Source: an uncultured Planctomycetota bacterium
GTDB taxonomy: Bacteria; Planctomycetota; PLA2; JAEUHO01
Direction: 5' to 3'
Assembly: GCA_963752285.1 (NCBI GenBank)
Contig: CAVVXN010000005.1
Span: 224,001 to 288,000, forward strand
DNA: 64,000 nucleotides
The notes beneath the pieces are model-generated. The model did not search any database. It saw only the letters and a program-made list of their open reading frames with translations, and was not told where the DNA came from. The translations under genes and the position numbers were made by a program. Of this stretch, positions 1-64,000 are shown piece after piece (position 1 is the stretch's first letter; every line of letters begins with the position of its first letter).

Positions 1-1332
1 CTGGACGAGCTCCGCGCGGGCGAGGTGGGGGCCGAGGCGCGCCTCTTCGGCCTGCTCGGGCGCCCGCCGTCCCGCTCGCCGTCACCCGCGATGCACAACG
101 CCGTGTTCCGGTACCTCGACCGGGACGCGGTCTATGTCCCGGTCGAGGACCTGGATCCCGCCGCGGCCCTCGCCCTGCCCTTCGACGGGTTCAGCGTGAC
201 GACGCCCTACAAGGACGAGGCGCTCGGTCTCGCGGACTCGGCCGACGACCGCGCCCGCCGGATCGGCGCCGCGAACACGCTGCTCCGGGGGCCGGCCGGG
301 GGGTGGCACGCTGCGAACACCGACGCGGACGCCGTTGCGGACCTCGTGCCCTCCGCGCCCCCGGGCGCCGGGGCGTTCGTCTACGGAGCGGGCGGCTTCG
401 CGCGCGCCGCGGCGCTCGTGCTCGTCGAGAAGGGCTACGACGTGCGCGTCGGTGGACGCGACACGGAGCGCGCGCTCGCCGTCGCCGAGGCGGTGGGGGC
501 GCGCGCGGCCGGCGACCGGTACGCCCGCGTCGAGTCCGACCGCGTGCTGGTGAACGCGACGCCCGCCGGCGTGCGGGGCGAGGCGCCCTCACCGCTCCTC
601 GCGTCGCCGCTCGCGGGCCTCCTGGTGCTCGACGCCCCGTACGCGGCCGCGGGTCGGCCCACCGGGCTCGCCGTCGCCGCGCGCGCCGCGGGGGCCGAGC
701 TCGTGGACGGAAGGAGCCTTCTCGTGGCGCAGGCGCGCGGCCAGGCGGAGCGCTTCGCCGGCGTCCGCGCGGACGACGGGGTGCTCCGTCTCGCGTGCGA
801 TCCGCCAGAGGCGCTCGTCCTCCTCGGTCTTCGGGGCGCGGGCAAGTCTACGGTCGGGCGCGCGGTCGCCCGACGCCTCGGGCGTCCGTGCCTCGACCTC
901 GACGAGGAGGTGCGTCGCGCTACGGGACGATCGCCCGCCGACTGGATCCGTGACGAAGGCGAGGGTGCGTTCCGCGAGGTCGAGGCCGCCGCGCTGGCGC
1001 GCCACGCCGCGCGGCGTGGACTCGTGATCGCCGCGGGCGGCGGGGTCACGGAGCGCCCGTCCTCGGTTCGCCTGCTCCGGTCCGAGACGTGGCCCGTGTG
1101 GCTCGATCTGCCGGCCGAGGCAGCGGCGGCGCGCGTCCGCGCCTCGGGGGAGGTGCGCCCCCGGCTCGCGGGCACGGCGTCGGAGGAGGAGGAGGCACGG
1201 CTCCTGCTCGCGCGCCGCGCGCCGGCGTGGACGACCCTCGCTCGCGCGCGCGTGGACGCGACCCGGCCCGTCCCCGACGTGGCCCGGCGGATCGCGTCTC
1301 TCTGGGCTTCGAGCCGCGTCCGGTCGCCTTGA
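1..1332 (+). CDS. aroE: Shikimate dehydrogenase-shikimate kinase fusion (AroE-AroK), 5'-truncated by the window edge
   Basis: Frame is open from base 1. AroE motifs SPSPAMHN, GFSVTTPYK, GAANT, NTD, GAGG and VNATP are followed by an AroK P-loop GLRGAGKSTVG, DLD, GEGAFR and GGG. Confidence 0.9.
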   Translation: MDELRAGEVGAEARLFGLLGRPPSRSPSPAMHNAVFRYLDRDAVYVPVEDLDPAAALALPFDGFSVTTPYKDEALGLADSADDRARRIGAANTLLRGPAGGWHAANTDADAVADLVPSAPPGAGAFVYGAGGFARAAALVLVEKGYDVRVGGRDTERALAVAEAVGARAAGDRYARVESDRVLVNATPAGVRGEAPSPLLASPLAGLLVLDAPYAAAGRPTGLAVAARAAGAELVDGRSLLVAQARGQAERFAGVRADDGVLRLACDPPEALVLLGLRGAGKSTVGRAVARRLGRPCLDLDEEVRRATGRSPADWIRDEGEGAFREVEAAALARHAARRGLVIAAGGGVTERPSSVRLLRSETWPVWLDLPAEAAAARVRASGEVRPRLAGTASEEEEARLLLARRAPAWTTLARARVDATRPVPDVARRIASLWASSRVRSP

Positions 1333-1470
1333 CGCTGGCAGGGGGCGGCGTAGACTCCGACTGGTTCGCGCCCCGGGCCCGCGCGCACCGCGGGGGACGA
1401 TCGGTCGGCCGGTGCGAGTCGCGCCCTCGAACCGGTTCCACGGCGAACCACGGCGGCTCTGGAATCTCGC

Positions 1471-3963
1471 GTGGACTGCGAACGCCGACAGTCTCCTCTT
1501 CTCGTGGCGATCGCCGGTGCGGGTCTCGTGCTGGGGGTCTCGCTGGGCCCGAGGTGGGTTTCGTCCGCCGTCGCCGCGCCCGAAGGCGCCGACGTGCCGG
1601 TCGCACCCCCGCCCGGCCCCGCCGCGCCGCCCGCGGCCGAGGAAGACCTCTTCCAGAAGCTCCTCGCGGCGCAGGGCGACGGCGAGTGGCGCGGCATCCT
1701 GAAGCGCATCCTGAAGGAGAAGGACGGCGTCTGGCTCGGCCAAGTCCTCGGCGGGCTCTTCCGAGATCGAGCGCTCTACGCCGACAAGGCGGCGCTGGTC
1801 GCGTACACCGCCGCCTACCTCTGCGACGACCACGACCACGCCAAGGTCCTGCTCGGCGAGGACATCGTGCGTCGTGCGTTCCGCGATCCCACGTTCCTCG
1901 CGGCGCTGCGGCGCCATCTCACGGCGGGGGAGGGCGGCTGGTCCCGCCTGCTCGACATCGCGCGCGGGATGCTCTCGTCCACCGATCCCCGCGCGCGCGC
2001 GGTCGCGGCGTGGTTCCTGAGCTGCGAGGACGGCGACCTCCGCGAAGCGCTGCGCAAGGACCTCGTCGGCCAGGCCAAGGCCGACCTGCCGTTCCTGGCG
2101 ACCGCCGACCCGAACGCGTCCGAGCTCGCGTCGGCGTACCTGGACGCGTTCCAGCAGCTCTTCGCGTACCGGTTCGCGTCCGTCGAGGAGGCCGTCACGA
2201 CGCTCGAGAGCCTGGCGGGCCTCGATCTCGCGAGCGTGAACGCAGAGCTCTCGCGACGGAAGGACGCGCCCACGTCGCAGATGGGCAGGAAGCTCCTCGA
2301 GTACGGCAAGCGTCTCGTGGACGCCGCGGTCCAGTCGGGCAACCTCGACGACTTCGAGGAGTTCCTCGACCCGGCCCGGACGCAGATGCGGGAGCTCCGG
2401 CGCTACGCGGTCCAGAAGGTCGCCGCGCTGAGCCCCCGTGCGGATCCCGCCTGGACGAGGATCCTGGCGCTCATCCTGAGGGGTGAGGACGACGCGCAGA
2501 CCCTGAAACGCGCGCTCGACATCCTGGACGGCGTGGCCTTCGCGGAGGTCCCGGACGAGGCGCGGAAGCTCTCGTCGGCCATCGCGAGGCGCCTGCTGGA
2601 GCGCGGCCCGGACGGGCTCCGGGAGCGCGACGCCATCGACGACCGCGTGAAGATGGCCAAGGACCTGGGCGTCCTGCGCCAGCGAACGCCCGAGATCGAC
2701 CAGATCCTCGCGCAGTCGGGCTCCATGTCGCAGCCCGTGCTCGTCGAGGTGGTGCGCTCCCTCGGCAGCCTCGCGGGCGCGAACGCGAAGGAGCTCGGCT
2801 CGATCTACGCCGAGGCGAAGGGCGGCGACGACCGCGCGCAGGCGGTCCGCGCGGCGGTGATGGACGCGCTCGGTCGCCCCGGGCTCCGGACGAGCCCCGA
2901 CGAGACCGTCGCCGCGGCCGCCCTCCTGCGCGAGGTGTTGACCGGAGAGGGTGCGGAGGGGGTCGGACGCGCCGCCTCGACCACGGTGCGCAAGGCGGCG
3001 CTGCGGAGCCTCGGCTCGTATCCCGGCGCGCAGACCGCGGAGGTGCTCCGTCGCTACGCGCTGGGCGACGACGCCGACGAGGCGAAGGTCGCGATCGTCG
3101 TCCTCGGCAAGGCGGCGTTCCAGGACGACGCGGCGGTCGGCGCGCTGGCCGACATCGCGCGGAGCGACACCACGCCCGTGGACCGGAGGACGCAGGCGCT
3201 CCAGTCCCTCGCCGCGCTCGGGCACGGGGCGCCGGCGGGCCGTCTCTCCGTCGCGCACGACGTGGTGACGGCGCTCCTCGCCTCGAAGACCGCGCAGCCG
3301 GAGGTCCGGTTCGAGGCGGCCAAGACCGCCGCGTCGCTCGGCGACGCCGCGGCGCTCGGCGACGTGGCCGACTTCTGGCTCGAGGACCCGTCGCGGCCCG
3401 TCGGAACCGGAGCGCTCGCGGACCTGATCGAGGACGCGGCGCGCGCCGACGACACGCACGACGACCAGATCGCCGAGGTGCTCCTCGACAAGGTCTTGAA
3501 GAAGGCGCCGTGGTCGGGTGTGGACGAACTGTCCGCGAGGCTCGTCCAGCAGCACGCGCGAAACGGGCTCCGTCTCGCGCGCGCGAAGCTGCTGTTCGAG
3601 CGCGCCACGACCGCCGACCTGTCGTCGGCGGAGGCGCAGGCGTCGCTCGAGCCGGCGGACCAGTTGCTCGTGGCCGTGCTCGGGGCCGACCCGAAGGACG
3701 ACGCGACCGGGGCGCTCCCGCTCCGCGTGAAGGTGCAGATCGCGCTCGGCTCGCTCGCGCCCGACGACGCGACGCGCAAGGGGCACCTCCTCCTCGCGGT
3801 GCAGCTCGCGGCGAAGAGCGGACAGGCCGAGACGGCCAAGCTCGGTCGGGGCGCCGCCGACACGCTCGCTCAGCCGCCGCTCCTCGCCCTCCTGACGCCC
3901 GAGGAGAAGAGCCGCCTCGACCAGGACCACGCGGCGATCGACCGGGTGCTCAAGGGCTCCTGA
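1471..3963 (+). CDS. Exported HEAT-repeat/alpha-solenoid hypothetical protein
   Basis: 830-aa ORF with strong GC3 bias, a hydrophobic N-terminal signal-like segment and HEAT-like repeats (AVRAAVMDALG, TVRKAALRSLG, EVRFEAAKTA). Start uncertain. Confidence 0.75.
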   Translation: MDCERRQSPLLVAIAGAGLVLGVSLGPRWVSSAVAAPEGADVPVAPPPGPAAPPAAEEDLFQKLLAAQGDGEWRGILKRILKEKDGVWLGQVLGGLFRDRALYADKAALVAYTAAYLCDDHDHAKVLLGEDIVRRAFRDPTFLAALRRHLTAGEGGWSRLLDIARGMLSSTDPRARAVAAWFLSCEDGDLREALRKDLVGQAKADLPFLATADPNASELASAYLDAFQQLFAYRFASVEEAVTTLESLAGLDLASVNAELSRRKDAPTSQMGRKLLEYGKRLVDAAVQSGNLDDFEEFLDPARTQMRELRRYAVQKVAALSPRADPAWTRILALILRGEDDAQTLKRALDILDGVAFAEVPDEARKLSSAIARRLLERGPDGLRERDAIDDRVKMAKDLGVLRQRTPEIDQILAQSGSMSQPVLVEVVRSLGSLAGANAKELGSIYAEAKGGDDRAQAVRAAVMDALGRPGLRTSPDETVAAAALLREVLTGEGAEGVGRAASTTVRKAALRSLGSYPGAQTAEVLRRYALGDDADEAKVAIVVLGKAAFQDDAAVGALADIARSDTTPVDRRTQALQSLAALGHGAPAGRLSVAHDVVTALLASKTAQPEVRFEAAKTAASLGDAAALGDVADFWLEDPSRPVGTGALADLIEDAARADDTHDDQIAEVLLDKVLKKAPWSGVDELSARLVQQHARNGLRLARAKLLFERATTADLSSAEAQASLEPADQLLVAVLGADPKDDATGALPLRVKVQIALGSLAPDDATRKGHLLLAVQLAAKSGQAETAKLGRGAADTLAQPPLLALLTPEEKSRLDQDHAAIDRVLKGS

Positions 3964-4145
3964 GCCGGGCTCCCGAGCTCGGCCCCCCCGGGGGGGAACG
4001 GCGGCCGCGGTCGGCGCTCCGCCGCGCGAAGCCGGGCCGCACACCGAGCCCATCGACGAGAGGCAGCCCATCGAGAGGGAGTCCGTCGCCGGGTTGCGGG
4101 GGGCGGTGGGCCGGCGCTGGACTCCGGAGCGGTGTCCGTCGGGAC

Positions 4146-5549
4146 CTACCGGTTGTCGGTCGGGGGCTCCTCGTCGCTGCCGCCCGTGATCGACGGGAAC
4201 CGGATCTGGCCGTGCGTCGCCCGCTTCAGGAAGAGGAGCGCGAAGCACGTGTCGAGGACGGCCCGCGGCTCGAGCGTGGTCTTCGTGTCCCACGAGCCGT
4301 CTTCGTTCTGGTGGTTCAGGAGCTGCTGCCCCATCTCGCTGTACCAGAGGTGATTTCCGATCTTCTCGCCACCGATGAGGTCCATCGCACGCTCGACCGA
4401 GTACAGCCAGTAGAGGTGGTAGATGTTCGAGTGGTTCTTCTTGGGGTTCTGGAAGGGGCTCCAGTTCTCCTCGAGCCACGCCATGCCGTCCTCGACCGAC
4501 TGCTGGACCTTCTGGGCGTCCGCGCGAGCGTCCCACACGTCCCGCTTCTTGCCGCCCTCCATGAGGGCGTGGCGCGCCATCATCACGTTCGCGATGCCGC
4601 ACGCGGTCATGCTGCCCACCGCCTGACCCTCCTCGGGGTCGGGCTGTCCCTTGATGTACGCGAACCCCCGCGCCTTGCGGTGGATCTCCTTCCCCGACAG
4701 GGGGTCCTTCGTGACGACCTCGGCGCCGTCGTCGTCCTGCTGGGCCAACGAGAACTTGAGGATGTCCTCCCACACCTCGGGTTTGGTCGAGATGTGCAGG
4801 CGGTCCGCCGCGAACAGCGCCAGCGTCGAGAGCTGCGTGCTGGACAGGTCCTGGTCGCCGCCGGGCGTCGCGCCCGAATTTCCCGTCACGTTGTAGCGCC
4901 AGCCCAGACCCTTCCGCTTCTCGATCAGGTAGTCGTGGAGCTTCTGGGCCCAGCGCCTCTCGGCGCCTCCGAGCTTCAGCTTCTCCTCGTTCTTCTGCGC
5001 CGCCCGGCTCGTCTTGTACGGATCCGCGGTGGCGAGCACGGCGAGGAGGAGGATGCTCGTCTCGTAGGAGCCGGCGGGCTTCTCGTAGTGCTTCTTCAGG
5101 TACTCGAAGCCCTTGCGGACGTGCGGCTCCCGGTCGGACTCCTTGCACTTCAGCATCGTGTAGACGGCGAGCGCCGTGGGACCGGCCGGATGGGGATACA
5201 TGCTCCCCTGCTGTTCCTTCCCGCCGTACGGCTTGCCGCCCGAGATGTTCCCCCAGGACCCGTCGTCCTTCTGGGCCTTCTTCAACCAGTCGAGGCCCTT
5301 GCGGATGGCGTGATCGACCTGCTCCGCGGTGAAGCTCGTCGGCGAGTCGAAGAAGTCGCCTCCGTCGTCGTCGCCGCCGTCCTTTCCGTTGTCGCCGCCG
5401 TCGGGCTTCCCGGGAGGGCCACCTCCGTTCCCGCCGTCGTCACCGGCGACCGCGGAACGCATCGGACCCCCGGGCAGGACGATGCCGCCGAGCCCGACGA
5501 AGAGGAGGAGGGGAAGGAGCCAGACGAGGCCGTGGGCGGAGCGCTTCAT
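4146..5549 (-). CDS. Prenyltransferase/squalene oxidase repeat-containing exported protein
   Basis: QW-type repeats (KGLDWLKKAQKDDGSWG, LLNHQNEDGSWD) and DLSSTQLSTLAL; signal peptide after ATG at 5549. Confidence 0.8.
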   Translation of the reverse strand: MKRSAHGLVWLLPLLLFVGLGGIVLPGGPMRSAVAGDDGGNGGGPPGKPDGGDNGKDGGDDDGGDFFDSPTSFTAEQVDHAIRKGLDWLKKAQKDDGSWGNISGGKPYGGKEQQGSMYPHPAGPTALAVYTMLKCKESDREPHVRKGFEYLKKHYEKPAGSYETSILLLAVLATADPYKTSRAAQKNEEKLKLGGAERRWAQKLHDYLIEKRKGLGWRYNVTGNSGATPGGDQDLSSTQLSTLALFAADRLHISTKPEVWEDILKFSLAQQDDDGAEVVTKDPLSGKEIHRKARGFAYIKGQPDPEEGQAVGSMTACGIANVMMARHALMEGGKKRDVWDARADAQKVQQSVEDGMAWLEENWSPFQNPKKNHSNIYHLYWLYSVERAMDLIGGEKIGNHLWYSEMGQQLLNHQNEDGSWDTKTTLEPRAVLDTCFALLFLKRATHGQIRFPSITGGSDEEPPTDNR

Positions 5550-5618
5550 GCCAGGAGGATAGCACGGGAGACCCCGTCCAGACCCCCGGCCGGGCACGCG
5601 CCCGGGCGCGCGGAGCGG

Positions 5619-6647
5619 CTACCCGGGCCCCCCCCGGGAGCCGTAGTTCCGCTCCAGGAACGCACGGAGTCCGGGCCCGGCCACGGCCCGGCACCACGCC
5701 GCGTTCTCGCGGTACCAGAGGAGGGTCTGGTCGAGCCCCGGTTCCGGCGCCACGACCGGGCGCCAGTCGAGCGCGCGCCGCGTGGCGCCGTCGTCGAGAC
5801 CGTACCGGCGGTCGTGGGCCGGACGGTCCGCCACGTGTTCGGTCCGCGCCCCCGGCGCGCCGACGCGATCGAGGATCCGGCGGGCCACGTCGAGGTTCGT
5901 CCGGGGCGAACGGCCCGCAAAATGGTGCACGCTCCCGGCCTCGGCGCGCTCGAGCGCGGCGAGGAGGCCGGCGGCGTGGTCGTCCACGTGGATCCAGTCG
6001 CGAACCTGGGCCCCGTCCCCGTAGACCGGCAGCGCTTCCCCCGCGAGGGCGCGCAGCGCGAAGAGCGGGATGAGCTTCTCGGGCAGCTGGCGGGGCCCGT
6101 AGTTGTTCGTGCACCGCGTGATGACGACGTCCTGACCGTGGGAAAGGAACGCCGCGCGCACGAGGAGGTCGGCGGCGGCCTTGCTCGCGCTGTACGGAGA
6201 CGAGGGGGCGAGAGGCGCGTCGGGGGTCGCGTCCGCCCGGCCGTCGCGGTCGCCGTAGACCTCGTCGGTCGAGACCTGCACGAGTCGGATCCCCGCCTCG
6301 CGGCACGCGTCGAGGAGCACCTGCGCCCCCAGCACGTTCGTCCTCACGAACCGCGCCGCCTCGAAGAGGCTCTGGTCCACGTGACTCTCCGCCGCGAGGT
6401 TCACCACGGCGGTGGGGGAGAGCTCCCGGAACACCCGCGCGACGGCGGCCGCGTCGGCGACGTCCCCCTCGACGAACGCGTGCCGGGAGGGATCGGGAAG
6501 CCCCTCCAGGTTCTCGAGGTGCCCGGCGTACGTCAGGAGGTCGAACGTCAGCACACGCCCCGGCGGGCTCGCCTCGAGCGCGCGCCGCACGAAGGCGCTC
6601 CCCACGAACCCGGCGCCGCCGCAGACGAGGAGCCGATCCCGGAACAC
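5619..6647 (-). CDS. rfbB: dTDP-glucose 4,6-dehydratase
   Basis: GGAGFVG, DLLTYAG, AAESHVD, STDEVYG, YSASK, NNYGP, PEKLIP, RDWIHV motifs. Confidence 0.93.
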   Translation of the reverse strand: MFRDRLLVCGGAGFVGSAFVRRALEASPPGRVLTFDLLTYAGHLENLEGLPDPSRHAFVEGDVADAAAVARVFRELSPTAVVNLAAESHVDQSLFEAARFVRTNVLGAQVLLDACREAGIRLVQVSTDEVYGDRDGRADATPDAPLAPSSPYSASKAAADLLVRAAFLSHGQDVVITRCTNNYGPRQLPEKLIPLFALRALAGEALPVYGDGAQVRDWIHVDDHAAGLLAALERAEAGSVHHFAGRSPRTNLDVARRILDRVGAPGARTEHVADRPAHDRRYGLDDGATRRALDWRPVVAPEPGLDQTLLWYRENAAWCRAVAGPGLRAFLERNYGSRGGPG

Positions 6648-6706
6648 GCGGCGAGTCTACCCGTGCGGGGCTCCCGGGCCGTCGGCGCGGTGGGCGCCGG
6701 CCCCCC

Positions 6707-7300
6707 TCAGTGGACCGGACAGGGGTAGCGGCCGTGCGCCTTCAGCCACGCCGCGACCTCGCGCATGCGGGCGCGGTACCGGTACGGCTCCTCGAACGCG
6801 ACGGGCCCGGCGCGCTTCGCGGCCGCGAGGACCGCGGCGGCCTCGTCGGGGAAGCCGTTGTCGCCGAAGTGGCTCACGGTCTCGACCGCGAGTCGCGCCT
6901 CCACGACGAGCACGGAGTAGGAGCGGCCGTCCAGCGCCAGCCACGCGAGGGTACGTCCGTACGGGTCCTTCTGCCGCGCCCGTCGGATCTCGACCTTGCG
7001 CGCCACGGCCAGCGCGCCCTCGAGGAAGCCGGTCGCCTCCTCGCCGAAGGGCTGTCCGTAGGGGATGTCGTGCTGCGGGTGGAAGGTCTCGGGCGTGTCG
7101 ATCCCGAGGAGGCGCACGACCTCCACGCCCTCGGGCCATCGGATGTCGATGGAGTCACCGTCGTCCACCGTGACGAGGTCTTTCGGCACGTTCACGGCGG
7201 GCGGCGGCTTCTCGTCGCCCGCGTCGGCACGAGACCCCGTGCCGGCGAGCAGGAACGACCCGATCGACCCGAGCAGCAACGCGAGAACGACGAGGCGCAT
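6707..7300 (-). CDS. Thermonuclease (SNase-like) family exported nuclease
   Basis: Signal peptide, then VDDGDSI, VRLLGIDTPE, QPFGEEA, DPYGRTLA (staphylococcal nuclease motifs). Confidence 0.85.
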   Translation of the reverse strand: MRLVVLALLLGSIGSFLLAGTGSRADAGDEKPPPAVNVPKDLVTVDDGDSIDIRWPEGVEVVRLLGIDTPETFHPQHDIPYGQPFGEEATGFLEGALAVARKVEIRRARQKDPYGRTLAWLALDGRSYSVLVVEARLAVETVSHFGDNGFPDEAAAVLAAAKRAGPVAFEEPYRYRARMREVAAWLKAHGRYPCPVH

Positions 7301-7435
7301 GATCCCTCCGGCAACGGGTCCGCCGCCGAGTCTACGGACGACCTCCGTCACTCCGGCCCGCGACGCGCTCGCCGCGCCGTTCCTGGCCCCGGCCTCCGCC
7401 CCGGCGTACGCTCCGCCCCTCCCCAGGAGGCCGGC

Positions 7436-7708
7436 GTGGCATCCGAGAAGGTCTACGAGGTCGAGGTCCCGGAGTCGCTCTCGCTCGAGGAGGGGCTCCA
7501 CGAGGCGCGCGCACGCGCACGCGGCGTGGGCATCCGCCTCGAGGGCGACGTCACCGGCGGGACCTTCTCCGGTCCGGCCGAGGGCCGATACACGGTCTCC
7601 GGCCGCCGGCTCCGCCTCGAGGTCTCCAAGAAGCCGGCCTTCGTGCCCTGGGCGCTCGTCGAGTCGGGCCTGCGGAAGGTGTTCGGGAACGCCACGCCCG
7701 CCTCGTGA
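7436..7708 (+). CDS. Small hypothetical protein (90 aa)
   Basis: AGGAGG RBS at 7425-7430 before GTG 7436; coding-like codon usage (VASEKVYEVEVP...KKPAFVPWALVESGLRKVF). Confidence 0.7.
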   Translation: MASEKVYEVEVPESLSLEEGLHEARARARGVGIRLEGDVTGGTFSGPAEGRYTVSGRRLRLEVSKKPAFVPWALVESGLRKVFGNATPAS

Positions 7709-7857
7709 GGCCCGTGAGGCCGTGGGACCCGTGCGCCTCGTGAGGTCCCTGGCGCAGGACTCCGCTCCGGCGGCCCGGTTCGGCCCCGCGCGGTCCACCG
7801 CGTAGAATCCGGCGGGAGCCCGCCCTGCGCCGCGCCGTCGCGATCCTCCGTCTCCTC

Positions 7858-9456
7858 GTGCTGGGGCTCGCCCTCTCCCTGGCCGGGGGCGGCCTCGCCC
7901 CCGGCGTCGCGCGCGCCGGCGACGACGCCTCGGCCGCGCCCGCGCCGGACGACTTCCAGCCCGCACCCGACCCGAAGACGCGGCCCGGGCCGGACGCGAC
8001 GCTGTTCGGGGAGGCGGCGGACCTCCAGGGGAAGGGTCGCTACGTGGAGGCGCGTCGGCGCTTCTGGCGCCTCCTCGACGAGTACCCGGACTCGCCGTAC
8101 GCCCCGGAGGCGCGCGACCGGTCCGATCCGAATGCCTTCCTCGGCGTCACGCGGATGACCCCGGCCGCGCCCGCGTCGAACCGCATCGACGTCGCGCTGA
8201 TGGGGGACGGGTACCTCCTGTCGCGACAGGATCGATTCGACAAGGCCGCGGTGGCACACCTGAAGGTCCTCTTGCACGAGCCGGTGTTCGCGGAATACGC
8301 GTCCTACTTCGCGTTTTGGCGCTTCAACCTCGCGAGCCAGGAGACGGGCGTGGACGAGGTCGAGGCGCCCCCGGCGGACGAGGAGGAGGCGGCGCGTCTC
8401 CAGAAGCACCCACGTCGCGTGCGCACGTTCTCCACCGCCCTCGACTGCAAGGCCGCGGGACCGCAGGGGCAGGTGATGGCGAGCCCGGAGCGGGTCGCGC
8501 ACTACCTCTCGTACCTCCCCGAGAACGACGGTCTCGCGCTGGTCTTCGCGCGGCTCGGCCAGCTCGGCATGGGCGGGATGGGCATCGCCACGACCGCGCC
8601 GCGCGGGGTCGTCGTGCACGAGTTCGGGCACGCGTTCGCAGGTCTGCTCGACGAGTACGCGATCTACCCGGGGGAGCCCTCGGGACAGGTGGACTCGGCC
8701 AACACGACGACGCGGCCCGACCGCCCGCCCTGGCAGCACTTCCTCGACCACAAGGTGCCGGGCGTGGGCGTGTACGAGGGCGGCGCCACGTTCCAGAAGG
8801 GCGTGTGGCGGCCCGCCGTCACCTGCGCCATGAACACGGGGGGCGGCGCGTACTGTCCCGTCTGCCGCGAGGCGACGCTCCTCACGATCTACACGTACGT
8901 GAGCCCGATCGACCAGGTGACTCCCGACGCGAAGGAGGTCGTGCGCGGCCCGGACGGGTGGCCTCCGATCGAGGTCGTGCCCATGCAGCCCGCGACGCAC
9001 GACCTCGAGGTGGAGTTCCGCCTCGGTCCCGCGCCGGAGGTCACGCCGAAGACCGACCCGGGCGACACGCCCGAGGACCGGTTCGGCGACGAGCTCCTGA
9101 CGCCGGCCGAGCGCGAGATGTGGAAGCGCATCCAGGAGCGCCGGAAGGCGGAGGGGCGGAGCGCGGCGCTGCCCGAGCTCCTCCCCTCGACGCAAAGACG
9201 CCGCGCCGAGGGCACCGCCGGGGACCCCCCGCCGCCCGGGGACGCCCTCCGGTCGCGGCGGCGGCACGACCGCGAACGCGGCGTGGACGTCGTGACGCCG
9301 GTGCTCCCCGACCTCGCGCCGGGGCGTTGGCTCCTGACCGTCCGCGTCCAAGACGACGCCAGGCCGCGCGGCGCGAAGTTCCCCTGGGTGCTCAGGGACC
9401 CGCGCGGCCTCCTCGAGGCGCGGCACGCCTGGATCCTCGTGGTCCCCGCGCCGTAG
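7858..9456 (+). CDS. M64 family (IgA peptidase-like) zinc metallopeptidase, exported
   Basis: NRIDVALMGDGY, HEFGHAFAGLLDEY zinc motif, YEGG...GVWRP...CAMN...YCPVC; signal peptide and a TPR-like N-terminal helix pair. Confidence 0.85.
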   Translation: MLGLALSLAGGGLAPGVARAGDDASAAPAPDDFQPAPDPKTRPGPDATLFGEAADLQGKGRYVEARRRFWRLLDEYPDSPYAPEARDRSDPNAFLGVTRMTPAAPASNRIDVALMGDGYLLSRQDRFDKAAVAHLKVLLHEPVFAEYASYFAFWRFNLASQETGVDEVEAPPADEEEAARLQKHPRRVRTFSTALDCKAAGPQGQVMASPERVAHYLSYLPENDGLALVFARLGQLGMGGMGIATTAPRGVVVHEFGHAFAGLLDEYAIYPGEPSGQVDSANTTTRPDRPPWQHFLDHKVPGVGVYEGGATFQKGVWRPAVTCAMNTGGGAYCPVCREATLLTIYTYVSPIDQVTPDAKEVVRGPDGWPPIEVVPMQPATHDLEVEFRLGPAPEVTPKTDPGDTPEDRFGDELLTPAEREMWKRIQERRKAEGRSAALPELLPSTQRRRAEGTAGDPPPPGDALRSRRRHDRERGVDVVTPVLPDLAPGRWLLTVRVQDDARPRGAKFPWVLRDPRGLLEARHAWILVVPAP

Positions 9457-9605
9457 CCCCGTGCGCTCGTGGACCGCGCGGCGCCCGGCCGGGGGGCGCC
9501 CGGGGGCGGCCGGCCGGACGGAGGGCGCCCCGCGCCGCGTGGACCGTGAGCGGGACATCCGGGCTACCCTGTGGTTCAATTCGGGTTGGAGTCGGAGACC
9601 CGACC

Positions 9606-9881
9606 ATGCGCAAGACGATCCTCGGCCTCGCGATCGCGTTGACGCTGGTCCTCGTGCCGGCCGACGCGGCCTCCGCGCGCGGCGGTGGCGCACGGGGCGG
9701 CCGCGGCGGCGGAGGCCGCGGCACGGGTCCCGCACCGCGCAACGGCGGGTCGAGCAATGCGGGTTCCACGCAGCGTCCCTCCAACGGCCGCACGAAGAAG
9801 GATCAGGCCCGGCTCCGCGAGCGTGCGCAGATGGAGCTCCGCGAAGTGATCCTCGTCGACGCGGAAGCCGACCATCGCTGA
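9606..9881 (+). CDS. Small exported Gly/Arg-rich hypothetical protein (91 aa)
   Basis: GGAG upstream of ATG 9606; classic signal peptide MRKTILGLAIALTLVLVPADAASA followed by an RGG-rich stretch. Confidence 0.65.
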   Translation: MRKTILGLAIALTLVLVPADAASARGGGARGGRGGGGRGTGPAPRNGGSSNAGSTQRPSNGRTKKDQARLRERAQMELREVILVDAEADHR

Positions 9882-9884
9882 GCC

Positions 9885-11549
9885 ATGGGAGCAGGCCGTC
9901 GCGTTCCGAGGCCCGCCCGCGTGCCCCTCGGGATCGTCGGGGCCGTAGGAGCCACGGCGCTCTGGCTCGTGTCCTCCTTCGCCGGCGCCGACGAGGATCC
10001 CGGGGGGGAGATCCGGCGTCTGGCGTTCGCCGGCGAGTGCGGGAACGCGATCACCGCCGCCGAAGCCGCCCTGAAGCAGGACCCGTCGTGCTACGCCGCG
10101 GCGCGTCTCCTCCAGGACCTGCTCTACGAGGCACACGACGAGGCGGGGCTCCGGGCGCTGCTCGCGGGGAAGGGCGTCTCGCCGGCCGTCTCGGCGTACC
10201 TCGCGGTGCGCGCGAAGCCGCCCGAGGACCGGTTCGCGTCGCTCTCCGCCCCGGGGCCCGGGGCCGGGCTCCCCGACGTGGCGGTGCTGGACCGCGCGTG
10301 GGCCGCCCTGGAGATCGGGAAGGCGCGTTCGGCGATCCCCGACGTCCGCGCGTACCTGAAGGCCCACCCCGACGACCCCGAGGGCTGGGAGGTCCTCGGA
10401 CGCATGGAGGCCGTCGAGACGAGCCCGCGCGCGGGCCGCCCCTCGCTCGAGAAGGCCCTCGCGCTCGATCCCGGCCGCCCCGGGGCCTCGCGCGCCCTGT
10501 CCGACGTGCTCCAGCAGCTCGGCGAGCGCGCGGCGGCGCGGGCCACGCTCGAGGCGGCGCTCCAGCAGTACCCGAAGAACTACTTCCTCCGCTTCGCCCT
10601 CGCCGTGGACCACCTGCGGGCCGACGAATTGGACCGCGCCCTGGTCATCCTGCAGGAGCTCGAGAAGGAACGCGCCAAGGACGACCGCGTGCTGGACCGC
10701 CTCGCGTTCACGTACCGTCGGCTGGGCCGCCTGGACGACGCCGCGACGGCGGCCGGCCGCGCGCTCGAGCTCGATCCGAAGAACGCCCGCGCGCTCGAGA
10801 CGCTGGGATTCGTCCAGGAGAAGAAGGGGGCGCTCGACGAGGCGCTGCGACGCGATCTCGAGGCGGTCCGCGCGGCGCCCGAGTGGATCGACGCGTACGT
10901 GGCCGTCGCCTTCGTGCAGGTCCTCATGGGCGAGCTCGAGTACGCGAAGGCGACGCTCGACAAGGCGTTCGACATCGAGAAGGACCATCCCGGAGCGAAC
11001 CGCGTCGCCGGGCTCGTCGCGTTCCTCCAGGAGGACGACCGGGCGGCGAAGCGGTACCTCTCGATCGTCCTCGCGTCGAAGCCGAACGACATCCCGGCGC
11101 ACCGGTTCCTCGGCTACCTCTATCTCGACGAGGGCAAGGCGAACGACGCGCTGGATCACTTTCAGAAGATCGCGGAGCTCGACGTCGAGGACAGCGCGTG
11201 CCACCGCATGATCGGGCGCGCCAACCTGTTCCTCGGCAAGGTCGACGTCGCGATCGCGGAGATCGAGAAGGCGATCGCGCTGGCCCCGAAGGACGCCTGG
11301 GCCGAGCTCGAGCTCGGCAAGGCGCTCGAGACGAAGGGCGACTTCGACGGCGCGAAGGCCGCGTACCAGAAGTCCATCGCGCTCGACCCGAAGCTCACCT
11401 GGCCCCACCTCTACCTCGCGGAGCTCTTCGACGACACCGACGGGGACGTGGACAGCGCGCTCCCGCACTACCAGCGCTACCTGGAGCTCGGCGGGCCCGA
11501 CGCCGACAACGTGGTGGCGTCCCGCATCGCCCAGATCCGCAAGTCGTGA
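9885..11549 (+). CDS. Tetratricopeptide repeat protein
   Basis: Many TPR units (ALALDP, ALELDPKN, AIALAPKD, SIALDPKL); N-terminal hydrophobic segment. Confidence 0.88.
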   Translation: MGAGRRVPRPARVPLGIVGAVGATALWLVSSFAGADEDPGGEIRRLAFAGECGNAITAAEAALKQDPSCYAAARLLQDLLYEAHDEAGLRALLAGKGVSPAVSAYLAVRAKPPEDRFASLSAPGPGAGLPDVAVLDRAWAALEIGKARSAIPDVRAYLKAHPDDPEGWEVLGRMEAVETSPRAGRPSLEKALALDPGRPGASRALSDVLQQLGERAAARATLEAALQQYPKNYFLRFALAVDHLRADELDRALVILQELEKERAKDDRVLDRLAFTYRRLGRLDDAATAAGRALELDPKNARALETLGFVQEKKGALDEALRRDLEAVRAAPEWIDAYVAVAFVQVLMGELEYAKATLDKAFDIEKDHPGANRVAGLVAFLQEDDRAAKRYLSIVLASKPNDIPAHRFLGYLYLDEGKANDALDHFQKIAELDVEDSACHRMIGRANLFLGKVDVAIAEIEKAIALAPKDAWAELELGKALETKGDFDGAKAAYQKSIALDPKLTWPHLYLAELFDDTDGDVDSALPHYQRYLELGGPDADNVVASRIAQIRKS

Positions 11550-11591
11550 CCGGACGCGCGACGCGCGGTCCACGACGGGCGTCGAGCGCGT

Positions 11592-11825
11592 TCAGTCGTC
11601 GAAGCAGCAGGGGCCGCCACCCGCGCGGGGCGCACCCTCGCCGCACGGGCCTCCGGCCGCGCACGCCGCGGGGGGCGTCGCCGCGGCGTGGCCGACGGCG
11701 AACGCGGACCCGTGCTTCTCGAGCTCCGTCCCCCGGCACGAGAGGCACGCCGGCCGCTCGTCCCCGTAGCCCAGCGCCTCGAAGTCGTGGGAGCAGGTCC
11801 GGCAGCGGTACTCGTAGATCGGCAT
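11592..11825 (-). CDS. FmdB family zinc-ribbon regulatory protein
   Basis: MPIYEYRCxxC...CxxC signature with a Cys-rich tail. Confidence 0.9.
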   Translation of the reverse strand: MPIYEYRCRTCSHDFEALGYGDERPACLSCRGTELEKHGSAFAVGHAAATPPAACAAGGPCGEGAPRAGGGPCCFDD

Positions 11826-12042
11826 CGTGGCGCTCCGAAGCCGCCGAAGCTAGCCCTCTCGGGCGTGCCACCCCCCGGCGCACCGGCGTCACGTCGCGGG
11901 TCTTTCGTCCCAATCTCGCCACGGCGGAGGTCGCTCCCCCTGAACGGTGCCTTCATCCCCCCCGGCGCCCCGGCCGATAGGAAGACACCCGAGATTCGGG
12001 TCCCACGAGAGGGGCGCGAAGACCGGCGTCGAGGGGCAGCCC

Positions 12043-12489
12043 ATGGTGAAACGAGAGAAGCGCCGGGCGATCCGGGTGGCATGCAGCCTCCCGTTGCGCA
12101 TCCGCACGCGCACGGGATGGCTCGACGTCCGCGTGACGGACCTGAGTCGTCGCGGCCTCAAGCTGACGATCGCCGACGAGAAGGTCGGCGTGCGGGAGAA
12201 CGCGACGGTCCTCGACGTCGCCCGACGGCTGGGCGGCATCCTCCCGGAGAGCATCGAGGCCCACTTCGACCCCGAGGGCACCATCCGCCGGCGGCTGCGC
12301 GTGGTGCGCGTCGGACGCCACGTGGACGACCGCTCCGTCGAGCTGGGTTGCCTGCTCGACGAGGCCCTCGAAGACACGGACGCGGTGCGGCTCGACGTGA
12401 TCCTGCCTCGGGAGGGCGAGACCTGGCAGCAGGCCGAGCGGAGACTCGACTCGGAATCCTCTCCCACCTCCGACCAACCGGCGCGCTGA
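12043..12489 (+). CDS. PilZ domain protein (c-di-GMP receptor-like)
   Basis: EKRRAIR (RxxxR) and DLSRRG (DxSxxG) motifs. Confidence 0.8.
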   Translation: MVKREKRRAIRVACSLPLRIRTRTGWLDVRVTDLSRRGLKLTIADEKVGVRENATVLDVARRLGGILPESIEAHFDPEGTIRRRLRVVRVGRHVDDRSVELGCLLDEALEDTDAVRLDVILPREGETWQQAERRLDSESSPTSDQPAR

Positions 12490-12582
12490 GAGGCCAGTTC
12501 GCGGCCCTTCCTCCTCCTTGCGTGCATTCGCACGCGGCGTCGTCGTCATGGCCACTCCTTTGGCCTCTCAGCGCGCCGGTTG
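12475..12582. repeat. Perfect 22-bp inverted repeat spanning the PilZ stop codon
   Basis: CAACCGGCGCGCTGAGAGGCCA (12475-12496) is the exact reverse complement of TGGCCTCTCAGCGCGCCGGTTG (12561-12582); 64-nt loop. Confidence 0.9.
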
Positions 12583-12596
12583 CGTGCGGACGTTTG

Positions 12597-13373
12597 GGCG
12601 GCGTGGGCTCGCGGGGCCGCCTTTGGCGGCGCCGCATCGCGCGGAGGGGGCGTGCGCTCGCGGCGTCGGCCTTCGGCCTCGCCGCGTTGCGGGGGCGGCG
12701 TGGGCTCGCGGGGCCGCCTTTGGCGGCGCCGCATCGCGCGGAGGGGGCGTGCGCTCGCGGCGTCGGCCTTCGGCCTCGCCGCGTTGCGGGGGCGGCGTGG
12801 GCTCGCGGGGCCGCCTTTGGCGGCGCCGCGTCGCGCGGAGGGGGCGTGCGCTTGCGGCGTCGGCCTTCGGCCTCGCCGCGTTGCGGGGGCGGCGTGGGCT
12901 CGCGGGGCCGCCTTTGGCGGCGCCGCGTCGCGCGGAGGGGGCGTGCGCTTGCGGCGTCGGCCTTCGGCCTCGCCGCGTTGCGGGGGCGGCGTGGGCTCGC
13001 GGGGCCGCCTTTGGCGGCGCCGCATCGCGGGGAGGGGGTCTGCGCTTGCGGCGTCGGCCTTCGGCCTCGCCGCGTTGCGGGGGCGGCGTGGGCTCGCGGG
13101 GCCGCCTTTGGCGGCGCCGCGTCGCTCGGAGGGGACGTGCGCTTGCGGCGTCGGCCTTCGGCCTCGCCGCGTTGCGGGGGCGGCGTGGGCTCGCGGGGCC
13201 GCCTATGGCGGCGCCGCATCGCGCGGGGGGGCGTGCGCTTGCGGCGTCGGCCTTCGGCCTCGCCGCGTTGCGGGGGCGGTGTGGGCTCGCGGGGCCGCCT
13301 TTGGCGGCGCCGCATCGCGCGGGGGGGCGTGCGCTCGCGGCGTCGGCCTTCGGCCTCGCCGCGTTGCGGGGGG
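12597..13373. repeat. Tandem array of 8 x ~97-bp REP/BIME-like palindromic units
   Basis: GCGTGGGCTC recurs at 12601, 12698, 12795, 12892, 12989, 13086, 13183 and 13279 (variant). Each unit has hairpins GCCGCC-TTT-GGCGGC and CGCGGCG-TC-GGCC-TTC-GGCC-T-CGCCGCG. The array lies between convergent genes and has no unique spacers. Confidence 0.95.
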
Positions 13374-13381
13374 GTGGGGGA

Positions 13382-14773
13382 TCAGCGGGCGGGGGTGGGG
13401 GTCCAGTCGTAGGTGGGAAGGGTGCGGCCGTTCTTGAGGTGGAGGCCGTCGGGGGACGTCAGGACGCCGTTCGCGGCGCGTGTGCCGCGGGTCGAGATCG
13501 CCTCTGCGCCGTACGCGGCGAGCGGACGGACTTCGCCCGGTTCCGAGCGGCCGTTGCCGTTCGCGTCCTGCCAGAGCGCGAGACCCTCGATCTCGTGGCC
13601 GCGGAGCCACCCGTCGGCGTCGTCGTCGAGGGCCGCGAGCGCCTCGTAGCCGTCACGGAAGAAGAGCCACCACGTGACCGAGCCGAAGAGCTGCTGCCCC
13701 GAGGTGATCTCGCCCGTCCCGCTCGGGTCCCAGACGAGGAACGCGGCGTCCGCCGAGGGCCACGGCCATGGCTCCGCCGTGCCGTCGCCGTCGAGGTCGA
13801 AGGTCGCCGTCCGGCCCGGCGGGAGGAGCGCGGCGAGCGAGGTGGTCAGGCCGAGGGGAACGAGGATCGGCGTGATCGCCCCGCGGGGCTTCGACTCGAG
13901 CTTTCTCACCGCGTCCTCGACCGCCCTCACCTCCGGCGTGTTCGCTTCCGGGCCGCCGCGCGCCTGCACGAGTCGGACCCACGCCCGGCCGGCCTCGTGG
14001 GCGACGAGCTCCCTCAACCCGAGGACCGGTAGAGACGGCATCGCGAGGTCCTCGGCGATCGCCAGGTCGTAGGCCCGCCGGTACGCCCCGATCGCGACGT
14101 CCTGCCACCACCAGGCGATCACGCTCGCGAGCCGGGCGCGCGCCTCCGGCGACGCCTTCCCGATCGCCGCGTCGAGCCGCGGCCACGCGCGCGGTCCGAG
14201 GGCGGTCAGCGCCTTCGTCGCCTCCTCGCGTGTCGCCGCCGCCTCCGCGTCCAGGCGGTCGATCAGCGCGTCGATCTTCTGGACCTCCTCGCCCGAGAGC
14301 GCTGCCGGCGCCTCGGGCGTCGGAGGACGTACGTCGGGGAAGACCGCGCCCGCTTCCGCCGCGTAGGCGCGGGCCAGGTGGTATGCGGCGTCGTCGGGCG
14401 CGAGCGCGATCGCGCGCGCCGTCTCGCCCATCGCGTGCTCGAGGTGCGAGACGAGCTCCGAGCGCGGGGGCGCCTTGCCGGGGCTGGTCTCCTGGTACGG
14501 CACGTCCACGTCAGGGAGCTTCTGCGGGTCCTCCGCGTCGAGATAGGCGCGGATCTTCGTGCTCTTGTGGACGAGCGCGAGCGTGTGGATCCGCGCGAGG
14601 ACGTAGTGGCCGCGCGCGTCCTCCGGATGCGCCGCGACGAAGCGTCCGACGTTCTCCACGAGCCGGTCCACCGGGACCTCGTCGGGCAGGCGGAACATCG
14701 CGCGGGCTCCGGGCGCGGGAACTACGAGGAAGGCGATCGAGGACACGAGAACGAACCCGGCGCCGTGTCGCAT
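13382..14773 (-). CDS. Exported protein with TPR/HEAT-like N-terminus and a C-terminal Ca-binding domain resembling the FrpC self-processing module
   Basis: GGAGG RBS and signal peptide. C-terminus TPIL...FDLDGDG...W...AFLVWD...ITSGQQLFG...DGYEALAALDDDADG...LWQDANGNG follows the RTX/FrpC SPM-like pattern. Confidence 0.75.
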   Translation of the reverse strand: MRHGAGFVLVSSIAFLVVPAPGARAMFRLPDEVPVDRLVENVGRFVAAHPEDARGHYVLARIHTLALVHKSTKIRAYLDAEDPQKLPDVDVPYQETSPGKAPPRSELVSHLEHAMGETARAIALAPDDAAYHLARAYAAEAGAVFPDVRPPTPEAPAALSGEEVQKIDALIDRLDAEAAATREEATKALTALGPRAWPRLDAAIGKASPEARARLASVIAWWWQDVAIGAYRRAYDLAIAEDLAMPSLPVLGLRELVAHEAGRAWVRLVQARGGPEANTPEVRAVEDAVRKLESKPRGAITPILVPLGLTTSLAALLPPGRTATFDLDGDGTAEPWPWPSADAAFLVWDPSGTGEITSGQQLFGSVTWWLFFRDGYEALAALDDDADGWLRGHEIEGLALWQDANGNGRSEPGEVRPLAAYGAEAISTRGTRAANGVLTSPDGLHLKNGRTLPTYDWTPTPAR

Positions 14774-14916
14774 GAGGCCTCCGCGGCGGCCACGGTACCC
14801 CGGGGCGAGCCCCTTCGCGTCGTGCCCCCCCCCAGGAAGGTCGCTCCGGAGCCTCGGGTGGACCTGGCGGCGAAACGGGCGTCCTTCGGGACGCCGTCCG
14901 TTCGCCGGGCCGGACC

Positions 14917-15981
14917 TCAGTTCCCGCCGCCCTCGCCCGCTCCGTCGGACTTCTTCGCCCCGTCGGCGAAGAGCGCTTCCCATCGGGGGTCCTGGCGCAG
15001 GCTCGCGAGGTCCTCGTCGGCCTTCGCGTTCGCGACGATGTCGTCACGGTCCTCCGCGGGCCACCCGTCGAGCGCGAGCTTCAACACCTTGAACGCGTCG
15101 TCGGTCCGCTTGGCCAGCGCGTACGCACATGCGAGGTTGTAGCGCGCGTTCGGGAGCAGGCGCTCGGGACTCTTGCTCTTCGGCGCGAGTTCCACCGCCT
15201 TCTCCCAGTTCGCGATGCCCTCGTCGAGCCGACGGAGCTTCAGCTCGGCCATGCCGGTCGCGTACGCGAGCTGGAACTTCTGGGCATCGTCGAACCCGTT
15301 CTCTCCCGCGGCCGCCTCGGCGGCCGCGAGGACGCGAAGCGCCGTCTTCGGGTCGGACTCGTCTTGCTCCACGTATCCGTCGCCCGCGGCCAGGAGGACT
15401 TCGGGGTCGGTAAGGGGCTTCTGCAGCTGCCTCGAGGCGACGGTCACGAGCCAGAATCCCTGCTCCTTCGGCTCGACCTGCAGGGCCAGGACGGCGTCCT
15501 TCAGGATCGAGGCCGACGACTCGGTCTTCTCGCCGAGAAACGCGTGGCAGAGGAAGCACTGCCTTCCCCTCGGGTAGACGGCGATGGCGTGGTGCCGCTG
15601 ATCGCCGGACCAGCTCTCCTTCACGTAGAGCATCCACGGGTGGGGGTCCTGGCCTTCCTGCACGTCGGTGGGCTTCTCGTCCCCTTCCCCCACGAGCTTC
15701 TTCACGTGGGCGAACCACTCCGCCGGCGATTTCGCGTCCGCGGATTCCTGGATCAGGATCGCCACCTCGAGACCCTGCGACGTCTTGCCGCCGAACAGCA
15801 GCATGGGTTTCTCGAGCGACGGCTCGTCCACCAGGCCCGGGATCGTGTAGGAGATTCCGAAGTACTGATCGACGTACTTGCCGTTGGAGAAGCCCCGCTC
15901 GATGGAGGGCGCGTCGTCTCCCGCTCGGGCGAGCGTCAGGGGCGCAAGGGCGACGAGCGTGAGCAGGGCGGCGGTTCGCAT
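14917..15981 (-). CDS. Exported protein with C-terminal TPR module
   Basis: GGAGG RBS, signal peptide MRTAALLTLVALAPLTLARA, C-terminal ARYNLACAYAL...ADEDLASLRQDPRW. Confidence 0.8.
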   Translation of the reverse strand: MRTAALLTLVALAPLTLARAGDDAPSIERGFSNGKYVDQYFGISYTIPGLVDEPSLEKPMLLFGGKTSQGLEVAILIQESADAKSPAEWFAHVKKLVGEGDEKPTDVQEGQDPHPWMLYVKESWSGDQRHHAIAVYPRGRQCFLCHAFLGEKTESSASILKDAVLALQVEPKEQGFWLVTVASRQLQKPLTDPEVLLAAGDGYVEQDESDPKTALRVLAAAEAAAGENGFDDAQKFQLAYATGMAELKLRRLDEGIANWEKAVELAPKSKSPERLLPNARYNLACAYALAKRTDDAFKVLKLALDGWPAEDRDDIVANAKADEDLASLRQDPRWEALFADGAKKSDGAGEGGGN

Positions 15982-16104
15982 GGCGACCTCCAGGTGCGAC
16001 TCCGAACCTCGCAGTCTGCCACTGGGCCTCCGGCGCGGGAAGGGAAGCACGCGCGCTCACTCCCGTCCCCCCGCCGTCGAGGCCGGCCAGCCCCCCGCCC
16101 CCGC

Positions 16105-16142
16105 AGGGGGCTCCGCCCCCTCCGCGCCGGCTTCGCCGTCGC
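16105..16142. repeat. Partial (38-bp) copy of the tRNA-associated repeat unit
   Basis: AGGGGGCTCCGCCCCCTCCGCGCCGGCTTCGCCGTCGC is identical to 17307-17344 and to the tandem copies, but lacks the tRNA 3' end. Confidence 0.9.
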
Positions 16143-16644
16143 ACCGCCTTCCCGAAGAAGGGTCTGAACCTCCTCGGGATCGGGGTCGAGCTCACCGTGG
16201 TGGAGGGGGGCTACCGCGCTGCTCGCCCACCAGGACCTCCCGGCGAGCGAGGACTGGTGCACGAGCCACGCGCCGCCCGTCGAGCGGTTCCTCGAGATGC
16301 TCGTCACGAAGTCCCGCTCGGAGACGCTCGCGGTCACGGCGTCGTGGGACCTCGACCGAACCCCGGCGTCGATGAGTACGGCGAGATGGGCTGCAGGGAC
16401 GACTGGGACGTGGATCTGAAACCATAGCTTCCGTTGGATCGGACGACAGGGTTCACACGACGGCTCTCGCGGCGCTCGATCCATCGCGCCAACTGGATGA
16501 CGACAGCCCCTGGAATCGCGAACACCGCCCCATGCACGGCGAGGGCCGACACGATCTGGCGTGGCCGCGGAGCGGATCGTCCCGACCCGACGCGGGCGCC
16601 CTGTCGCCGCCCCGATCCCGCCCGGGGCGCCCGAGGCGCTCGAC

Positions 16645-17097
16645 CTACTGGGGCGCCTGCCCGTCTGCGCCGTACGCGCTCGCGACCTCCTTGCGAACGG
16701 CCTGCGTATCAACACCCGCGCCACGGAGGATCTGGCTGGCGACCCGATCGTCTGCCAGCACGCCCAGAAAGAGGTGTCCTGCGCGGATCTCCGCGTGGTG
16801 CATCCCTTCCGCGGCTTCCATCGACGCCTCCAGGGCGCGCTTCGCGGAAGGTGTGAACGGGAGCTGCCCGTCCGGGATGGGGTCGCCGCCTCGCGGCACG
16901 CGTGCGAGTACGCGCTCGCGCAACGCCGCGCGATCGACACCAAGGCGATCCAGCACCTTCCCAAGGACGGCCCCAGGCTGGCCCAGGCACGCGAGCAGGA
17001 TGTGCTCGGTCCCGATGTAGTCGGTGCGCAGCTCCTGGGCCTCAGCACGTGCGAGACGCATGATCCGCCTGCCCTCGTGGTCCTGATCTCCGACCAT
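16645..17097 (-). CDS. Stand-alone Clp protease N-terminal (Clp_N double repeat) domain protein
   Basis: LARAEAQEL..DYIGTEHILLA and PFTPSAKRALE...HAEIRAGHLFLGVL; no AAA+ domain. Start could be 17097 or 17106. Confidence 0.8.
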   Translation of the reverse strand: MVGDQDHEGRRIMRLARAEAQELRTDYIGTEHILLACLGQPGAVLGKVLDRLGVDRAALRERVLARVPRGGDPIPDGQLPFTPSAKRALEASMEAAEGMHHAEIRAGHLFLGVLADDRVASQILRGAGVDTQAVRKEVASAYGADGQAPQ

Positions 17098-17237
17098 GGA
17101 GCCCATCCTAAGGCGACGGCGTCGTGGGGAGCGAACGCGACGGAGGCGGCCCGTACTCAAGCCCGGCTCCGCCACGACCCCGACGAAGAGGCTCGCGCGC
17201 CGCGGGAGCTGGCGCGCGACGAGCGACGCGAGAAGTG

Positions 17238-17354
17238 TGGTAGCGGCGGTTGGACTTGAACCAACGACCGGTGCCTTCGGCCCCGGTCGAACGACGGGGT
17301 CATGTGAGGGGGCTCCGCCCCCTCCGCGCCGGCTTCGCCGTCGCTACCCCAGGC
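17238..17354 (-). repeat. Isolated 117-bp repeat unit ending in the tRNA-Met 3' end
   Basis: Identical to 18715-18831, 18895-19011 and 19075-19191; its first 32 nt on the + strand equal tRNA bases 19255-19286. Confidence 0.95.
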
Positions 17355-17628
17355 TCATGAATCGGCCCCCCGGTGTTCGCCACGAAGGCGATGAAATGGC
17401 CCCGGGCGGGCGATCGGGCGGACGCAGGCTGGAGGCCAGACGCCCCGGATCATCCCACGAGCGTCCCCCCATTCCGGACGGCGTGCTGGGACGAGTGCTG
17501 GGACGGGCCAGACCTGCTCTCTGTGAGGTGCCCCCCGCGCCCGGATGCGCGCCGGGACGGGCATCCTCGCGCCCGCGCCTCGACCCCGGAGGGGTACGCT
17601 GGTCGCGACGCCCGGGAGCGACGAGCCG

Positions 17629-18069
17629 GTGTGCTACATGCTCTACCTCTGGACCGATAGCCCCGAGGATCTGGGCGCAGTCTCCCTGCCGGGGGTCCGC
17701 TTCGAACGGGTGACCGGCGACGGAGCCGTCCCCGCCTTGCTCGGGCTCGAGCGCGCGGAGACGTGGTTCGTCGCCTCTGCCAGCGGGTGCTCCTGCACGC
17801 TCCGGCACGTGTGCGAGGAGTCCCTCGATCTCGGCTTCGGCGCGCCCGAGGCCTGGTATCCCGAGGATCGGGACGAGATCTCGGCCACGAAGGCCCTCTA
17901 TGACGTCCTCGAGCGACTCGTCGCCGGCGGCTTCGCGGTCACACTCCACGACGGTTGGTGCGACGACGCGGTGGCGCCACCCGCGAGGACGCTCCAGGTC
18001 TCCCTCTCCGAGGTGAGTCGGGACCGTTTTCGCCTCTTCGAGAACACCGCGTTCCGGCTCCGACCGTGA
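17629..18069 (+). CDS. Hypothetical protein (MCYMLYL...GCSCT...FRLFEN)
   Basis: GTG start giving MCYMLYLWTD; protein-like composition with a CSC motif; lies between repeat units. Confidence 0.65.
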   Translation: MCYMLYLWTDSPEDLGAVSLPGVRFERVTGDGAVPALLGLERAETWFVASASGCSCTLRHVCEESLDLGFGAPEAWYPEDRDEISATKALYDVLERLVAGGFAVTLHDGWCDDAVAPPARTLQVSLSEVSRDRFRLFENTAFRLRP

Positions 18070-18190
18070 CCTTCGCTGTCGAGGGCCGTGCGCCCGTAGG
18101 GCGCAGAGGGACACGGCGCCCGCGTGCCGCCACCGGGCGCGGTCCGTCCGTGCCGGGGTCCGGGGCGCCGCGGGGCGCGAGCCTCGTGCG

Positions 18191-18736
18191 TTGCGGAGAG
18201 GCGCCCTGCGGATCGCGCAGCTTTCAGACACCCACGTTGTCATGGACGGGCTCGTCTCTGGGGCCGACAGCGCCCGGGGACTCTCCGTGGCGGTCGCGTA
18301 CCTCGCCGCATGCGCGCCCGCCCCCAACGTCGCGCTCGTCACCGGCGATCTCGTGCACGACGGTCCCGCCGAGGCGTACCGGCGGCCCGCCGACCTGCTC
18401 GGCGGACTCCCGTGTCCGTGGCACGTGATCCCGGGAAACCACGACGATCGTGCGTCGCTGCGCGCCGCACTCCCGGAGCACGCGTACCTGGGATCGTCCG
18501 GGCCGTGCCACTACGCGGTGGGGGACACGGGGCCCCTGCGCCTCGTGGGGCTCGACACGCGGAACGGTGGCGGGTGGCTCGGCCCCGCGCAGCTGTCGTG
18601 GCTCGACGCGCGCCTGGCGGAAAGGGCCAGGCGACCCACCGTCGTCTTCCTCCATCACCATCCCGTGCCGTCGGGGATCGCCGAGATTGACCGGATGGGG
18701 CTGCTCGAAGCCGATGGTAGCGGCGGTTGGACTTGA
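18191..18736 (+). pseudogene. Truncated metallophosphoesterase (CpdA/Icc-like phosphodiesterase)
   Basis: IAQLSDTH, VTGDL, PGNHDD, LDT and FLHHHP motifs are present. The reading frame runs into the repeat at 18715 and stops before the final GHxH motif. No ATG at the expected start. Confidence 0.75.
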
Positions 18737-19254
18737 ACCAACGACCGGTGCCTTCGGCCCCGGTCGAACGACGGGGTCATGTGAGGGGGCTCCGCCCCCT
18801 CCGCGCCGGCTTCGCCGTCGCTACCCCAGGCGTGGGGTCGTTGGCGGCGCGACGGGATCCGGACGACGCGCTCGTCCGAGCGACGCGAGAAGTGTGGTAG
18901 CGGCGGTTGGACTTGAACCAACGACCGGTGCCTTCGGCCCCGGTCGAACGACGGGGTCATGTGAGGGGGCTCCGCCCCCTCCGCGCCGGCTTCGCCGTCG
19001 CTACCCCAGGCGTGGGGTCGTTGGCGGCGCGACGGGATCCGGACGACGCGCTCGTCCGAGCGACGCGAGAAGTGTGGTAGCGGCGGTTGGACTTGAACCA
19101 ACGACCGGTGCCTTCGGCCCCGGTCGAACGACGGGGTCATGTGAGGGGGCTCCGCCCCCTCCGCGCCGGCTTCGCCGTCGCTACCCCAGGCGTGGGGTCG
19201 TTGGGGACGCGATCGGTACGGGCGGGGCCGGCACGACGAATGAAGCGAGAGGGA
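18715..19254 (-). repeat. Three 180-bp tandem units directly downstream of tRNA-Met, each carrying the tRNA 3' 32 nt
   Basis: TGGTAGCGGCGGTTGGACTTGAACCAACGACC at 18715, 18895, 19075 and 19255 (exact 180-bp period). Units 1 and 2 are identical; unit 3 differs in its 50 nt at 19205-19254. Confidence 0.97.
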
Positions 19255-19331
19255 TGGTAGCGGCGGTTGGACTTGAACCAACGACCCCACGCTTATGAAG
19301 CGTGTGCTCTAACCGGCTGAGCTACGCCGCC
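19255..19331 (-). tRNA. tRNA-Met (CAT), probably elongator
   Basis: GGCGGCGTAGCTCAGCCGGTTAGAGCACACGCTTCATAAGCGTGGGGTCGTTGGTTCAAGTCCAACCGCCGCTACCA folds as a full cloverleaf with CAT anticodon and encoded CCA. It lacks the initiator GGG/CCC anticodon stem; Ile2 is not fully excluded. Confidence 0.93.
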
Positions 19332-19348
19332 GTTCGGTCGGGCGGGTG

Positions 19349-19377
19349 ACGGTAGCCCCTCCTTCGCGGGCGGTCAA
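19349..19377 (-). promoter_or_regulatory. Sigma70-type promoter of tRNA-Met
   Basis: Minus strand TTGACC-17 nt-TACCGT, ending 17 nt before the tRNA 5' end. Confidence 0.7.
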
Positions 19378-19450
19378 GGCGAGCGGGCGGCGTCGGGAGG
19401 TGGGCCGCGCGGGGGGGGGCGGGCCGCGCGCTGGTCGATCCGGCGCGTGC

Positions 19451-20482
19451 TCAGGCCTTCGGGGCTCTCGCGCCGACAGCGGGGGCGTCGGGTGTGGGGG
19501 CGGGGACCTTCGGGTGGGGACGCACGTGGGGGTTCGGGCCCGCGGTCGCCGGCATCTCCGGCGGCCGGACGACGAGCACGGCGTCGCCCGCGCCCCGGTC
19601 CTCCTCGGTGAACGGCAGCGCGGGGTCGTCCTCCATCTGCATCACGAGCAGGGCGGTCCGGTCGTTCGGGCGACGCTCCCGGAACTTCGTGAGGGTCCCG
19701 AGGTCGCCCTCGACGTGGAAGGCGCCGACGACGAGCAGCACCCGCGTGTCGGGATGGGTGTCGCGGTACGCGGCGATGCGACCTCCCATCGCGTCGTCCC
19801 ACAGCGACTGCGCACGGAAGTACGGTTCGCCCCGTTCTTTCCCCATGAGCTTCAGGAACCGATCGTGGTACGCGTCCTTCGGCGTCGACGTGTGGTCGGG
19901 CAGCCACGCACGCTCCTGGGGCGCGAGCGAGGCGAGGTACTCGTCGTACGTGCCCTCGAACTTCCGGTATTCGCTGACGAGGCGACGCGGGGCGTTGGCC
20001 GACAGCACGGGGATGCCGTGCGCCTTCGCGAACTCGACGAGTGGGCCGTGCGTCTTCGGATAGGTCTTCGAACGCTGCGTCTTCTTCCGGAACGTCGGCT
20101 CGTCGAGCTTCCCGGCCAGATAGAGGTCGAGGTCGGACTGCTGGTCCGCCTCGAAGAACTCCATCGCGAGCGCCAGGGGGCGACCCGAACGCGCGAGACC
20201 CTCGAGCACCTGGAGCTCGTAGCGGGCGCCCACGGGATGGTCGTGGAGCTCGCCGAACGCCACGAAGTCGGCCCCGGCGGCGCGGCCGAGGAACGTGGCG
20301 AGCGAGATCGGGCGTCCCGTGCGGCCGTCGTAGAGCGCGGCCTCCTCGGGATGCGTGGGGGTGGGCCGAGGGGTGACCATGGCGGTCGGCGGGCAGGGGG
20401 GGCAGCAGCGCCGCGGGGGACACGCGCAGGCCGTGAGGAGGGACGCGAGGACCAGGACGCCGAGCTCGACGGGGATGCGCAT
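19451..20482 (-). CDS. ChaN family (Tiki superfamily, haem-uptake-like) lipoprotein
   Basis: Lipobox LTAC; FVAFGELHDHP, LAMEFFE, ANAPR, AQSLWDDAM, VGAFH motifs. Confidence 0.85.
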   Translation of the reverse strand: MRIPVELGVLVLASLLTACACPPRRCCPPCPPTAMVTPRPTPTHPEEAALYDGRTGRPISLATFLGRAAGADFVAFGELHDHPVGARYELQVLEGLARSGRPLALAMEFFEADQQSDLDLYLAGKLDEPTFRKKTQRSKTYPKTHGPLVEFAKAHGIPVLSANAPRRLVSEYRKFEGTYDEYLASLAPQERAWLPDHTSTPKDAYHDRFLKLMGKERGEPYFRAQSLWDDAMGGRIAAYRDTHPDTRVLLVVGAFHVEGDLGTLTKFRERRPNDRTALLVMQMEDDPALPFTEEDRGAGDAVLVVRPPEMPATAGPNPHVRPHPKVPAPTPDAPAVGARAPKA

Positions 20483-20595
20483 GGCCGGGAGCATCCCAGA
20501 GACCCTCCCCAGGGTCCACCCTGGGACCGGACACCGGGTCGGACCCGCCCGTGGACCGCGCGCCGCGCGTCGGGCCGCGAGGGTACGCTTGGCCG

Positions 20596-21114
20596 ATGGC
20601 CCGGCTCCTCCTCGTCGATGCGTACAACGCCATGTTCCGGCTGTGGCCCGATGCCCCGGCCGACCGTGACCAGGCGCGCCGCATGCTCGTCACGGCGGCC
20701 GAGGAGGCGCTGCGCGTGTCGGAGGTGGCGCGCGGCGACGATCGCGTGCTCCTGGTCTTCGACGCGCATCCGGGAGCGGAGCGTGCGGGCCTCCAGGGGC
20801 GGGGAGGCCGCGTGTCCTGGCGGTACGCCCGCGGTTCCGCCGACGACGAGATCCTCGAGCACCTGCGACGTGGCGAGGGGAGCGCCGGGAACGTCGTCGT
20901 CGTGACCGACGACCGCGAGCTCAAGGGACGTGCCCGCCAGCTCGGCGCCTCGACGGCGAGCGTGGGGGACCTCTTCCGGGGGCCGCGGCGTCTCGCGACG
21001 CCCGACGCCCCGCCGCGCGGGGCGCCCGTCGGCCCGCCCCTCGGGCCGACCGACTTCGACCTGCCCGCCGGAGAGATCGACCTCACCGATCCGGACCTGG
21101 AGGACCTCGCGTAG
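20596..21114 (+). CDS. NYN domain (YacP-like PIN-fold) protein
   Basis: LLVDAYN, LVFDA, SADDEI, VVVTDDREL motifs. Confidence 0.82.
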   Translation: MARLLLVDAYNAMFRLWPDAPADRDQARRMLVTAAEEALRVSEVARGDDRVLLVFDAHPGAERAGLQGRGGRVSWRYARGSADDEILEHLRRGEGSAGNVVVVTDDRELKGRARQLGASTASVGDLFRGPRRLATPDAPPRGAPVGPPLGPTDFDLPAGEIDLTDPDLEDLA

Positions 21115-21330
21115 CGGCGGGGCGCCTTCGGCCCACGGCGGGCGGGCGGAGCGTCGGCGGGCCCGCGGCGCGGCCTCCGGGCGGCGGCGAGGCGCCGACG
21201 CCCCGGCCCCTCGCTCCCGGCGGCGGGGGACCCCCGCGGTATAGGACTCGGGCCGCGACGCGTCGGGCCCGCGGGGACCGCACGGCTCCCCGGCCGACCC
21301 CGCCGGCCGGACGATGGAGGAAACATCCCC

Positions 21331-21846
21331 ATGAGCACGAAGAGCAGGATCGTGCACACGCTGATCGACCGCGGCTTCCTCGAGGAACACACGGTCCGCG
21401 AAATCCTCGAGCCGGCCTTCTGGTCGGTGAACGTCCACGACGGGCCCGAGGCCTACGAGAGGACCCTGCGCCGCTTCACCCGGCACCAGCGGCTCCTCCT
21501 CGCCGTCCAGTGGTACCGCTCCGAGGTGAACAACGGCGGCCACTGGCAATTCTACGTGAACCACACCTGCGTGGTCGTGCGGGACGCGCAGGACGGCCTC
21601 GACCTCCTGGCGCTCCCGGAGCACGTGTTGATCCTCCGCGAGTCGATCGCGCGCCTCGGCCAGGCGGTGCCGCTCGGCGGCGACCTCGTGTCGCGTGCGC
21701 AGTCCGTTCCCGACTTCGACGACCTGGACGAACGCTACTACGCGCTCGATCGGCGCTACGACGTGGAGGCACGGATGCTCCGCTTCATCCGCCTCCATCC
21801 CGACGAGTTCACGTTCGAGGGGCTCGTCGAGCACTTCCTGCCGTAG
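21331..21846 (+). CDS. DMP19/DUF4375 family protein
   Basis: GGAGG RBS; EVNNGGHWQFYVN motif and FDDLDERYY...FIRLHPDEF. Confidence 0.75.
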   Translation: MSTKSRIVHTLIDRGFLEEHTVREILEPAFWSVNVHDGPEAYERTLRRFTRHQRLLLAVQWYRSEVNNGGHWQFYVNHTCVVVRDAQDGLDLLALPEHVLILRESIARLGQAVPLGGDLVSRAQSVPDFDDLDERYYALDRRYDVEARMLRFIRLHPDEFTFEGLVEHFLP

Positions 21847-21906
21847 CCCTTCGGACGGGGAACGCGCGGTCCACGGTCGCGTGCGCGGGGGTGGACCGCG
21901 CGCGGC

Positions 21907-23280
21907 TCAGTCGATGGGCGCGAGGCGCGCCGTGAAGTGGCGCAGGTGGGGCGGCTCTTCGACGATGCGGAGGCCGCGGATCTCGGCCCTGCGGCGCACG
22001 ACCTCGTCGGCGACGTCGAGCACGTAGTCCACGTGGCTCTGCGTGTACACGCGACGCGGGATGGCGAGACGCAAGAGCTCCAGCGCGGCGAAGCGCTCCT
22101 GACCCGTCTTGGGGTCGCGGCCCCCGAACATCAACGACCCGATCTCGACCCCGCGAACGCCGCCCTCGACGTAGAACGCCGCGGCGAGCGCCTGCCCCGG
22201 GAAGGCCGCAGCGGGGATCTCGGGCAGGAACGCGCCGGCGTCGATGTAGATCGCGTGGCCGCCCGGCGGCTGGACGATGGGGATGCCGCGCTGGAGAAGG
22301 CCCTCGCCCAGGTAGCGCGTGGAAGCGAGGCGGTAGCGCAGGTAGTCCTCGTCCACGACCTCGCGCAGGCCGACGGCGATCGCCTCGAGGTCGCGTCCCG
22401 CCAGACCGCCGTACGTCGGGAAGCCCTCCGTCAGGATCAGGAGGTCTTCTTCCTGCTGGGCGAGGCGGTCGTCGTTCGTGCCGAGGAACCCGCCGATGTT
22501 GGCGAGCCCGTCCTTCTTGGCACTGAAGGTGGCCCCGTCGGCGAGCGCGAACATCTCGCGCGCGATCTCCTCCACGCTCTTGTCCTGGTACCCGTCCTCG
22601 CGGAGCTTCACCAAGTACGCGTTCTCGGCGAAGCGACAGGCGTCGAGGTAGAAGGGCACGCCGTGCCGGCGCGCGAGGGCGCTCGCGGCGCGGACGTTCG
22701 CCATCGACACGGGCTGGCCGCCGCCGGAGTTGTTCGTGATCGTGACGATCACGCAGGCGACTTCCTGGCCCCTCTCCGCGAGCAGGGCCTCCAGCCGCCG
22801 GACGTCGATGTTGCCCTTGAACGGATGCACCTCGGAGGGCCGAAGCGCCTCGGGACACGGGATGTCGATGGCCGTTCCGCCCAGGTACTCGACGTTCGCG
22901 CGCGTGGTGTCGAAGTGCGTGTTGCTCACCACGACCCGGTCCTTCACCTGGAGGCAGGTGAAGAGGATCCGCTCGGCGGCGCGGCCCTGGTGGGTGGGGA
23001 TCACGTGCCGGAAGCCCGTGAGCTCCTGGGCCCGGTCGCGAAAGCGGAACCACGACCGGGCGCCCGCGTAGGACTCGTCGCCGCGCATCACGGCCGCCCA
23101 CTGCTCGGAGCTCATCGCGCCCGTGCCCGAGTCGGTCAAGAGATCGATCAGGATGTCCTCGGCCCGGATCTTGAACAGGTTGTGATCGGCGGCCGCGAGG
23201 ATCGCCTGCCGCTCCTCGCGGGTCGTCATGCGGATCGGCTCCACGACCTTGATCCGGAACGGCTCGATGATCGTGCCCAC
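21907..23280 (-). CDS. tnaA: Tryptophanase (beta-eliminating lyase)
   Basis: EPFRIKVVE, DLLTDSGT, THQGR, FDTTR, SAKKD (PLP lysine), TYGGLAGRD. C-terminal LRHF is TnaA-type (tyrosine phenol-lyase has LRFF). GTG start with GGAGG. Confidence 0.88.
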   Translation of the reverse strand: MGTIIEPFRIKVVEPIRMTTREERQAILAAADHNLFKIRAEDILIDLLTDSGTGAMSSEQWAAVMRGDESYAGARSWFRFRDRAQELTGFRHVIPTHQGRAAERILFTCLQVKDRVVVSNTHFDTTRANVEYLGGTAIDIPCPEALRPSEVHPFKGNIDVRRLEALLAERGQEVACVIVTITNNSGGGQPVSMANVRAASALARRHGVPFYLDACRFAENAYLVKLREDGYQDKSVEEIAREMFALADGATFSAKKDGLANIGGFLGTNDDRLAQQEEDLLILTEGFPTYGGLAGRDLEAIAVGLREVVDEDYLRYRLASTRYLGEGLLQRGIPIVQPPGGHAIYIDAGAFLPEIPAAAFPGQALAAAFYVEGGVRGVEIGSLMFGGRDPKTGQERFAALELLRLAIPRRVYTQSHVDYVLDVADEVVRRRAEIRGLRIVEEPPHLRHFTARLAPID

Positions 23281-23381
23281 GAGGCCTCCTCCGCCGCGCC
23301 CGCCGCGGCGCGCCCATGATCGGCCCACGCCGCGTCGTTTCCATCCAGGGTCGGAGACCCTCTCCCCGCTACCCTCTCCGG

Positions 23382-23978
23382 GTGCCGCTCCTCGACTGCC
23401 GTGGCCTGGCGCGAAGCCCCTTCTTCGCCGCACGTGACCTGACGCTCGCCGAGGGCGAGATCGTGTTCCTCTCGGGACCGAGCGGCTCCGGCAAGTCCCT
23501 CTTCCTGCGCACCATCGCGGACCTCGACCCCGCGGACGCGGGCCGCGTGACGCTCCGCGGCGAGCCGCGCGCGTCGATCGCGCCGGCCGCGTGGCGTGCC
23601 CGCGTCCTCTACGTCCATCAGGGCGGCGTGCGGTTTCCCGGCACGGTGCGCGAGAACCTGGACCGCGTCGCGGCGCTCGAGGGATCCGGCGCGCGACGAC
23701 GCGGCCGGTTTCCCGCGGTGCCGGACGTGGAGGACGAGAAGGACGTCGAGCGCCTGTCGGGTGGCGAGGCGCAAGCGCTCGCGCTGCACCGCGCCCTCTG
23801 CCTCGAGCCCGAGGTCCTCCTCCTCGACGAGGCGACGTCGGCCATGGACCCCGAGCGGGCCGCCTTCTGGGAGGGGCGCGTGCGCGACTGGGTGGGGGCG
23901 GCGCGCGCGGCGCTCTGGGTGGCGCACGACGTCGCGATCGCCGCACGGCTCGGGGCGCGGCGGGAGCGCTTCCCGTGA
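23382..23978 (+). CDS. fetA: ABC transporter ATP-binding protein (FetA/YbbL-like)
   Basis: GPSGSGKS, LSGGE, LLLDEATSAMD, WVAHD; GTGA overlap with the permease gene. Start uncertain. Confidence 0.8.
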   Translation: MPLLDCRGLARSPFFAARDLTLAEGEIVFLSGPSGSGKSLFLRTIADLDPADAGRVTLRGEPRASIAPAAWRARVLYVHQGGVRFPGTVRENLDRVAALEGSGARRRGRFPAVPDVEDEKDVERLSGGEAQALALHRALCLEPEVLLLDEATSAMDPERAAFWEGRVRDWVGAARAALWVAHDVAIAARLGARRERFP

Positions 23979-24775
23979 CCGCGGTCATCACCCTCACATG
24001 GGACCGCCTCGCCCTCGTGGCGGCGCTGATCCTCCTGAACGCCGGGATCAGCCTCCGCCTGGGGCTGGGGCTCGGGCAGCGTCTCCTCCTCGCCGCCGTT
24101 CGAACCGTGGTCCAGCTCCTGCTCCTCGGGCTCGTCCTCGCGTGGGTCTTCTCGGTCGAGGGCCCGCTCGCCGTGCTCGCCATGATGACGTTCATGATCG
24201 TGATGGCGGGCTACGAGGCCGTCCGGCGCACCACGCTCCGGATCCCCGGGGGGTACGGCGCCGGGCTCGGCGTGATGCTCTTCTCGTCGATGACCGTGAC
24301 CCTGTACGGGATCGTCGCGGTCTTGCGCGTGGACCCGTGGTACCGGCCGCAGTACATCGTTCCGATCCTCGGCATGGTGCTCGGCAACACGCTGAACGGG
24401 ATCTCGCTCGGTCTCGAGACCGTCCTCGACGGCTTCGCGCGCGACCGGGAGCGGGTCGAGGTGCTCCTCGCGCACGGGGCCTCGCCGGCGGAGGCGTCCC
24501 GCGACGTCGTGCGCCGCGCGGTTCGAACCGGCATGGTCCCGATCCTCAACTCCATGGTCGCGGCGGGCGTGGTGAGCATCCCGGGGATGATGACCGGCCA
24601 GATCCTCGCGGGGCAGGATCCCGGCGGCGCCGCTCGCTACCAGATCTTCATCCTGTTCCTGATCGCGGCCGGCGTTGCGCTGGGCACGGTGCTCGTGGTC
24701 CTCGCCGCGCGCCGGCTGGTGTTCGACGGCCGGGCTCGGCTCCGCTCCGAACGCATCGTGCGAAGGGCCCGGTAG
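23975..24775 (+). CDS. fetB: ABC transporter permease FetB (UPF0014)
   Basis: RTVVQL, PQYIVPILGMVLGN, GVVSIPGMMTGQILAG, AARYQI. Confidence 0.9.
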   Translation: MTAVITLTWDRLALVAALILLNAGISLRLGLGLGQRLLLAAVRTVVQLLLLGLVLAWVFSVEGPLAVLAMMTFMIVMAGYEAVRRTTLRIPGGYGAGLGVMLFSSMTVTLYGIVAVLRVDPWYRPQYIVPILGMVLGNTLNGISLGLETVLDGFARDRERVEVLLAHGASPAEASRDVVRRAVRTGMVPILNSMVAAGVVSIPGMMTGQILAGQDPGGAARYQIFILFLIAAGVALGTVLVVLAARRLVFDGRARLRSERIVRRAR

Positions 24776-24819
24776 GCCCGCGGGCGCGGTGGTTCAATGA
24801 GGCGACCCGGGAGCGCGCC

Positions 24820-26529
24820 ATGGCCGTCACGAAGGAAGAACTGGAGCGTCGGATCGACCAGGCGGCGGGTCGCGTCCCCGCCGACCTGGTGGTGAAGGAC
24901 ACGCGCTTCCTCGACGTCGCGACGGGGGAGATCGCCCAGGGCGACGTCGCGATCGGCGGCGACAGGATCGTCGGCACGTACGAGCGCTACGAGGGCGAGG
25001 ACGAGATCGACGGTCGTGACCTCGTGGTGGTCCCGGGGTTCGTGGATGCGCACGTCCACGTGGAGAGCTCGCTCGTGACGCCCGGCGAGTTCGACCGGCT
25101 GGTCCTGCCACGCGGCACGACGACCGCCATCGCCGACCCGCACGAGATCGCGAACGTCCTCGGCGTCGAGGGCCTCTCGTACTTCCTCGAGGCCGCGCGG
25201 GACCTCGTCATGGACCTGAGGATCCAGCTCTCCTCGTGCGTACCCGCCACCGCCCTCGAGACGTCCGGCGCGCGGCTCCGGGCGGAGGACCTGGTCCGTC
25301 TGCGCGGCCACCCGTCCGTGCTCGGCCTGGCCGAGATGATGAACTTCCCCGGTGTGCTTCACCACGACCCGGAGGTGATCGAGAAGCTCGTCGCCTTCGA
25401 CGGGTGGCACGTGGACGGGCACTGCCCGCTCGTCTCCGGCTACGACCTGAACGCCTACGCGGCGTGCGGCATCCGAAACTGCCACGAGAGCACGAGCCTC
25501 GGCGAGGCCCGGGAGAAGCTCAGGAAGGGCATGCAGGTCCTGATCCGCGACGGGAGCGTCTCGAAGGACGTGGACGCGCTCGCCCCGCTCCTCGACGAGG
25601 CCACCTGGCCGTTCCTCGCCTTCTGCACCGACGACCGGAATCCCCTCGACATCGCCGACGAGGGGCACGTGGACCATCTGATCCGGCGCGCCATCCTGCG
25701 CGGCGCGCCCGTCGGGGCGGCGTACCGCGCCGCGACCTGGGCCGCGGCGCGTCACTTCGGCCTCACCGACAGGGGCGCCGTGGCGCCCGGTCAGCGCGCG
25801 GACCTGGTCTTGCTCGACGACCTCGAGACGTGCGCGGTCCACGCGGTCGTGAAGAACGGGCGCCTCGTCGGCGATTGGAGCTTCGAGGGGCGTCGCCTCC
25901 CGGCGCCGGTGGGGCGGCGCTCGATCCGGCTCGACCCGGTCGATCCCTCGGTGTTTTGCGTCCCGGGCGACCGCGGCGTCGTGTCGGTCATCGGCGTCAT
26001 CCCGGGCCGCATCCTGACCGACCACCTCCGGGAGGAGGTCCCCGCCCGGGGCGGGTTCCGTCACGCCGACCCCGCGCGCGACCTCCTCCAGGTCGCGGTC
26101 CTCGCCCGCCACGGCTCGAACCGCAACGTCGGTCGCGGCTTCGTGAAGGGCTTCGGCCTCCGGATCGGCGCGCTCGCATCGAGCGTCGGGCACGACAGCC
26201 ACAACGTGATCGTCGTCGGCGCCGACCCCCGCGAGATGGCCCTCGCGGTGAACCGGCTGATCGACCTCGAGGGCGGGTTCGTCGCCGTGATGGGCGACCG
26301 CGTGCTCGCCGAGCTCCCGCTGCCGATCGCCGGCCTCATGTCGGAGCGGTCCTCGGCCGAGGTCCGCGAGCGCCTGGTCGCGCTCCGGCGCGCGGTGAAG
26401 GATCTCGGCTGTCCCCTCGCGGAGGCGTTCCTGCAGCTCGCGTTCCTGCCCCTGCCGGTGATCCCGCACCTCAAGATCACCGACCACGGCCTCGTGGACG
26501 TGGACCGCTTTCAGGTCATCGCGGCCTGA
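24820..26529 (+). CDS. ade: Adenine deaminase
   Basis: PGFVDAHVHVESS, DPHEIANV, LAEMMNFPG, DGHCP, CTDD, SSVGHDSHN, LPIAGLMS, LPVIPHLKITD. Confidence 0.95.
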   Translation: MAVTKEELERRIDQAAGRVPADLVVKDTRFLDVATGEIAQGDVAIGGDRIVGTYERYEGEDEIDGRDLVVVPGFVDAHVHVESSLVTPGEFDRLVLPRGTTTAIADPHEIANVLGVEGLSYFLEAARDLVMDLRIQLSSCVPATALETSGARLRAEDLVRLRGHPSVLGLAEMMNFPGVLHHDPEVIEKLVAFDGWHVDGHCPLVSGYDLNAYAACGIRNCHESTSLGEAREKLRKGMQVLIRDGSVSKDVDALAPLLDEATWPFLAFCTDDRNPLDIADEGHVDHLIRRAILRGAPVGAAYRAATWAAARHFGLTDRGAVAPGQRADLVLLDDLETCAVHAVVKNGRLVGDWSFEGRRLPAPVGRRSIRLDPVDPSVFCVPGDRGVVSVIGVIPGRILTDHLREEVPARGGFRHADPARDLLQVAVLARHGSNRNVGRGFVKGFGLRIGALASSVGHDSHNVIVVGADPREMALAVNRLIDLEGGFVAVMGDRVLAELPLPIAGLMSERSSAEVRERLVALRRAVKDLGCPLAEAFLQLAFLPLPVIPHLKITDHGLVDVDRFQVIAA

Positions 26530-26547
26530 GCGTTCGAGGCCCGGCGC

Positions 26548-27087
26548 TCAGCCCTCCTCGACGACGCCCACGTATGGCAGGTGGCGGTAGCGTTCGGCCC
26601 AGTCGATGCCGTAGCCGACCAGGAACCCAGTCCCGACCTCGAAGCCGACGAAGTCCGCCGCGAAGGGGACGGCCCTCCGGCCCGGCTTGTCGAGGAGGAC
26701 GCACGTGCCGACGCTCGCCGCGCCGCGCGCGAGGAGGTGGGCCGCGACGTGCGCGAGCGACCGCCCGGTGTCGAGGATGTCGTCTACGAGGAGCACGTCG
26801 CGCCCGCGCGGGTCGGCGCTCGCGTCCACGCGGAGGGTCACGACGCCGCGGCTCTCGGTGCCGTCGCCGTAGCTGCTCGCCACCAGGAAGTCCACCTCGG
26901 GCCGCACCCCCTCGGCGTCCAGCGCGCGGACGAGGTCGGCGGCGAACACGAAGGCACCCTTCAGGCACACCACCATCAAGAAGGTCGCCTCCGGGGCGGG
27001 CGGCCACCGGCGTGCGATCTCCGTGGCGAGCTCGCGGACGCGCTCGGCGATCCGCTCGGCGCTGATGACCTCTACGATGCGCGACAC
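26548..27087 (-). CDS. hpt: Hypoxanthine phosphoribosyltransferase
   Basis: LKGAFVFAADL, SSYG, VDDILDTGRSL, LLDK, FLVGYGIDWAERYRHLP. Confidence 0.92.
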   Translation of the reverse strand: MSRIVEVISAERIAERVRELATEIARRWPPAPEATFLMVVCLKGAFVFAADLVRALDAEGVRPEVDFLVASSYGDGTESRGVVTLRVDASADPRGRDVLLVDDILDTGRSLAHVAAHLLARGAASVGTCVLLDKPGRRAVPFAADFVGFEVGTGFLVGYGIDWAERYRHLPYVGVVEEG

Positions 27088-27402
27088 GGAACGGCCTCCG
27101 GCGCCCATCCTACGGTCGCCCGTTCCGGATGGACCGCGCGTCGCCGATCGGGCCGGCCCGCAGGAACCCCGATGCGCGCGGCGCGTTCGCCGCCAGGTGC
27201 CGCGGTACGCGACTCGTCGCCCGAAAGACCACGCTCACCCCCGACGGGCTGTCGTGGGTGCGCCCGGGCCCGACCCCACCGCGAGGAGGGCACGACCCCT
27301 TCCCCTCCGGGCGATGGGGGGGCGGACGACGAGCAACGCCGGAACCGGGGTCCCGGCGTCCGCAGGGCCGCGCGGTCCACGGCGGTTCCGGCGTCGAGCG
27401 CG

Positions 27403-28413
27403 CTACGCCTTGGCGGCTTCCTGTTCGAGCTCCTTCTCGACCTCGGCCGCCTTCTTGCCCGCCGTCGTGTCCTCGTACTTCTTCGAGAGCATCGGCTGGA
27501 GCTTCTTCAGCGCCTTCTTCGGGGCCATGTCGCGGATCTCGTCCAGGATCTTGGCGAGCTTCTCTCCCGCCTTCACCTCGCGCTTCCGAGCCTCGTCGGA
27601 GAGGAGGTCCGTGAGCGCCGCGTCCGCCTTCGAGGCCAGGTCGTGGTGCTTGTACAGATCGGCGACCCGGGCGAGCTCCACGGAGGCGTCGTAGTACTTG
27701 CCGGCGTCCACCGCCTTCTGGGCGCTCTCGAGCGTGGAGGTACCGTACCAGACCAGCCAGTCGCGCACGCCCTCGGCGGCCGTCTTGTCGTCGCCCTCGA
27801 GCTTGCCGCCCTCGAGGTGCTTCTCGACCTTGGCGATCGCCTCGGCGTAGTGCTCCTTGAGGAAGACCTTCTTCACGTCGTCGAGGGCGTCCGGCCACCT
27901 CGGGAGGATCTTCGCGCTCGAGAGCTCCTCCTCGAGCTTGCTCTCGGGGAACTCGCCGGGATGGCCGACCCAGAGGACCCGCCCGCCCGTGTCGATGAGG
28001 ACGGCCGAGGGGTACGACGTACGGCCGTACGCCTTCATGCTGTCCGACCTCTCGCTGACGGTCGGGTACTTGACGGAGAAGTCCGCGACGAACTTCTCGA
28101 CGTCGCTCTTGGCGGACTTGCTGATGCCGATGACCTCGACGCCCTTGGACCCGTACTTCTCGAAGAGCTCGTTCAGGTGGACCACCTGCTTCTGGCAAGG
28201 CACTCAGGTGACGCTGAACAGCTCGAGGAACACGACGTGCCCGCGCTGCTCCTTCAAGGTCGTCGGCTCGGTGTTGAAGTAGTCCCGACCCTCGAAGTCG
28301 GGCGCGCTCTCACCGGGCGCGATCTCCGCGTGCGCCGACGGGAGCGGGGCGCCGAGGAGGAAGAGCAACGCGAGGAGGAGCCCGAGGGGGAAGCTTCGGC
28401 GAACGGACGTCAT
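27403..28413 (-). CDS. Exported TlpA/redoxin-family selenoprotein (UxxC) with helical C-terminal domain, 336 aa
   Basis: ORFs 28204-28413 and 27403-28203 are in frame and separated only by TGA at 28204-28206. Read-through gives APDF...RGHVVFLELFSVT-U-VPC-QKQ...GVEVIGIS...YPSAVLIDTGGRV, a complete thioredoxin fold. Confidence 0.87.
28174..28203 (-). promoter_or_regulatory. Putative bacterial SECIS element
   Basis: Hairpin CAGGTG-GTC-CACCTG with a G-U-containing apical loop starting 21 nt after the in-frame UGA. Confidence 0.65.
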
Positions 28414-28475
28414 GAGAGAGTCTCCAGGGCGGCGGCGCCCGTTCCAGTACGCACCGGAATTGTAGCCTCGGTCCG

Positions 28476-31004
28476 TCAGCCGCCGAGAACCTCGGGCGGA
28501 TCCCGCCACGGCCGGCGGCCCCGGAAGGCCTCGAGGTGGGTCTCGATCTCGGCGCGTCGCGCCGAGTCGGAGGTCCCGACCCTCTCCAGGGCCCGCTCGG
28601 CCGCGGGTACGGCGTCGGTGAAGCGCCCCGCCTCCGCGTAGGCCGCGGCGAGCGTGTCGAGCTGGGTCGCCGTGGGGCTCTCCGTCCCGCCGACCAGACG
28701 CTCGGCCAGGACGACCGCTTCGGTGCCGTCGCGGACGGCCGCCTCGGGAGCCGTGGCCAGGAGCCACGCGAGGCTGGTCAGGACCTGGGGGTCCTTCGGA
28801 GCCGTCTCGAGGGCGGCCCGCAGGTGCTTCACCGCCTCGCCGCGGCGTCCGAGCCGGATCAGGATCGTGCTCGCCGCGCCGTGGGCCTCGAGGCTCGACG
28901 GCTCGCGAAGGAGCCAGTCGTCGTAGGCGTGGAGCGCGCCCTTCAGGTCCCCGGCCTGGTAGAGGGCGAAGGCGAGCCGGCGAAGGCTCCGCGTGAGGCT
29001 CCGGTCGAGGTCGAGCGCCTTCTCCAGGTGGTCGATCGCGCCCTGGAGGTCCTGGTCCTCGCCCTCGAGCAGCTCGTAGCCGAGCCCGTCGTGCGCGGCG
29101 GCGCAGGTCGGATCGACCTTCACGGCCGCCGCGAAGGCCTCCCGCGCCTCCTTCTTCTTCCCGAGACGGTCGAGGGCCCAGCCGAGCTGGACGCGCGCCG
29201 GCGCGTACTCGGCGTTCACCGACACGGCCTTCTCGAACTTCTCTACCGCGTCCTCCAGCCGACCCGACTTCACGAGCTCGAGGCCCTGGTCCATCGCGCG
29301 GCGGTGTTCGACGCCGGGGACCTCGATCGTCTGGAACTGGCTGTACGGCACGTTCACGAACTCGGGCAGGTTCACGGCCCGGTTCGCGGCCGTGGAGTGC
29401 GGAATCAGAACCGCCGGCGTGTCGTTACCCTCTCCGTCGAGGTGGGTGAGGAACATCTGCGTGTAGGGCGTGTTCGACTTGGACGTGAACACCAACCAGT
29501 GGCCGTTCGGCGAGAAGGAGTGCCACGAGTTCATGCGCCACGTGTTGCAGCGCATCTCGTGCGCTTTCCCCCCCGCGAGCGGGACGATCCACAGGCGGCC
29601 GTCCGGGCGGAGGAGCTGGGCGTTGTGGCACTTGACGTACACGAGCCAGCGCCCGTCGGGCGAGACCTTGGGGAAGGTGTTGCTCATCCCGTTCTTGGAG
29701 GCGCCCTCGATCGCGACCGGCGTCCCGCCCTTCCCGCCGTTGAACGGGATCCGGTAGAGGTCGTACTGGATGCGGGGCTCGTTGGGGTCGCCCGGGTACG
29801 CGGCGAGCGGCTTGTCCTCGCCGTAGGGGTCGAACGCCGGGGCGCGCGCGAAGACGAGGTCCTTGCCGTCGGGGGTCCAGACCGCGCTGCAATGCACGTA
29901 GTCCGTGTCGTCCGCACCGGGAAGCGCCTTCATCTCCTTCGTCTCGCGGTCGTACCAGGCCAGGATGCCGCGGGTGGGGAAGAAGACCTGGAGGATCTCG
30001 TAGTTCGTGAAGTTCGCGACGTAGAGCTTCTCGTTGACGGTCGAGACGGCGTAGCGCCCGGTGGGTGACATGCGCGAGAGGAACCCGAGGGTGTTGAGTC
30101 CCGGGGTCTTCCCCGGGAAGGCGTTCCACGTGATGATGTCGTCGTACCCGATCACGACGTCCTTCTTCACGGGCACGATCGCGTACGTCCCCTTGTCGCC
30201 GTCCGGACCGTCCACGTCCATTCCCAGGGTCGAGCCGTCCTGCGAGAAGGAGTGACAGTTGGCGCACGTGGGCATGTGGGAGAGGACCACGCGGCTCTCG
30301 GGCCGGGAGACGTCGCGGAGCCGCCAGTTGATCAGCTTCACCGTGCCCTTGGCGAGCGGCTGGATGACGCCCTTCTCCGTCTTGCCGGGCGCGAGGGGCA
30401 CGTCGCGGTAGAAGATGGGCGCGCCGACCGGGTCCTTCGAGGTCTCGAAGCGGAGGTGGCCGCGCGACAGGGCCTTCCCCGGCGACGCGGACGCGACACC
30501 CGTGATCGTGAGGCGGGCCCACCGCTCGGTCGTCTTCTTCACGACGGCCCGCCAGAGGTCCTCGCTCGGCGTCCACGCGTGGGCGAAGGCGCCGGGGCGG
30601 TCCGGGAGACGGTTCGTCGGGGCTTCGCAGTCGATGTCGATCGGGCCGTACTCCGGCGGCGACCCCGGGACGAGGGCGCGGAGCGGGGGCCCTCCGTCCT
30701 CCGGCGCGATCTCGACCACCCAGCCGTCCACGCCGTCGGTGTCGTCGGTCCAGCGGACCGTCGGCGGCACGAGGTCGGGGGGGTAGACCGTCTCGTCGAG
30801 CGGGTAGTCGATCGCGAGGGCGGCGCCGGCCTTGGCCGTCGCGGCCTCCCCGAGCGAGGGAACGCGGTCCGAGGCGGTCGCGGCCGGGAGCCCCCACCCC
30901 GGGGCCTCGATGGCCAGGGCGCCCGGGGACGAGGGCGGCGCCTCCTTACCGCATCCGGCGAAGATCGTGGCCAGGACCGCGAGGAACGCGTACGTACGTC
31001 GCAC
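28476..31004 (-). CDS. Lipoprotein with TolB-like (PD40) beta-propeller, CxxCH motif and C-terminal TPRs
   Basis: Lipobox FAGC; CANCH; WTPDG, VSPDG and FSPNG repeats; TPR tail ending LDTLAAAYAEAGRF. Confidence 0.85.
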   Translation of the reverse strand: MRRTYAFLAVLATIFAGCGKEAPPSSPGALAIEAPGWGLPAATASDRVPSLGEAATAKAGAALAIDYPLDETVYPPDLVPPTVRWTDDTDGVDGWVVEIAPEDGGPPLRALVPGSPPEYGPIDIDCEAPTNRLPDRPGAFAHAWTPSEDLWRAVVKKTTERWARLTITGVASASPGKALSRGHLRFETSKDPVGAPIFYRDVPLAPGKTEKGVIQPLAKGTVKLINWRLRDVSRPESRVVLSHMPTCANCHSFSQDGSTLGMDVDGPDGDKGTYAIVPVKKDVVIGYDDIITWNAFPGKTPGLNTLGFLSRMSPTGRYAVSTVNEKLYVANFTNYEILQVFFPTRGILAWYDRETKEMKALPGADDTDYVHCSAVWTPDGKDLVFARAPAFDPYGEDKPLAAYPGDPNEPRIQYDLYRIPFNGGKGGTPVAIEGASKNGMSNTFPKVSPDGRWLVYVKCHNAQLLRPDGRLWIVPLAGGKAHEMRCNTWRMNSWHSFSPNGHWLVFTSKSNTPYTQMFLTHLDGEGNDTPAVLIPHSTAANRAVNLPEFVNVPYSQFQTIEVPGVEHRRAMDQGLELVKSGRLEDAVEKFEKAVSVNAEYAPARVQLGWALDRLGKKKEAREAFAAAVKVDPTCAAAHDGLGYELLEGEDQDLQGAIDHLEKALDLDRSLTRSLRRLAFALYQAGDLKGALHAYDDWLLREPSSLEAHGAASTILIRLGRRGEAVKHLRAALETAPKDPQVLTSLAWLLATAPEAAVRDGTEAVVLAERLVGGTESPTATQLDTLAAAYAEAGRFTDAVPAAERALERVGTSDSARRAEIETHLEAFRGRRPWRDPPEVLGG

Positions 31005-31133
31005 CGATCTCTCCGTTGCCGTCGCCGAAAGCTCGGGCTCATCGTACCGGCCGCCGGACGGCGGCGCGGTCGCGCGGGTCCATCGGAGGTGGGCGGCGAC
31101 GTGCGGCGGGCGTCTCGCGGGCGGGTCGCGCGC

Positions 31134-31352
31134 CTACGACTCGGCGATCGGGATCCGCGTCCATCGCGTGGGCCGTCGGCACTCCGGGCACGGTGGATAG
31201 CGCGCGGGGGGAACCACCATCGCGAGCTCCATGCGATGGCAGTCGCTCCGGAAGATCCCCGGCGACGCGCAGGCGCTCCCCGTCGAGCCGAGGGCTTCCG
31301 TCGCGTGGTCGGAGGCGGGCTGCGTGGGGATGGCGGGCTCCCGGGCCGGCAC
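31134..31352 (-). CDS. Possible small zinc-ribbon protein (YjzC-like pattern)
   Basis: STGSACASPGIFRSDCH...RYPPCPEC...W fills an otherwise empty 470-bp gap; start uncertain. Confidence 0.5.
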   Translation of the reverse strand: MPAREPAIPTQPASDHATEALGSTGSACASPGIFRSDCHRMELAMVVPPARYPPCPECRRPTRWTRIPIAES

Positions 31353-31476
31353 CCTGGAAACCTGGTGACCGGTCCGGGTGGCCCGATCGGCCGAATGGCG
31401 CCTCGGACTTGAGGGTCCGAAATCGAGAGATGGGACGGCGGGCCCGCGGCCCGGCCGTCGTGCGGCCCGCCGCGCG

Positions 31477-33636
31477 CTACTGGAAGAGCATCTGGTGGTA
31501 CGTGGGGAAGGGCCAGAGCGAGGCGTCGCTCCGGCGTTCCACGGCGTCCGCGGCCGCACGGAGCTCGGCCATCGCGGGCACGAGGTGGTCGGTCAGGTGG
31601 CGCGCCTCCCGGTCGGGGTCGTCCTCGGGCGCCTCCCGGAGCGCGCGGCGAACCGCGTTCAGCCCGCGGAAGACCTGGTTCAGCGCGTCGGTGAAGTGCG
31701 CGAGCTCCGCGCGCTGCTCGTCGGTGGGGAGGCCCAGCTCGGACGCGGCGCGGATCGACTCCGCCGCCATCCGCTGGTGTGCGAGCCCGGCGGGGAGCAC
31801 GCCCGTCTTGACCATCCGGAGCATCTGGACGCCCTCGATGACGAGGTGGCGACCGTACGCCTCGAGCGAGACGCGATGGCGCGCGCGGATCTCGTGCGGA
31901 CGGAAGACGCCGTAGCGTTCCAAGAGCTCCACGTTCGACGGCTCGAGAAGCGACTCGAGCGCCGCGGGGGTGTCCTTCGCGTTGGGCAGGCCGCGGCGTT
32001 CCGCCTCCTTCCGCCACTCCGCGCTGTAGTTGTTCCCGTTGAACACGACCGGCCGCGCCTGGACGTACGCGTCGCGCACGACCTCGAGGATCGCGCTGTC
32101 TCCCGGCTCGCCGGCGGCCAGACGCTTCTGGAGCTGATCGCTCATCTCGTCGAGCGCCTCGGCGACGGCCACGTCGAGGTAGGTCATCGGCATCGCGATC
32201 GACTGCGACGATCCGACCGCGCGGAACTCGAACTTGTTGCCCGTGAACGCGAAGGGCGAGGTGCGGTTCCGGTCCGTGTTGTCGCGCTTGACCTGCGGCA
32301 GGACGCGGAGGCCCGTCTCGATGACCTCCTCCTTCACGTCCTCGACCGTGCGGCCCTCGGCCAGCGTCTCGAGGATCTCGGACAGCCGGTCTCCGAGGAA
32401 CGCCGAGATGATCGCCGGCGGGGCCTCGTTCGCGCCCAGCCGGTGGTCGTTCCCGGAGTGGGCGATCGACGCGCGCAGGAGCGACGCGCGCCGGTGCACG
32501 CCCTTCAACACCGCGACGAGGAAGAACAGGAACTCGAGGTTGCGGTGCGGTGTGTCGCCGGGGTCGAGCAGGTTGCGTCCCTGGTCGTCCTGCATCGACC
32601 AGTTCGAGTGCTTGCCCGAGCCGTTTACGCCCGCGAAGGGCTTCTCGTGGAACAGGACGGCCATGCCGCGGCGCTTCGCGACACGGCGCATCAGCTCCAT
32701 CAGGATCTGGTTCTGGTCCACGGCGACGTGCGCGGGCCCGAAGATCGGCGCCACTTCGTACTGGTGGGGGGCCACCTCGTTGTGGCGGGTCTTGAGCGGG
32801 ATCCCGAGCGACCACGCCTCGGCCTCGAACTCGGCCATGAACTCGAGCGCGGTCTGGTCGATCGCCCCGAAGTAGTGGTCCTCGAGCTGCTGACCCTTGG
32901 GCGGCGACGCTCCGATCACGGTGCGGCCCGTGACCTGGAGGTCCGGCCGGCCGTCGTAGTACGAGCGGCGAACGAGGAAGTACTCCTGTTCCGCGCCGAG
33001 CGTGGCGATGACCTGCCGCGACTCGCTCCCGAGCAGCCCGAGGGCCCGGACCGCCGACCGCGAGAGCCGCTCGAGCGAGCGGAGGAGCGGCGTCTTCTTG
33101 TCGAGCGCCTCTCCCGTGTACGACACGAACACGGAGGGGATCGTGAGGGTCGCGCCCCCCTCGTGGAAGACGAGGAACGCCGGCGAGGTCGGGTCCCACG
33201 CCGTGTACCCGCGGGCCTCGAAGGTCGAACGCATGCCCCCGCTCGGGAAGGACGACGCGTCGGGCTCGGCCTGGATGAGCTGGGCGCCGGTGAACGCCTC
33301 CAGCGGCGCGCCCTCGCCGAGGGTGAGGAAGGCGTCGTGCTTCTCGGCCGTCGCGCCGGTCAGGGGCTGGAACCAGTGCGTGAAGTGCGTCGCGCCGTGC
33401 TCGAGCGCCCAGTCCTTCATGGCGCCGGCGACGGCGTCGGCCAGGGTCGTGTCGAGGGCCTCTCCCCTCCGGATCGTGGCCTGCAGGGCCTCGAAGACGG
33501 GGCGGGGCAGACGCCGCTTCATGGTCGCGAGGTCGAAGGTGTGGCGTCCGAACCGGCTGGAGGCCGGACCGGAGCTCTCCGGCGCGGGCAGGGCGGAAGG
33601 CGGGGTCGCGGGACGGGACATCGTGGTCTCGGGCAT
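31477..33636 (-). CDS. glnA: Glutamine synthetase type III
   Basis: THWFQPLTGATAEKHD, EPDASSFPSGG, RGYTAWD, HNEVAP, HEKPFAGVNGSGKH, RLGANEAPPAI, DRNRTSPFAFTGNKFEFR. Confidence 0.95.
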   Translation of the reverse strand: MPETTMSRPATPPSALPAPESSGPASSRFGRHTFDLATMKRRLPRPVFEALQATIRRGEALDTTLADAVAGAMKDWALEHGATHFTHWFQPLTGATAEKHDAFLTLGEGAPLEAFTGAQLIQAEPDASSFPSGGMRSTFEARGYTAWDPTSPAFLVFHEGGATLTIPSVFVSYTGEALDKKTPLLRSLERLSRSAVRALGLLGSESRQVIATLGAEQEYFLVRRSYYDGRPDLQVTGRTVIGASPPKGQQLEDHYFGAIDQTALEFMAEFEAEAWSLGIPLKTRHNEVAPHQYEVAPIFGPAHVAVDQNQILMELMRRVAKRRGMAVLFHEKPFAGVNGSGKHSNWSMQDDQGRNLLDPGDTPHRNLEFLFFLVAVLKGVHRRASLLRASIAHSGNDHRLGANEAPPAIISAFLGDRLSEILETLAEGRTVEDVKEEVIETGLRVLPQVKRDNTDRNRTSPFAFTGNKFEFRAVGSSQSIAMPMTYLDVAVAEALDEMSDQLQKRLAAGEPGDSAILEVVRDAYVQARPVVFNGNNYSAEWRKEAERRGLPNAKDTPAALESLLEPSNVELLERYGVFRPHEIRARHRVSLEAYGRHLVIEGVQMLRMVKTGVLPAGLAHQRMAAESIRAASELGLPTDEQRAELAHFTDALNQVFRGLNAVRRALREAPEDDPDREARHLTDHLVPAMAELRAAADAVERRSDASLWPFPTYHQMLFQ

Positions 33637-33703
33637 ATGGGGAACCTCCCTGGAACGCGGCCGATTCTCGGACGCGTCGAGGCCCGTTCCCCCCCGAATC
33701 CCG

Positions 33704-35029
33704 CTAATGGGCGGATGAGCCGCCGTAGAGGTAGAGCGCCCGCTCGGCCTGCAGGAGGGGGCTGTAGGGCAACGGGTCCTTGAAGCCCGGATCCTGGCGC
33801 GGCTCGATCGAGCCGAGCGTGTCCTTGAGGTAGGTGACGAGACGGTCCGCGCTGCCCGCCTCGCCCCAGCGGAGCCCGACGGCGTCGCGCAGCACGCGTT
33901 CCTCGGCCGAGACGTCGGGCGCCGCGAGGTCCTCGACCAGCTTCGCGACGGGGCCGTCCTGGGGGGGCGCCGGTCCGACCAGGCAGAGCTGGATCGCCAG
34001 CCGCGGCCGGGCCGAGAGGGGGCCGCCGCGCGCGCCCTTCTTCCACCACGTCTCGATGCGGGAGAACGCCTCGGAGTCGCCGCGGCGGTAGCGGTGGACC
34101 ACGGCGTCGAGGTACCAGAGGAGGAGCATGTCCACGGGGCGCTCGAACGGGATCTGCGGGAGGACCCGCGCCTCCGCCGCCCAGCGCCCGCCGGCGACGA
34201 GTCCGATCGAGGCCATCGCCGCGTCCGCCCGGTCGTTCGGCGCGGAGCTCTTCGCGAGCTCGTTCACCACCCCCTCGAGCGCGTCGAGCGCGCCGGCGTC
34301 CTCGGAGCGGCCGAGCGCCAGGCAGGAGATCGCCCAGTCGGGGCGGCGCTTCTGCCTCGCGTCGCTCTCCACCTCCTCCTTCAGCCGCCCCAGGTCCGCG
34401 TCCCGTTCGGGGTACGGGTCGGGGCCCATCTGGAGGCGCGCGGCCGCGAGGTCGGCTTCGAGGTCCTGCTTCGCGCGGAGCTCGTCGAGCATGCGGCGCT
34501 GGAGCGCTTGGGAGCCGAAGAACCAGGTCGTGAAGTAGAGGGACGCCCACCGAGGCAGGGGATTGTCGCCCGAGAGGGTGTCGAACCGCTCGAGCGCCTG
34601 GGGGTCGCCGCCGTCCGCGAGCACCGACGTGACGACGTCCGAGATCGGAGGCTGGGGGCGTTCCATGTGCACCGGGTCGTCGAAAGCGACGTCGAGGAGC
34701 AGGAGCCTCCCGAGACGCCGCGTGGCGTCGGGCAGGTCCCGCCGGAGCCCGGGGTCGCGCCAGACCGTGTCGATGGCCGGGCCGGCCAGGTGGGAGTGGA
34801 GGAGCAGCCGGGCCGCGTACCAACGGTCCTCCGCACGGTCGCCGTAGCGACCGAGATAGTCCTCGACGCTCGCCACGAACTGCTGCACCCCCTCGGGGTT
34901 GCCGAAGGCAGAGCCGGCGAGACGCTCCAGGTTCTTCCGGTCGGCGTCGCGCCGGGGATCGCCCTGGACGCGCCAGACGACGAACCCGAGGACGAGGAGG
35001 ACGAGGAGCGGCGGCAACCATCGCTTCAT
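33704..35029 (-). CDS. Membrane-anchored hypothetical protein
   Basis: 441-aa ORF with N-terminal hydrophobic helix and coding-like GC3 bias. Confidence 0.7.
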   Translation of the reverse strand: MKRWLPPLLVLLVLGFVVWRVQGDPRRDADRKNLERLAGSAFGNPEGVQQFVASVEDYLGRYGDRAEDRWYAARLLLHSHLAGPAIDTVWRDPGLRRDLPDATRRLGRLLLLDVAFDDPVHMERPQPPISDVVTSVLADGGDPQALERFDTLSGDNPLPRWASLYFTTWFFGSQALQRRMLDELRAKQDLEADLAAARLQMGPDPYPERDADLGRLKEEVESDARQKRRPDWAISCLALGRSEDAGALDALEGVVNELAKSSAPNDRADAAMASIGLVAGGRWAAEARVLPQIPFERPVDMLLLWYLDAVVHRYRRGDSEAFSRIETWWKKGARGGPLSARPRLAIQLCLVGPAPPQDGPVAKLVEDLAAPDVSAEERVLRDAVGLRWGEAGSADRLVTYLKDTLGSIEPRQDPGFKDPLPYSPLLQAERALYLYGGSSAH

Positions 35030-35223
35030 GGGTGGGCCCGGGCGGGTCGCTCGACGTCTGGCCCCCCGCGGGACCCGGTCGCGGGGGAACCGCAGGTCGG
35101 AGGCGCGTGCGGGCCGCCGCCAGCCCGGGAGCCGTCTCCCGTGCGGCCGTCCCGCATGACCTCGGGTGCGAAGGAGCCTACCATGGGCGCGGCGGGCCCT
35201 CCCCCGCCCGGAGGGAGTCTTCG

Positions 35224-35616
35224 ATGCGCTGGATCCCCGTTCTGCTCCTGGTCGCGTTGGGCGGCGTGTTCGCGGCGAGCCGCGCCCGCGGTGACGACGC
35301 CAGCTCCACGGAACCCGCCGTGCTCAAGCAGCGGTTGGACGCTCTCGACTTCGAGGTGTCCTACCTGCTCGCACGCGAGCGGGCGCTCACGGACTACGTG
35401 ACGAAGAACCAGGACCGCGCACGGGCGCTCGAGCGCGGGATCGCCCAGGTGCGCGCCCAGGGCTTCACCGGCGGCGCGATCTCGTCCACGTCCCGGGAGA
35501 CCCTCCTGGCGACGTTCGAGGCCGTGGCGCGGGACCTCCAGAAGGAGGTGCCCGTCATGACGGCGGAGCAGGGCCGCGCGCTGGAGCAGATCCAGCGGTT
35601 GCAGAAGAAGCACTGA
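35224..35616 (+). CDS. Small exported coiled-coil hypothetical protein
   Basis: GGAG RBS, signal peptide MRWIPVLLLVALGG...ARG, helical body. Confidence 0.7.
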   Translation: MRWIPVLLLVALGGVFAASRARGDDASSTEPAVLKQRLDALDFEVSYLLARERALTDYVTKNQDRARALERGIAQVRAQGFTGGAISSTSRETLLATFEAVARDLQKEVPVMTAEQGRALEQIQRLQKKH

Positions 35617-36895
35617 GCTTCCTCAGGAGCCGCGCCCGCCGGTGCCGGAACGCGTCCGCTGCGGGCGAGCCCGGCGCGGCGCGCGCGAGGGCGCGATCGG
35701 TCCAGGTGAGCGCCGTCACGAGGTCGTGGCGCCGGTGCTCGTGGATCTTCGCGACCTGCTCGTAGGCCTCCGACTCGAAGGTCGCGCCCGCGGACGCCAG
35801 CAGGTCGAAGTGTTGGAGCGCGTCGTCCCAGCGGCCCTCGCGCCGGCACGCGTGACCGAGGGCCCTCAGCACCACGCGGCGCTCGCGCGGGCTCGCCACC
35901 TCGAGAGCCCGTTCCAGGCAGCCGCCGACATCGTCGCGGCGTCCGATCTCCTCGAGGAGCCGCGCCGTGGCGAGGAGGTCCTTCGTGGTGGCGGACGTGC
36001 GCTCCCAGGGCGCCGCGATCGTCTCCCCGGCCAGGGCCATCAGCGCCACCATGCTCACGACGTCGGTCTCGTTGTGGGCGAAGGCGCGCGCGACCTCGTG
36101 GGGCGGGCCGCCGCGCACGTACGCGAAGTAGGCCGCCGGGATCTCGGCGCCGCGCAAGTCGTCCACGCGCGCGTGGCCGAGCAGCGCCGTCTCGAGCGCG
36201 CCGAGCGTGTGCGACGCGACGCTGTCCGCCCAGAGCCGTCGGGCGAGGGGCAGCAGGTCGAGGTGGGCGCGCGCCCGCGTGGAGAGCCGGTTCAGGGCGA
36301 ACCGCGTCGTCAGGAGCGGCCAGTCGAACGCGCGCCCGTTGAACGTCACCAGCGGCCGGTCGCCGAGGTCCTCGTGGAGCGCGAGGAGCAGCGCCGGCTC
36401 CTCGGGGTAGTCGCGCATGCAGTACTGGCGCACGACGAGCAGGCCGTCCTCGACCGCGCCCGTCCCGACGAGGAACGCGACGGTGCCGGTGCCCCCGGAG
36501 AGCCCCGTCGTCTCGGTGTCGAGGAACACCGCCTCCTCCGCCCGGAGGTGCGTCCGGCCCTCGGGACCCCGCTCGGGGCGTCGGAGCGGGACGGGCACGC
36601 CCCGCGCGCGTGCGAGGGCCACCTCTCCGTGACGTCGGTCGAGCGGCATGCGTCGCTCGACGTAGAGGAACGGGCCCGCGGCGGTCGCCCGCTCCGCGCC
36701 GCCGACGAGCTCGGCGAGAGCGGGTCCCGACCGGGCGCGTCCCGGGTCGGCGCGGCCAGCGCGCTCGGTCCCGAGGTCCGCGAGACGCCGCAGCAGGTCG
36801 CCGCCTCGTGGCGGCGCGGCGGGGCCGGGCGTGGGGGCGGCGGGGGCCTCGCCCTCGAGGAGCATGCGCCGTAGGCGGTCGGGCGGCGTCGCCAC
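35555..36895 (-). CDS. YprB/MrfB-like RNase H-fold exonuclease with C-terminal TPR
   Basis: FLDTETTGLSGGTGT, TFNGRAFDWP, HLDLL, HNETD, AKIHEHR; directly downstream of the DUF1998 helicase. Confidence 0.85.
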   Translation of the reverse strand: MATPPDRLRRMLLEGEAPAAPTPGPAAPPRGGDLLRRLADLGTERAGRADPGRARSGPALAELVGGAERATAAGPFLYVERRMPLDRRHGEVALARARGVPVPLRRPERGPEGRTHLRAEEAVFLDTETTGLSGGTGTVAFLVGTGAVEDGLLVVRQYCMRDYPEEPALLLALHEDLGDRPLVTFNGRAFDWPLLTTRFALNRLSTRARAHLDLLPLARRLWADSVASHTLGALETALLGHARVDDLRGAEIPAAYFAYVRGGPPHEVARAFAHNETDVVSMVALMALAGETIAAPWERTSATTKDLLATARLLEEIGRRDDVGGCLERALEVASPRERRVVLRALGHACRREGRWDDALQHFDLLASAGATFESEAYEQVAKIHEHRRHDLVTALTWTDRALARAAPGSPAADAFRHRRARLLRKLSASSATAGSAPARGPAPPS

Positions 36896-36954
36896 GGGGG
36901 GATTCTACGGAGCCCCGACCCCCGTACCGCGCCGCCGGCCCCCGAGCGAGCGGT

Positions 36955-39375
36955 TCACGGCCCGGTTCGGGTCAGGCGGGCCAGCACGCGGGCGGCCGTC
37001 TCCTTCGCCGCGGGCCCGACCTGGCCGCGCGGTCCGACGCACGAGGGACACCCGTCGGCGCAGGGGCAGGCGGCGAGGCGCTCGGCGGCCCCGGCGAGGA
37101 GCTCGGGCACGCGCAGGTACAGCGCCTCGGAGAGGCCGATCCCGCCCGCGTACTGGTCGTACAGGAAGATCGTCGGGTCGAACCGGTCGAGCTCCGGCGG
37201 CGGCGGCGCGGGATGGCCCGGCCACGCCGGGGTCGAGAACCACGCGCGCGCGCGGTCGCCGATCACGACCCCGAGGTCGCGGCCGTCGCACATGAGGAGC
37301 AGCGCCGCGAGGCCGTGTACGAGGTGCGCGATGCCGTGGAGCGCGTCGAGCGCGTCGCTCGGTCGAACCTCGAGGCTCCGGAGCAGCGCGCCCGGCACGG
37401 TGAACCACACGGCCTGCGTGTGGTACGTGTCCTCGGGGAGCGCGATCTCGCCCCAGCCGAGGTTCTCCTGCGTGTAGAACTTGATCTTCTTGTAGCCCAC
37501 CGCCTTGCGGACGACCTGCACCTCGCCGTACTCGCACGGCACCGGGAGGGGGGCGGGGACGACGTCTTGGGCGCCGAGCACGTCCCGACGGACCTCGGCC
37601 TCGCGCAGCACCTGGAGCACCTTCACCTGCGCGTAGCTCAGCGCGTCGGTGTAGTACTCCGACTCCACGCGGCGCACGAACGCCTTCCGGCGCTCCCAGT
37701 CGAGGCGGTCCACGTGGTACTGCTCCGACTGCACCATGTAGATGGCGCCCTCGTGGATCGTCGTGAAGGCCCACGAGTAGTCCACCTCGGCGATGACCTC
37801 GTTCGCGCTCGTCGTCGTGTCCACGACCACGAAGTTCGAGGAGGTCACGCTGCGGAGGGAGATCTCGTTGGCGGGATACGCGTCCGCGGACCAGTGCCAG
37901 CGCTCGCCGGCGTGGCGCAGCCGCCCGCGCTCCTCGAGGAAGGCGAGGATCTCGGGCACGTCCTCGGCGCCGCTCCCCGCGCCGTACGCCTCGCCGTCCT
38001 CGAGGGGCAGCTCGAACGCCGCGCACTTGAGGTGGCTCGCGAGGATCTGGAGGTTGTCCGGGTTGACCTGGGCGCACTCGGGGGACGCCGAGAGCAGGTA
38101 CTCCGGGTGGTCGGCGAGGTGCTGGTCGAGCGGCGCGGAGCGGAGTACGAGCACCGTGGCGCTCGCCCCCTGCCGGCGCCCGGCGCGTCCGGCCTGCTGC
38201 CGCGTGCTCGCCACGGTGCCCGGGTAGCCGGCGATGACGCAGGCGTCGAGCGACCCGATGTCCACGCCGAGCTCGAGCGCGTTCGTCGAGACGACGCCGA
38301 GGATCGAGCCGTCGCGGAGCCCGCGCTCGATCTCGCGCCGCTCGCGCGGGAGGTAGCCGCCCCGGTAGCCGACGACGCGTGGCCTCGGGTCGATGTGGCT
38401 GCGGAAGGCGTCCTTCAGGTACTTCGTCATGACCTCGGTGGTCGTGCGCGCGCCCGCGAAGACGATGGTGTGGACGCCGGTAGAGAGGAACGCCTTCGCG
38501 GCCTCGCGGGCGACGGCGAGGTACGACGCACGGAGCCCGAGGGCCGGGTTCACGACCGGCGGGTTCAGCACGACGAAGTGCCGCTCGCCGAGAGGGGCGC
38601 CGTTCTCCTCGACGAGCGCGACCGGCCGCTCGAGCAGTCGCTCCGCGAACTCCCGCGCGTTCCCGATGGTGGCGCTCGTCGCCACGAACACGGGATCGGA
38701 GCCGTGGAAGCGGCACACGCGCCGCAGGCGCCGGAGCACGTTCGCCAGGTGGCTCCCGAACACGCCGCGGTACGTGTGGAGCTCGTCCACCACGACCACC
38801 TTCAGGTTCTCGAACACGCGCATCCATCGCGCGTGGTGGGGGAGCACGGCCGTGTGGAGCATGTCCGGGTTCGAGAGGACGACCTGCGCGCGGTCCCGGA
38901 TGACGCGCCGCTCGCCGGGCGGGGTGTCGCCGTCGTAGACGGCTGCGGCGAGGTCTCCCGAGGCCGCGCGCATGAGCTCCTGGAGCTCGGCGGCCTGGTC
39001 CCGGGCCAGGGCCTTGGTCGGGAAGAGATAGAGGGCGCGGCCGCCGGGGTCCCGGAGCAGGCGCTCCAGGACCGGGAGGTTGTAGCAGAGGGTCTTCCCG
39101 CTCGCGGTGGGGGTGACGACGACGGTGTCGCGGCCGGCGGCCACGTGGTCGTACGCCTCGCGCTGGTGGACGTAGAGACGAGAGATGCCGCGGGCCCGGA
39201 GCGCCGGCCCGAGCCGGGGATCGAGGCCGTCGGGCAGCTCGGCCCACCGGGCCTCGCACGCGGGCTCCACCCGGTGGACGACGATCCCCGGTCCGAGGAA
39301 GGGGTCCGCGCGGATGCCCGCGAGCACCGTCCGTACGTCGGCGGGGGCTACGCGACCCGGCGGGACGTTCGGCAC
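36955..39375 (-). CDS. DEAD/DEAH-box helicase with DUF1998 (YprA/MrfA/Hrq1 family)
   Basis: PTASGKT, PTKALARDQ, NPDMLH, DELH, SATI, TNALELGVDIG, QQAGRAGR, C-terminal CxCxxGCPSC. Start approximate. Confidence 0.92.
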   Translation of the reverse strand: MPNVPPGRVAPADVRTVLAGIRADPFLGPGIVVHRVEPACEARWAELPDGLDPRLGPALRARGISRLYVHQREAYDHVAAGRDTVVVTPTASGKTLCYNLPVLERLLRDPGGRALYLFPTKALARDQAAELQELMRAASGDLAAAVYDGDTPPGERRVIRDRAQVVLSNPDMLHTAVLPHHARWMRVFENLKVVVVDELHTYRGVFGSHLANVLRRLRRVCRFHGSDPVFVATSATIGNAREFAERLLERPVALVEENGAPLGERHFVVLNPPVVNPALGLRASYLAVAREAAKAFLSTGVHTIVFAGARTTTEVMTKYLKDAFRSHIDPRPRVVGYRGGYLPRERREIERGLRDGSILGVVSTNALELGVDIGSLDACVIAGYPGTVASTRQQAGRAGRRQGASATVLVLRSAPLDQHLADHPEYLLSASPECAQVNPDNLQILASHLKCAAFELPLEDGEAYGAGSGAEDVPEILAFLEERGRLRHAGERWHWSADAYPANEISLRSVTSSNFVVVDTTTSANEVIAEVDYSWAFTTIHEGAIYMVQSEQYHVDRLDWERRKAFVRRVESEYYTDALSYAQVKVLQVLREAEVRRDVLGAQDVVPAPLPVPCEYGEVQVVRKAVGYKKIKFYTQENLGWGEIALPEDTYHTQAVWFTVPGALLRSLEVRPSDALDALHGIAHLVHGLAALLLMCDGRDLGVVIGDRARAWFSTPAWPGHPAPPPPELDRFDPTIFLYDQYAGGIGLSEALYLRVPELLAGAAERLAACPCADGCPSCVGPRGQVGPAAKETAARVLARLTRTGP

Positions 39376-39508
39376 GAGGGGCCTCCGAAGAGCGCCTCCG
39401 ACGGCCGATCGCGGTTGCGGCGCGCCGAGGTGCACGGAGGATACGGGCGCCCGGGGACGGACCGGCGCCCCCGGGATCGTGGTATGCCTCCCGCGTCTGG
39501 AGTGCCCG

Positions 39509-40333
39509 GTGAAACACGCGGCTCGCAGAACGAACGGCCCGGTCCGCCTGACGGCCACGGAGGTCGAGCAGATGCGCGAGGCCGGCCGCCTGGCGGCCCG
39601 GATCCTCGACGAGGTGGCGGGGATGATCGAGCCCGGCGTCTCCACCGAGGAGATCAACCGGGTCGTGGACGCGCGCACGCGGGAGGCGGGCGCAGTCAGC
39701 GCCCCGTACGGCTACCCCGCGGGGAGCCCCCACCCGTTCCCCAAGCACTGCTGCATTTCCTTGAACGACGTGGTCTGCCACGGGATCCCCGACCCCCGGA
39801 CCCTCCTCGCCGAGGGGGACATCGTCAACGTGGACGTGACGCCTCGTCTCGCCGGCTTCCACGGGGACACCAGCCGGACCTTCCTGGTCGGGCGGGTGGA
39901 CCCGGAGGCCCGTCGCCTCGTCGAGGACACGTTCGAGGCGATGCGCCGCGGCATCGCGGTCGTCCGGCCGGGCGCCACGGTCGGCGACATCGGCCACGCC
40001 ATCCAGCGATTCGCCGAGCGGCGGGGATACTCCGTGGTCCGCCAGTTCGCGGGACACGGCATCGGGCGGATCTTCCACGGGCAGCCGACGATCTCGCACA
40101 CCGGCCGACCGGGCGAGGGCCTCGTGCTGCTCCCGGGCATGACCTTCACCATCGAGCCGATGGTGAACGTGGGCGACTGGCGCTGCGCGATCCTGCCGGA
40201 CCACTGGACCGCGGTGACGGTGGACGGGTCCCTCTCGGCGCAGTTCGAGCACACCTTGACGGTGACCGAGGACGGCGTGGACGTCCTGACCCTGGGCGAG
40301 AACGAGACCCTGGACCTCACGGTCGAGGACTGA
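39509..40333 (+). CDS. map: Methionine aminopeptidase type I
   Basis: CISLNDVVCHGIP, NVDVT, HGDTSRT, GHGIG, FTIEPM, SAQFEHT. Confidence 0.95.
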   Translation: MKHAARRTNGPVRLTATEVEQMREAGRLAARILDEVAGMIEPGVSTEEINRVVDARTREAGAVSAPYGYPAGSPHPFPKHCCISLNDVVCHGIPDPRTLLAEGDIVNVDVTPRLAGFHGDTSRTFLVGRVDPEARRLVEDTFEAMRRGIAVVRPGATVGDIGHAIQRFAERRGYSVVRQFAGHGIGRIFHGQPTISHTGRPGEGLVLLPGMTFTIEPMVNVGDWRCAILPDHWTAVTVDGSLSAQFEHTLTVTEDGVDVLTLGENETLDLTVED

Positions 40334-40427
40334 CGGCGTAGGTTGTACGGAGGCGGGGCAATTTCCGCCGCTCTGCTCGCCTCCGTACCTCGTACGAAGT
40401 AGACTCCCGCGCCTCGGGAGGCGAACG

Positions 40428-41927
40428 ATGCTCGAGGACCTGCGGCGCACGCGCATCGACAAGGTCGAGGCGCTTCGGAGCGAGGGGATCGCCCCGTACG
40501 CCGAGCGCTACCCGATCACGCACCGACTCGACAGGGCCCGCGCGCTCGTCGAGTCGGGGGACGCTCCCGACGCGGCCGTCCGCGTCGCGGGCCGCGTCGT
40601 CCTCGTCCGGTCGTTCGGGAAGCTCGTCTTCTTCCACCTCCTCGACGGCACGGGACGCCTCCAGATGGCGCTCGACGCCCGCACGGTCGGCGCCGAGACG
40701 ATGGACCGCTTCGCGCGCCTCGTGGACCTCGGCGACCACGTCGGGGTCGAGGGCACGCTCGGTCGGACGAAGAAGGGCGAGCCGACCGTCTTCGCGAGCG
40801 CCTGGACGTTCCTCTCGAAGGCGCTCCGGCCCCTCCCCGAGAAGTGGCACGGCCTCTCCGACGTCGAGGCGCGCCAGCGCGACCGGGTGCTCGACCTCGT
40901 CACGAACCCGGAGACCCGCGAGCGCTTCCGCCTGCGCGCGCGCGTGCTCCGCGCGCTCCGCGCCTGGCTCGACGACAACGGGTTCGAGGAGGTCGAGACG
41001 CCCGTCCTGCAGACGAAGGTGTCGGGCGCCCTCGCCCGTCCCTTCCTCACCCACCACAACGCCCTCGACCTCGACCTCGTGCTGCGCATCGCGCCCGAGA
41101 CGTGGCTCAAGCAGTGCGTGGCCGGGGGCATCGACCGGGTCTACGAGGTCGCGCGGTGCTTCCGGAACGAGGGTATGGACCCCTCGCACCTGCAGGACTT
41201 CACGATGGTGGAGTGGTACGCGGCGTACTGGAACTACGTGGACAACATGGACTTCACCGAGCGTCTCGTCCTCCATCTGCTGGACGAGGTGGTCGGCGCG
41301 CGCCGGCTCCGCCACGGGGAGCACGAGATCGACTTCACGCCGCCCTGGCCGCGCCGGAGCATGCACGACCTCGTGCTCGAGGACTCGGGGATCGACTACG
41401 ACCGGTATCCCGACGCCCCGTCGCTCCTGGCGGCGATCCGTGCGCAGGGGATCGTGCTGGAACATCCGGAGCTCCTGCGCCTCGGCCGCGGGTCCCTGAT
41501 CGACCTGCTCTACAAGAAGGTCTCCCGGCCGAAGCTCGTGAACCCGACGTTCCTCGTCGGGCACCCGATCGACCTGTCGCCCCTCGCGCGCCGGAACGAC
41601 TCGGACCCCACGAAGGTCGATCGCTACCAGCTCCTCGTCCGGGGCTGGGAGATCGTGAACGCCTACAGCGAGCTCGTAGACCCGCTCGACCAGCGCGCGC
41701 GCTTCGAGGCGCAGGCGGCGGCCCGCGCGGCCGGCGACGACGAGGCCCTGGAGGTGGACGAGGACTACCTCCGCGCGATGGAGCAGGGGATGCCCCCGAT
41801 GAGCGGCTGGGGGATGGGCATCGACCGGTTCGTGTCGCTCCTGACGAACCAGGACACGCTCCGCGAGACCGTGCTCTTCCCGCTCCTGAAGCCGATCGCC
41901 GAGACGGAGCCGGAGCCGCTCCCTTGA
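40428..41927 (+). CDS. lysS: Lysine--tRNA ligase (class II)
   Basis: PLPEKWHGL, EVETPVL, GALARPF, LRIAPE, FRNEG, SPLAR, EIVNAYSEL, GMPPMSGWGMGIDR. Confidence 0.96.
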   Translation: MLEDLRRTRIDKVEALRSEGIAPYAERYPITHRLDRARALVESGDAPDAAVRVAGRVVLVRSFGKLVFFHLLDGTGRLQMALDARTVGAETMDRFARLVDLGDHVGVEGTLGRTKKGEPTVFASAWTFLSKALRPLPEKWHGLSDVEARQRDRVLDLVTNPETRERFRLRARVLRALRAWLDDNGFEEVETPVLQTKVSGALARPFLTHHNALDLDLVLRIAPETWLKQCVAGGIDRVYEVARCFRNEGMDPSHLQDFTMVEWYAAYWNYVDNMDFTERLVLHLLDEVVGARRLRHGEHEIDFTPPWPRRSMHDLVLEDSGIDYDRYPDAPSLLAAIRAQGIVLEHPELLRLGRGSLIDLLYKKVSRPKLVNPTFLVGHPIDLSPLARRNDSDPTKVDRYQLLVRGWEIVNAYSELVDPLDQRARFEAQAAARAAGDDEALEVDEDYLRAMEQGMPPMSGWGMGIDRFVSLLTNQDTLRETVLFPLLKPIAETEPEPLP

Positions 41928-43578
41928 CGGCGGGAAGCGCGCTCGCCGTCCCGTCGGCGGCCGCGCGGTGGGCCGTCCTCGCGCTCCTTCTCGCCACGGT
42001 CCTGACCGCCTTCGTCCCGCGCGACCTCTGGACCCCGGACGAGCAGCGCTACGGCGAGGTCCCGCGCGAGATGCTCCGCTCGGGCGACCTCGTCGTGCCG
42101 CACCTGAACGCCAGGCCCTACGCCGAGAAGCCCCCGGTGTTCTTCTGGGCCGTGGCGATCCTCTCGCTCCCCTCGGGCGACGTCACGTCGTTCACCGCGC
42201 GGCTCGCGGGCTGTCTCTTCGCCGCGGGCGCGTTCCTGCTCGTCCACCGGCTCGGTCGTCGCCTCGCCGACGACGACCGCGCCGGCGCGATCGCCGCGTT
42301 CGCCTTCGGGACCTCGCTCCTCCTCCTCTTCAACGCGACCCGCGCGACGATGGACCTCGCGCTGACCTTCTTCGTCCTCCTCTCGATCGAGCGCGGCTTC
42401 GCCTGGCTCGACCGCGGCGGCGCCGGCCGCGCGCTCGTCTCCGGCGTCGCCGCTGCGGCGGCGGTCCTCGCGAAGGGGCCGCTCGGCGTCCTCCTCCCCG
42501 CGTTCGCGATCGGGGCCCGCGCGCTCCTCGGCCCGCGTCCCCCCCCGCGGTCGGCGGGCTGGTGGATCGCGCCGCTCGCCCTCTCGGGCGGCGTGGCCCT
42601 CTGGCTCGTGCCCGCCGCCGTACTCGGGGGCGAGGCCTACCGCGACCGCCTCTTCGGACAGATCCTCTCCCGAACGAGCGGCGCCGAGGCGCACCACGTC
42701 CAGGGCGTCCTCTACTACTTCCCCCTCCTCGCGGCCACCGGGCTCCCCTGGACGCTCCACGGTCTCGCGGGCGCCGCGCGCGCGTTCGGCCCACGGCGCG
42801 CGGGGGCGCCGGGCCCGGGGCTTTGCGCGCTCGCGATCGCCGGTGTGCTCGGCCTGGTCGTCCTCTCCCTCGCGGCGACGAAGCGCGAGGTCTACCCGAT
42901 CCCCGTCCTCGCGCTGCTCGCCCTGCCGGCGGGCGCGGCCGTGGTCGAGGCGCGTCCGGGTCGGCTCGTCCGCGCGGGGAAGCACCTCCTCCTCGCCGCC
43001 GCGCCGGTCGGCGCGCTCCTCTGCCTCGCGCTGCCGTTCCTCGGGACGAAGCTCTTCGTGAAGGGCGAGCCGTGGCCCGACACGCTCTTCGACGGCGCGC
43101 GATTCCTCCACCTCCTGCCCGCGTTCCTCGTATTCGTGCTCGGGAGCGTGTGGGCGTTTCGCCGCCGCGGGGACGGGACCCGGGTCGCGCTCCAGGCGGG
43201 CGTCGTCCTCGCGGTGGGGGCGCTGCTCGTGAAGGCGGCGATCTACCCCGAGATCGACGCGTTGAAGTCGTTCGGGAACGTCGCACGCGCGGCCCTCGAG
43301 GCGTCGGACGGCCGCGAGGTGGTGGTCGCGGGGCCGATCGAGGACGACTGGCTCTGGAACCTCGACCGGCCGCGCGTCTCGGCGATGGCGGACCTCGCGG
43401 CGCTCGTCGGTCGGCTCGGGCGGGGGGGACGGCCGGCGCGGCGATCGTCGAGTCGAAGTGGTGGGACGCGGCGCGGGAGCGCGCGGCGCCGGACGTCCGC
43501 GAGGCGGCGGAACGCCTCCACGAGACCGCGCGCGTCCGCGCCGAGCACCGGACCTATCTGATCCTCCGCTCCGACTAG
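41924..43578 (+). CDS. ArnT-like (GT-C) glycosyltransferase with an apparent frameshift near the 3' end
   Basis: TTGA overlap with lysS; LWTPDEQRY..VPREM..GD..VPHLN..Y.EKPP, KGP and multiple TM helices. Coding-like sequence switches frame at the G runs at 43418-43428 and ends at TAG 43578. Confidence 0.8.
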
Positions 43579-43603
43579 AAGCCTCCGGATTCGAGTGACG
43601 CGG

Positions 43604-45637
43604 TCAGTCGGTGTGGAAGGTCCACGTGAACCGGCGGGTGCGGCCGCCCTCGTCCGTCGCCGTCCACTCCGCCCAGTACTGCTGCTTCGGCTCGAGCGGC
43701 TGGTCGGGGAGGAAGAACGCCGTTCCGTCGTTGTCGGCGTGCGTCGCGGCGATCGGGTGTTCCGGCGCGTAGGCGTGGCCCGGGAGCGCCGTCTCGCCGT
43801 CGCCGAAGAAGAGGCGGACCTTCGCATCGTGGAGCCCGAGCGGCCAGAGCGTGACCGAGATCGGGTAGCCGCGGGGCGCCTCGTAGACGTCGGGCGCGTC
43901 GTCGGGGTGCGGGGCCTCGCCCGACGCGCGGAGCGGGACGTTTCGCTGACCGGGCGCGGGCACGCACACGGGTGCGCCGCGCGCCGACGCGTCGCCGCTC
44001 CCGGTCCAGACGACGCACCAGGAGCCGTTTCGGCGCGCGACGCCAAGGCCCGCGCCGCCCTCCTCCGCCGCGAGCCAGTGGGTGCGGTGGAGCATCGTGC
44101 GCTCGATCTGGCGCACCACCGACGCGGCGTCCCCCTGGCCCACGCACGAGCTCGAGGCCGCCCGGAGCCCAGCTTCCGTGTAACCCGGGCGCCCGGCGTC
44201 CTCGGTGTGCGCCGCGCCCTCGCCGGCGTCGCTCCGCGGCGACGCGTTCCGCGCGAGGTAGGCGGCGTGGAGCGCGGCGCCGCGCGCCTTCTCGCCGTCG
44301 AAGGCGAGCGGGGCGAGGCCGATTCCGTTCCGGAATGCGTTGAGCGCCGCGAGTCCCTGGAGCGGGTCGGCCGGCGCCCCCCTCGGGGCGGGCTCCGGCG
44401 TCGTGGTGATCCGCCACCCCTCGGCCGCCCGCTCCAGCGCGAACGAGAGCGCGTCGCGCGCGTCGGGCAGCCGGCGTCCGGCGCCCACGGGCCGGAACGC
44501 GCCGCCGGCCCACGCCAGCCGGTCGGCCGAACCGTCGAACCGACCGTCGAGATCGACGTCCCAGAACAGGATCTCCCTCTTCACCGCCGTACCGCGCAGG
44601 AGCGAGGCGGAGCACGCGTACCAGCGGCCGCGCTTGGCGTAGAGGAGCACCGGGCGCGTGCCCCTCGGCCCCACGTGGACGACCGCCGTCTCGCCGGGGT
44701 GGAGTCGCGTCTCGAACGCGCCGTCGCCCTCCGCGTCCACCACGAGGTCGCCCTCGACGACGCGCGCCGCGCGCGGCGACGCCGGCCACGTCGAGGGGTC
44801 GATCGGCGGGATCTCGCGTTCGGCCTCCGCGGGCACGCGCTCCCAGTCGAGGTCCTCGGCCGGCGCGAGCGCGACGCCCGTCGCGACGCCGGGGGCCGAG
44901 GCGCCCTCGAGACGCTCGAGCCACGCGTCCACCACCCGCGCGGTCGATCCGGAGAGCCGTTCGCGCGCGGCGCGGAGCCGCTCGGCCGCCCGTGCGGTCC
45001 CGACGCCCTCGAAGAGTCGGGTCGCGGCGGACTCCCCGGCGCGGCTGTCGAGCGTGCGCGCCTCCTGCGCCAGGATCGCCAGCATGTCCGCGCCAAAGGT
45101 GACGAGGGCGCGCTCCGCGCCGTCCCGCTCGCGCGGGCTGTTCGCGACGAGGTGCGCCACGACGTCGCGGGCCCAGCGCGTCTCCTCGGGATCCGGCGCT
45201 CCAGTCGGCGACGTTCCGCGCGCCGGCGGGGTCGCGCCGAGGAGCGCCGCCTCGATCTCGTCGAGCCGTTTCGCGGTCACGCCGCGCGCGCCCTCCCGCA
45301 GGCGGCGGATCCGCCCGCCGACCTCGTCCCGGCCCCACGCGAAGAGCACGCGGTCGCGCGCGTCCCGCCGCGGCGCGTCGGTCCACGCGGCGGTCTCGTC
45401 GATCACGAGGGCGAGCGCGTCGGGACCGAACGCGACGAGCGCCGCCTCCGCGCCCGCCGCGACGCGCGGGCTCTCCGCGTCGAGGGCGTCGAGGCACGCC
45501 TCGACCCACCTGCGTTCCTCGCGACTCGGCTCCCGCGCGAGCGCCCGCGACGCGCCCACGAGTGCCAGGATCGCGAGGAACGCCGCTGCGCTCCCGCTTC
45601 GCGCGGCACGTCCCCGCGGCGTCCCGGGGATCCCCAC
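43604..45637 (-). CDS. Exported protein with HEAT-like N-terminus and CAP (SCP-like) domain
   Basis: LNAFRNGIGLAPL...ALHAAYL...AHTE...PGYT...LHRTHWL; signal peptide. Confidence 0.75.
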   Translation of the reverse strand: MGIPGTPRGRAARSGSAAAFLAILALVGASRALAREPSREERRWVEACLDALDAESPRVAAGAEAALVAFGPDALALVIDETAAWTDAPRRDARDRVLFAWGRDEVGGRIRRLREGARGVTAKRLDEIEAALLGATPPARGTSPTGAPDPEETRWARDVVAHLVANSPRERDGAERALVTFGADMLAILAQEARTLDSRAGESAATRLFEGVGTARAAERLRAARERLSGSTARVVDAWLERLEGASAPGVATGVALAPAEDLDWERVPAEAEREIPPIDPSTWPASPRAARVVEGDLVVDAEGDGAFETRLHPGETAVVHVGPRGTRPVLLYAKRGRWYACSASLLRGTAVKREILFWDVDLDGRFDGSADRLAWAGGAFRPVGAGRRLPDARDALSFALERAAEGWRITTTPEPAPRGAPADPLQGLAALNAFRNGIGLAPLAFDGEKARGAALHAAYLARNASPRSDAGEGAAHTEDAGRPGYTEAGLRAASSSCVGQGDAASVVRQIERTMLHRTHWLAAEEGGAGLGVARRNGSWCVVWTGSGDASARGAPVCVPAPGQRNVPLRASGEAPHPDDAPDVYEAPRGYPISVTLWPLGLHDAKVRLFFGDGETALPGHAYAPEHPIAATHADNDGTAFFLPDQPLEPKQQYWAEWTATDEGGRTRRFTWTFHTD

Positions 45638-46474
45638 CTATCCTCCCCGGAGGCTCGTGATCGCGTCCTGGCACGCGGTCTTCACCTGCAACGCGGTCTC
45701 GTCCTCGATCGCCTTCTCGAGGAGGGGGATCGTGTCCGCCCGCTTCGAGTGCTTCATGCCGGTCGCCGCGGCGGCGCGCGCCCGTCCGTTCTTGTCGTTT
45801 CGGAGAGCGTCGTCGAGTCGGGCGATCGCCTCGTCCGTCGCGAGATACCCGAGCGCCTCCAGCGTGTACGAACGGATCGTGTCCTTCCTGTGGTCCGCGT
45901 ACTGGAAGAGGACGTCCACCACGCGCGGGTCGGTCGGCGCCGACTGGGCGAGCGCGAGCGCACACGCGCCCACGACCTCGATCTTCGTCCGTGCGTTCGT
46001 CATGACGTCGAGCAACGGGGCGGTCGCGCGGTCGTCCTTGGTCTTCGCCAGGGCCTGGGCCGCGGATTGCGCGACGAGGAAGTTCTTCGATCGGAGTGCG
46101 TCCTTGCCGCAGAGGAACTCGATGCTCTTCTTGCCCCCGATCTTCGAGAGCGCCTGGAAGGCCTTCGACACGTACTCCTGGTTCTTGTTGCCCGTCGCGA
46201 ACTCCATCAGCGCGTCGCGCGACGCGCGCGAGGCCTCGGCGCCGAGGTCCTCGAGCATGCCGGTCACGACCTCCTGGTTCTTCTCGGCCTCCAGGCGCGC
46301 CAGGATCTCCTTCACCCTCTTGTCGTGCGCCTTCTTCTCCTCGCCCTTGAGCTCCGGCTCCTCGTCGCTCGCCGCGGCCTGGTCGTCCGCGCGGGCGCGC
46401 GGCGGCGCCAGGGCGCCGAAGAGCGTCCCGGCGAGGATCCCGATCCCGATCCACCCGACGACGCGCATGCGCAT
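45638..46474 (-). CDS. Exported HEAT repeat protein
   Basis: Signal peptide; repeated HEAT units (VAQSAAQALAK, IRSYTLEALGY, ARAAAATGM). Confidence 0.8.
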   Translation of the reverse strand: MRMRVVGWIGIGILAGTLFGALAPPRARADDQAAASDEEPELKGEEKKAHDKRVKEILARLEAEKNQEVVTGMLEDLGAEASRASRDALMEFATGNKNQEYVSKAFQALSKIGGKKSIEFLCGKDALRSKNFLVAQSAAQALAKTKDDRATAPLLDVMTNARTKIEVVGACALALAQSAPTDPRVVDVLFQYADHRKDTIRSYTLEALGYLATDEAIARLDDALRNDKNGRARAAAATGMKHSKRADTIPLLEKAIEDETALQVKTACQDAITSLRGG

Positions 46475-46674
46475 GACTGGATCCCCCGTCCGTACCGATC
46501 GATCGCTCGCAGCATAGCACCGCGCGGTCCGCGGTCGGATCGGCGGGGTGGACCGCGCGGGTCCCTGCCGGAGGGGCCCACCGCCCCGCGCGAACCGGCG
46601 CGGCGTGCGGACCGTTCACGAAGGTGGTCGGTGCGTGCGGAAGCGAACGAGGACGCGACGGCGGAGGCGGATCC

Positions 46675-48534
46675 ATGCGACGGGACGACGGACGGAGGAT
46701 GCGCGGTCGGGCCGGACGCTTCGCCGCGGTGGCGCTCGTGCTCGTCGTGGCCGGAGGGTTCGTCGCGCGGCACCTCCGCGACGCCCCGCCGTCGTCGGGT
46801 GCGACGCGCGCGTGCAGCCTCGCGACGAGGCCCCCGGCCGCGGACGAGGCGCCCGAGACGACGAAGGAGATCGGGCCGGAGGATGTCGTCCCTCCGCAGC
46901 CCGTGGTTCGCGACGCGGCCCCGGCCGACCCCGTCGAGACCGACAACGACCTGCCGGCCGAGGAGTCCGTCGGCGAGGACGGCATCTCCGACGCGCCGTT
47001 CACCGGTCCCGCGCAGAACGGGGCGATCGGGTTCGGCGGGGCACCGGGCGGCCGGTGGCGCCGGGGCGGGGTCGAGGATGCGGTCCACCGAGCGCGTCCT
47101 CCGTTCACGACGGAGGGCTACGACCGGCTGCCCGAGAACCCGTTCGTCCGCACGGCCGACCAGGACGTCTCGACCTTCGCGATCGACGTGGACACGGCCT
47201 CGTACGCGAACGTGCGCCGGTTCCTGCGCGACGAGGGCCGGCTGCCGCCGAAGGACGCGGTGCGGATCGAGGAGCTCGTGAACTACTTCTCCTACGCGTA
47301 CGAGCCGCCGCCGCCGGGCAGCGAGCACCCCTTCCTTTGGCACGCGACGATGGTCGGGTGTCCCTGGGCGCCGGCGCACCGGCTGCTCCGCGTCGCGTTG
47401 AAGGGGCGGGTGCTCGACGCGGCGACACGACCCGCGGCGAACCTCGTCTTCCTGATCGACGTGTCGGGCTCCATGAACGCGCCGAACAAGCTGCCCCTCG
47501 TGCAGAGCGCCCTCGGGCTCCTCGTGCCGCTGCTCGACGCCCGGGACCGAGTCTCGATCGTCGTGTACGCCGGCGCGGCGGGCCAGGTCCTGGCGCCGAC
47601 CTCCGGCGCCGAGCACGAAGCGATCCGCGAGGCGGTCGATCGGCTGCGCGCCGGCGGATCGACGAACGGCGGCCAGGGGATCGAGCTCGCGTACCGGTGC
47701 GCCGTCGAGAACCGGATCGAGGGCGGGGTCAACCGGGTGATCCTGTGCACGGACGGCGACTTCAACGTCGGCGTGAGCGACCACGGCGCCCTGACCCGGA
47801 TGATCGAGGCGAAGGCGAAGCAGGGCGTGTTCCTGACCGTGCTCGGGTTCGGGACGGGCAACCTGAAGGACGACCTCCTCGAGCAGCTCTCGGACCGCGG
47901 CGACGGGAACTACGCGTACGTGGACGACCTCGCCGAGGCGCGGAAGGTGTTCGTGGAGCAGGGGCTCTCGACGCTGGTGACGATCGCGAAGGACGTGAAG
48001 ATCCAGGTGTTCTTCAACCCGGCGAAGGTCGCGGGCTGGCGCCTCCTGGGCTACGAGGACCGGCGCCTCGCGAAGCAAGACTTCAACGACGACACGAAGG
48101 ACGCGGGCGAGGTCGGCGCGGGCCACGCGGTGACCGCGCTCTACGAGATCGTCCCGGCGGGCCAGGGCGTGCCGGGCCCCGTCCCCGCCGACCCGAACCC
48201 GTTCGTGGCGGCCGGCGGCGCGCCGTCGCTCGGGGCGAACGCGTGGCTCCGCGTCCGCGCGCGGTACCAGCCCCCCTCCGGCGGCGCGAGCACCCTCCTC
48301 GAGCAGGACGTCCCGGACGGCGCGCTGCCGTTCGAGGCCGGCGACCTCGACCTCCAGTGGGCCTCGGCCGTCGCGGGCTTCGCCATGATGCTCCGCGACG
48401 ACCCCGAGAAGGAGCAGTGCTCCTGGGCCCTCGTCGAGGAGATCGCCCGCGCGGCGCGAGGCGACGACCCGCACGGCTACCGCGCGGAGATGCTCCGCCT
48501 GGTCGAGCTGGCCCGGAGCCTTGCGCAGCCTTGA
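46675..48534 (+). CDS. VWA domain protein, YfbK/DUF3520 family
   Basis: STFAIDVDTASY, VRIEELVNYF, MIDAS DVSGSM, TDGDFNVG, TIAKDVKIQV, DAGEVGAGH.VTALYE. Confidence 0.92.
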   Translation: MRRDDGRRMRGRAGRFAAVALVLVVAGGFVARHLRDAPPSSGATRACSLATRPPAADEAPETTKEIGPEDVVPPQPVVRDAAPADPVETDNDLPAEESVGEDGISDAPFTGPAQNGAIGFGGAPGGRWRRGGVEDAVHRARPPFTTEGYDRLPENPFVRTADQDVSTFAIDVDTASYANVRRFLRDEGRLPPKDAVRIEELVNYFSYAYEPPPPGSEHPFLWHATMVGCPWAPAHRLLRVALKGRVLDAATRPAANLVFLIDVSGSMNAPNKLPLVQSALGLLVPLLDARDRVSIVVYAGAAGQVLAPTSGAEHEAIREAVDRLRAGGSTNGGQGIELAYRCAVENRIEGGVNRVILCTDGDFNVGVSDHGALTRMIEAKAKQGVFLTVLGFGTGNLKDDLLEQLSDRGDGNYAYVDDLAEARKVFVEQGLSTLVTIAKDVKIQVFFNPAKVAGWRLLGYEDRRLAKQDFNDDTKDAGEVGAGHAVTALYEIVPAGQGVPGPVPADPNPFVAAGGAPSLGANAWLRVRARYQPPSGGASTLLEQDVPDGALPFEAGDLDLQWASAVAGFAMMLRDDPEKEQCSWALVEEIARAARGDDPHGYRAEMLRLVELARSLAQP

Positions 48535-48579
48535 CCGGGAGGGCGCGAACGGCCCGTACCTCCCGCGTGCGCCGCTACG

Positions 48580-50967
48580 ATGAGCGCCATGCGCGCGCGA
48601 GGGAGTGCCGTCGAGGCGAGTCATCGTGCCCCCGCGGTCCGAACCGTTCCCCGGCGCGGCGCGCGCGCGAACGCCCGCGAGACGGTGGCCCGGGCCGTGG
48701 CGGTCGCGTCGCTCTTCCTGTTCGGCCTGCTCGGCGGCGCTTCGGCGAACGCGGCGGACGACGCGGACGCGAGCCTGCTGCTGCGCCTCTCCACGCCGGG
48801 GCGTGAGGGCCGCGCCGCGGCGCTCGCCGACTGGAGCGCGCGGTCCGAGTACGCGCGGGTCTCGCTCCTGCGGCGCTTCCTCCAGGCCGACGCCCCGGAC
48901 CTGGCGCGCCTCGCCGCGGCCGAGATCGGCGCCGACTACCTCTCGCTCGACGAGATGCACCGGTGCACGGCGCTGCTCGGAGGGCGTGTCGAGGCGGCGC
49001 TCTTCCCCCCGTTCCTCCGCTGGGGCGTCGGCGGGGCATCCACGGTGGGGTCCCCGGACGTCGTGCCGCTCTTCCGCGCGCTCGCGGAACGAACGAAGTC
49101 GCCCGCGAAGACGGTGCTGGACGGTCTTTCCCGGACCGCGGTCCCGGACGAGATTCCCGACCTCGTCCCGCTCCTGGACCGGGGCGACGACGAGTACGTC
49201 CGGAGCCTGCTTTCGACCATCTCGTCCCTCGCCGTCGCGGACCGTCGGGACCGCTACCGCGGCTGGGTGGCACGGGCGCTCGACTACGGCCTTCGCGTCC
49301 GAGCCGGAGCGCCTCGCCCCGCGCTGGAGCCGGGCCCCCTTCCCCTCTCCGACGGGCCCGGCCTCCCAGCGGCCTTCCGGGCGATCGCCTCCGCGCTGTG
49401 GGGGTTCGGGGAGGGTGCCGACACGCGCGAAGGATCGGTCCTGGACCTCGCGGCCGTCCCGGCCCTCCAGGGCTGGCTTCGCCGGTGGGCCCACGGGCTC
49501 GAGCCGGTGGACGCCGACGGTTTCTTCGTCACGGACCTCGTGCGGGCCGACGGCGTCGATGTCGGGATGCGGTTCTGGGCGATGAAGCACCTCCTCAGGC
49601 TTTCCCCCGACTGGGGGGGACGGGTCGTGGGCGACCTCGCCGCCGGGACGGACGACGCCGCGGCCGCGGCCTCGGCGGCCCTGGCCCTCGCCGGGCGGCC
49701 CGACGCGTGGACGCGGATGCTCGCGCTCGACGAACCCCCCGGACCCGTGGCGATCCTCGCGTGGGCCGTCGATCCCGAGTCGGCACGGCGGCGCTGGCTC
49801 GAGGCCCTCGTGAAGACGGACGCGCTACGGGGCTCGTACGTGTTCGATCTGTCCCCCCTGGCGCGACAGCAGATGGCGAGCGCGTTCTCCGTCCGGATCC
49901 GCGACGAGGACCTCCGATGGATCGCCGACCGCCTCCGCGAAGGCGCCGCGCCACCGGGCGACACCGCCTTCTTCTTCGCACGCGTGCTTCCTCGAGCCCT
50001 GACGCCCGCCGAGGTGGGAGCGCTCGCCCATCGGCTCGAGGACCTGCCGAGCGTGGAGGGGAAGGACTTCTCCGCCGCGGACGTGCCGGAGGACGTGCTC
50101 GGTTGGCTGGAGGTCGGGAACCCCGACGCGTTGAAGCGACTCCTCGGCGCGTGGCTCCCGCTCGTCCCGAGAGACGACCGCGCGCGGGTCCTCGCGTGGC
50201 TCGCTCGGCTCGGCGACACCGCGCACGTCGATGAGATGGTCCGCACGTGGTCCGAAGGGAGCGACAGGGAGCTCCGACGGGACATCGGCCACGTCGCCGA
50301 TCCTCGCGTCGAGGCCATGCTCCTCCAACGCCTCGCGGGCGACGACCGGGACGAGGCCGAGCTCGCGTTCCTGGCGCTCGCGGTCGAGCGCGGGATCCCG
50401 GACGCCGTGTTCGAGGGGGGCTGTGACTTCCCCGAACCCGCGGACGACGCCTCGTGGGCCCGCGCGGTCGGGCTCATGTCCCGCGGGGACGCGGTGGGTG
50501 CGATCCTCGCCTGGCCGCCGGACGTCGGTCGGCTCGGTCTCGTGAAGGACCCCCGGGTCGTCGCGGCGTTGCGAAGCGTTCGATCCGAGCGGGGGAACGG
50601 CCTGTACTGGGAGGCCACGGCCGGTCTGGCCCTCCTCGGCGACGCCGAGGCCCGCTCCGAGATGCTCGGTCTCGTGCGCGAGGGGCACACGTGGCTCTTC
50701 GACCGATTCGACGATCCCCTGCTCCTCTCGCTCGACGGCGACCCGGAGGTGATCGCGGCCTGGGTGGCGCACGTGGAGTCGAACTGCTGCCTCGGCTGGC
50801 AGGCCCAGCAGGTGCTCCGCGCGCGGTTCCCGACCCTGCCGCTGGAGAGTGACGCCGGGGGGACGACGACCTCGGCCGAGGCGGCGGCGTGGCTCGCGGC
50901 GCACGAGGGCCGCCTTCGCCACAGCCGGATCCTCGGCGGTTGGATCCCCGGCCCGGGAGCCGACTGA
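48580..50967 (+). CDS. Large hypothetical alpha-helical exported protein
   Basis: 795-aa ORF with signal-like segment and HEAT-like repeats; C-terminal ESNCC. Start uncertain. Confidence 0.7.
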   Translation: MSAMRARGSAVEASHRAPAVRTVPRRGARANARETVARAVAVASLFLFGLLGGASANAADDADASLLLRLSTPGREGRAAALADWSARSEYARVSLLRRFLQADAPDLARLAAAEIGADYLSLDEMHRCTALLGGRVEAALFPPFLRWGVGGASTVGSPDVVPLFRALAERTKSPAKTVLDGLSRTAVPDEIPDLVPLLDRGDDEYVRSLLSTISSLAVADRRDRYRGWVARALDYGLRVRAGAPRPALEPGPLPLSDGPGLPAAFRAIASALWGFGEGADTREGSVLDLAAVPALQGWLRRWAHGLEPVDADGFFVTDLVRADGVDVGMRFWAMKHLLRLSPDWGGRVVGDLAAGTDDAAAAASAALALAGRPDAWTRMLALDEPPGPVAILAWAVDPESARRRWLEALVKTDALRGSYVFDLSPLARQQMASAFSVRIRDEDLRWIADRLREGAAPPGDTAFFFARVLPRALTPAEVGALAHRLEDLPSVEGKDFSAADVPEDVLGWLEVGNPDALKRLLGAWLPLVPRDDRARVLAWLARLGDTAHVDEMVRTWSEGSDRELRRDIGHVADPRVEAMLLQRLAGDDRDEAELAFLALAVERGIPDAVFEGGCDFPEPADDASWARAVGLMSRGDAVGAILAWPPDVGRLGLVKDPRVVAALRSVRSERGNGLYWEATAGLALLGDAEARSEMLGLVREGHTWLFDRFDDPLLLSLDGDPEVIAAWVAHVESNCCLGWQAQQVLRARFPTLPLESDAGGTTTSAEAAAWLAAHEGRLRHSRILGGWIPGPGAD

Positions 50968-50994
50968 CGTGGGCTTCGCGGAGGCGAGGAAACC

Positions 50995-51777
50995 GTGAGC
51001 GAGACTCCTTCGGATCCCTGGTCGCGCGTCGACTACCGCCGAATGATCCTCTGGGAGAAGCGGATCCGGCGGGAGGCGCCCATGCTCCGCCGCCTCCTCG
51101 AGAAGGCGCCCGAGAGGAGCGTCGTGGACCTCGGCGCGGGCACCGGAGAGCACGTCGCGTTCTTCGCGGGGGAGGGCGCGCGGGCGGTCGGTCTCGACCG
51201 CTCCGCGGAGATGGTCGCCAAGGCCCGCGACCACGAGGCCGCGGGCCACGGTCGATTCCTCGAGGGCGATCTGCTCGAGGCCGACCGGGTCCTCGCCGGC
51301 GACGCCCCCTTCGGGCTCGCGATCTGCCTCGGGAACGTCCTGCCGCACCTGGGCGACGACGACGCGATCGACCGCCTCGCCGCCGTGCTCCGCGCGATCC
51401 TCCTCCCGGGCGGCATCGCGTGGATCCAGATCCTGAGCTACGCGAAGCTCCGCGCCGAGGACACACGGGCGCTCCCCGTGAACGTCCGCGAGGAGGAGGA
51501 CGGAACACGCACCGTCTTCCTGCGGCTCATCGAGCCCGATGGCGACCGCTGGATGCGGTTCTACCCCACGGCGCTCACGCTCACGCCGGGCGCCGAGGAG
51601 CCGGTACGGGTGGTCCGGAGCCGCGAGGTGAGGCTTCGAACGTGGACGCGTGAGGACCTGGTCCGCCCGCTCGAGTCCCACGGGTTCGAGGTGGTCTCCT
51701 TCGGCGACGTCGAGGGTGGCCCGTATGATCCCCGCACCTCGTCGGACCTCGTCCTCGAGGCGCGGCGGACGACGTGA
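50995..51777 (+). CDS. Class I SAM-dependent methyltransferase
   Basis: VVDLGAGTGEH, GLDRS, CLGNVLPHL, LLPGG. Confidence 0.88.
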   Translation: MSETPSDPWSRVDYRRMILWEKRIRREAPMLRRLLEKAPERSVVDLGAGTGEHVAFFAGEGARAVGLDRSAEMVAKARDHEAAGHGRFLEGDLLEADRVLAGDAPFGLAICLGNVLPHLGDDDAIDRLAAVLRAILLPGGIAWIQILSYAKLRAEDTRALPVNVREEEDGTRTVFLRLIEPDGDRWMRFYPTALTLTPGAEEPVRVVRSREVRLRTWTREDLVRPLESHGFEVVSFGDVEGGPYDPRTSSDLVLEARRTT

Positions 51778-53465
51778 CGGCACCCCCGATCCCCTCTCCC
51801 TCGAGCCTCGCGCGGGTCGGCCTGGGCCTCGGCGTGCTCGCGCTCGCCCTCTTCGCGTACCTTTACGATCTCGGTGGTCTCGAGATCCCGCGGACGGGCG
51901 ACGAGCCGCCGTACGTTCACGTCACGCGCCTCACGGCCGCGAACGGCCGACTCCTTCCGCTCCAGGGGGAGCAGGGCCTTCGGAACACGAAACCCCCGCT
52001 CCTCTTCTGGATCGGGGCGGTGGCGACGGCTTGGGGACGGCACTTCGATCTCTTCCACCTGCGCCTGCCGATCGTCCTCTTCTCTCTCGGGACCGCCTGG
52101 CTCGTGTTCGGCGTGGCGGCCCGCCTCGGCGGCGACCGGCGCTCCGGCGCGATCGCCGCCCTCGCCTTCCTCGCGTTCCTCTCGACGTTCCAGTACGGCC
52201 GCCCCTTTCTCGTGAACATGCCGGAGACGTTCTTCGTCTTCCTGCCGTTCGCGGGGGGTCTGACCGACCCCCGGCGCCTCGGCTCGCGCGGCTACTGGGT
52301 CGCCGCGGGGCTCTCGATCGGCGCCGCGTGCCTCGTGAAGTCGTTCGCGCTCGTGGCGCCCGTCGGCGTGGCGTTCGCGGTCTGGCTCTACGTGCGGGCG
52401 CGCCGCCGGAGGCGCCGGCCGACCCCCGCCGAGGTCGGGTGGGTGGCCGCGTCGCTCGCGATCGCGCTCTGCTGCTTTGCGCTCTGGCCCCTGCTCGACC
52501 CGGACCCGGGCGCCGTTCTCCACGACTTCGTGCTCGGCGAGAACGCCGCGAAGGTCGCCGGCGGGGGTTGGGTCCGAAGCCTCGTCTCGCCGACGCACGG
52601 GCTCTGGACGACGCTCCTCGGACCCTTCTTCAACGCCGGGATCCTCGCGTTGCCCCTGGCGTTCGTCTGGTTCGACGCGTGGCGGAGGCGCCGCGACCTC
52701 TCCGACGCCGAGGTCGGGCTCTGGTCGCTCGCGCTCGCGTTCGTGGTCGTGTTCTCGATCCCCGCGCACCGCCAGGCGAACTACCTGATCCCGGCGAGCC
52801 CCGCGTTCGCCGTCCTGCTCGGGCTCGCCTGGGAGCGGATCCCGCGGGGCCTCCTCCGCGTGACGGCCCTCGCGCCGGCCGGCGTCGCGCTGGTGGCCCT
52901 CGGCTTCCTCGTCCTGGTCGCGACGCGCGTGCTGTCGTTTTCGGCGTGGGCGCCCTGGCAGATCGCCGTCCCCGCGGCGACGCTCGCGTTTTCTGTCTTG
53001 CTCGTCGTCCGGGGCGACCTCGTGCGGCTCGGGCTCTTCCCCGCCTGCTTCGGCGCGCTGCTCTCGATCGCGTGCGCGGCCGCACCGTTCGACGGTGCCC
53101 CGGGCCGGTTCGACCCGGCGACGGTCGCGGCTGTCCGCGGGCGGCGCGTGTGGGTGCCGTCGAGCTTCCGCGCCCGCGAGGAACGCGCTCGCTTCCTCCT
53201 CCCCGGCGCCGACGTGCGCGCGTACCCCGCGAAGGACGCCGCGCGGCGCGACGCGCTCGTCGCCGGGCCCGACGTCGTCGCCGTGGACCTCGGTCCGGGC
53301 GAGGCGCCTCCGGCGGGGGCGAAGACGCTCGGCGCGCGGTGGGCGCTCCGCACGCGCCAGACCGGGTCGGAGATCGAGGATCTCCTGCTCCACGGCCGCG
53401 CGGACGTGCTCCTCCAGCGGGAGGTGCTCCTGGCGCCCACCTCCGTCGGAGACGGGCCCCGATGA
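51774..53465 (+). CDS. ArnT-like membrane glycosyltransferase
   Basis: GDEPPY...NTKPPLLFW and many TM helices; GTGA and ATGA overlaps with its neighbours. Confidence 0.8.
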   Translation: MTAPPIPSPSSLARVGLGLGVLALALFAYLYDLGGLEIPRTGDEPPYVHVTRLTAANGRLLPLQGEQGLRNTKPPLLFWIGAVATAWGRHFDLFHLRLPIVLFSLGTAWLVFGVAARLGGDRRSGAIAALAFLAFLSTFQYGRPFLVNMPETFFVFLPFAGGLTDPRRLGSRGYWVAAGLSIGAACLVKSFALVAPVGVAFAVWLYVRARRRRRRPTPAEVGWVAASLAIALCCFALWPLLDPDPGAVLHDFVLGENAAKVAGGGWVRSLVSPTHGLWTTLLGPFFNAGILALPLAFVWFDAWRRRRDLSDAEVGLWSLALAFVVVFSIPAHRQANYLIPASPAFAVLLGLAWERIPRGLLRVTALAPAGVALVALGFLVLVATRVLSFSAWAPWQIAVPAATLAFSVLLVVRGDLVRLGLFPACFGALLSIACAAAPFDGAPGRFDPATVAAVRGRRVWVPSSFRAREERARFLLPGADVRAYPAKDAARRDALVAGPDVVAVDLGPGEAPPAGAKTLGARWALRTRQTGSEIEDLLLHGRADVLLQREVLLAPTSVGDGPR

Positions 53466-54694
53466 AGATCGGATTCCAGCGCTTCGTCGATCGACGGCTC
53501 GGGTCGCTCCTCTGCGCGCTGGTGACCCTGCGCGCCCGCCTCCTGCCCCGGCCGGAGCCCGAAGGCGACCCGCGGCGGATCGTCGTGATCCTGCTCTCCG
53601 AGATGGGGAGCCTCGTCCTCGCGCGACCGATGTTCGAGCGCCTTCGGGCGCTCTACCCCGGCGCCGAGGTGCACGCGCTCGTGTTCCGGCAGAACCGGGA
53701 GATCCTCGACCTGCAGTCGCTCGTGCCGGTGGCGCACGTCCACGCGATCCGAAACGACTCGTTCTTCCACCTCCTCCTCGACATGCGTCGCGAGCTCCGT
53801 GCGCTCCGGCGCCTCGGCACGGACGTGGCGATCGACTGCGAGCTCTTCGCCCGCGTCGGCGCGCTCTGTTCCTGGTTCAGCGGCGCCGGGATCCGCGTGG
53901 GTTTCCACCCGATGACGCAGGAGGGCCTCTACCGGGGTGGCCTCGTGAACCGGCGGGTCCTGTACAACCCGTACCAACACGTGGGGCGACAGTTCGTGAC
54001 GCTCGCGGAGGCGATTCGCGGTGGGGGCGTCCCGGTCGCGAAACGCGAGGTCGAGGAGCGTTTGCCCGTGCTCCCGCGGCTCGCGCTTCCGGCGGCCGAC
54101 GTGGACCGGCTCGTCGATCGTCTGCTCCACGACCATCCCGTCCTCGCGGGACGGCGGCTCGTGCTGGTCTCGCCCGCCGGCGGTCTGTTGCCCATCCGCG
54201 CGTGGCCGATCGAGCACTGGGTGGCGCTCGTACGGGGGCTCCTCGACGACGGCCACGCCGTGGGCGTGCTCGGGCTCCCCCGCGACCGCGACGTGGCGCA
54301 GGACCTGGCGGAGCGCGTCCCGGACGAGCGCCTCGTGGACCTCACGGGCTGGACGAGGAGCGTGCGCGAGGTCCTCCTGCTGTTTCACCGCGCCGCGCTC
54401 CTCGTCGCGAACGACGGAGGCCCCGGGCACTTCGCCGCGATCACGCCCGTCCCGGCGATCGTGCTCTTCGGGCCCGAGACGCCGGTCCTCTACGGGACGC
54501 TCGACGACAAGTCGGTGAATCTCAGGACGAACCTCTCGTGTTCGCCGTGTCTCACGGCCTACAACCACCGACGCTCTCCCTGCGACGGCGACAACGTCTG
54601 CCTCAAGAGCATCCCTGCCGATCACGTGCTCGGTCTCGCGCGCGACGTGCTCGCGCGCGACGGCGCACCGCCGCTCGCGGTCCCGTCGGCCTGA
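53462..54694 (+). CDS. Glycosyltransferase family 9 (heptosyltransferase-like)
   Basis: SEMGSLVLA, RAWP, DLTG, ANDGGPGHFA, LFGPETP, CSPC...C...CL. Confidence 0.88.
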   Translation: MKIGFQRFVDRRLGSLLCALVTLRARLLPRPEPEGDPRRIVVILLSEMGSLVLARPMFERLRALYPGAEVHALVFRQNREILDLQSLVPVAHVHAIRNDSFFHLLLDMRRELRALRRLGTDVAIDCELFARVGALCSWFSGAGIRVGFHPMTQEGLYRGGLVNRRVLYNPYQHVGRQFVTLAEAIRGGGVPVAKREVEERLPVLPRLALPAADVDRLVDRLLHDHPVLAGRRLVLVSPAGGLLPIRAWPIEHWVALVRGLLDDGHAVGVLGLPRDRDVAQDLAERVPDERLVDLTGWTRSVREVLLLFHRAALLVANDGGPGHFAAITPVPAIVLFGPETPVLYGTLDDKSVNLRTNLSCSPCLTAYNHRRSPCDGDNVCLKSIPADHVLGLARDVLARDGAPPLAVPSA

Positions 54695-54783
54695 GAGTGG
54701 AGGGCAGGATGGGGCGGGACGCGCGCCCGCGCGCGCCCGCGACGGAAGAGGGAGCGTAGAGGCGCGGCCGGTACGATCCCGAG

Positions 54784-56187
54784 ATGGCCGACTCCAGCCC
54801 CTTCACCGAGATGCGCCCGCTGCGCGTCGCCGTCGTAGGCGCCGGGCCAAGCGGGTTCTACGTCCTCCAGGCCCTCCTCCGCGAGAAGACGACGCCCGTC
54901 TCGATCGACCTGCTCGACCGTCAGCCGGCGCCGTACGGACTCGTGCGCTACGGCGTCGCGCCCGACCACCCCAATATCAAGGCGGTGACGAAGGTCTACG
55001 ACCGTCTCGCCACGGACCCGCGCGTGCGCTACTTCGGAGGCGTAGAGGTCGGCCGCGACCTGGGCGTCGCCGATCTCGCAGTCTTCTACGACGCCGTCGT
55101 GTACTGCACGGGTGCGCAGACCGACCGTCACCTCGGCGTCCCGGGCGAGGACCTCGCGGGGAGCCATCCGGCCACCGCGTTCGTGGCCTGGTACAACGGC
55201 CACCCCGACTTCGGGGCGGAACGGTTCGACCTCGATTGCGAGCGCGCGGTGGTCGTCGGCGTCGGCAACGTGGCGCTCGACGTCGCCCGCATGCTCGTCC
55301 GGACGCCCGACGAGCTCCGGAAGACCGATGTGGCCGACGACGCGCTCGCGGCGCTGACCGCGAGCCGCGTGAGAGAGGTCGTGATCCTCGGCCGGCGCGG
55401 GCCGGCGCAGGCCGCCTTCACGGTCGCGGAGCTCGAGGAGCTCGCGAAGCTCGAGGGGGCCGACGCACGGACGAAGGAGGAGGAGGTCGCCCTCGACGCG
55501 CTCAGCCGTGCGGACCTCCAGACGAGTCCCGACCGACTCACGGAGTCGAAGCTCGTGCACCTGCAGGCGTACGCGAAGACGCCGCAGGCGCCGAAGCCCC
55601 GCTCGCTCTGGATCCGGTTCCTCGTGTCGCCCGTCGAGCTCCTCGGGGACGACGAGGGGCGCGTCCGCGCGGTGCGCGTCGTCAGGAACTCGCTCGTCCG
55701 CGCCAAGGACGGCTCGCTCCGGCCGCTCCCGACTCCGGAGGAAGAGGTGATCGAGGCCGGCCTCGTGTTCCGCGCGGTCGGATACCGCGGCGTCGAGATC
55801 CCCGGGGTCCCGTTCCGCGAGGACTGGGGCACGGTCCCGAACGACGAGGGCCGCGTCCTCGAGACCCCGGGAGGCGCGCCGGTCCCCGGCTTCTACGTGG
55901 CCGGGTGGATCAAGCGCGGCCCGAGCGGCGTGATCGGGACGAACCGGCCCGACGCCCAGGAGACGGTGAACATGCTTCTCGAGGACGTCGCCGCGGGCCG
56001 CGTGGTCCTCGCCCCCAGGCCCGACCCCGGCGCCGTCGTGGACGAGCTCCGGACGCGCGGCGTCCACTGGATCGACTTTCCCGCGTGGCAGCGCCTCGAC
56101 GCGCAGGAGGTCGCCGCCGGACGCGCCGCGGGTCGCCCGCGCCGCAAGCTCGTGCGGCGCGAGGACTTCCTCGGCGGGGTCGAGTAG
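54784..56187 (+). CDS. Ferredoxin--NADP+ reductase, adrenodoxin reductase/FprA type
   Basis: VGAGPSG, PYGLVRYGVAPDH, FVAWYNGHP, GNVALDVAR, GRRGP, GWIKRGPSGVIGTN. Confidence 0.92.
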   Translation: MADSSPFTEMRPLRVAVVGAGPSGFYVLQALLREKTTPVSIDLLDRQPAPYGLVRYGVAPDHPNIKAVTKVYDRLATDPRVRYFGGVEVGRDLGVADLAVFYDAVVYCTGAQTDRHLGVPGEDLAGSHPATAFVAWYNGHPDFGAERFDLDCERAVVVGVGNVALDVARMLVRTPDELRKTDVADDALAALTASRVREVVILGRRGPAQAAFTVAELEELAKLEGADARTKEEEVALDALSRADLQTSPDRLTESKLVHLQAYAKTPQAPKPRSLWIRFLVSPVELLGDDEGRVRAVRVVRNSLVRAKDGSLRPLPTPEEEVIEAGLVFRAVGYRGVEIPGVPFREDWGTVPNDEGRVLETPGGAPVPGFYVAGWIKRGPSGVIGTNRPDAQETVNMLLEDVAAGRVVLAPRPDPGAVVDELRTRGVHWIDFPAWQRLDAQEVAAGRAAGRPRRKLVRREDFLGGVE

Positions 56188-56202
56188 GGGGGCCGACGGC
56201 GG

Positions 56203-56688
56203 TCAGAGCGCCGCCGCGCCCCTCAAGGTGGAGACGAGCCCCGCACGGTCCGTCCGCGCCGCCGTCTCGAACGCGCGGGTGAGCGAGCGCGCGAGCTCGA
56301 GGTCGTGGATCCTCGAGCCCGTGCGCTCCTCCTGCATCATCCGCGTGAGGGCCGGGAAGCGCCCCTCGAGCCCGCGCAGGAAGGGCCAGAGCCGGTGGTC
56401 GCCCCGCTCGAGGTCGGCCGCGAGGTCCAGGAACACCTCGGAGAGCCAGCCCCGGAGCGGACGGTCCTCCTCGAAGACCTGGAGCTCGCGGAGCGTCCCC
56501 GCGAGCGCGTCGAAGATCGCGGCGCCGCCCGCCGACCACGCGCGCACGATCTCCAGGAAGGGGCGCCCCTTGTCGTTCCAGAACACGAGGGTGCGGTAGA
56601 GGTGGTAGACGGCCTGGCCCACGCGCCGGCGCTGCTCGTTCGTCCCGAGGACCAGGCGCTTCAGCTCGAGGTCGAGCTCGGTCTCCAC
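56203..56688 (-). CDS. Hypothetical protein (~161 aa)
   Basis: Coding-like tail (VETELDLELKRL...) of the long minus-strand ORF, directly downstream of ppk1. Confidence 0.65.
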   Translation of the reverse strand: METELDLELKRLVLGTNEQRRRVGQAVYHLYRTLVFWNDKGRPFLEIVRAWSAGGAAIFDALAGTLRELQVFEEDRPLRGWLSEVFLDLAADLERGDHRLWPFLRGLEGRFPALTRMMQEERTGSRIHDLELARSLTRAFETAARTDRAGLVSTLRGAAAL

Positions 56689-56732
56689 GGCGCCGACTCT
56701 ACCCGGCGCGCCGCCCGCACCCGTCGGTGGGG

Positions 56733-58910
56733 TCAGACGCCCCCCGCCGCCTCGGCGATGGCGCGGCGCTGGAACACCTCTTGGGCCTCGCGGCGTTCCT
56801 CGCCCGCGGCGGGGCGGCGCTTCACGTACGTCCCGTCGGCCTGGCAGTCCCACGCCGCGTAGTTGTCGGCGAGGTACACGTCCAGGATCTCCTGGATCTC
56901 GGCCTGGTTCACGGCCTCCGGGACGGGCGTGATCGTCTCGACGCGGTGGTCCAGGTTCCGGCGCATCCAGTCCGCGGAGCCGAGGAAGAACTCGGGATGG
57001 CCCGCGTTCTCGAAGCGGTAGATCCGGCTGTGCTCCAGATAGCGGCCGACCACGCTGAACACGCGGATGTTCTCGGAGAGACCCGGCACGCCGGGGCGCA
57101 GCCGGTTGAGCCCCCGAACGATCAGCGTGATCGGGACCCCGGCGCGACCGGCGCGGTAGAGCTCGCGGACCAGGTCCGGGTCCTCGAGCTGATTCATCTT
57201 CGCCAGGATCCCGGAGGGGCGGCCCGCCTTCGCGTGCTCCGCCTCGCGCCGGATCAGCTCGGTGAAGCGAGACCGCAGGAAGGTCGGTGCGACGAGCAGG
57301 CGACGATACTGCGCGTGGGGCGTGGACCCCGTCAGGGCGTTGAACACCGCCGACACGTCGTCGCAGATGTCCGGGTCCGCGGTCAGCAGGCCCAGGTCCT
57401 CGTAGATGCGCGCGGTCCCGGTGTGGTAGTTCCCCGTGCCCACGTGCGCGTAGCGGCGGATCCGTCCCTGCTCCTCGCGGACGACGAGCGCGAGCTTCAC
57501 GTGGGTCTTGAGGCGCTCGACGCCGTAGGCGACGTGGACGCCTTCCTCCTCGAGGTGCTTGCCCCAGGCGATGTTCGGCGCCTCGTCGAACCGCGCGGTG
57601 ATCTCGACGAGGACGGCGACCTGCTTGCCGCGTCGGGACGCGTCCACGAGCGCTTGCATGATGGGGGAGTCGCTGCTCGTCCGGTAGATCGTGAGCTTGA
57701 TGCCGAGCGTCTTCGGGTCGCTCGCCGCCGACTGGAGGAACCTGAGCACCGACGTGTCGAACGAGTGGTACGGGTGGTGGAGCAGGACGTCGCCGCGGGC
57801 GATCTCCCGGAAGATCGCGCTCGTGTCCTTCGGGTCGAGGCCGGAGAGGCGCGGGTGGGTGACCGGCTCGTAGCGGGGAAACCGCAAGGGCTCCACGTCC
57901 GTGGGGTTGAGCTTGAGGAGGTCGCTCACACCGAGCAGGAAATCCTGGGCGAACACGTCGTCGCGGCCGAGGCCCAGGCGCTTCGCGAGCCAGTCCCGCA
58001 CGTCGGTGGGCATCCGGTGGTCCACCTGGAGCCGCACGCACCCGGCGAAGCGACGGGCCTTCAGCTCCTCGGACACCACGCGCACGATCAGGCCCGGCTC
58101 GGCGAGCGCCTCGTCCACCGTCAGGTCGAGCCCGCGCTCGGGATGCCCCTCGGCGCCGCGGCTCACGCGGAACGCGTAGATGCGGCGACGCGTGCTGCCC
58201 GGGAACATGAGGTCGAGGTTGGCGGCGATCACCTGCTCGAGCGGCACCCAGCCGTTCTCCTCCGGGAGAGGGACCCACCGCGGCCGGTTGTCGGGGACCT
58301 TGATCCGGACGAAGCGGTCGCGCCCCGAAGGCGGATCGGGCAGCAGCACGGCGAGGTTCAGTCCGTGGTTGCTGATGAAGGGGAAGGGGTGCTCCGCGTC
58401 CACCGCGAGCGGGGTCAGGATCGGCTGGATCGTCTCCTGGAACGTGCGTCGCAGCGCTTCGCGCTGCGCGGGACGCAGATCGTCCCAGTCACGGATCGGC
58501 CAGCCGCCCTTCTCCAGGGCGGGTCGGATGTGGTCGTCGATCTGCGTCGAGAGGATCTCGATCTGCCGGAGGACCTCGGCGCGCGCCGCCTGGAGCTCCT
58601 CCTCGGGGAGCATGCCGTCGGGTGAGCGCGTGCGCTGCCCCGCCTCGACGCCGTGCTTCATGCCGGACACGCGCTTCATGAAGAACTCGTCGTGGAGCAT
58701 CCCCATGATGCCGGCGAACTTCACGCGCTCGAGGATCGGGAGGTCTCCGTTCTGCACGAGCGCGAGGACGCGCCGGGCGAACCCGAGCCACGAGAGGTCC
58801 CGGTTCACCAGGACCTGCGGGCTGTCGATGTCGATCTCGGGCGCGATCTCGGTCCCGGGCTCGGCTTCGGTCGCGACGCGCGGCGGCGCGGGGGGCGGGT
58901 CACGGTCCAT
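56733..58910 (-). CDS. ppk1: Polyphosphate kinase 1
   Basis: NRDLSWL, DEFFMKRV, HPFPFISN, LLHHPYHSF, TIYR, ARFDE, KTHVK, GTGNY, KMN, GRYLEHSR, SADWMRRNL. Confidence 0.95.
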   Translation of the reverse strand: MDRDPPPAPPRVATEAEPGTEIAPEIDIDSPQVLVNRDLSWLGFARRVLALVQNGDLPILERVKFAGIMGMLHDEFFMKRVSGMKHGVEAGQRTRSPDGMLPEEELQAARAEVLRQIEILSTQIDDHIRPALEKGGWPIRDWDDLRPAQREALRRTFQETIQPILTPLAVDAEHPFPFISNHGLNLAVLLPDPPSGRDRFVRIKVPDNRPRWVPLPEENGWVPLEQVIAANLDLMFPGSTRRRIYAFRVSRGAEGHPERGLDLTVDEALAEPGLIVRVVSEELKARRFAGCVRLQVDHRMPTDVRDWLAKRLGLGRDDVFAQDFLLGVSDLLKLNPTDVEPLRFPRYEPVTHPRLSGLDPKDTSAIFREIARGDVLLHHPYHSFDTSVLRFLQSAASDPKTLGIKLTIYRTSSDSPIMQALVDASRRGKQVAVLVEITARFDEAPNIAWGKHLEEEGVHVAYGVERLKTHVKLALVVREEQGRIRRYAHVGTGNYHTGTARIYEDLGLLTADPDICDDVSAVFNALTGSTPHAQYRRLLVAPTFLRSRFTELIRREAEHAKAGRPSGILAKMNQLEDPDLVRELYRAGRAGVPITLIVRGLNRLRPGVPGLSENIRVFSVVGRYLEHSRIYRFENAGHPEFFLGSADWMRRNLDHRVETITPVPEAVNQAEIQEILDVYLADNYAAWDCQADGTYVKRRPAAGEERREAQEVFQRRAIAEAAGGV

Positions 58911-59112
58911 GACCACGATGGTAGCGCCCGCGCCAACGGGGGGCAGAGTCGCACCGATCGTACGGACGTCTTTACAGAAATCCACGAATACGACGGGCGG
59001 CGCGGGCGCCCGTCCCACCCTACGGCGGGCGGGGGGCGCGCGGATCGGCGCGGGTACGATCCGGCCGCGGCGCGGCGCGCGGTGCGCGATGCGCGACCCA
59101 CGGGAGAGGCAG

Positions 59113-60219
59113 ATGGGCGAGAGCGTGTTCGAGCGGTTCGCCGACGAGTTCGGACCGGAGAAGGTCGTCTACGTGACCGACCCGGCGGTCGGCCTGCGCG
59201 GCATCGTGGTCATCGACAACACGGCCGCGGGACCCGCCATCGGCGGCATCCGCATGGCGCCCGACGTGACGACGGAGGAGGTGTTCCGTCTCGCGCGGGC
59301 CATGACGTGGAAGAACGCCATGGCCGGCCTTTCCCACGGCGGTGGGAAGTCGGCGATCCTCGCGGACCCGGAGCAGGCCGACAAGGAGACGCTCGTCCGA
59401 CACTTCGCGCGGGCGCTCGCGCCGCTCGTCGGGTACATCCCCGGTCCCGACATGGGAACCGACGAGACGTCGATGGCGTGGGTGAGGGACGAGATGGGGC
59501 GGTCCGTCGGTCTGCCGAAGGTCCTGGGCGGCATCCCCCTCGACCAGGTCGGCGCGACGGGCTTCGGCTGCGCGGTGGCCTCGGAGGTGCTCCAGGACTT
59601 CCTCGACCTCCGCCTCGACGGCGCCCGCGTGTCGATCCAGGGCTACGGCAACGTCGGGCAGCACGCCGCCCGCTTCCTCGTGGAGCGCGGCGCGCGCGTG
59701 ACCGTCGTGACCGACCTGGACGGCACGGTCCACGACGAGAAGGGTCTCGACGTCCAGAAGCTGACCGCCCAGAAGCGCGAGACGGGCCGCGTCACGGACT
59801 ACGCCGGCGGGGAGAAGCTCGCGCGCGACGCGTTCATCGACCTGGAGTGCGAGATCTTCGTTCCGGCGGCGCGGCCCGACGTGATCGACCGCTCGAACGC
59901 CCACCGTCTGCGCTGCCGGGCCGTCGTGCAGGGGGCGAACATCCCGTGCACGAAGGAGGCCGAGGCGATCCTCCACCAGCGGGGCATCGTCTCGATCCCC
60001 GACTTCGTGGCGAACGCGGGAGGCGTCATCTGCGCGGCCGTCGAGTACCACGGGGGCACCGAGCGCCACGCCTTCCACGCCATCGAGGACAAGGTCCGCG
60101 AGAACACGGCCGCCGTCCTCGAGCGGGCGCGTCGGACCGGGCAGATGCCGCTCGAGGCCGCGACCACGCTGGCGAGGCAGCGCGTCGCGGAGGCGATGGC
60201 CTACCGTCGCCGTCGCTGA
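59113..60219 (+). CDS. Glu/Leu/Phe/Val dehydrogenase
   Basis: GPAIGGIR, MTWKNA, GGGK, GPDMGT, ATGFG, QGYGNVG, GAN, PDFVANAGGV. Confidence 0.92.
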   Translation: MGESVFERFADEFGPEKVVYVTDPAVGLRGIVVIDNTAAGPAIGGIRMAPDVTTEEVFRLARAMTWKNAMAGLSHGGGKSAILADPEQADKETLVRHFARALAPLVGYIPGPDMGTDETSMAWVRDEMGRSVGLPKVLGGIPLDQVGATGFGCAVASEVLQDFLDLRLDGARVSIQGYGNVGQHAARFLVERGARVTVVTDLDGTVHDEKGLDVQKLTAQKRETGRVTDYAGGEKLARDAFIDLECEIFVPAARPDVIDRSNAHRLRCRAVVQGANIPCTKEAEAILHQRGIVSIPDFVANAGGVICAAVEYHGGTERHAFHAIEDKVRENTAAVLERARRTGQMPLEAATTLARQRVAEAMAYRRRR

Positions 60220-60225
60220 GGGACG

Positions 60226-60275
60226 GTGGACCGCGCGGGGCCCCGCGGGACCCCGCGGGGACCCGCGCGGTACAC
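60226..60275. terminator. GC-rich hairpin after the dehydrogenase gene, built from the GTGGACCGCGCG motif
   Basis: GTGGACCGCGCGGG...CCCGCGCGGTACAC inverted repeat 6 nt after the stop codon; no U-tract. Confidence 0.45.
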
Positions 60276-60420
60276 GGAGACCCGGACAGAGGGGCCGACC
60301 CTGGCGAGCGGGCGTCCGGACGGGTAGCATCGCCCCGCCGGTGGGAGGCCGGGCGGGAGGCGAGGTCCTCCCGCGGCCGGGCGGCGGGTCCGCCTCGCCG
60401 TCGTTTGGGAGGTCGCCTCG

Positions 60421-60567
60421 ATGCGTCGTGTCGTCTGGATCCTCGTGCTCGGCTTCGTCGCGATGACCCTCTCCGCGTGCCACTGGAACTGGACGGACCC
60501 GTTCCATCCGACCGTCTGTCCGAGCACGCCGTCCTGCACGCCGCGCTGTCACCAGTACTGCGGCTGA
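60421..60567 (+). CDS. Tiny Cys-rich lipoprotein (48 aa), absent from the ORF track
   Basis: GGAGG RBS; MRRVVWILVLGFVAMTLSAC lipobox followed by HWNWTDPFHPTVCPSTPSCTPRCHQYCG. Confidence 0.75.
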   Translation: MRRVVWILVLGFVAMTLSACHWNWTDPFHPTVCPSTPSCTPRCHQYCG

Positions 60568-60666
60568 GCGCGGGAAGGACCCGCGCCCCGACTCGGCTCC
60601 GCGCGGTCCCCCGGTAGGCTGGCCTCGTCGCGCGAGCGCCGGCTCGCCCCGCACCGGAGGACGGCC

Positions 60667-61062
60667 ATGGCGGCGTACGCGTTCCGCGTCACCTTTCCCG
60701 GCTCGTTCGCGAAGGCGGTCGAGCGCGTGACCGAGGAGCTCAAGAAGGAGGGCTTCGGGATCCTGACCGAGATCGACGTCCGGGGGACGCTCAAGAAGAA
60801 GCTCGACCTGGACAGCCGCCCCTACGTCATCCTCGGGGCCTGCAACCCCGAGCTCGCACACCAGGCGATCGACGCGGAGCCCGACATCGGCTTGCTCCTC
60901 CCGTGCAACGTGGTGGTCCGGGAGGAGCCCGACCACTCGATCACGGTGGCGTTCATGGAGCCCCGCACGGTCCTCGGCCTCACGGGCCGCCGCGACCTCT
61001 CCCACCTCGGCGAGGAAGCCTACGAACGACTGGACCGGGTCCGGAAGGCGCTCGTCACCTGA
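60667..61062 (+). CDS. DUF302 domain protein
   Basis: GFGILTEID...LKKKL...YVILGACNP..A......IGLLLPCNVVV. Confidence 0.92.
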   Translation: MAAYAFRVTFPGSFAKAVERVTEELKKEGFGILTEIDVRGTLKKKLDLDSRPYVILGACNPELAHQAIDAEPDIGLLLPCNVVVREEPDHSITVAFMEPRTVLGLTGRRDLSHLGEEAYERLDRVRKALVT

Positions 61063-64000
61063 CGCCGACCTCGAGGTCGAGCGCGACGCGACCGCCGCGC
61101 GGGGCCGCCTCGACGGTCTTCGCGGAGCGGCCGTCCGGGGCACGGACGTCGAGGCGGTAGCGGGTGGCGGCGACGACCTCTGTCGTCGCGGTGCCCGCGC
61201 CGTCGCTCGTGGCCTCGCCGACGTGGAACCACACGTCGCCGATCCTCGCGAGGACCCGGACGTGCGCGTCCGCGACGGGCCGCCCGGCGTCGGGGTCCAC
61301 CACACGTACCGCCACCTCGACCGAGGTCGGCATGGCGTCCTCGCCGCGGACGCGGGGCGCGAGGGCCCCGAGAGACCTCTTCTCCCCGTCGCGGAGCTCG
61401 ACCTCGGCCTCGCCCGCCGGGAAGGGGCTCTCGGGGACCGCACGGCCGTCCTCGTCCTGGCGGATCTCCAGCACCCCCTTCGAGTCGCTCTCCAAGAGGA
61501 GGCCGACCCGAAAGCGTCCCGCCGGAAGCCCCCGGATCTCGTAGGCGCCCGAAGCGCTCGTGAGCGCCTGCCCGACGATCGTGAACGGGGCCTCGGTAGT
61601 CATCACGCGAACGAGACGCTCCGGGATCGGCGCACCCGTGCGCTCGAGCACGCGACCGGAAAGCACGGCGGTACCTGCGGGCGCGCGGACCTCGACCGGC
61701 GGCTCGGGACGGAGACCCACCTCGAACTTCCGCTCGAGCGGCCCTGAGGAGAGTCCCTCGACGTGGGCCCAGTACGTACCGGGATAGAGATCCTGGTGCA
61801 CGCTTCCCTCTTCGTCCGTCGTGAGCTCGAGGGCACCGATGCGCTTCCACTCCTCGATGCTGCCGTCGAATCTGCAGAACGGATGTCCCCAGACCAGGTG
61901 CATCCGGAGCCCCTGGCGCGGGTCGCCGTTCGCGTCGAGGACGCGGACCGTGGTCGGTACGCGTTCGGGGACGACGATCTCCACGGACGTGGTGGTCCCC
62001 GCCGCCAGATCGACGTCCTTCGTTCCCTTCCAGTGCCAGAGCCCGCCGGACTCACCCCTCGAGACCCTCGCCCCGACGATCCCCACGTTGCCGAGCGGTA
62101 GGCCCTCGAATCGGGCTCGGCCCTCGCCGTCGGTTCGTGCTTCCCACTGCTCGCGCGTCGTCCGGACGTCGAGCGTGACCCACGCGTCCGGCGCGGCCTC
62201 GCCCGCCGGCGTGACGGTTCTGATCTCGAGCGAGGCCGGCTCCTCGAGCCGGATCTGGAGGTCGTCTCGAGGGGCCACGACCTCGAGGGATGCGGTCGCC
62301 TTGCCGGGAAGCCGCACGACCAACCGGTAGGGCCCCGGCGGAAGCCCCGCCACCATGAAGCGTCCGTCGGAAGCGGCCGTCGTCCCGGTCACCTCGTGAT
62401 CCGTCCGGTCGTCGGGCTCCATGGCGCGCTCCTCCGGGCGCTCGAGCCCACGCACCTCGACGTGCGCGCCGGGGCCGTCGAGGACGCGGCCCGCGAGGGA
62501 CGGCTCCGCGGTGCCGCGCGTCAAGCGGACTTCGACCCGGGGCGGCTCTCCACCCCGGCGGACGTTCAGGGCCTGTGTGGCCGGCTCATAGCCCGGCGCG
62601 AACACGCGGAGGTCGACGCGGTCGTTCACGATCACCCCTTGACGGCGCGGCGGGTACTCCGCGAAGAGGCGGCCGAGAGGCGCAGGAAACAGGCTGTTCC
62701 AAGCTCTCGACGGCATACCCCAGGCCTCCCGTGAGAGCAGCTCGACGAGGGAACCGTCCTTGGGGTCCGTCACGACGCCGCGCGCCGCCACCGGCTCGTG
62801 CGTCACCGCGTCGACGACGTCTACCACGAGGCCCATCCGGTGGAGGACGAAGTCGCATCGGGAGGTCGGCGGGCTCAGGACGTGGTCCGGCGTGCCGTCG
62901 GGCACGCCGGGGTCGCCCTCCGCGTACTGGCGCACACTCACGAAGACCCGGACGGGCACGTCGTCGAGGGAGCCGAACACGTAGTGACCCTGCGCGTCGG
63001 TCGTCGTGCACGTCGGCACCCTGTCGTCCAGGTGGGCGGTCTCCATGGCGACGACGAGCGCCTTGGCGATCGGGGAACCGTCCGTCTCTCGCACGCTCCC
63101 CTCGAGCCGCCAGGCGGGGTGGAGCACCACGACCAGGTCGGGCCGCATCACCTGCACCTTGGCCACGGCCCAGCCGGGCTTGAGGAAGGCGAGCGCGTCG
63201 CATTCCTTCGGCGTCTCGTGGACGGTGAACGTGCCGTCCTCGGCCGTGATCGCGAGGGCGAGGGCGGGTTCCTCCTCCGCGTGGAGGACACCGTGGGGCG
63301 TGTCGAAGACCGTCACCACCTTCTGTCCGTGCAGCAGCAGGTGCCGAGGGTTCTGGAAGTGGGCCACGCGAACGCCGGCGATGGGCTGGCCATCGGCATC
63401 GACCACCCTGCCCGCGGCGTAGGGCCGTGCGGTGTCGGCTGGCGGCGCCGCCGGCGAGGCTGGGGCCGCGACCGGCTCGGTCGCCCGACCCCGCAGTCGC
63501 GGAGCGGGGGGCTCCTCTGCCCGGGGAGCGTTCGGTGCGGGCTCGGGCGCCGGGGCGGCGGCGGCCGGCGGCGGTTCCGGTGGCAGGACCGCCACGGCGG
63601 TCGGGTCCTTCGCGCGCGGAAGCGTCGTGGAGCCGACCACGACCAGCCCTCCCAGGAGCAGCAGGACGAGCACCGCCCCGCCGATGGTCTTCGTGGTGCT
63701 GGACACGATCGCGACTCCTCCTGCGACGGTCGTGGGCGCCGCGAGGGTCGGCGCGCCCGGGCGCGCGAACGAGAGCAGTGCGAGGGCCCACCGCCCCCGA
63801 TCGCCGTGGCTCTCCGCGTCGAAACGCTCCCGCAGGCGGTCGAGCCCTCGCTTGAGACGCGAGCGAACCGTCGCCTCGGGGACGCCGTGTCGATCCGCGA
63901 TCTCGCGGAGCGAGAGCTCGTCCACGTAGCGGAGCAGCACCGTCGTGCGGAACGGCTCGTCGAGCGCGAGGACCGCGTCCACGAGGCGGCGCTGCGTCTC
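61055..64000 (-). CDS. ECF sigma factor fused via a TM helix to carboxypeptidase-regulatory-like beta-sandwich repeats; 5' end outside the window
   Basis: Sigma region 4 (LDEPFRTTVLLRYVDELSLREIA...GVPEATVRSRLKRG), a TM segment, then repeated GRVVDADGQPIAG / TDAQGHY / TDGEGRARFEGLP units. Confidence 0.88.
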   Translation of the reverse strand, partial: ETQRRLVDAVLALDEPFRTTVLLRYVDELSLREIADRHGVPEATVRSRLKRGLDRLRERFDAESHGDRGRWALALLSFARPGAPTLAAPTTVAGGVAIVSSTTKTIGGAVLVLLLLGGLVVVGSTTLPRAKDPTAVAVLPPEPPPAAAAPAPEPAPNAPRAEEPPAPRLRGRATEPVAAPASPAAPPADTARPYAAGRVVDADGQPIAGVRVAHFQNPRHLLLHGQKVVTVFDTPHGVLHAEEEPALALAITAEDGTFTVHETPKECDALAFLKPGWAVAKVQVMRPDLVVVLHPAWRLEGSVRETDGSPIAKALVVAMETAHLDDRVPTCTTTDAQGHYVFGSLDDVPVRVFVSVRQYAEGDPGVPDGTPDHVLSPPTSRCDFVLHRMGLVVDVVDAVTHEPVAARGVVTDPKDGSLVELLSREAWGMPSRAWNSLFPAPLGRLFAEYPPRRQGVIVNDRVDLRVFAPGYEPATQALNVRRGGEPPRVEVRLTRGTAEPSLAGRVLDGPGAHVEVRGLERPEERAMEPDDRTDHEVTGTTAASDGRFMVAGLPPGPYRLVVRLPGKATASLEVVAPRDDLQIRLEEPASLEIRTVTPAGEAAPDAWVTLDVRTTREQWEARTDGEGRARFEGLPLGNVGIVGARVSRGESGGLWHWKGTKDVDLAAGTTTSVEIVVPERVPTTVRVLDANGDPRQGLRMHLVWGHPFCRFDGSIEEWKRIGALELTTDEEGSVHQDLYPGTYWAHVEGLSSGPLERKFEVGLRPEPPVEVRAPAGTAVLSGRVLERTGAPIPERLVRVMTTEAPFTIVGQALTSASGAYEIRGLPAGRFRVGLLLESDSKGVLEIRQDEDGRAVPESPFPAGEAEVELRDGEKRSLGALAPRVRGEDAMPTSVEVAVRVVDPDAGRPVADAHVRVLARIGDVWFHVGEATSDGAGTATTEVVAATRYRLDVRAPDGRSAKTVEAAPRGGRVALDLEVGVR

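Follow-up and report, generated by a model that had tools for sequence, protein, structure and literature searches.

The window, by which we mean the whole 64,000-nt stretch of DNA analysed here, comes from an uncultured Planctomycetota bacterium (genome G000) and contains an array of repeats anchored by a tRNA-Met(CAT) gene with an encoded CCA (19255-19331, minus strand; ARAGORN; 70 bits against the Rfam tRNA model), which specifies either elongator Met or Ile2. A 63-nt trailer (trailer A, 19192-19254, minus strand; sequence and alignment) separates this tRNA from the first of four 117-nt units. Unit 1 (19075-19191, minus strand; repeat search, folding and alignment) reads, in order, GGGGTAG, hairpin A (plus-strand 19163-19180), hairpin B (19143-19161), two more hairpins, and finally a T-arm, acceptor strand and CCA (19075-19106). 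Two further copies lie in tandem on the same strand, each preceded by a second type of trailer, trailer B: trailer 19012-19074 with unit 2 (18895-19011) forms a 180-nt copy (18895-19074) identical to the next at 180/180 positions, and trailer 18832-18894 with unit 3 (18715-18831) forms that next copy (18715-18894; repeat and whole-genome search). Unit 4 (17238-17354, minus strand; repeat search and alignment) is 100% identical to units 1-3, with 117/117 matching positions in the whole-genome search; no inverted tRNA piece precedes it, and 18 nt of trailer B come after it. The last member, a 38-nt partial unit (16105-16142, minus strand; repeat search and alignment), retains hairpin A and hairpin B alone, both flanks being replaced.

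The repeat search places the starts of the 180-nt family at 17238, 18715, 18895 and 19075, and finds a 38-nt core in five 100%-identical copies at 16105, 17307, 18784, 18964 and 19144. The 180-nt copy at 19075 is 87% identical, as the tRNA-adjacent trailer differs from the other two. All three trailers carry a 15-nt inverted copy of the anticodon-stem/variable/T-stem part of the tRNA (plus-strand 19190-19204, 19010-19024 and 18830-18844), and the 32-nt block of tRNA-Met from T-stem to CCA is repeated five times. Four exact 117-nt copies cannot be the product of chance. A scan of 16000-19500 for promoter and terminator consensus sequences returned no site of either kind. Taken together, ARAGORN, Rfam and the repeat search bear out the initial annotation, made from the letters of the stretch, which had described a tRNA-Met, four identical 117-nt units ending in its last 32 nt with CCA, a 38-nt fragment, three units in tandem with a 180-nt period and two cargo blocks between the rest; its view of the 85-nt non-tRNA part as one palindrome gives way, on folding, to a row of hairpins.

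Cargo block 1 (17355-18714, 1360 bp; Pfam) begins at the base right after the CCA of unit 3 and ends at the module of unit 4. Both of its genes are antisense to the array: a hypothetical ORF (17545-18069, plus strand) without a Pfam family over 17545-18066, and a Metallophos gene (18191-18736, plus strand) whose match, at 18191-18733, covers profile positions 1-161 of 191 and whose 3' part is cut exactly where the CCA end of unit 3 begins. The block is single copy in the G000 genome. Matches to the Metallophos fragment occur in 0/28 other genomes of the family, and the hypothetical ORF has one weak match among the same 28; judged by this distribution, the block is foreign to the family. That it ends so sharply, right after CCA on one side and right at the module on the other, and that the repeated block begins at the T-stem, would also fit a T-loop-targeting site-specific recombinase. 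Cargo block 2 (16143-17237, 1095 bp; Pfam) holds a Clp_N-domain gene (16645-17175, minus strand; match at 16648-17175, E 2.9e-24) in the orientation of the tRNA, with paralogues elsewhere in G000 at 34-50% identity. The Pfam matches agree with the earlier naming of Clp_N and a truncated phosphodiesterase as cargo. From the array to the conserved flank, the remainder of the species-variable segment (12445-16104; tblastx synteny and Pfam) contains a TPR protein (14920-15981, minus strand) and a 533-aa protein (13385-14983, minus strand) and has no counterpart by tblastx in the syntenic region of the sister species, G001. The segment downstream of tRNA-Met is wholly different between the two species.

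A repeat family beside tRNA genes

The array belongs to a family of repeats that accompany many tRNA genes within a single order of Planctomycetota. At tRNA-Met, the sister species carries two units and a partial one with a 183-nt period and no cargo, so that both copy number and cargo differ between the two species. The module also adjoins other tRNA genes, a check proposed by the initial annotation: arrays of the same build follow tRNA-Pro(CGG) (units at +211, +444 and +444), tRNA-Pro(GGG) (+444) and tRNA-Val(GAC) (149 nt x 5.1) in G000, and G001 has a further array at tRNA-Ala(GGC). Across related genomes, arrays stand next to tRNA genes for Pro, Ile, Ala, Val and Met, and the module on its own next to those for Gly, Arg, Asp and Thr; further cases adjoin tRNA genes for Ile, Pro(TGG), Arg, Gly, Val, Asp, Thr and Met. 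The module is present at tRNAs of many specificities in two families of the order. The link to tRNA genes is tight, with a T-arm at most 330 nt away in 35/39 distinct module contexts versus 0.004 expected per strand, and all 10 hairpin-type pattern matches in G000 fall in three tRNA arrays. Closely spaced tRNA-Pro 3' ends occur in 11/29 genomes of the family.

Turnover between species is evident. Within one genus the Met array is shared, the Pro arrays turned up in G000 alone and the Ala array in G001 alone. The arrays at the two tRNA-Pro genes of G000 match at about 94% of positions, first trailer included, despite differences in the tRNA bodies and in the flanks upstream; the two genes have the same 3' half. 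Downstream of Asp, Thr and Val genes, three genomes have almost the same variant of the module. The 13 unit periods seen (180, 183, 184, 211, 444, 149, 150, 266, 279, 200, 280, 242 and 300 nt) take in the tRNA 3' end and the trailer, the tandem periods ranging over 149-444 nt. Elsewhere, the arrays examined consist of empty tandem copies, most units being without cargo, and arrays end in partial units without the core. In a further genome, G013, the tRNA-Ile and tRNA-Ala genes, which only 14 nt separate in G000, have two units between them, and these units are therefore probably transcribed, at least there; the 3-kb locus contains no rRNA.

The constant part of the family, the module, consists of GGGGTAG, hairpin A, (C)GTAG or GGAG, and a G5/C5 hairpin B, that is, of head-to-tail G+C-rich stem-loops. 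Each unit joins it to the T-arm, acceptor strand and CCA of the local tRNA, usually with an inverted tRNA piece upstream. Among 39 distinct modules, hairpin B starts with GTAGGGGG in 30 and with GGAGGGGG in 9; hairpin A is preceded by GGGGTAG or GGGGAAG, both of which the search pattern allowed and which are counted together. Identity between G000 and G001 is 67/86 in the module versus 30/66 in the trailer, and the module is under constraint. Hairpin A covaries, and the base of hairpin B is conserved in sequence. The strong conservation of GGGGTAG and CGTAGGGGG would be left unexplained by plain recombination and points to a putative specific binding partner.

A full-text literature search covering few subscription journals found no description of such a tRNA-linked family. 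Also of note, the 66 loci returned by a pattern scan of species-representative genomes are mostly generic GTAG double hairpins (Polyangiaceae, Rhodobacterales, Opitutales and others), look-alike REPs that we rejected; their neighbours are mutually unrelated, and therefore there is no conserved partner gene. One locus (L014 of G007) was a chance match within a coding region. A metagenome scan gave 0 loci with a strict genus-specific pattern and two with a looser one, neither from the species of the window.

A possible route of amplification and its alternatives

We favour, with a probability of roughly 0.45, the reading that the units form a family of REP-like palindromes that has specialised on the 3' flanks of tRNA genes; recombination between the repeats would amplify it along with flanking DNA, and foreign DNA would be trapped incidentally. 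The element would act as DNA, because its stems are Watson-Crick on both strands, it occurs in both orientations, and module variants are common to different tRNAs. A block of tRNA 3' end, trailer and module would be reiterated in tandem, and unequal crossing-over and gene conversion among the units and the tRNA may let arrays grow, shrink and stay uniform. Transfer to other tRNA genes could proceed via the shared or near-universal T-arm as homology or microhomology, and recombination-prone units may occasionally trap foreign DNA, for example by a single crossover with a unit-bearing circle, which would account for the two cargo blocks seen here. In the cell, the element may end transcription, protect RNA 3' ends or act as a topological site.

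Less probably, the units are sites of site-specific recombination in trans. Each would be an attP-like site made of a hairpin arm, a T-loop core and a trailer, a T-loop-class tyrosine integrase or Xer-like enzyme would be encoded elsewhere, and units or unit-flanked cargo would move as circles, like cis-mobilizable elements, IMEX/pdif modules and integron cassettes. The repeated 25-32-nt block from T-stem to CCA, which resembles the core of T-loop-targeting integrases, argues for this, as does the unit length of 150-280 nt, with which the size of attP compares. Mycobacteriophage Ms6 is reported to integrate in the T-loop of a tRNA-Ala (PMC1762012). The exact bounding of foreign cargo block 1 by CCA and module would follow from such an activity, and terminator-like hairpins after CCA (as in elements restoring a tRNA), the arrays common to the two tRNA-Pro genes with the same 3' half and the 12 PF00589 matches that G000 encodes elsewhere are likewise consistent with it. 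The window has neither a tyrosine recombinase nor a Y1 transposase, no recombinase family appears among the 41 ORFs scanned, and PF00589 has no match at the coordinates of the window, the nearest on the contig being more than 800 kb away. More broadly, and against a recombinase in trans, no integrase was found up to 30 kb from any of 17 module loci of five relatives (G001, G009, G013, G020 and G027) or from the four G000 arrays, some of these contigs being short; we also looked for an autonomous parent element in viral contigs and rejected it, as none of 15 loci has an adjacent T-arm and CCA. Coreless partial units that close the arrays, modules sometimes inverted relative to the core, and the lack of cargo in most units speak in the same direction.

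The initial annotation had proposed a repeat-delimited, cassette-like capture locus acted on in trans, with no recombinase nearby. The last point holds throughout the window, and capture is in keeping with the foreign origin of cargo block 1; a dedicated cassette system is not supported, given empty units elsewhere, truncated or antisense cargo and no adjacent recombinase. Action in trans on the array is possible. Pursued further, the units may be the visible portion of a mobile element of a new, non-autonomous kind, homing to tRNA T-arms, with an enzyme elsewhere recognising the module and copying or recombining it onto T-arm-to-CCA ends, which would give tandem growth, flipping, hopping and capture of foreign DNA; we regard this as unlikely.

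It is also doubtful, though compatible with a DNA-level reading, that the units are a transcribed structured RNA (an rtT-like RNA, or a tRNA-like element serving as decoy or in processing), made in one transcript with the tRNA and cleaved at the tRNA-like 3' ends, the module being bound by a conserved factor. Conservation of the module but not of the trailer between species and covariation in hairpin A would suit an RNA, and so would the closing pairs of hairpin B, which switch from UAG..CUG in Pro/Ile-type modules to GAG..CUC in Met-type ones. Most modules are co-oriented with the tRNA, a sense T-arm lying downstream in 24 contexts; the five that have only an antisense one count against an RNA. 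So do the stems, which are 98% Watson-Crick on both strands with almost no G.U pairs (sense, 675 Watson-Crick and 16 G.U; antisense, 681 and 11); the strand bias in G.U pairs is too weak to be decisive. The sense strand folds slightly better in 27/37 modules, which speaks against the DNA reading. The minimum-energy fold of the unit leaves the ACCA tail free, which favours an RNA, with a z-score of only -1.63, which does not. A cloverleaf or acceptor-closing stem common to the units had been considered and is absent from the consensus fold of seven units, which has hairpin B, the T-arm and a 3-bp contact only. No unit matches Rfam, including its tRNA model, at E<=1, and ARAGORN calls the real tRNA and no unit over the window; one G013 unit is called a 103-nt tRNA. 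Trailers right after CCA often bear intrinsic-terminator-like hairpins in several genera and would there halt read-through, whereas the G013 units inside the tRNA-Ile/tRNA-Ala pair lack them, as a transcribed element would. Gain and loss of arrays between congeners also fits an RNA poorly. None of the sequencing runs listed for the locus is an RNA run.

That the units are inert debris, left by the att sites of ordinary islands or prophages that integrate at tRNAs, decayed and later duplicated by chance, is already disfavoured and quite improbable. tRNA genes are integration hot spots in G000, where islands at tRNA-Gly, Met(C1), Asn and Arg lie near integrase matches, and the completely different segment downstream of tRNA-Met in the sister species would be expected of such a site. 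These genuine islands look different, however: the stretch duplicated in them is about 50 nt long, starting at the anticodon stem, and the module is absent. The hairpin-unit arrays form a class apart from them. When examined as an island, the tRNA-Met array has the direct tRNA 3' repeat, while an integrase and the island-type repeat architecture are absent. Furthermore, one module occurs at many tRNA specificities in two families and is conserved where trailers vary, and it is joined elsewhere to the own 3' ends of other tRNAs, in agreement with the earlier view that this is no single prophage scar.

Finally, a collapsed or expanded repeat is extremely improbable: exact tandem repeats are error-prone in assemblies, and one wetland contig (depth 4.6) goes back 180, a joint that is ambiguous because the shared 32-nt block is close to the word length of the assembler, but G001, an independent genome, repeats the architecture in sequence variants of its own, such arrays recur in many other genomes, and wetland contigs independently cover cargo block 1 (99-100% identity in four DNA runs, whose short low-depth contigs leave parts of the stretch uncovered), one of them ending exactly at the last base before unit 3. 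None of the outcomes named as adverse at the outset was seen: cargo and copy number identical in all relatives, long reads exposing the tandem as an assembly artefact, or a module confined to this locus in a genome with no candidate recombinase.

Relation to known systems

tRNA genes are classic landing sites of mobile DNA, and a duplicated tRNA end is routinely taken for the footprint of an integrase. In this genome, ordinary footprints of that sort coexist with repeats of tRNA ends that form a class of their own. Should a dedicated activity move or recombine the units, they would open a new way of capturing genes at tRNA loci, and if they belong to a mobile element, a gene-capture platform built on tRNA genes and served by a recombinase in trans; if they are RNAs, they would make a new tRNA-linked RNA family. 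On either reading they confuse island-finding and tRNA annotation. Several short-read contigs examined end inside such an array, and arrays may partly account for contig breaks at tRNA loci in short-read genomes.

GTAG REPs have GTAG at the foot of a 20-60-nt G+C-rich stem-loop, are intergenic with covarying stems, occur in the PVC group, and form clusters reiterated in tandem together with flanking DNA, in the manner of BIMEs (PMC3733652). The array module shares the GTAG-footed short G+C-rich stem-loop and the tandem clusters that include flanking DNA. It differs in being low-copy and undispersed in G000, paired head-to-tail, nearly always at a tRNA 3' end and fused to tRNA pieces; the other GGGGGC..GCCCCC hairpins among 38 matches in that genome, and nearly all of 82 GTAG+hairpin matches, are unrelated to it. 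Unlike in REPtrons, no RAYT is flanked by the module, which lies within 1.5 kb of 0/30 Y1 loci in the order, and some array-bearing genomes, the array-rich G001 and G013 among them, have no Y1 match. The sole RAYT-like gene of G000, considered as a candidate link, is flanked by unrelated inverted repeats.

The E. coli tyrT-rtT locus carries 178 bp x 3.14 tandem repeats, each ending in the tRNA-Tyr 3' end, and the repeat encodes a small basic ORF (Tpr). Our units are likewise about 180 nt long and end in a tRNA 3' segment with CCA, with a partial final copy. A conserved small ORF is ruled out, because 8/13 unit periods are not multiples of 3. Whereas tyrT-rtT is one locus in one species, the module family stands at many tRNAs across an order, with inverted tRNA pieces and trapped foreign DNA.

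In tandem accretion at tRNA att sites and in CIMEs, direct tRNA 3' repeats delimit recombinase-less DNA, and here, too, an intact tRNA is followed by DNA that has few genes or no recombinase and lies between such repeats. CIMEs differ from the arrays, for which no module-bearing integrase partner was found and whose units are 150-450 nt long and mostly empty, the G000 islands using an anticodon-stem crossover. In integron arrays and Xer-dependent pdif modules, imperfect palindromic sites surround small cargo, and the pdif recombinase is encoded elsewhere and its sites are invertible. Imperfect palindromic sites bracket small unrelated cargo in the tRNA-Met array as well. Unlike in integrons, there is no adjacent IntI, the cargo is truncated or antisense instead of consisting of promoterless co-oriented ORFs, and the site itself is built from a tRNA T-arm.

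Anatomy of the tRNA-Met array

The sole tRNA of the window, tRNA-Met(CAT), lies at 19255-19331 on the minus strand (ARAGORN, Rfam) and is followed, on its own strand, by a 63-nt trailer (the DNA between a CCA and the next unit) and three head-to-tail unit cores at 19075-19191, 18895-19011 and 18715-18831, with a 180-nt period. A 1360-bp cargo block comes after the third unit, then the fourth unit (17238-17354), a second cargo block of 1095 bp and, as last element, a 38-nt unit fragment (16105-16142). All four 117-nt cores are identical, and each ends in the last 32 nt of tRNA-Met, a stretch that begins one base ahead of the T-stem and includes CCA; the other 85 nt, initially annotated as one palindrome, fold as a row of hairpins. 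Each of the three trailers contains a 15-nt inverted copy of the anticodon-stem/variable/T-stem stretch of tRNA-Met, and a whole-genome search found the 180-nt unit nowhere else in the 4.64-Mb, five-contig genome (G000).

The cargo genes proposed in the initial annotation were confirmed by a Pfam scan: a Metallophos gene has its 3' end cut exactly at the CCA of unit 3, a hypothetical ORF has no Pfam family, and the second block contains a Clp_N gene. The first block is present in four wetland DNA runs at 99-100% identity, one wetland contig stopping exactly at the final base before unit 3, and it is foreign to the taxonomic family. Elsewhere in the window, genes for a YacP-like NYN ribonuclease domain (20551-21111, plus strand) and a DMP19-like protein (21331-21843, plus strand) stand 1-2 kb upstream of tRNA-Met, with no link to the array seen, and a single ORF at 25-1329 (plus strand) joins shikimate dehydrogenase N-terminal and shikimate kinase domains (Pfam) and may be a fused aroE-aroK gene.

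Inheritance and distribution of the units

The tRNA-Met array is real and inherited. Among 60 relatives, full-length unit matches occur only in a sister species of the same genus (G001), where the orthologous tRNA-Met has the ChaN-like gene upstream, as in the window, and is followed by two identical units (183-nt period) and one partial unit, with no cargo between them. These units carry the sister species' own T-stem variant (GGTGG/CCACC), so that units and tRNA evolve in concert. Identity between the two species is 30/32 in the tRNA part, 67/86 in the module (the GTAG-tagged pair of hairpins A and B) and 30/66 in the trailer, and hairpin A shows paired changes (CGGC/GCCG vs GGCC/GGCC). Synteny is colinear to window position ~12444 and picks up again at tRNA-Met; the DNA in between is unrelated, about 6.8 kb in the window and about 3.6 kb in G001.

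ARAGORN predicts 63 tRNAs in G000, and two classes can be told apart among the duplicated 3' ends. The first comprises ordinary islands at tRNA-Gly(CCC) (seven copies), a second tRNA-Met, tRNA-Asn and tRNA-Arg(CCT), in which repeats of about 50 nt, starting in the anticodon stem, lie 10-60 kb apart with integrase matches close by and lack the module. The seven tRNA-Gly(CCC) 3'-half copies (G000:C1:509-64613, C2:8995 and C3:15163), with several integrase matches in between, are a pile-up of tandem islands, and their position near three contig ends suggests that the assembly breaks there. The second class comprises short-period arrays of the same build as that in the window: tRNA-Pro(CGG) with units at +211, +444 and +444, tRNA-Pro(GGG) with one unit at +444, and tRNA-Val(GAC) with 5.1 copies at a 149-nt period. 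The GGGGTAG/GTAG module is present in the Pro arrays; the Val units lack the GTAG tags and contain no more than a G6/C6 hairpin resembling hairpin B and an inverted piece of the T-arm. Identity between the two Pro arrays is about 94%, with the tRNA-adjacent trailer included, whereas the tRNA bodies and upstream flanks differ. At these loci (L095, G000:C5:2005903-2007300; L096, G000:C4:53400-54124) units are short (211 nt) or long (444 nt), the long form having about 233 nt inserted in the hairpin B loop; similar spacings of tRNA-Pro 3' ends in the relative G009 (223 and 442 nt) suggest that the insertion polymorphism could be ancient or could itself move.

At least two closely spaced tRNA-Pro 3' ends share a contig in 11 of the 29 genomes of the family, and units extracted from six genera have one anatomy in common: CCA, a trailer in which a hairpin resembling an intrinsic terminator is frequent, a C-run, up to 23 nt of the T-arm as an inverted copy, G4-6 then TAG, hairpin A, (C)GTAG then hairpin B with its G5 run, a stretch of variable sequence, and finally T-arm, acceptor strand and CCA. 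Arrays or modules follow tRNA-Ile (two units between it and tRNA-Ala), tRNA-Pro(TGG) and tRNA-Arg(ACG) in G013, tRNA-Ala(GGC) in G001, tRNA-Gly(CCC) in G018, tRNA-Met in G017 and one metagenome contig, tRNA-Val(CAC) in G028, tRNA-Val(GAC) in a second metagenome contig, and tRNA-Asp, tRNA-Thr and tRNA-Val in G026, G027 and G002. Among 39 distinct module contexts, a sense T-arm lies 40-112 nt downstream in 24, 5 have an antisense T-arm and no other downstream, 6 have a sense T-arm upstream and nowhere else (terminal or cut-off units), and 4 have none; on each strand, the background frequency of T-arm-like sites is 0.004 in 330 nt. A stricter pattern was run on 251 genomes of the phylum: hairpin-type matches turned up in 5 of the 13 genomes sampled from the order, and outside it the matches listed include at most one that is clearly of hairpin type. 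A distant planctomycete (G265) has five copies, on different contigs, of a repeat starting GGGGTAGGTTTACTCTGCCACTT and ending CGTAGGGGG, apparently a separate dispersed family unrelated to the module.

A DNA element or a transcribed one

We interpret the locus, with a probability of about 0.45, as a palindromic element that resembles REPs and is specialised on the 3' flanks of tRNAs. The palindrome and the tRNA 3' end would have been amplified together, and recombination at the units would presumably have trapped foreign DNA; any cellular role of the units would be conjectural. Several observations count for an element acting at the DNA level: 98% of the pairs in module stems are Watson-Crick whichever strand is read, modules face either way with respect to the tRNA, and arrays are gained and lost between congeners. 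A near-identical module variant, intermingled with inverted acceptor/anticodon-arm pieces, is also found after three different tRNAs from three genomes. The foreign character of the first cargo block counts in the same direction.

Against these stands the unlikely reading that the units are transcribed as a structured RNA, which draws on the conservation of the module but not of the trailers, the covariation in hairpin A, the shared orientation of the tRNA and most modules, the slightly better folding of the sense strand (27 of 37 modules), and the G013 units lying inside a tRNA-Ile/tRNA-Ala pair whose members are 14 nt apart in G000. The initial proposal that the units are recombined in trans we likewise hold to be doubtful. 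That the GGGGTAG and CGTAGGGGG motifs are conserved implies a specific partner; a search for one found none, and for that reason both readings stay viable beside the REP-like element.

Rejected systems and comparison with known families

A visible integrase system was rejected: the window has no PF00589 or PF01797 match, and its 41 scanned ORFs include no recombinase or transposase family. At 17 module loci in five relatives, several on short contigs, no integrase lies within 30 kb, and where locus and integrase share a contig the smallest distance is 34 kb. Viral contigs held no module with adjoining T-arm and CCA. Four of them (L201, L203, L205 and L206; GC ~0.39-0.40) have a conserved ~80-nt pattern match within a cluster of phage tRNA genes, where in two contigs tRNA-Cys and tRNA-Met stand on either side of it; the match could be an independent structured element. 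Nor do the units belong to a recognisable tRNA or Rfam family (ARAGORN and Rfam leave them unmatched in the window, and a consensus fold of seven units found no common closing stem), and a coding repeat is dismissed by unit periods that are not multiples of three in 8 of 13 cases.

A RAYT-driven REP family was also rejected, the inverted repeats on either side of the single RAYT-like gene of G000 being that gene's own and unrelated to the module. No module lies near any of 30 Y1 loci in the order, G001 and G013 have no Y1 match though both have arrays, and genome pattern searches show that the module is not dispersed in G000.

Related motifs occur farther afield. A scan (L027-L092, e.g. L033, L038 and L049) found dozens of dispersed head-to-tail GTAG double hairpins in one Polyangiaceae MAG and also in Chondromyces and Byssovorax. 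Short tandem CGGCCCTGCCG-type repeats frequently come after them, and a gene on the opposite strand frequently starts 10-25 nt away; these hairpins form a large family of REP-like elements that shares the motif and lacks the tRNA link. The RAYT/TIRYT-like Y1 gene of G000 (L173, G000:C1:~102900-104100) encodes 321 aa, with what we take to be HUH and YIHDNP-type motifs. Two copies of its inverted repeats precede the gene and one follows it, and the locus looks like a 'TIRtron' in the sense of PMC3733652.

Follow-up and report, generated by a model that had tools for sequence, protein, structure and literature searches.

Judged by its sequence, the array of three units that follows the tRNA-Met(CAT) gene of an uncultured Planctomycetota bacterium is a real and recurrent RtT-like repeat of the tRNA tail that carries a widespread, REP-like hairpin element. 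The array lies in a window of 64,000 nt (the whole stretch of DNA analyzed here, from whose first letter all positions are counted unless a contig or locus is named) of the genome denoted G000. The E. coli tyrT repeat has been a near-isolated curiosity for decades, and in the limited literature that we searched on the motif and on tRNA-linked repeats no such arrays were found outside E. coli; the same build is now seen in a distant, uncultured lineage. Its presence at several tRNA species suggests a general way of amplifying tRNA tails, and the arrays provide many natural variants with which to ask about the function of such repeats. The analysis also brings out a compact two-hairpin element headed by GGGGTAG, present in many phyla, as well as a tRNA-matched inverted fragment for which current models give no explanation.

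The sole tRNA gene called in the window by ARAGORN and Rfam is an intact tRNA-Met(CAT) at 19255-19331 on the minus strand (70 bits with the Rfam tRNA model), the 3′ end of which is the repeated part. Just 3′ of this gene, at lower coordinates, Tandem Repeats Finder detects a 180-nt period in 3.2 copies (18715-19286), that is, three 180-nt units arranged head to tail, all on the minus strand. Unit 1 (19075-19254), which adjoins the tRNA, shows 87% identity with units 2 (18895-19074) and 3 (18715-18894), from which it differs in the spacer; units 2 and 3 are 100% identical, and the CCA end of unit 3 abuts a broken metallophosphoesterase gene. In the sense of the tRNA, each unit runs from a spacer (the spacer/trailer part of the repeated segment is ~50 nt) through a 15-nt inverted copy of part of the tRNA and an 85-nt GC-rich hairpin module beginning with GGGGTAG to a 32-nt tRNA tail. 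The tail, which comprises the end of the variable region, the T arm, the 3′ strand of the acceptor and ACCA, lies at 19075-19106 in unit 1, with further copies at 18895-18926, 18715-18746 and 17238-17269 (all minus strand), and matches the 3′ end of tRNA-Met exactly, CCA included, which bears out the intact T arm and CCA end of the original prediction. The module core of unit 1 (19144-19187, minus strand) consists of GGGGTAG, an imperfect palindrome with an A.G mismatch, CGGAG, the hairpin GGGGGC-GGA-GCCCCC and a final T. Directly 5′ of the module, the inverted copy (19190-19204, minus strand; 19010-19024 and 18830-18844 in units 2 and 3) is 100% complementary to positions 40-54 of tRNA-Met, covering the 3′ side of the anticodon stem, the variable region and the 5′ strand of the T stem; its match to tRNA-Met spans 15 nt, whereas none of 51 other tRNAs exceeds 8 nt. 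Contigs from four public DNA runs are short and end inside the repeats, with 18770-19051 uncovered and thus uninformative, and one of them overlaps itself by 180 nt, as expected of a tandem repeat.

Behind tyrT and tyrV of E. coli K-12, a unit of 178 nt is present in 3.1 copies (older reports describe a tyrT repeat of 178 bp repeated 3.14 times), close to the 180 nt and 3.2 copies seen here, and the 3′ terminus of every unit reproduces the final 19 nt of tRNA-Tyr, including CCA. These E. coli repeats yield four matches to the Rfam family RtT (RF00391; 133-138 bits), and one copy is annotated as the sRNA RttR. In both cases the array stands directly behind the tRNA gene, the unit ends in the 3′ end of that tRNA with its CCA, and small GC hairpins are combined with a 5′ stretch complementary to the tRNA-derived part; the RtT consensus structure itself encloses several small GC hairpins within a closing stem, which a 5′ stretch forms with the tRNA-derived 3′ part. 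In contrast to E. coli tyrT, the copied tail is 32 nt rather than 19 nt long, the complementary stretch is directed to the variable region and the 5′ side of the T stem rather than to its 3′ side, and the build occurs at several tRNA species together with a widely dispersed module. Neither the RtT covariance model nor any other Rfam family matched the units between 17500 and 20500 at E values up to 1, so that the likeness to RtT is architectural and not one of homology. In E. coli, a small frame, tpr, is located within the tyrT repeats. Here, both strands are open across the whole array (18450-19298 on the plus and 18655-19290 on the minus strand), the periods of 180 and 183 nt in the two sister species being multiples of three; a G+C content of 73% alone suffices to account for such frames.

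The build recurs at other tRNA genes. A scan of G000, in which the 63 ARAGORN calls were searched for extra copies of their last 20 nt and the results passed to Tandem Repeats Finder, revealed three further such arrays in the host genome besides that of tRNA-Met. The tRNA-Val(GAC) array (contig 5, 1142952-1143754) has a period of 149 nt in 5.1 copies; the tRNA-Pro(CGG) array (contig 5, 2005903-2007290) has a first unit of 211 nt followed by a period of 444 nt in 2.7 copies; and tRNA-Pro(GGG) has a single extra tail at 444 nt. In three of the four Pro(CGG) units, an insert of ~240 nt occupies the loop of the second hairpin of the module, the stem of which is kept. In the sister species G001, the orthologous tRNA-Met array has a period of 183 nt in 2.8 copies, with 100% identity within the array and ~85% to G000, and the T stem of its units tracks that of the tRNA of G001 itself. 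Such identity inside arrays, set against the divergence between species, shows ongoing homogenization, a case of concerted evolution. G001 additionally carries a tRNA-Ala(GGC) array (184 nt, 3.0 copies) in which a homologous module is joined to a tRNA-Ala tail.

A strict module pattern was found in 7 of 40 genomes of the order, as against one match of a reversed control, and all matches in the order lie beside a tRNA gene or a remnant of one. The loci in relatives are at tRNA-Pro (G008), Val (G042), Asn (G002), Pro and Glu (G017) and Asp (G026); the three units at tRNA-Asp of G026 are not identical, the module of G042 is antisense to the tRNA, and at one G017 locus it merely faces tRNA-Glu. 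Across a sample of 401 genomes of the phylum, matches occurred in 10, four of them in the same order (G000, G001, G002, and G026); the six others are probably due to chance, since their number is about equal to that of the reversed-pattern control. Within G000, GGGGTAG is found in the sense orientation at most 300 nt downstream of 4 of 50 tRNAs, compared with 0.64 expected, and in the antisense orientation of none, and the distance from CCA to the module is 64-67 nt in 6 of the 10 loci measured. In this lineage, the module has the appearance of a regular component of tRNA trailers. At a locus of G012 (L008, 54-470), tRNA-Met is followed by two units of ~170 nt that have the same build and a different hairpin module, the inverted fragment of the second unit matching the T stem of the preceding tail copy and not that of the intact tRNA; arrays with another module imply that the GGGGTAG module is not required for array formation.

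The range of the module extends far beyond these arrays. A looser core pattern, scanned over one genome per species, identified at least 123 stretches, with ~1200 estimated; the matches listed come from Spirochaetota, Pseudomonadota, Myxococcota, Acidobacteriota, Actinomycetota, and Chloroflexota, among others, and the G026 array is one of the 123. Low-GC genomes each hold several copies of the module in the form of a compact element of ~100 nt, flanked by AT-rich sequence that is unique to the copy. Only 5 of the 123 loci listed have a tRNA beside the core, and a sixth ARAGORN call overlaps the element itself: at locus L074 (391-486), a dispersed element is reported as a 96-nt "tRNA-Cys," which is probably a false call caused by the three-hairpin shape. 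This compact three-hairpin form of ~100 nt, GGGGCGTTGC-hairpin-GGGGTAG-hairpin-CGNAG-hairpin-CAC, recurs many times in genomes of low-GC Myxococcota, Spirochaetota, and gut "Proteobacteria" (loci L096, L098, L122, L126, L127, and L133 among them) and has no Rfam family; at some loci of the Rhodobacterales type, an AANTAT box precedes the GGGG by 6-7 nt. Among 114 distinct cores, the first hairpin varies widely in sequence and nevertheless folds with nearly complete pairing, with 880 Watson-Crick and 19 G-U pairs. The G-U pairs reveal no strand asymmetry that would distinguish RNA from DNA or mark the strand that folds (19 sense vs. 11 antisense of ~900 pairs in these cores), no orientation bias relative to flanking frames was apparent in the 66 loci that could be scored, and no Rfam family covers the module, as the corresponding region of the window and 16 related loci returned only tRNAs and weak chance matches.

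With respect to the nature of this element, a study of GTAG-tagged REPs (PMC3733652) describes GC-rich, imperfect palindromes that have a stem of 6-13 bp and are tagged by an unpaired GTAG on one side, and mentions head-to-tail pairs, an arrangement that it calls rare. The module, with its GGGGTAG followed by GCGaCGGC-GAA-GCCGgCGC, combines the same unpaired GTAG and palindrome, has comparably long stems that hold an unpaired purine, and likewise occurs in either orientation between genes (PMC3733652). It differs from GTAG REPs in being a fixed, head-to-tail pair of hairpins, in its copy number (about a dozen in G000, where the module sites are the four tRNA loci and two fragments, as against hundreds for REPs), and in that no linked Y1 (RAYT) transposase gene was found. 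Moreover, G000 has no excess of GTAG-headed hairpins, which follow 6.7% of GTAG sites compared with 6.8-7.5% for six control tetramers. We conclude that the module core is recognizable as a REP-like, GTAG-tagged palindromic element dispersed across many phyla. Of the analogy to REP or attC sites originally drawn for the units, the REP half fits the module, while no recombinase accompanies the arrays.

On the distal side of the Met array, a lone displaced copy of the module and the tRNA 3′ end is situated at 17238-17354 (minus strand), 1.4 kb from the array; it is followed by the first 18 nt of the spacer (17220-17237) and is devoid of the inverted tRNA fragment. Part of the module (hairpins 1-2) recurs without change as a 38-nt fragment at 16105-16142 (minus strand). 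The 1.36-kb segment that separates the array from the displaced copy is single-copy and gene-bearing, and is placed exactly between a CCA end and a module start. It includes a metallophosphoesterase reading frame (18191-18736, plus strand) that enters unit 3 and is truncated there, its Pfam match ending at position 161 of the 191 positions of the profile; the frame is broken exactly at the CCA end of unit 3. On a related-strain contig from a public metagenome run, this gene extends past 18714 with other sequence, and no second copy or missing part was detected elsewhere in G000 (89% complete). The truncation at the array end, together with the longer gene in the related contig, indicates that the array end was a breakpoint. 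Between G000 and G001, synteny around the Met array is kept upstream and lost on the distal flank.

The reading of the arrays that we favor, with confidence somewhat above even, is an RtT-type tandem amplification of the tRNA tail together with a REP-like trailer element, kept uniform by unequal recombination and probably co-transcribed with the tRNA. Under this scheme, the arrays would arise in place by duplication of a segment that spans the tRNA tail and the module, with the new junction in the 5′ strand of the T stem, and would then grow and stay uniform as the tail copies undergo unequal homologous recombination or slip during replication, which is the simplest cause of the homogenization. 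The tRNA-Ala locus is informative in this regard: both flanks are syntenic between G000 and G001, and at ~100 nt 3′ of the tRNA the G000 locus shows one degenerate GGGGTAG element, without duplication, where G001 has three units. This comparison implies that the array grew in place. Two features are left without explanation by plain duplication. One is the inverted tRNA fragment, which across 10 loci is clear in five, eroded in three and absent in two; the other is the position of the junctions, which at no fewer than eight tRNA species fall in the T-stem 5′ strand.

These same features keep alive an alternative origin that we regard as unlikely, namely that the arrays derive from a small non-autonomous mobile element. 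In it, the inverted tRNA fragment and the tRNA tail would enclose the hairpin module as a foldback, a recombination site joined to tRNA T arms by an enzyme acting in trans, in the way of folded single-strand sites such as integron attC or CTX-phage attP, and its insertions would stack in tandem. Every junction falls within the T-stem 5′ strand, 2-9 nt ahead of the T loop. In five loci the inverted fragment is exact over 15, 14, 23, 9, and 9 nt; it corresponds throughout to tRNA positions 40-55(68), even where the tRNAs differ, and several unit folds pair it with the beginning of the tail. The inverted T-arm fragment of the Val array is a better match to the T arm of tRNA-Asp/Arg than to that of the local tRNA-Val. 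The retention of the CCA-to-module distance at unrelated tRNAs, the non-syntenic distal flank of the Met array, and the 1.36-kb gene-bearing segment placed precisely between a CCA end and a module start all speak for movement of this kind. Against it stand the tRNA-Ala comparison, which favors growth in place, the integrase-borne islands of G000, which use longer repeats starting from the anticodon arm and have no module, and the failure of any candidate enzyme to track the arrays in G000, G001, G002, G017, and G026.

Five enzyme families were searched in these five genomes, and none stands by the arrays or is present in all five. No tyrosine integrase (PF00589) was found on the array contig regions of the five genomes, nor any integrase among the 14 proteins neighboring the Met array. 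Y1 transposases occur in three of the five (one weak match in G000, none in G001 or G017), with no module beside their genes; in the module-bearing genomes G418-G422 outside the order, they are likewise present in three of five, with no module within ~1.5 kb. Reverse transcriptase is found in two of the five genomes and is absent from G000, G001, and G017, and neither the IS110 transposases (three of five genomes) nor the IS91 Y2 transposases (two of five) lie beside arrays. All these absences are weak evidence, given that the five genomes are 80-93% complete. As for integron attC and CTX-phage attP sites, the units resemble them in having an imperfect inverted repeat around a structured middle and in stacking in tandem at one chromosomal site; unlike those systems, the arrays have no integron integrase or recombinase beside them and the pairing in the module cores lacks strand asymmetry, and inspection of the units by eye found no attC consensus boxes.

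A variant that dispenses with a dedicated enzyme is less likely again: the foldback could be a protein-less, self-propagating mini-element that lands on tRNA T arms by way of a folded single strand and a host enzyme. If so, the inverted fragment would be its target-matching part, and the arrays would consist of piled-up insertions between which foreign DNA could lodge, a possibility suggested by the 1.36-kb segment.

The original prediction was that each unit can fold as an expanded tRNA mimic. In that reading, the 5′ GGTAGCG... of the unit closes an acceptor-like stem on the tail, and the RNA would be seen by RNase P, the CCA enzyme or an aminoacyl-tRNA synthetase. On the tRNA-sense strand of 19075-19191 the bases are all present as described, and a stem of GGTAGCGACGG with CCGCCGCTACC would have pairs at 10 of its 11 positions. 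The minimum-energy fold contains three of the four small hairpins that had been proposed to replace the D and anticodon arms (CGGC-GAA-GCCG, GAGGGGGC-GGA-GCCCCCTC, and GCC-GAA-GGC), with other pairings in place of the remaining one, the third. The fold holds in part, and its interpretation is likewise supported in part. The 11-bp closing stem books some bases twice, since its last CGG also serves hairpin 1 as 5′ strand and its last C also ends the T stem, and 7 bp of it (GGTAGCG:CGCTACC) are left in the minimum-energy fold. It also engages A73, C74, and C75, with the last A alone free, which makes it unlike the acceptor end of a tRNA and buries the CCA. The stability of the unit fold (z of -1.94, equaled by 12 of 200 shuffles) is unremarkable at 73% G+C, and the opposite strand reaches a z of -3.74. 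ARAGORN and the Rfam tRNA model call only 19255-19331 and pass over the units, which have neither recognition by a tRNA model nor the free NCCA end of a tRNA-like RNA.

Covariation was assessed on an alignment of the three units of the genus (Met of G000, Met of G001, and Ala of G001). The pairing of the internal hairpins and the T arm is held through eight double-sided changes, with 92.9% of cells paired, and none of 500 shuffles attains these values; when the partners are slid against each other, pairing in this three-unit alignment falls to 37-55%. In the closing helix, by contrast, five of seven pairs are invariant across the three units, two are broken in the Ala unit and none is changed on both sides, so the covariance check originally suggested for this stem goes against it. 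When the register was compared across ten kinds of unit, the number of closing-stem pairs out of 11 in the same register was 10 for Met of G000, 8 for Met of G001, 7 for Ala, 8, 8, 7, and 8 for four Pro units, 5 for Asp, 5 for Asn, and 4 for Gly. Much of this cross-unit pairing consists of a constant GGU facing A73-C74-C75, which can form with any tRNA whose discriminator is A. There is no variation in the 5′ strand, GGGGTAG..., which is common to the copies at other tRNAs and to elements with no tRNA nearby, whereas the 3′ strand varies with the local tRNA without compensating change. The proposed acceptor-like stem that would rebuild a tRNA finds no support in this comparison, with 4-8 of 11 pairs elsewhere.

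The internal hairpins, the intact T arm with CCA, the 10 and 8 of 11 pairs in the two Met units, and the RtT consensus, which likewise closes a stem onto its tRNA-derived 3′ part, can all be read in favor of a functional mimic. Nevertheless, the uncompensated closing helix, the lower pairing of the other units, the buried CCA end, the rejection of the units by tRNA finders, the 118 of 123 sampled loci at which the 5′ motif has no adjoining tRNA, and the antisense module of G042 together render it improbable. Because the 5′ motif is fixed and mostly located far from tRNAs, the closing stem here is best read as a by-product of the motif meeting the tail of tRNA-Met.

A promoter-like TTGACC-17 nt-TACCGT, read from the sequence, lies upstream of tRNA-Met at 19349-19377 (minus strand), and both hexamers and their spacing are also found upstream of the orthologous tRNA in G001; a simple scan for consensus promoters between 17100 and 19600 did not pick up this site and returned none, so the promoter originally proposed there stands as readable and conserved hexamers and not as a consensus match. 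The same interval contains no intrinsic-terminator-like site, in agreement with the absence of a terminator noted after the tRNA. Given the conserved promoter-like site before the tRNA and the lack of a terminator-like site after it, the units are probably co-transcribed with tRNA-Met. By analogy with the E. coli tyrT repeats, a real precedent for a processed, CCA-ended small RNA from a tRNA-linked repeat, the units may then be cut into CCA-ended RNAs. Bosl and Kersten reportedly demonstrated in 1991 the processing of the tyrT repeats, and two papers credit their work with an RNA derived from a single repeat unit of the tyrT operon, for which a role in the stringent response is considered possible.

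Finally, although tRNA 3′ ends are the classical targets of islands, direct repeats of the tRNA 3′ end downstream of an intact gene resemble island attachment repeats, G000 has islands at tRNA-Gly, Met (contig 1), Asn, and Arg with integrases nearby, and a preprint on marine integrative elements reportedly mentions partial-tRNA arrays at island sites, it is highly improbable that the arrays are leftover attachment sites of integrase-borne islands that were later deleted, considering that true islands are kilobases long and repeat ~50 nt from the anticodon arm on, that the arrays are short, with a regular period of 149-444 nt, a repeat beginning in the T stem and no integrase in the vicinity, that no island carries the module or the inverted fragment found in the arrays, and that no full-length island with an integrase and the module beside a tRNA tail was seen. 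The ordinary islands of G000 are located at 509-64613 and 817935-830330 on contig 1 and at 1089802-1099702 and 2151869-2189892 on contig 5, and the island site at tRNA-Gly has four successive repeats.
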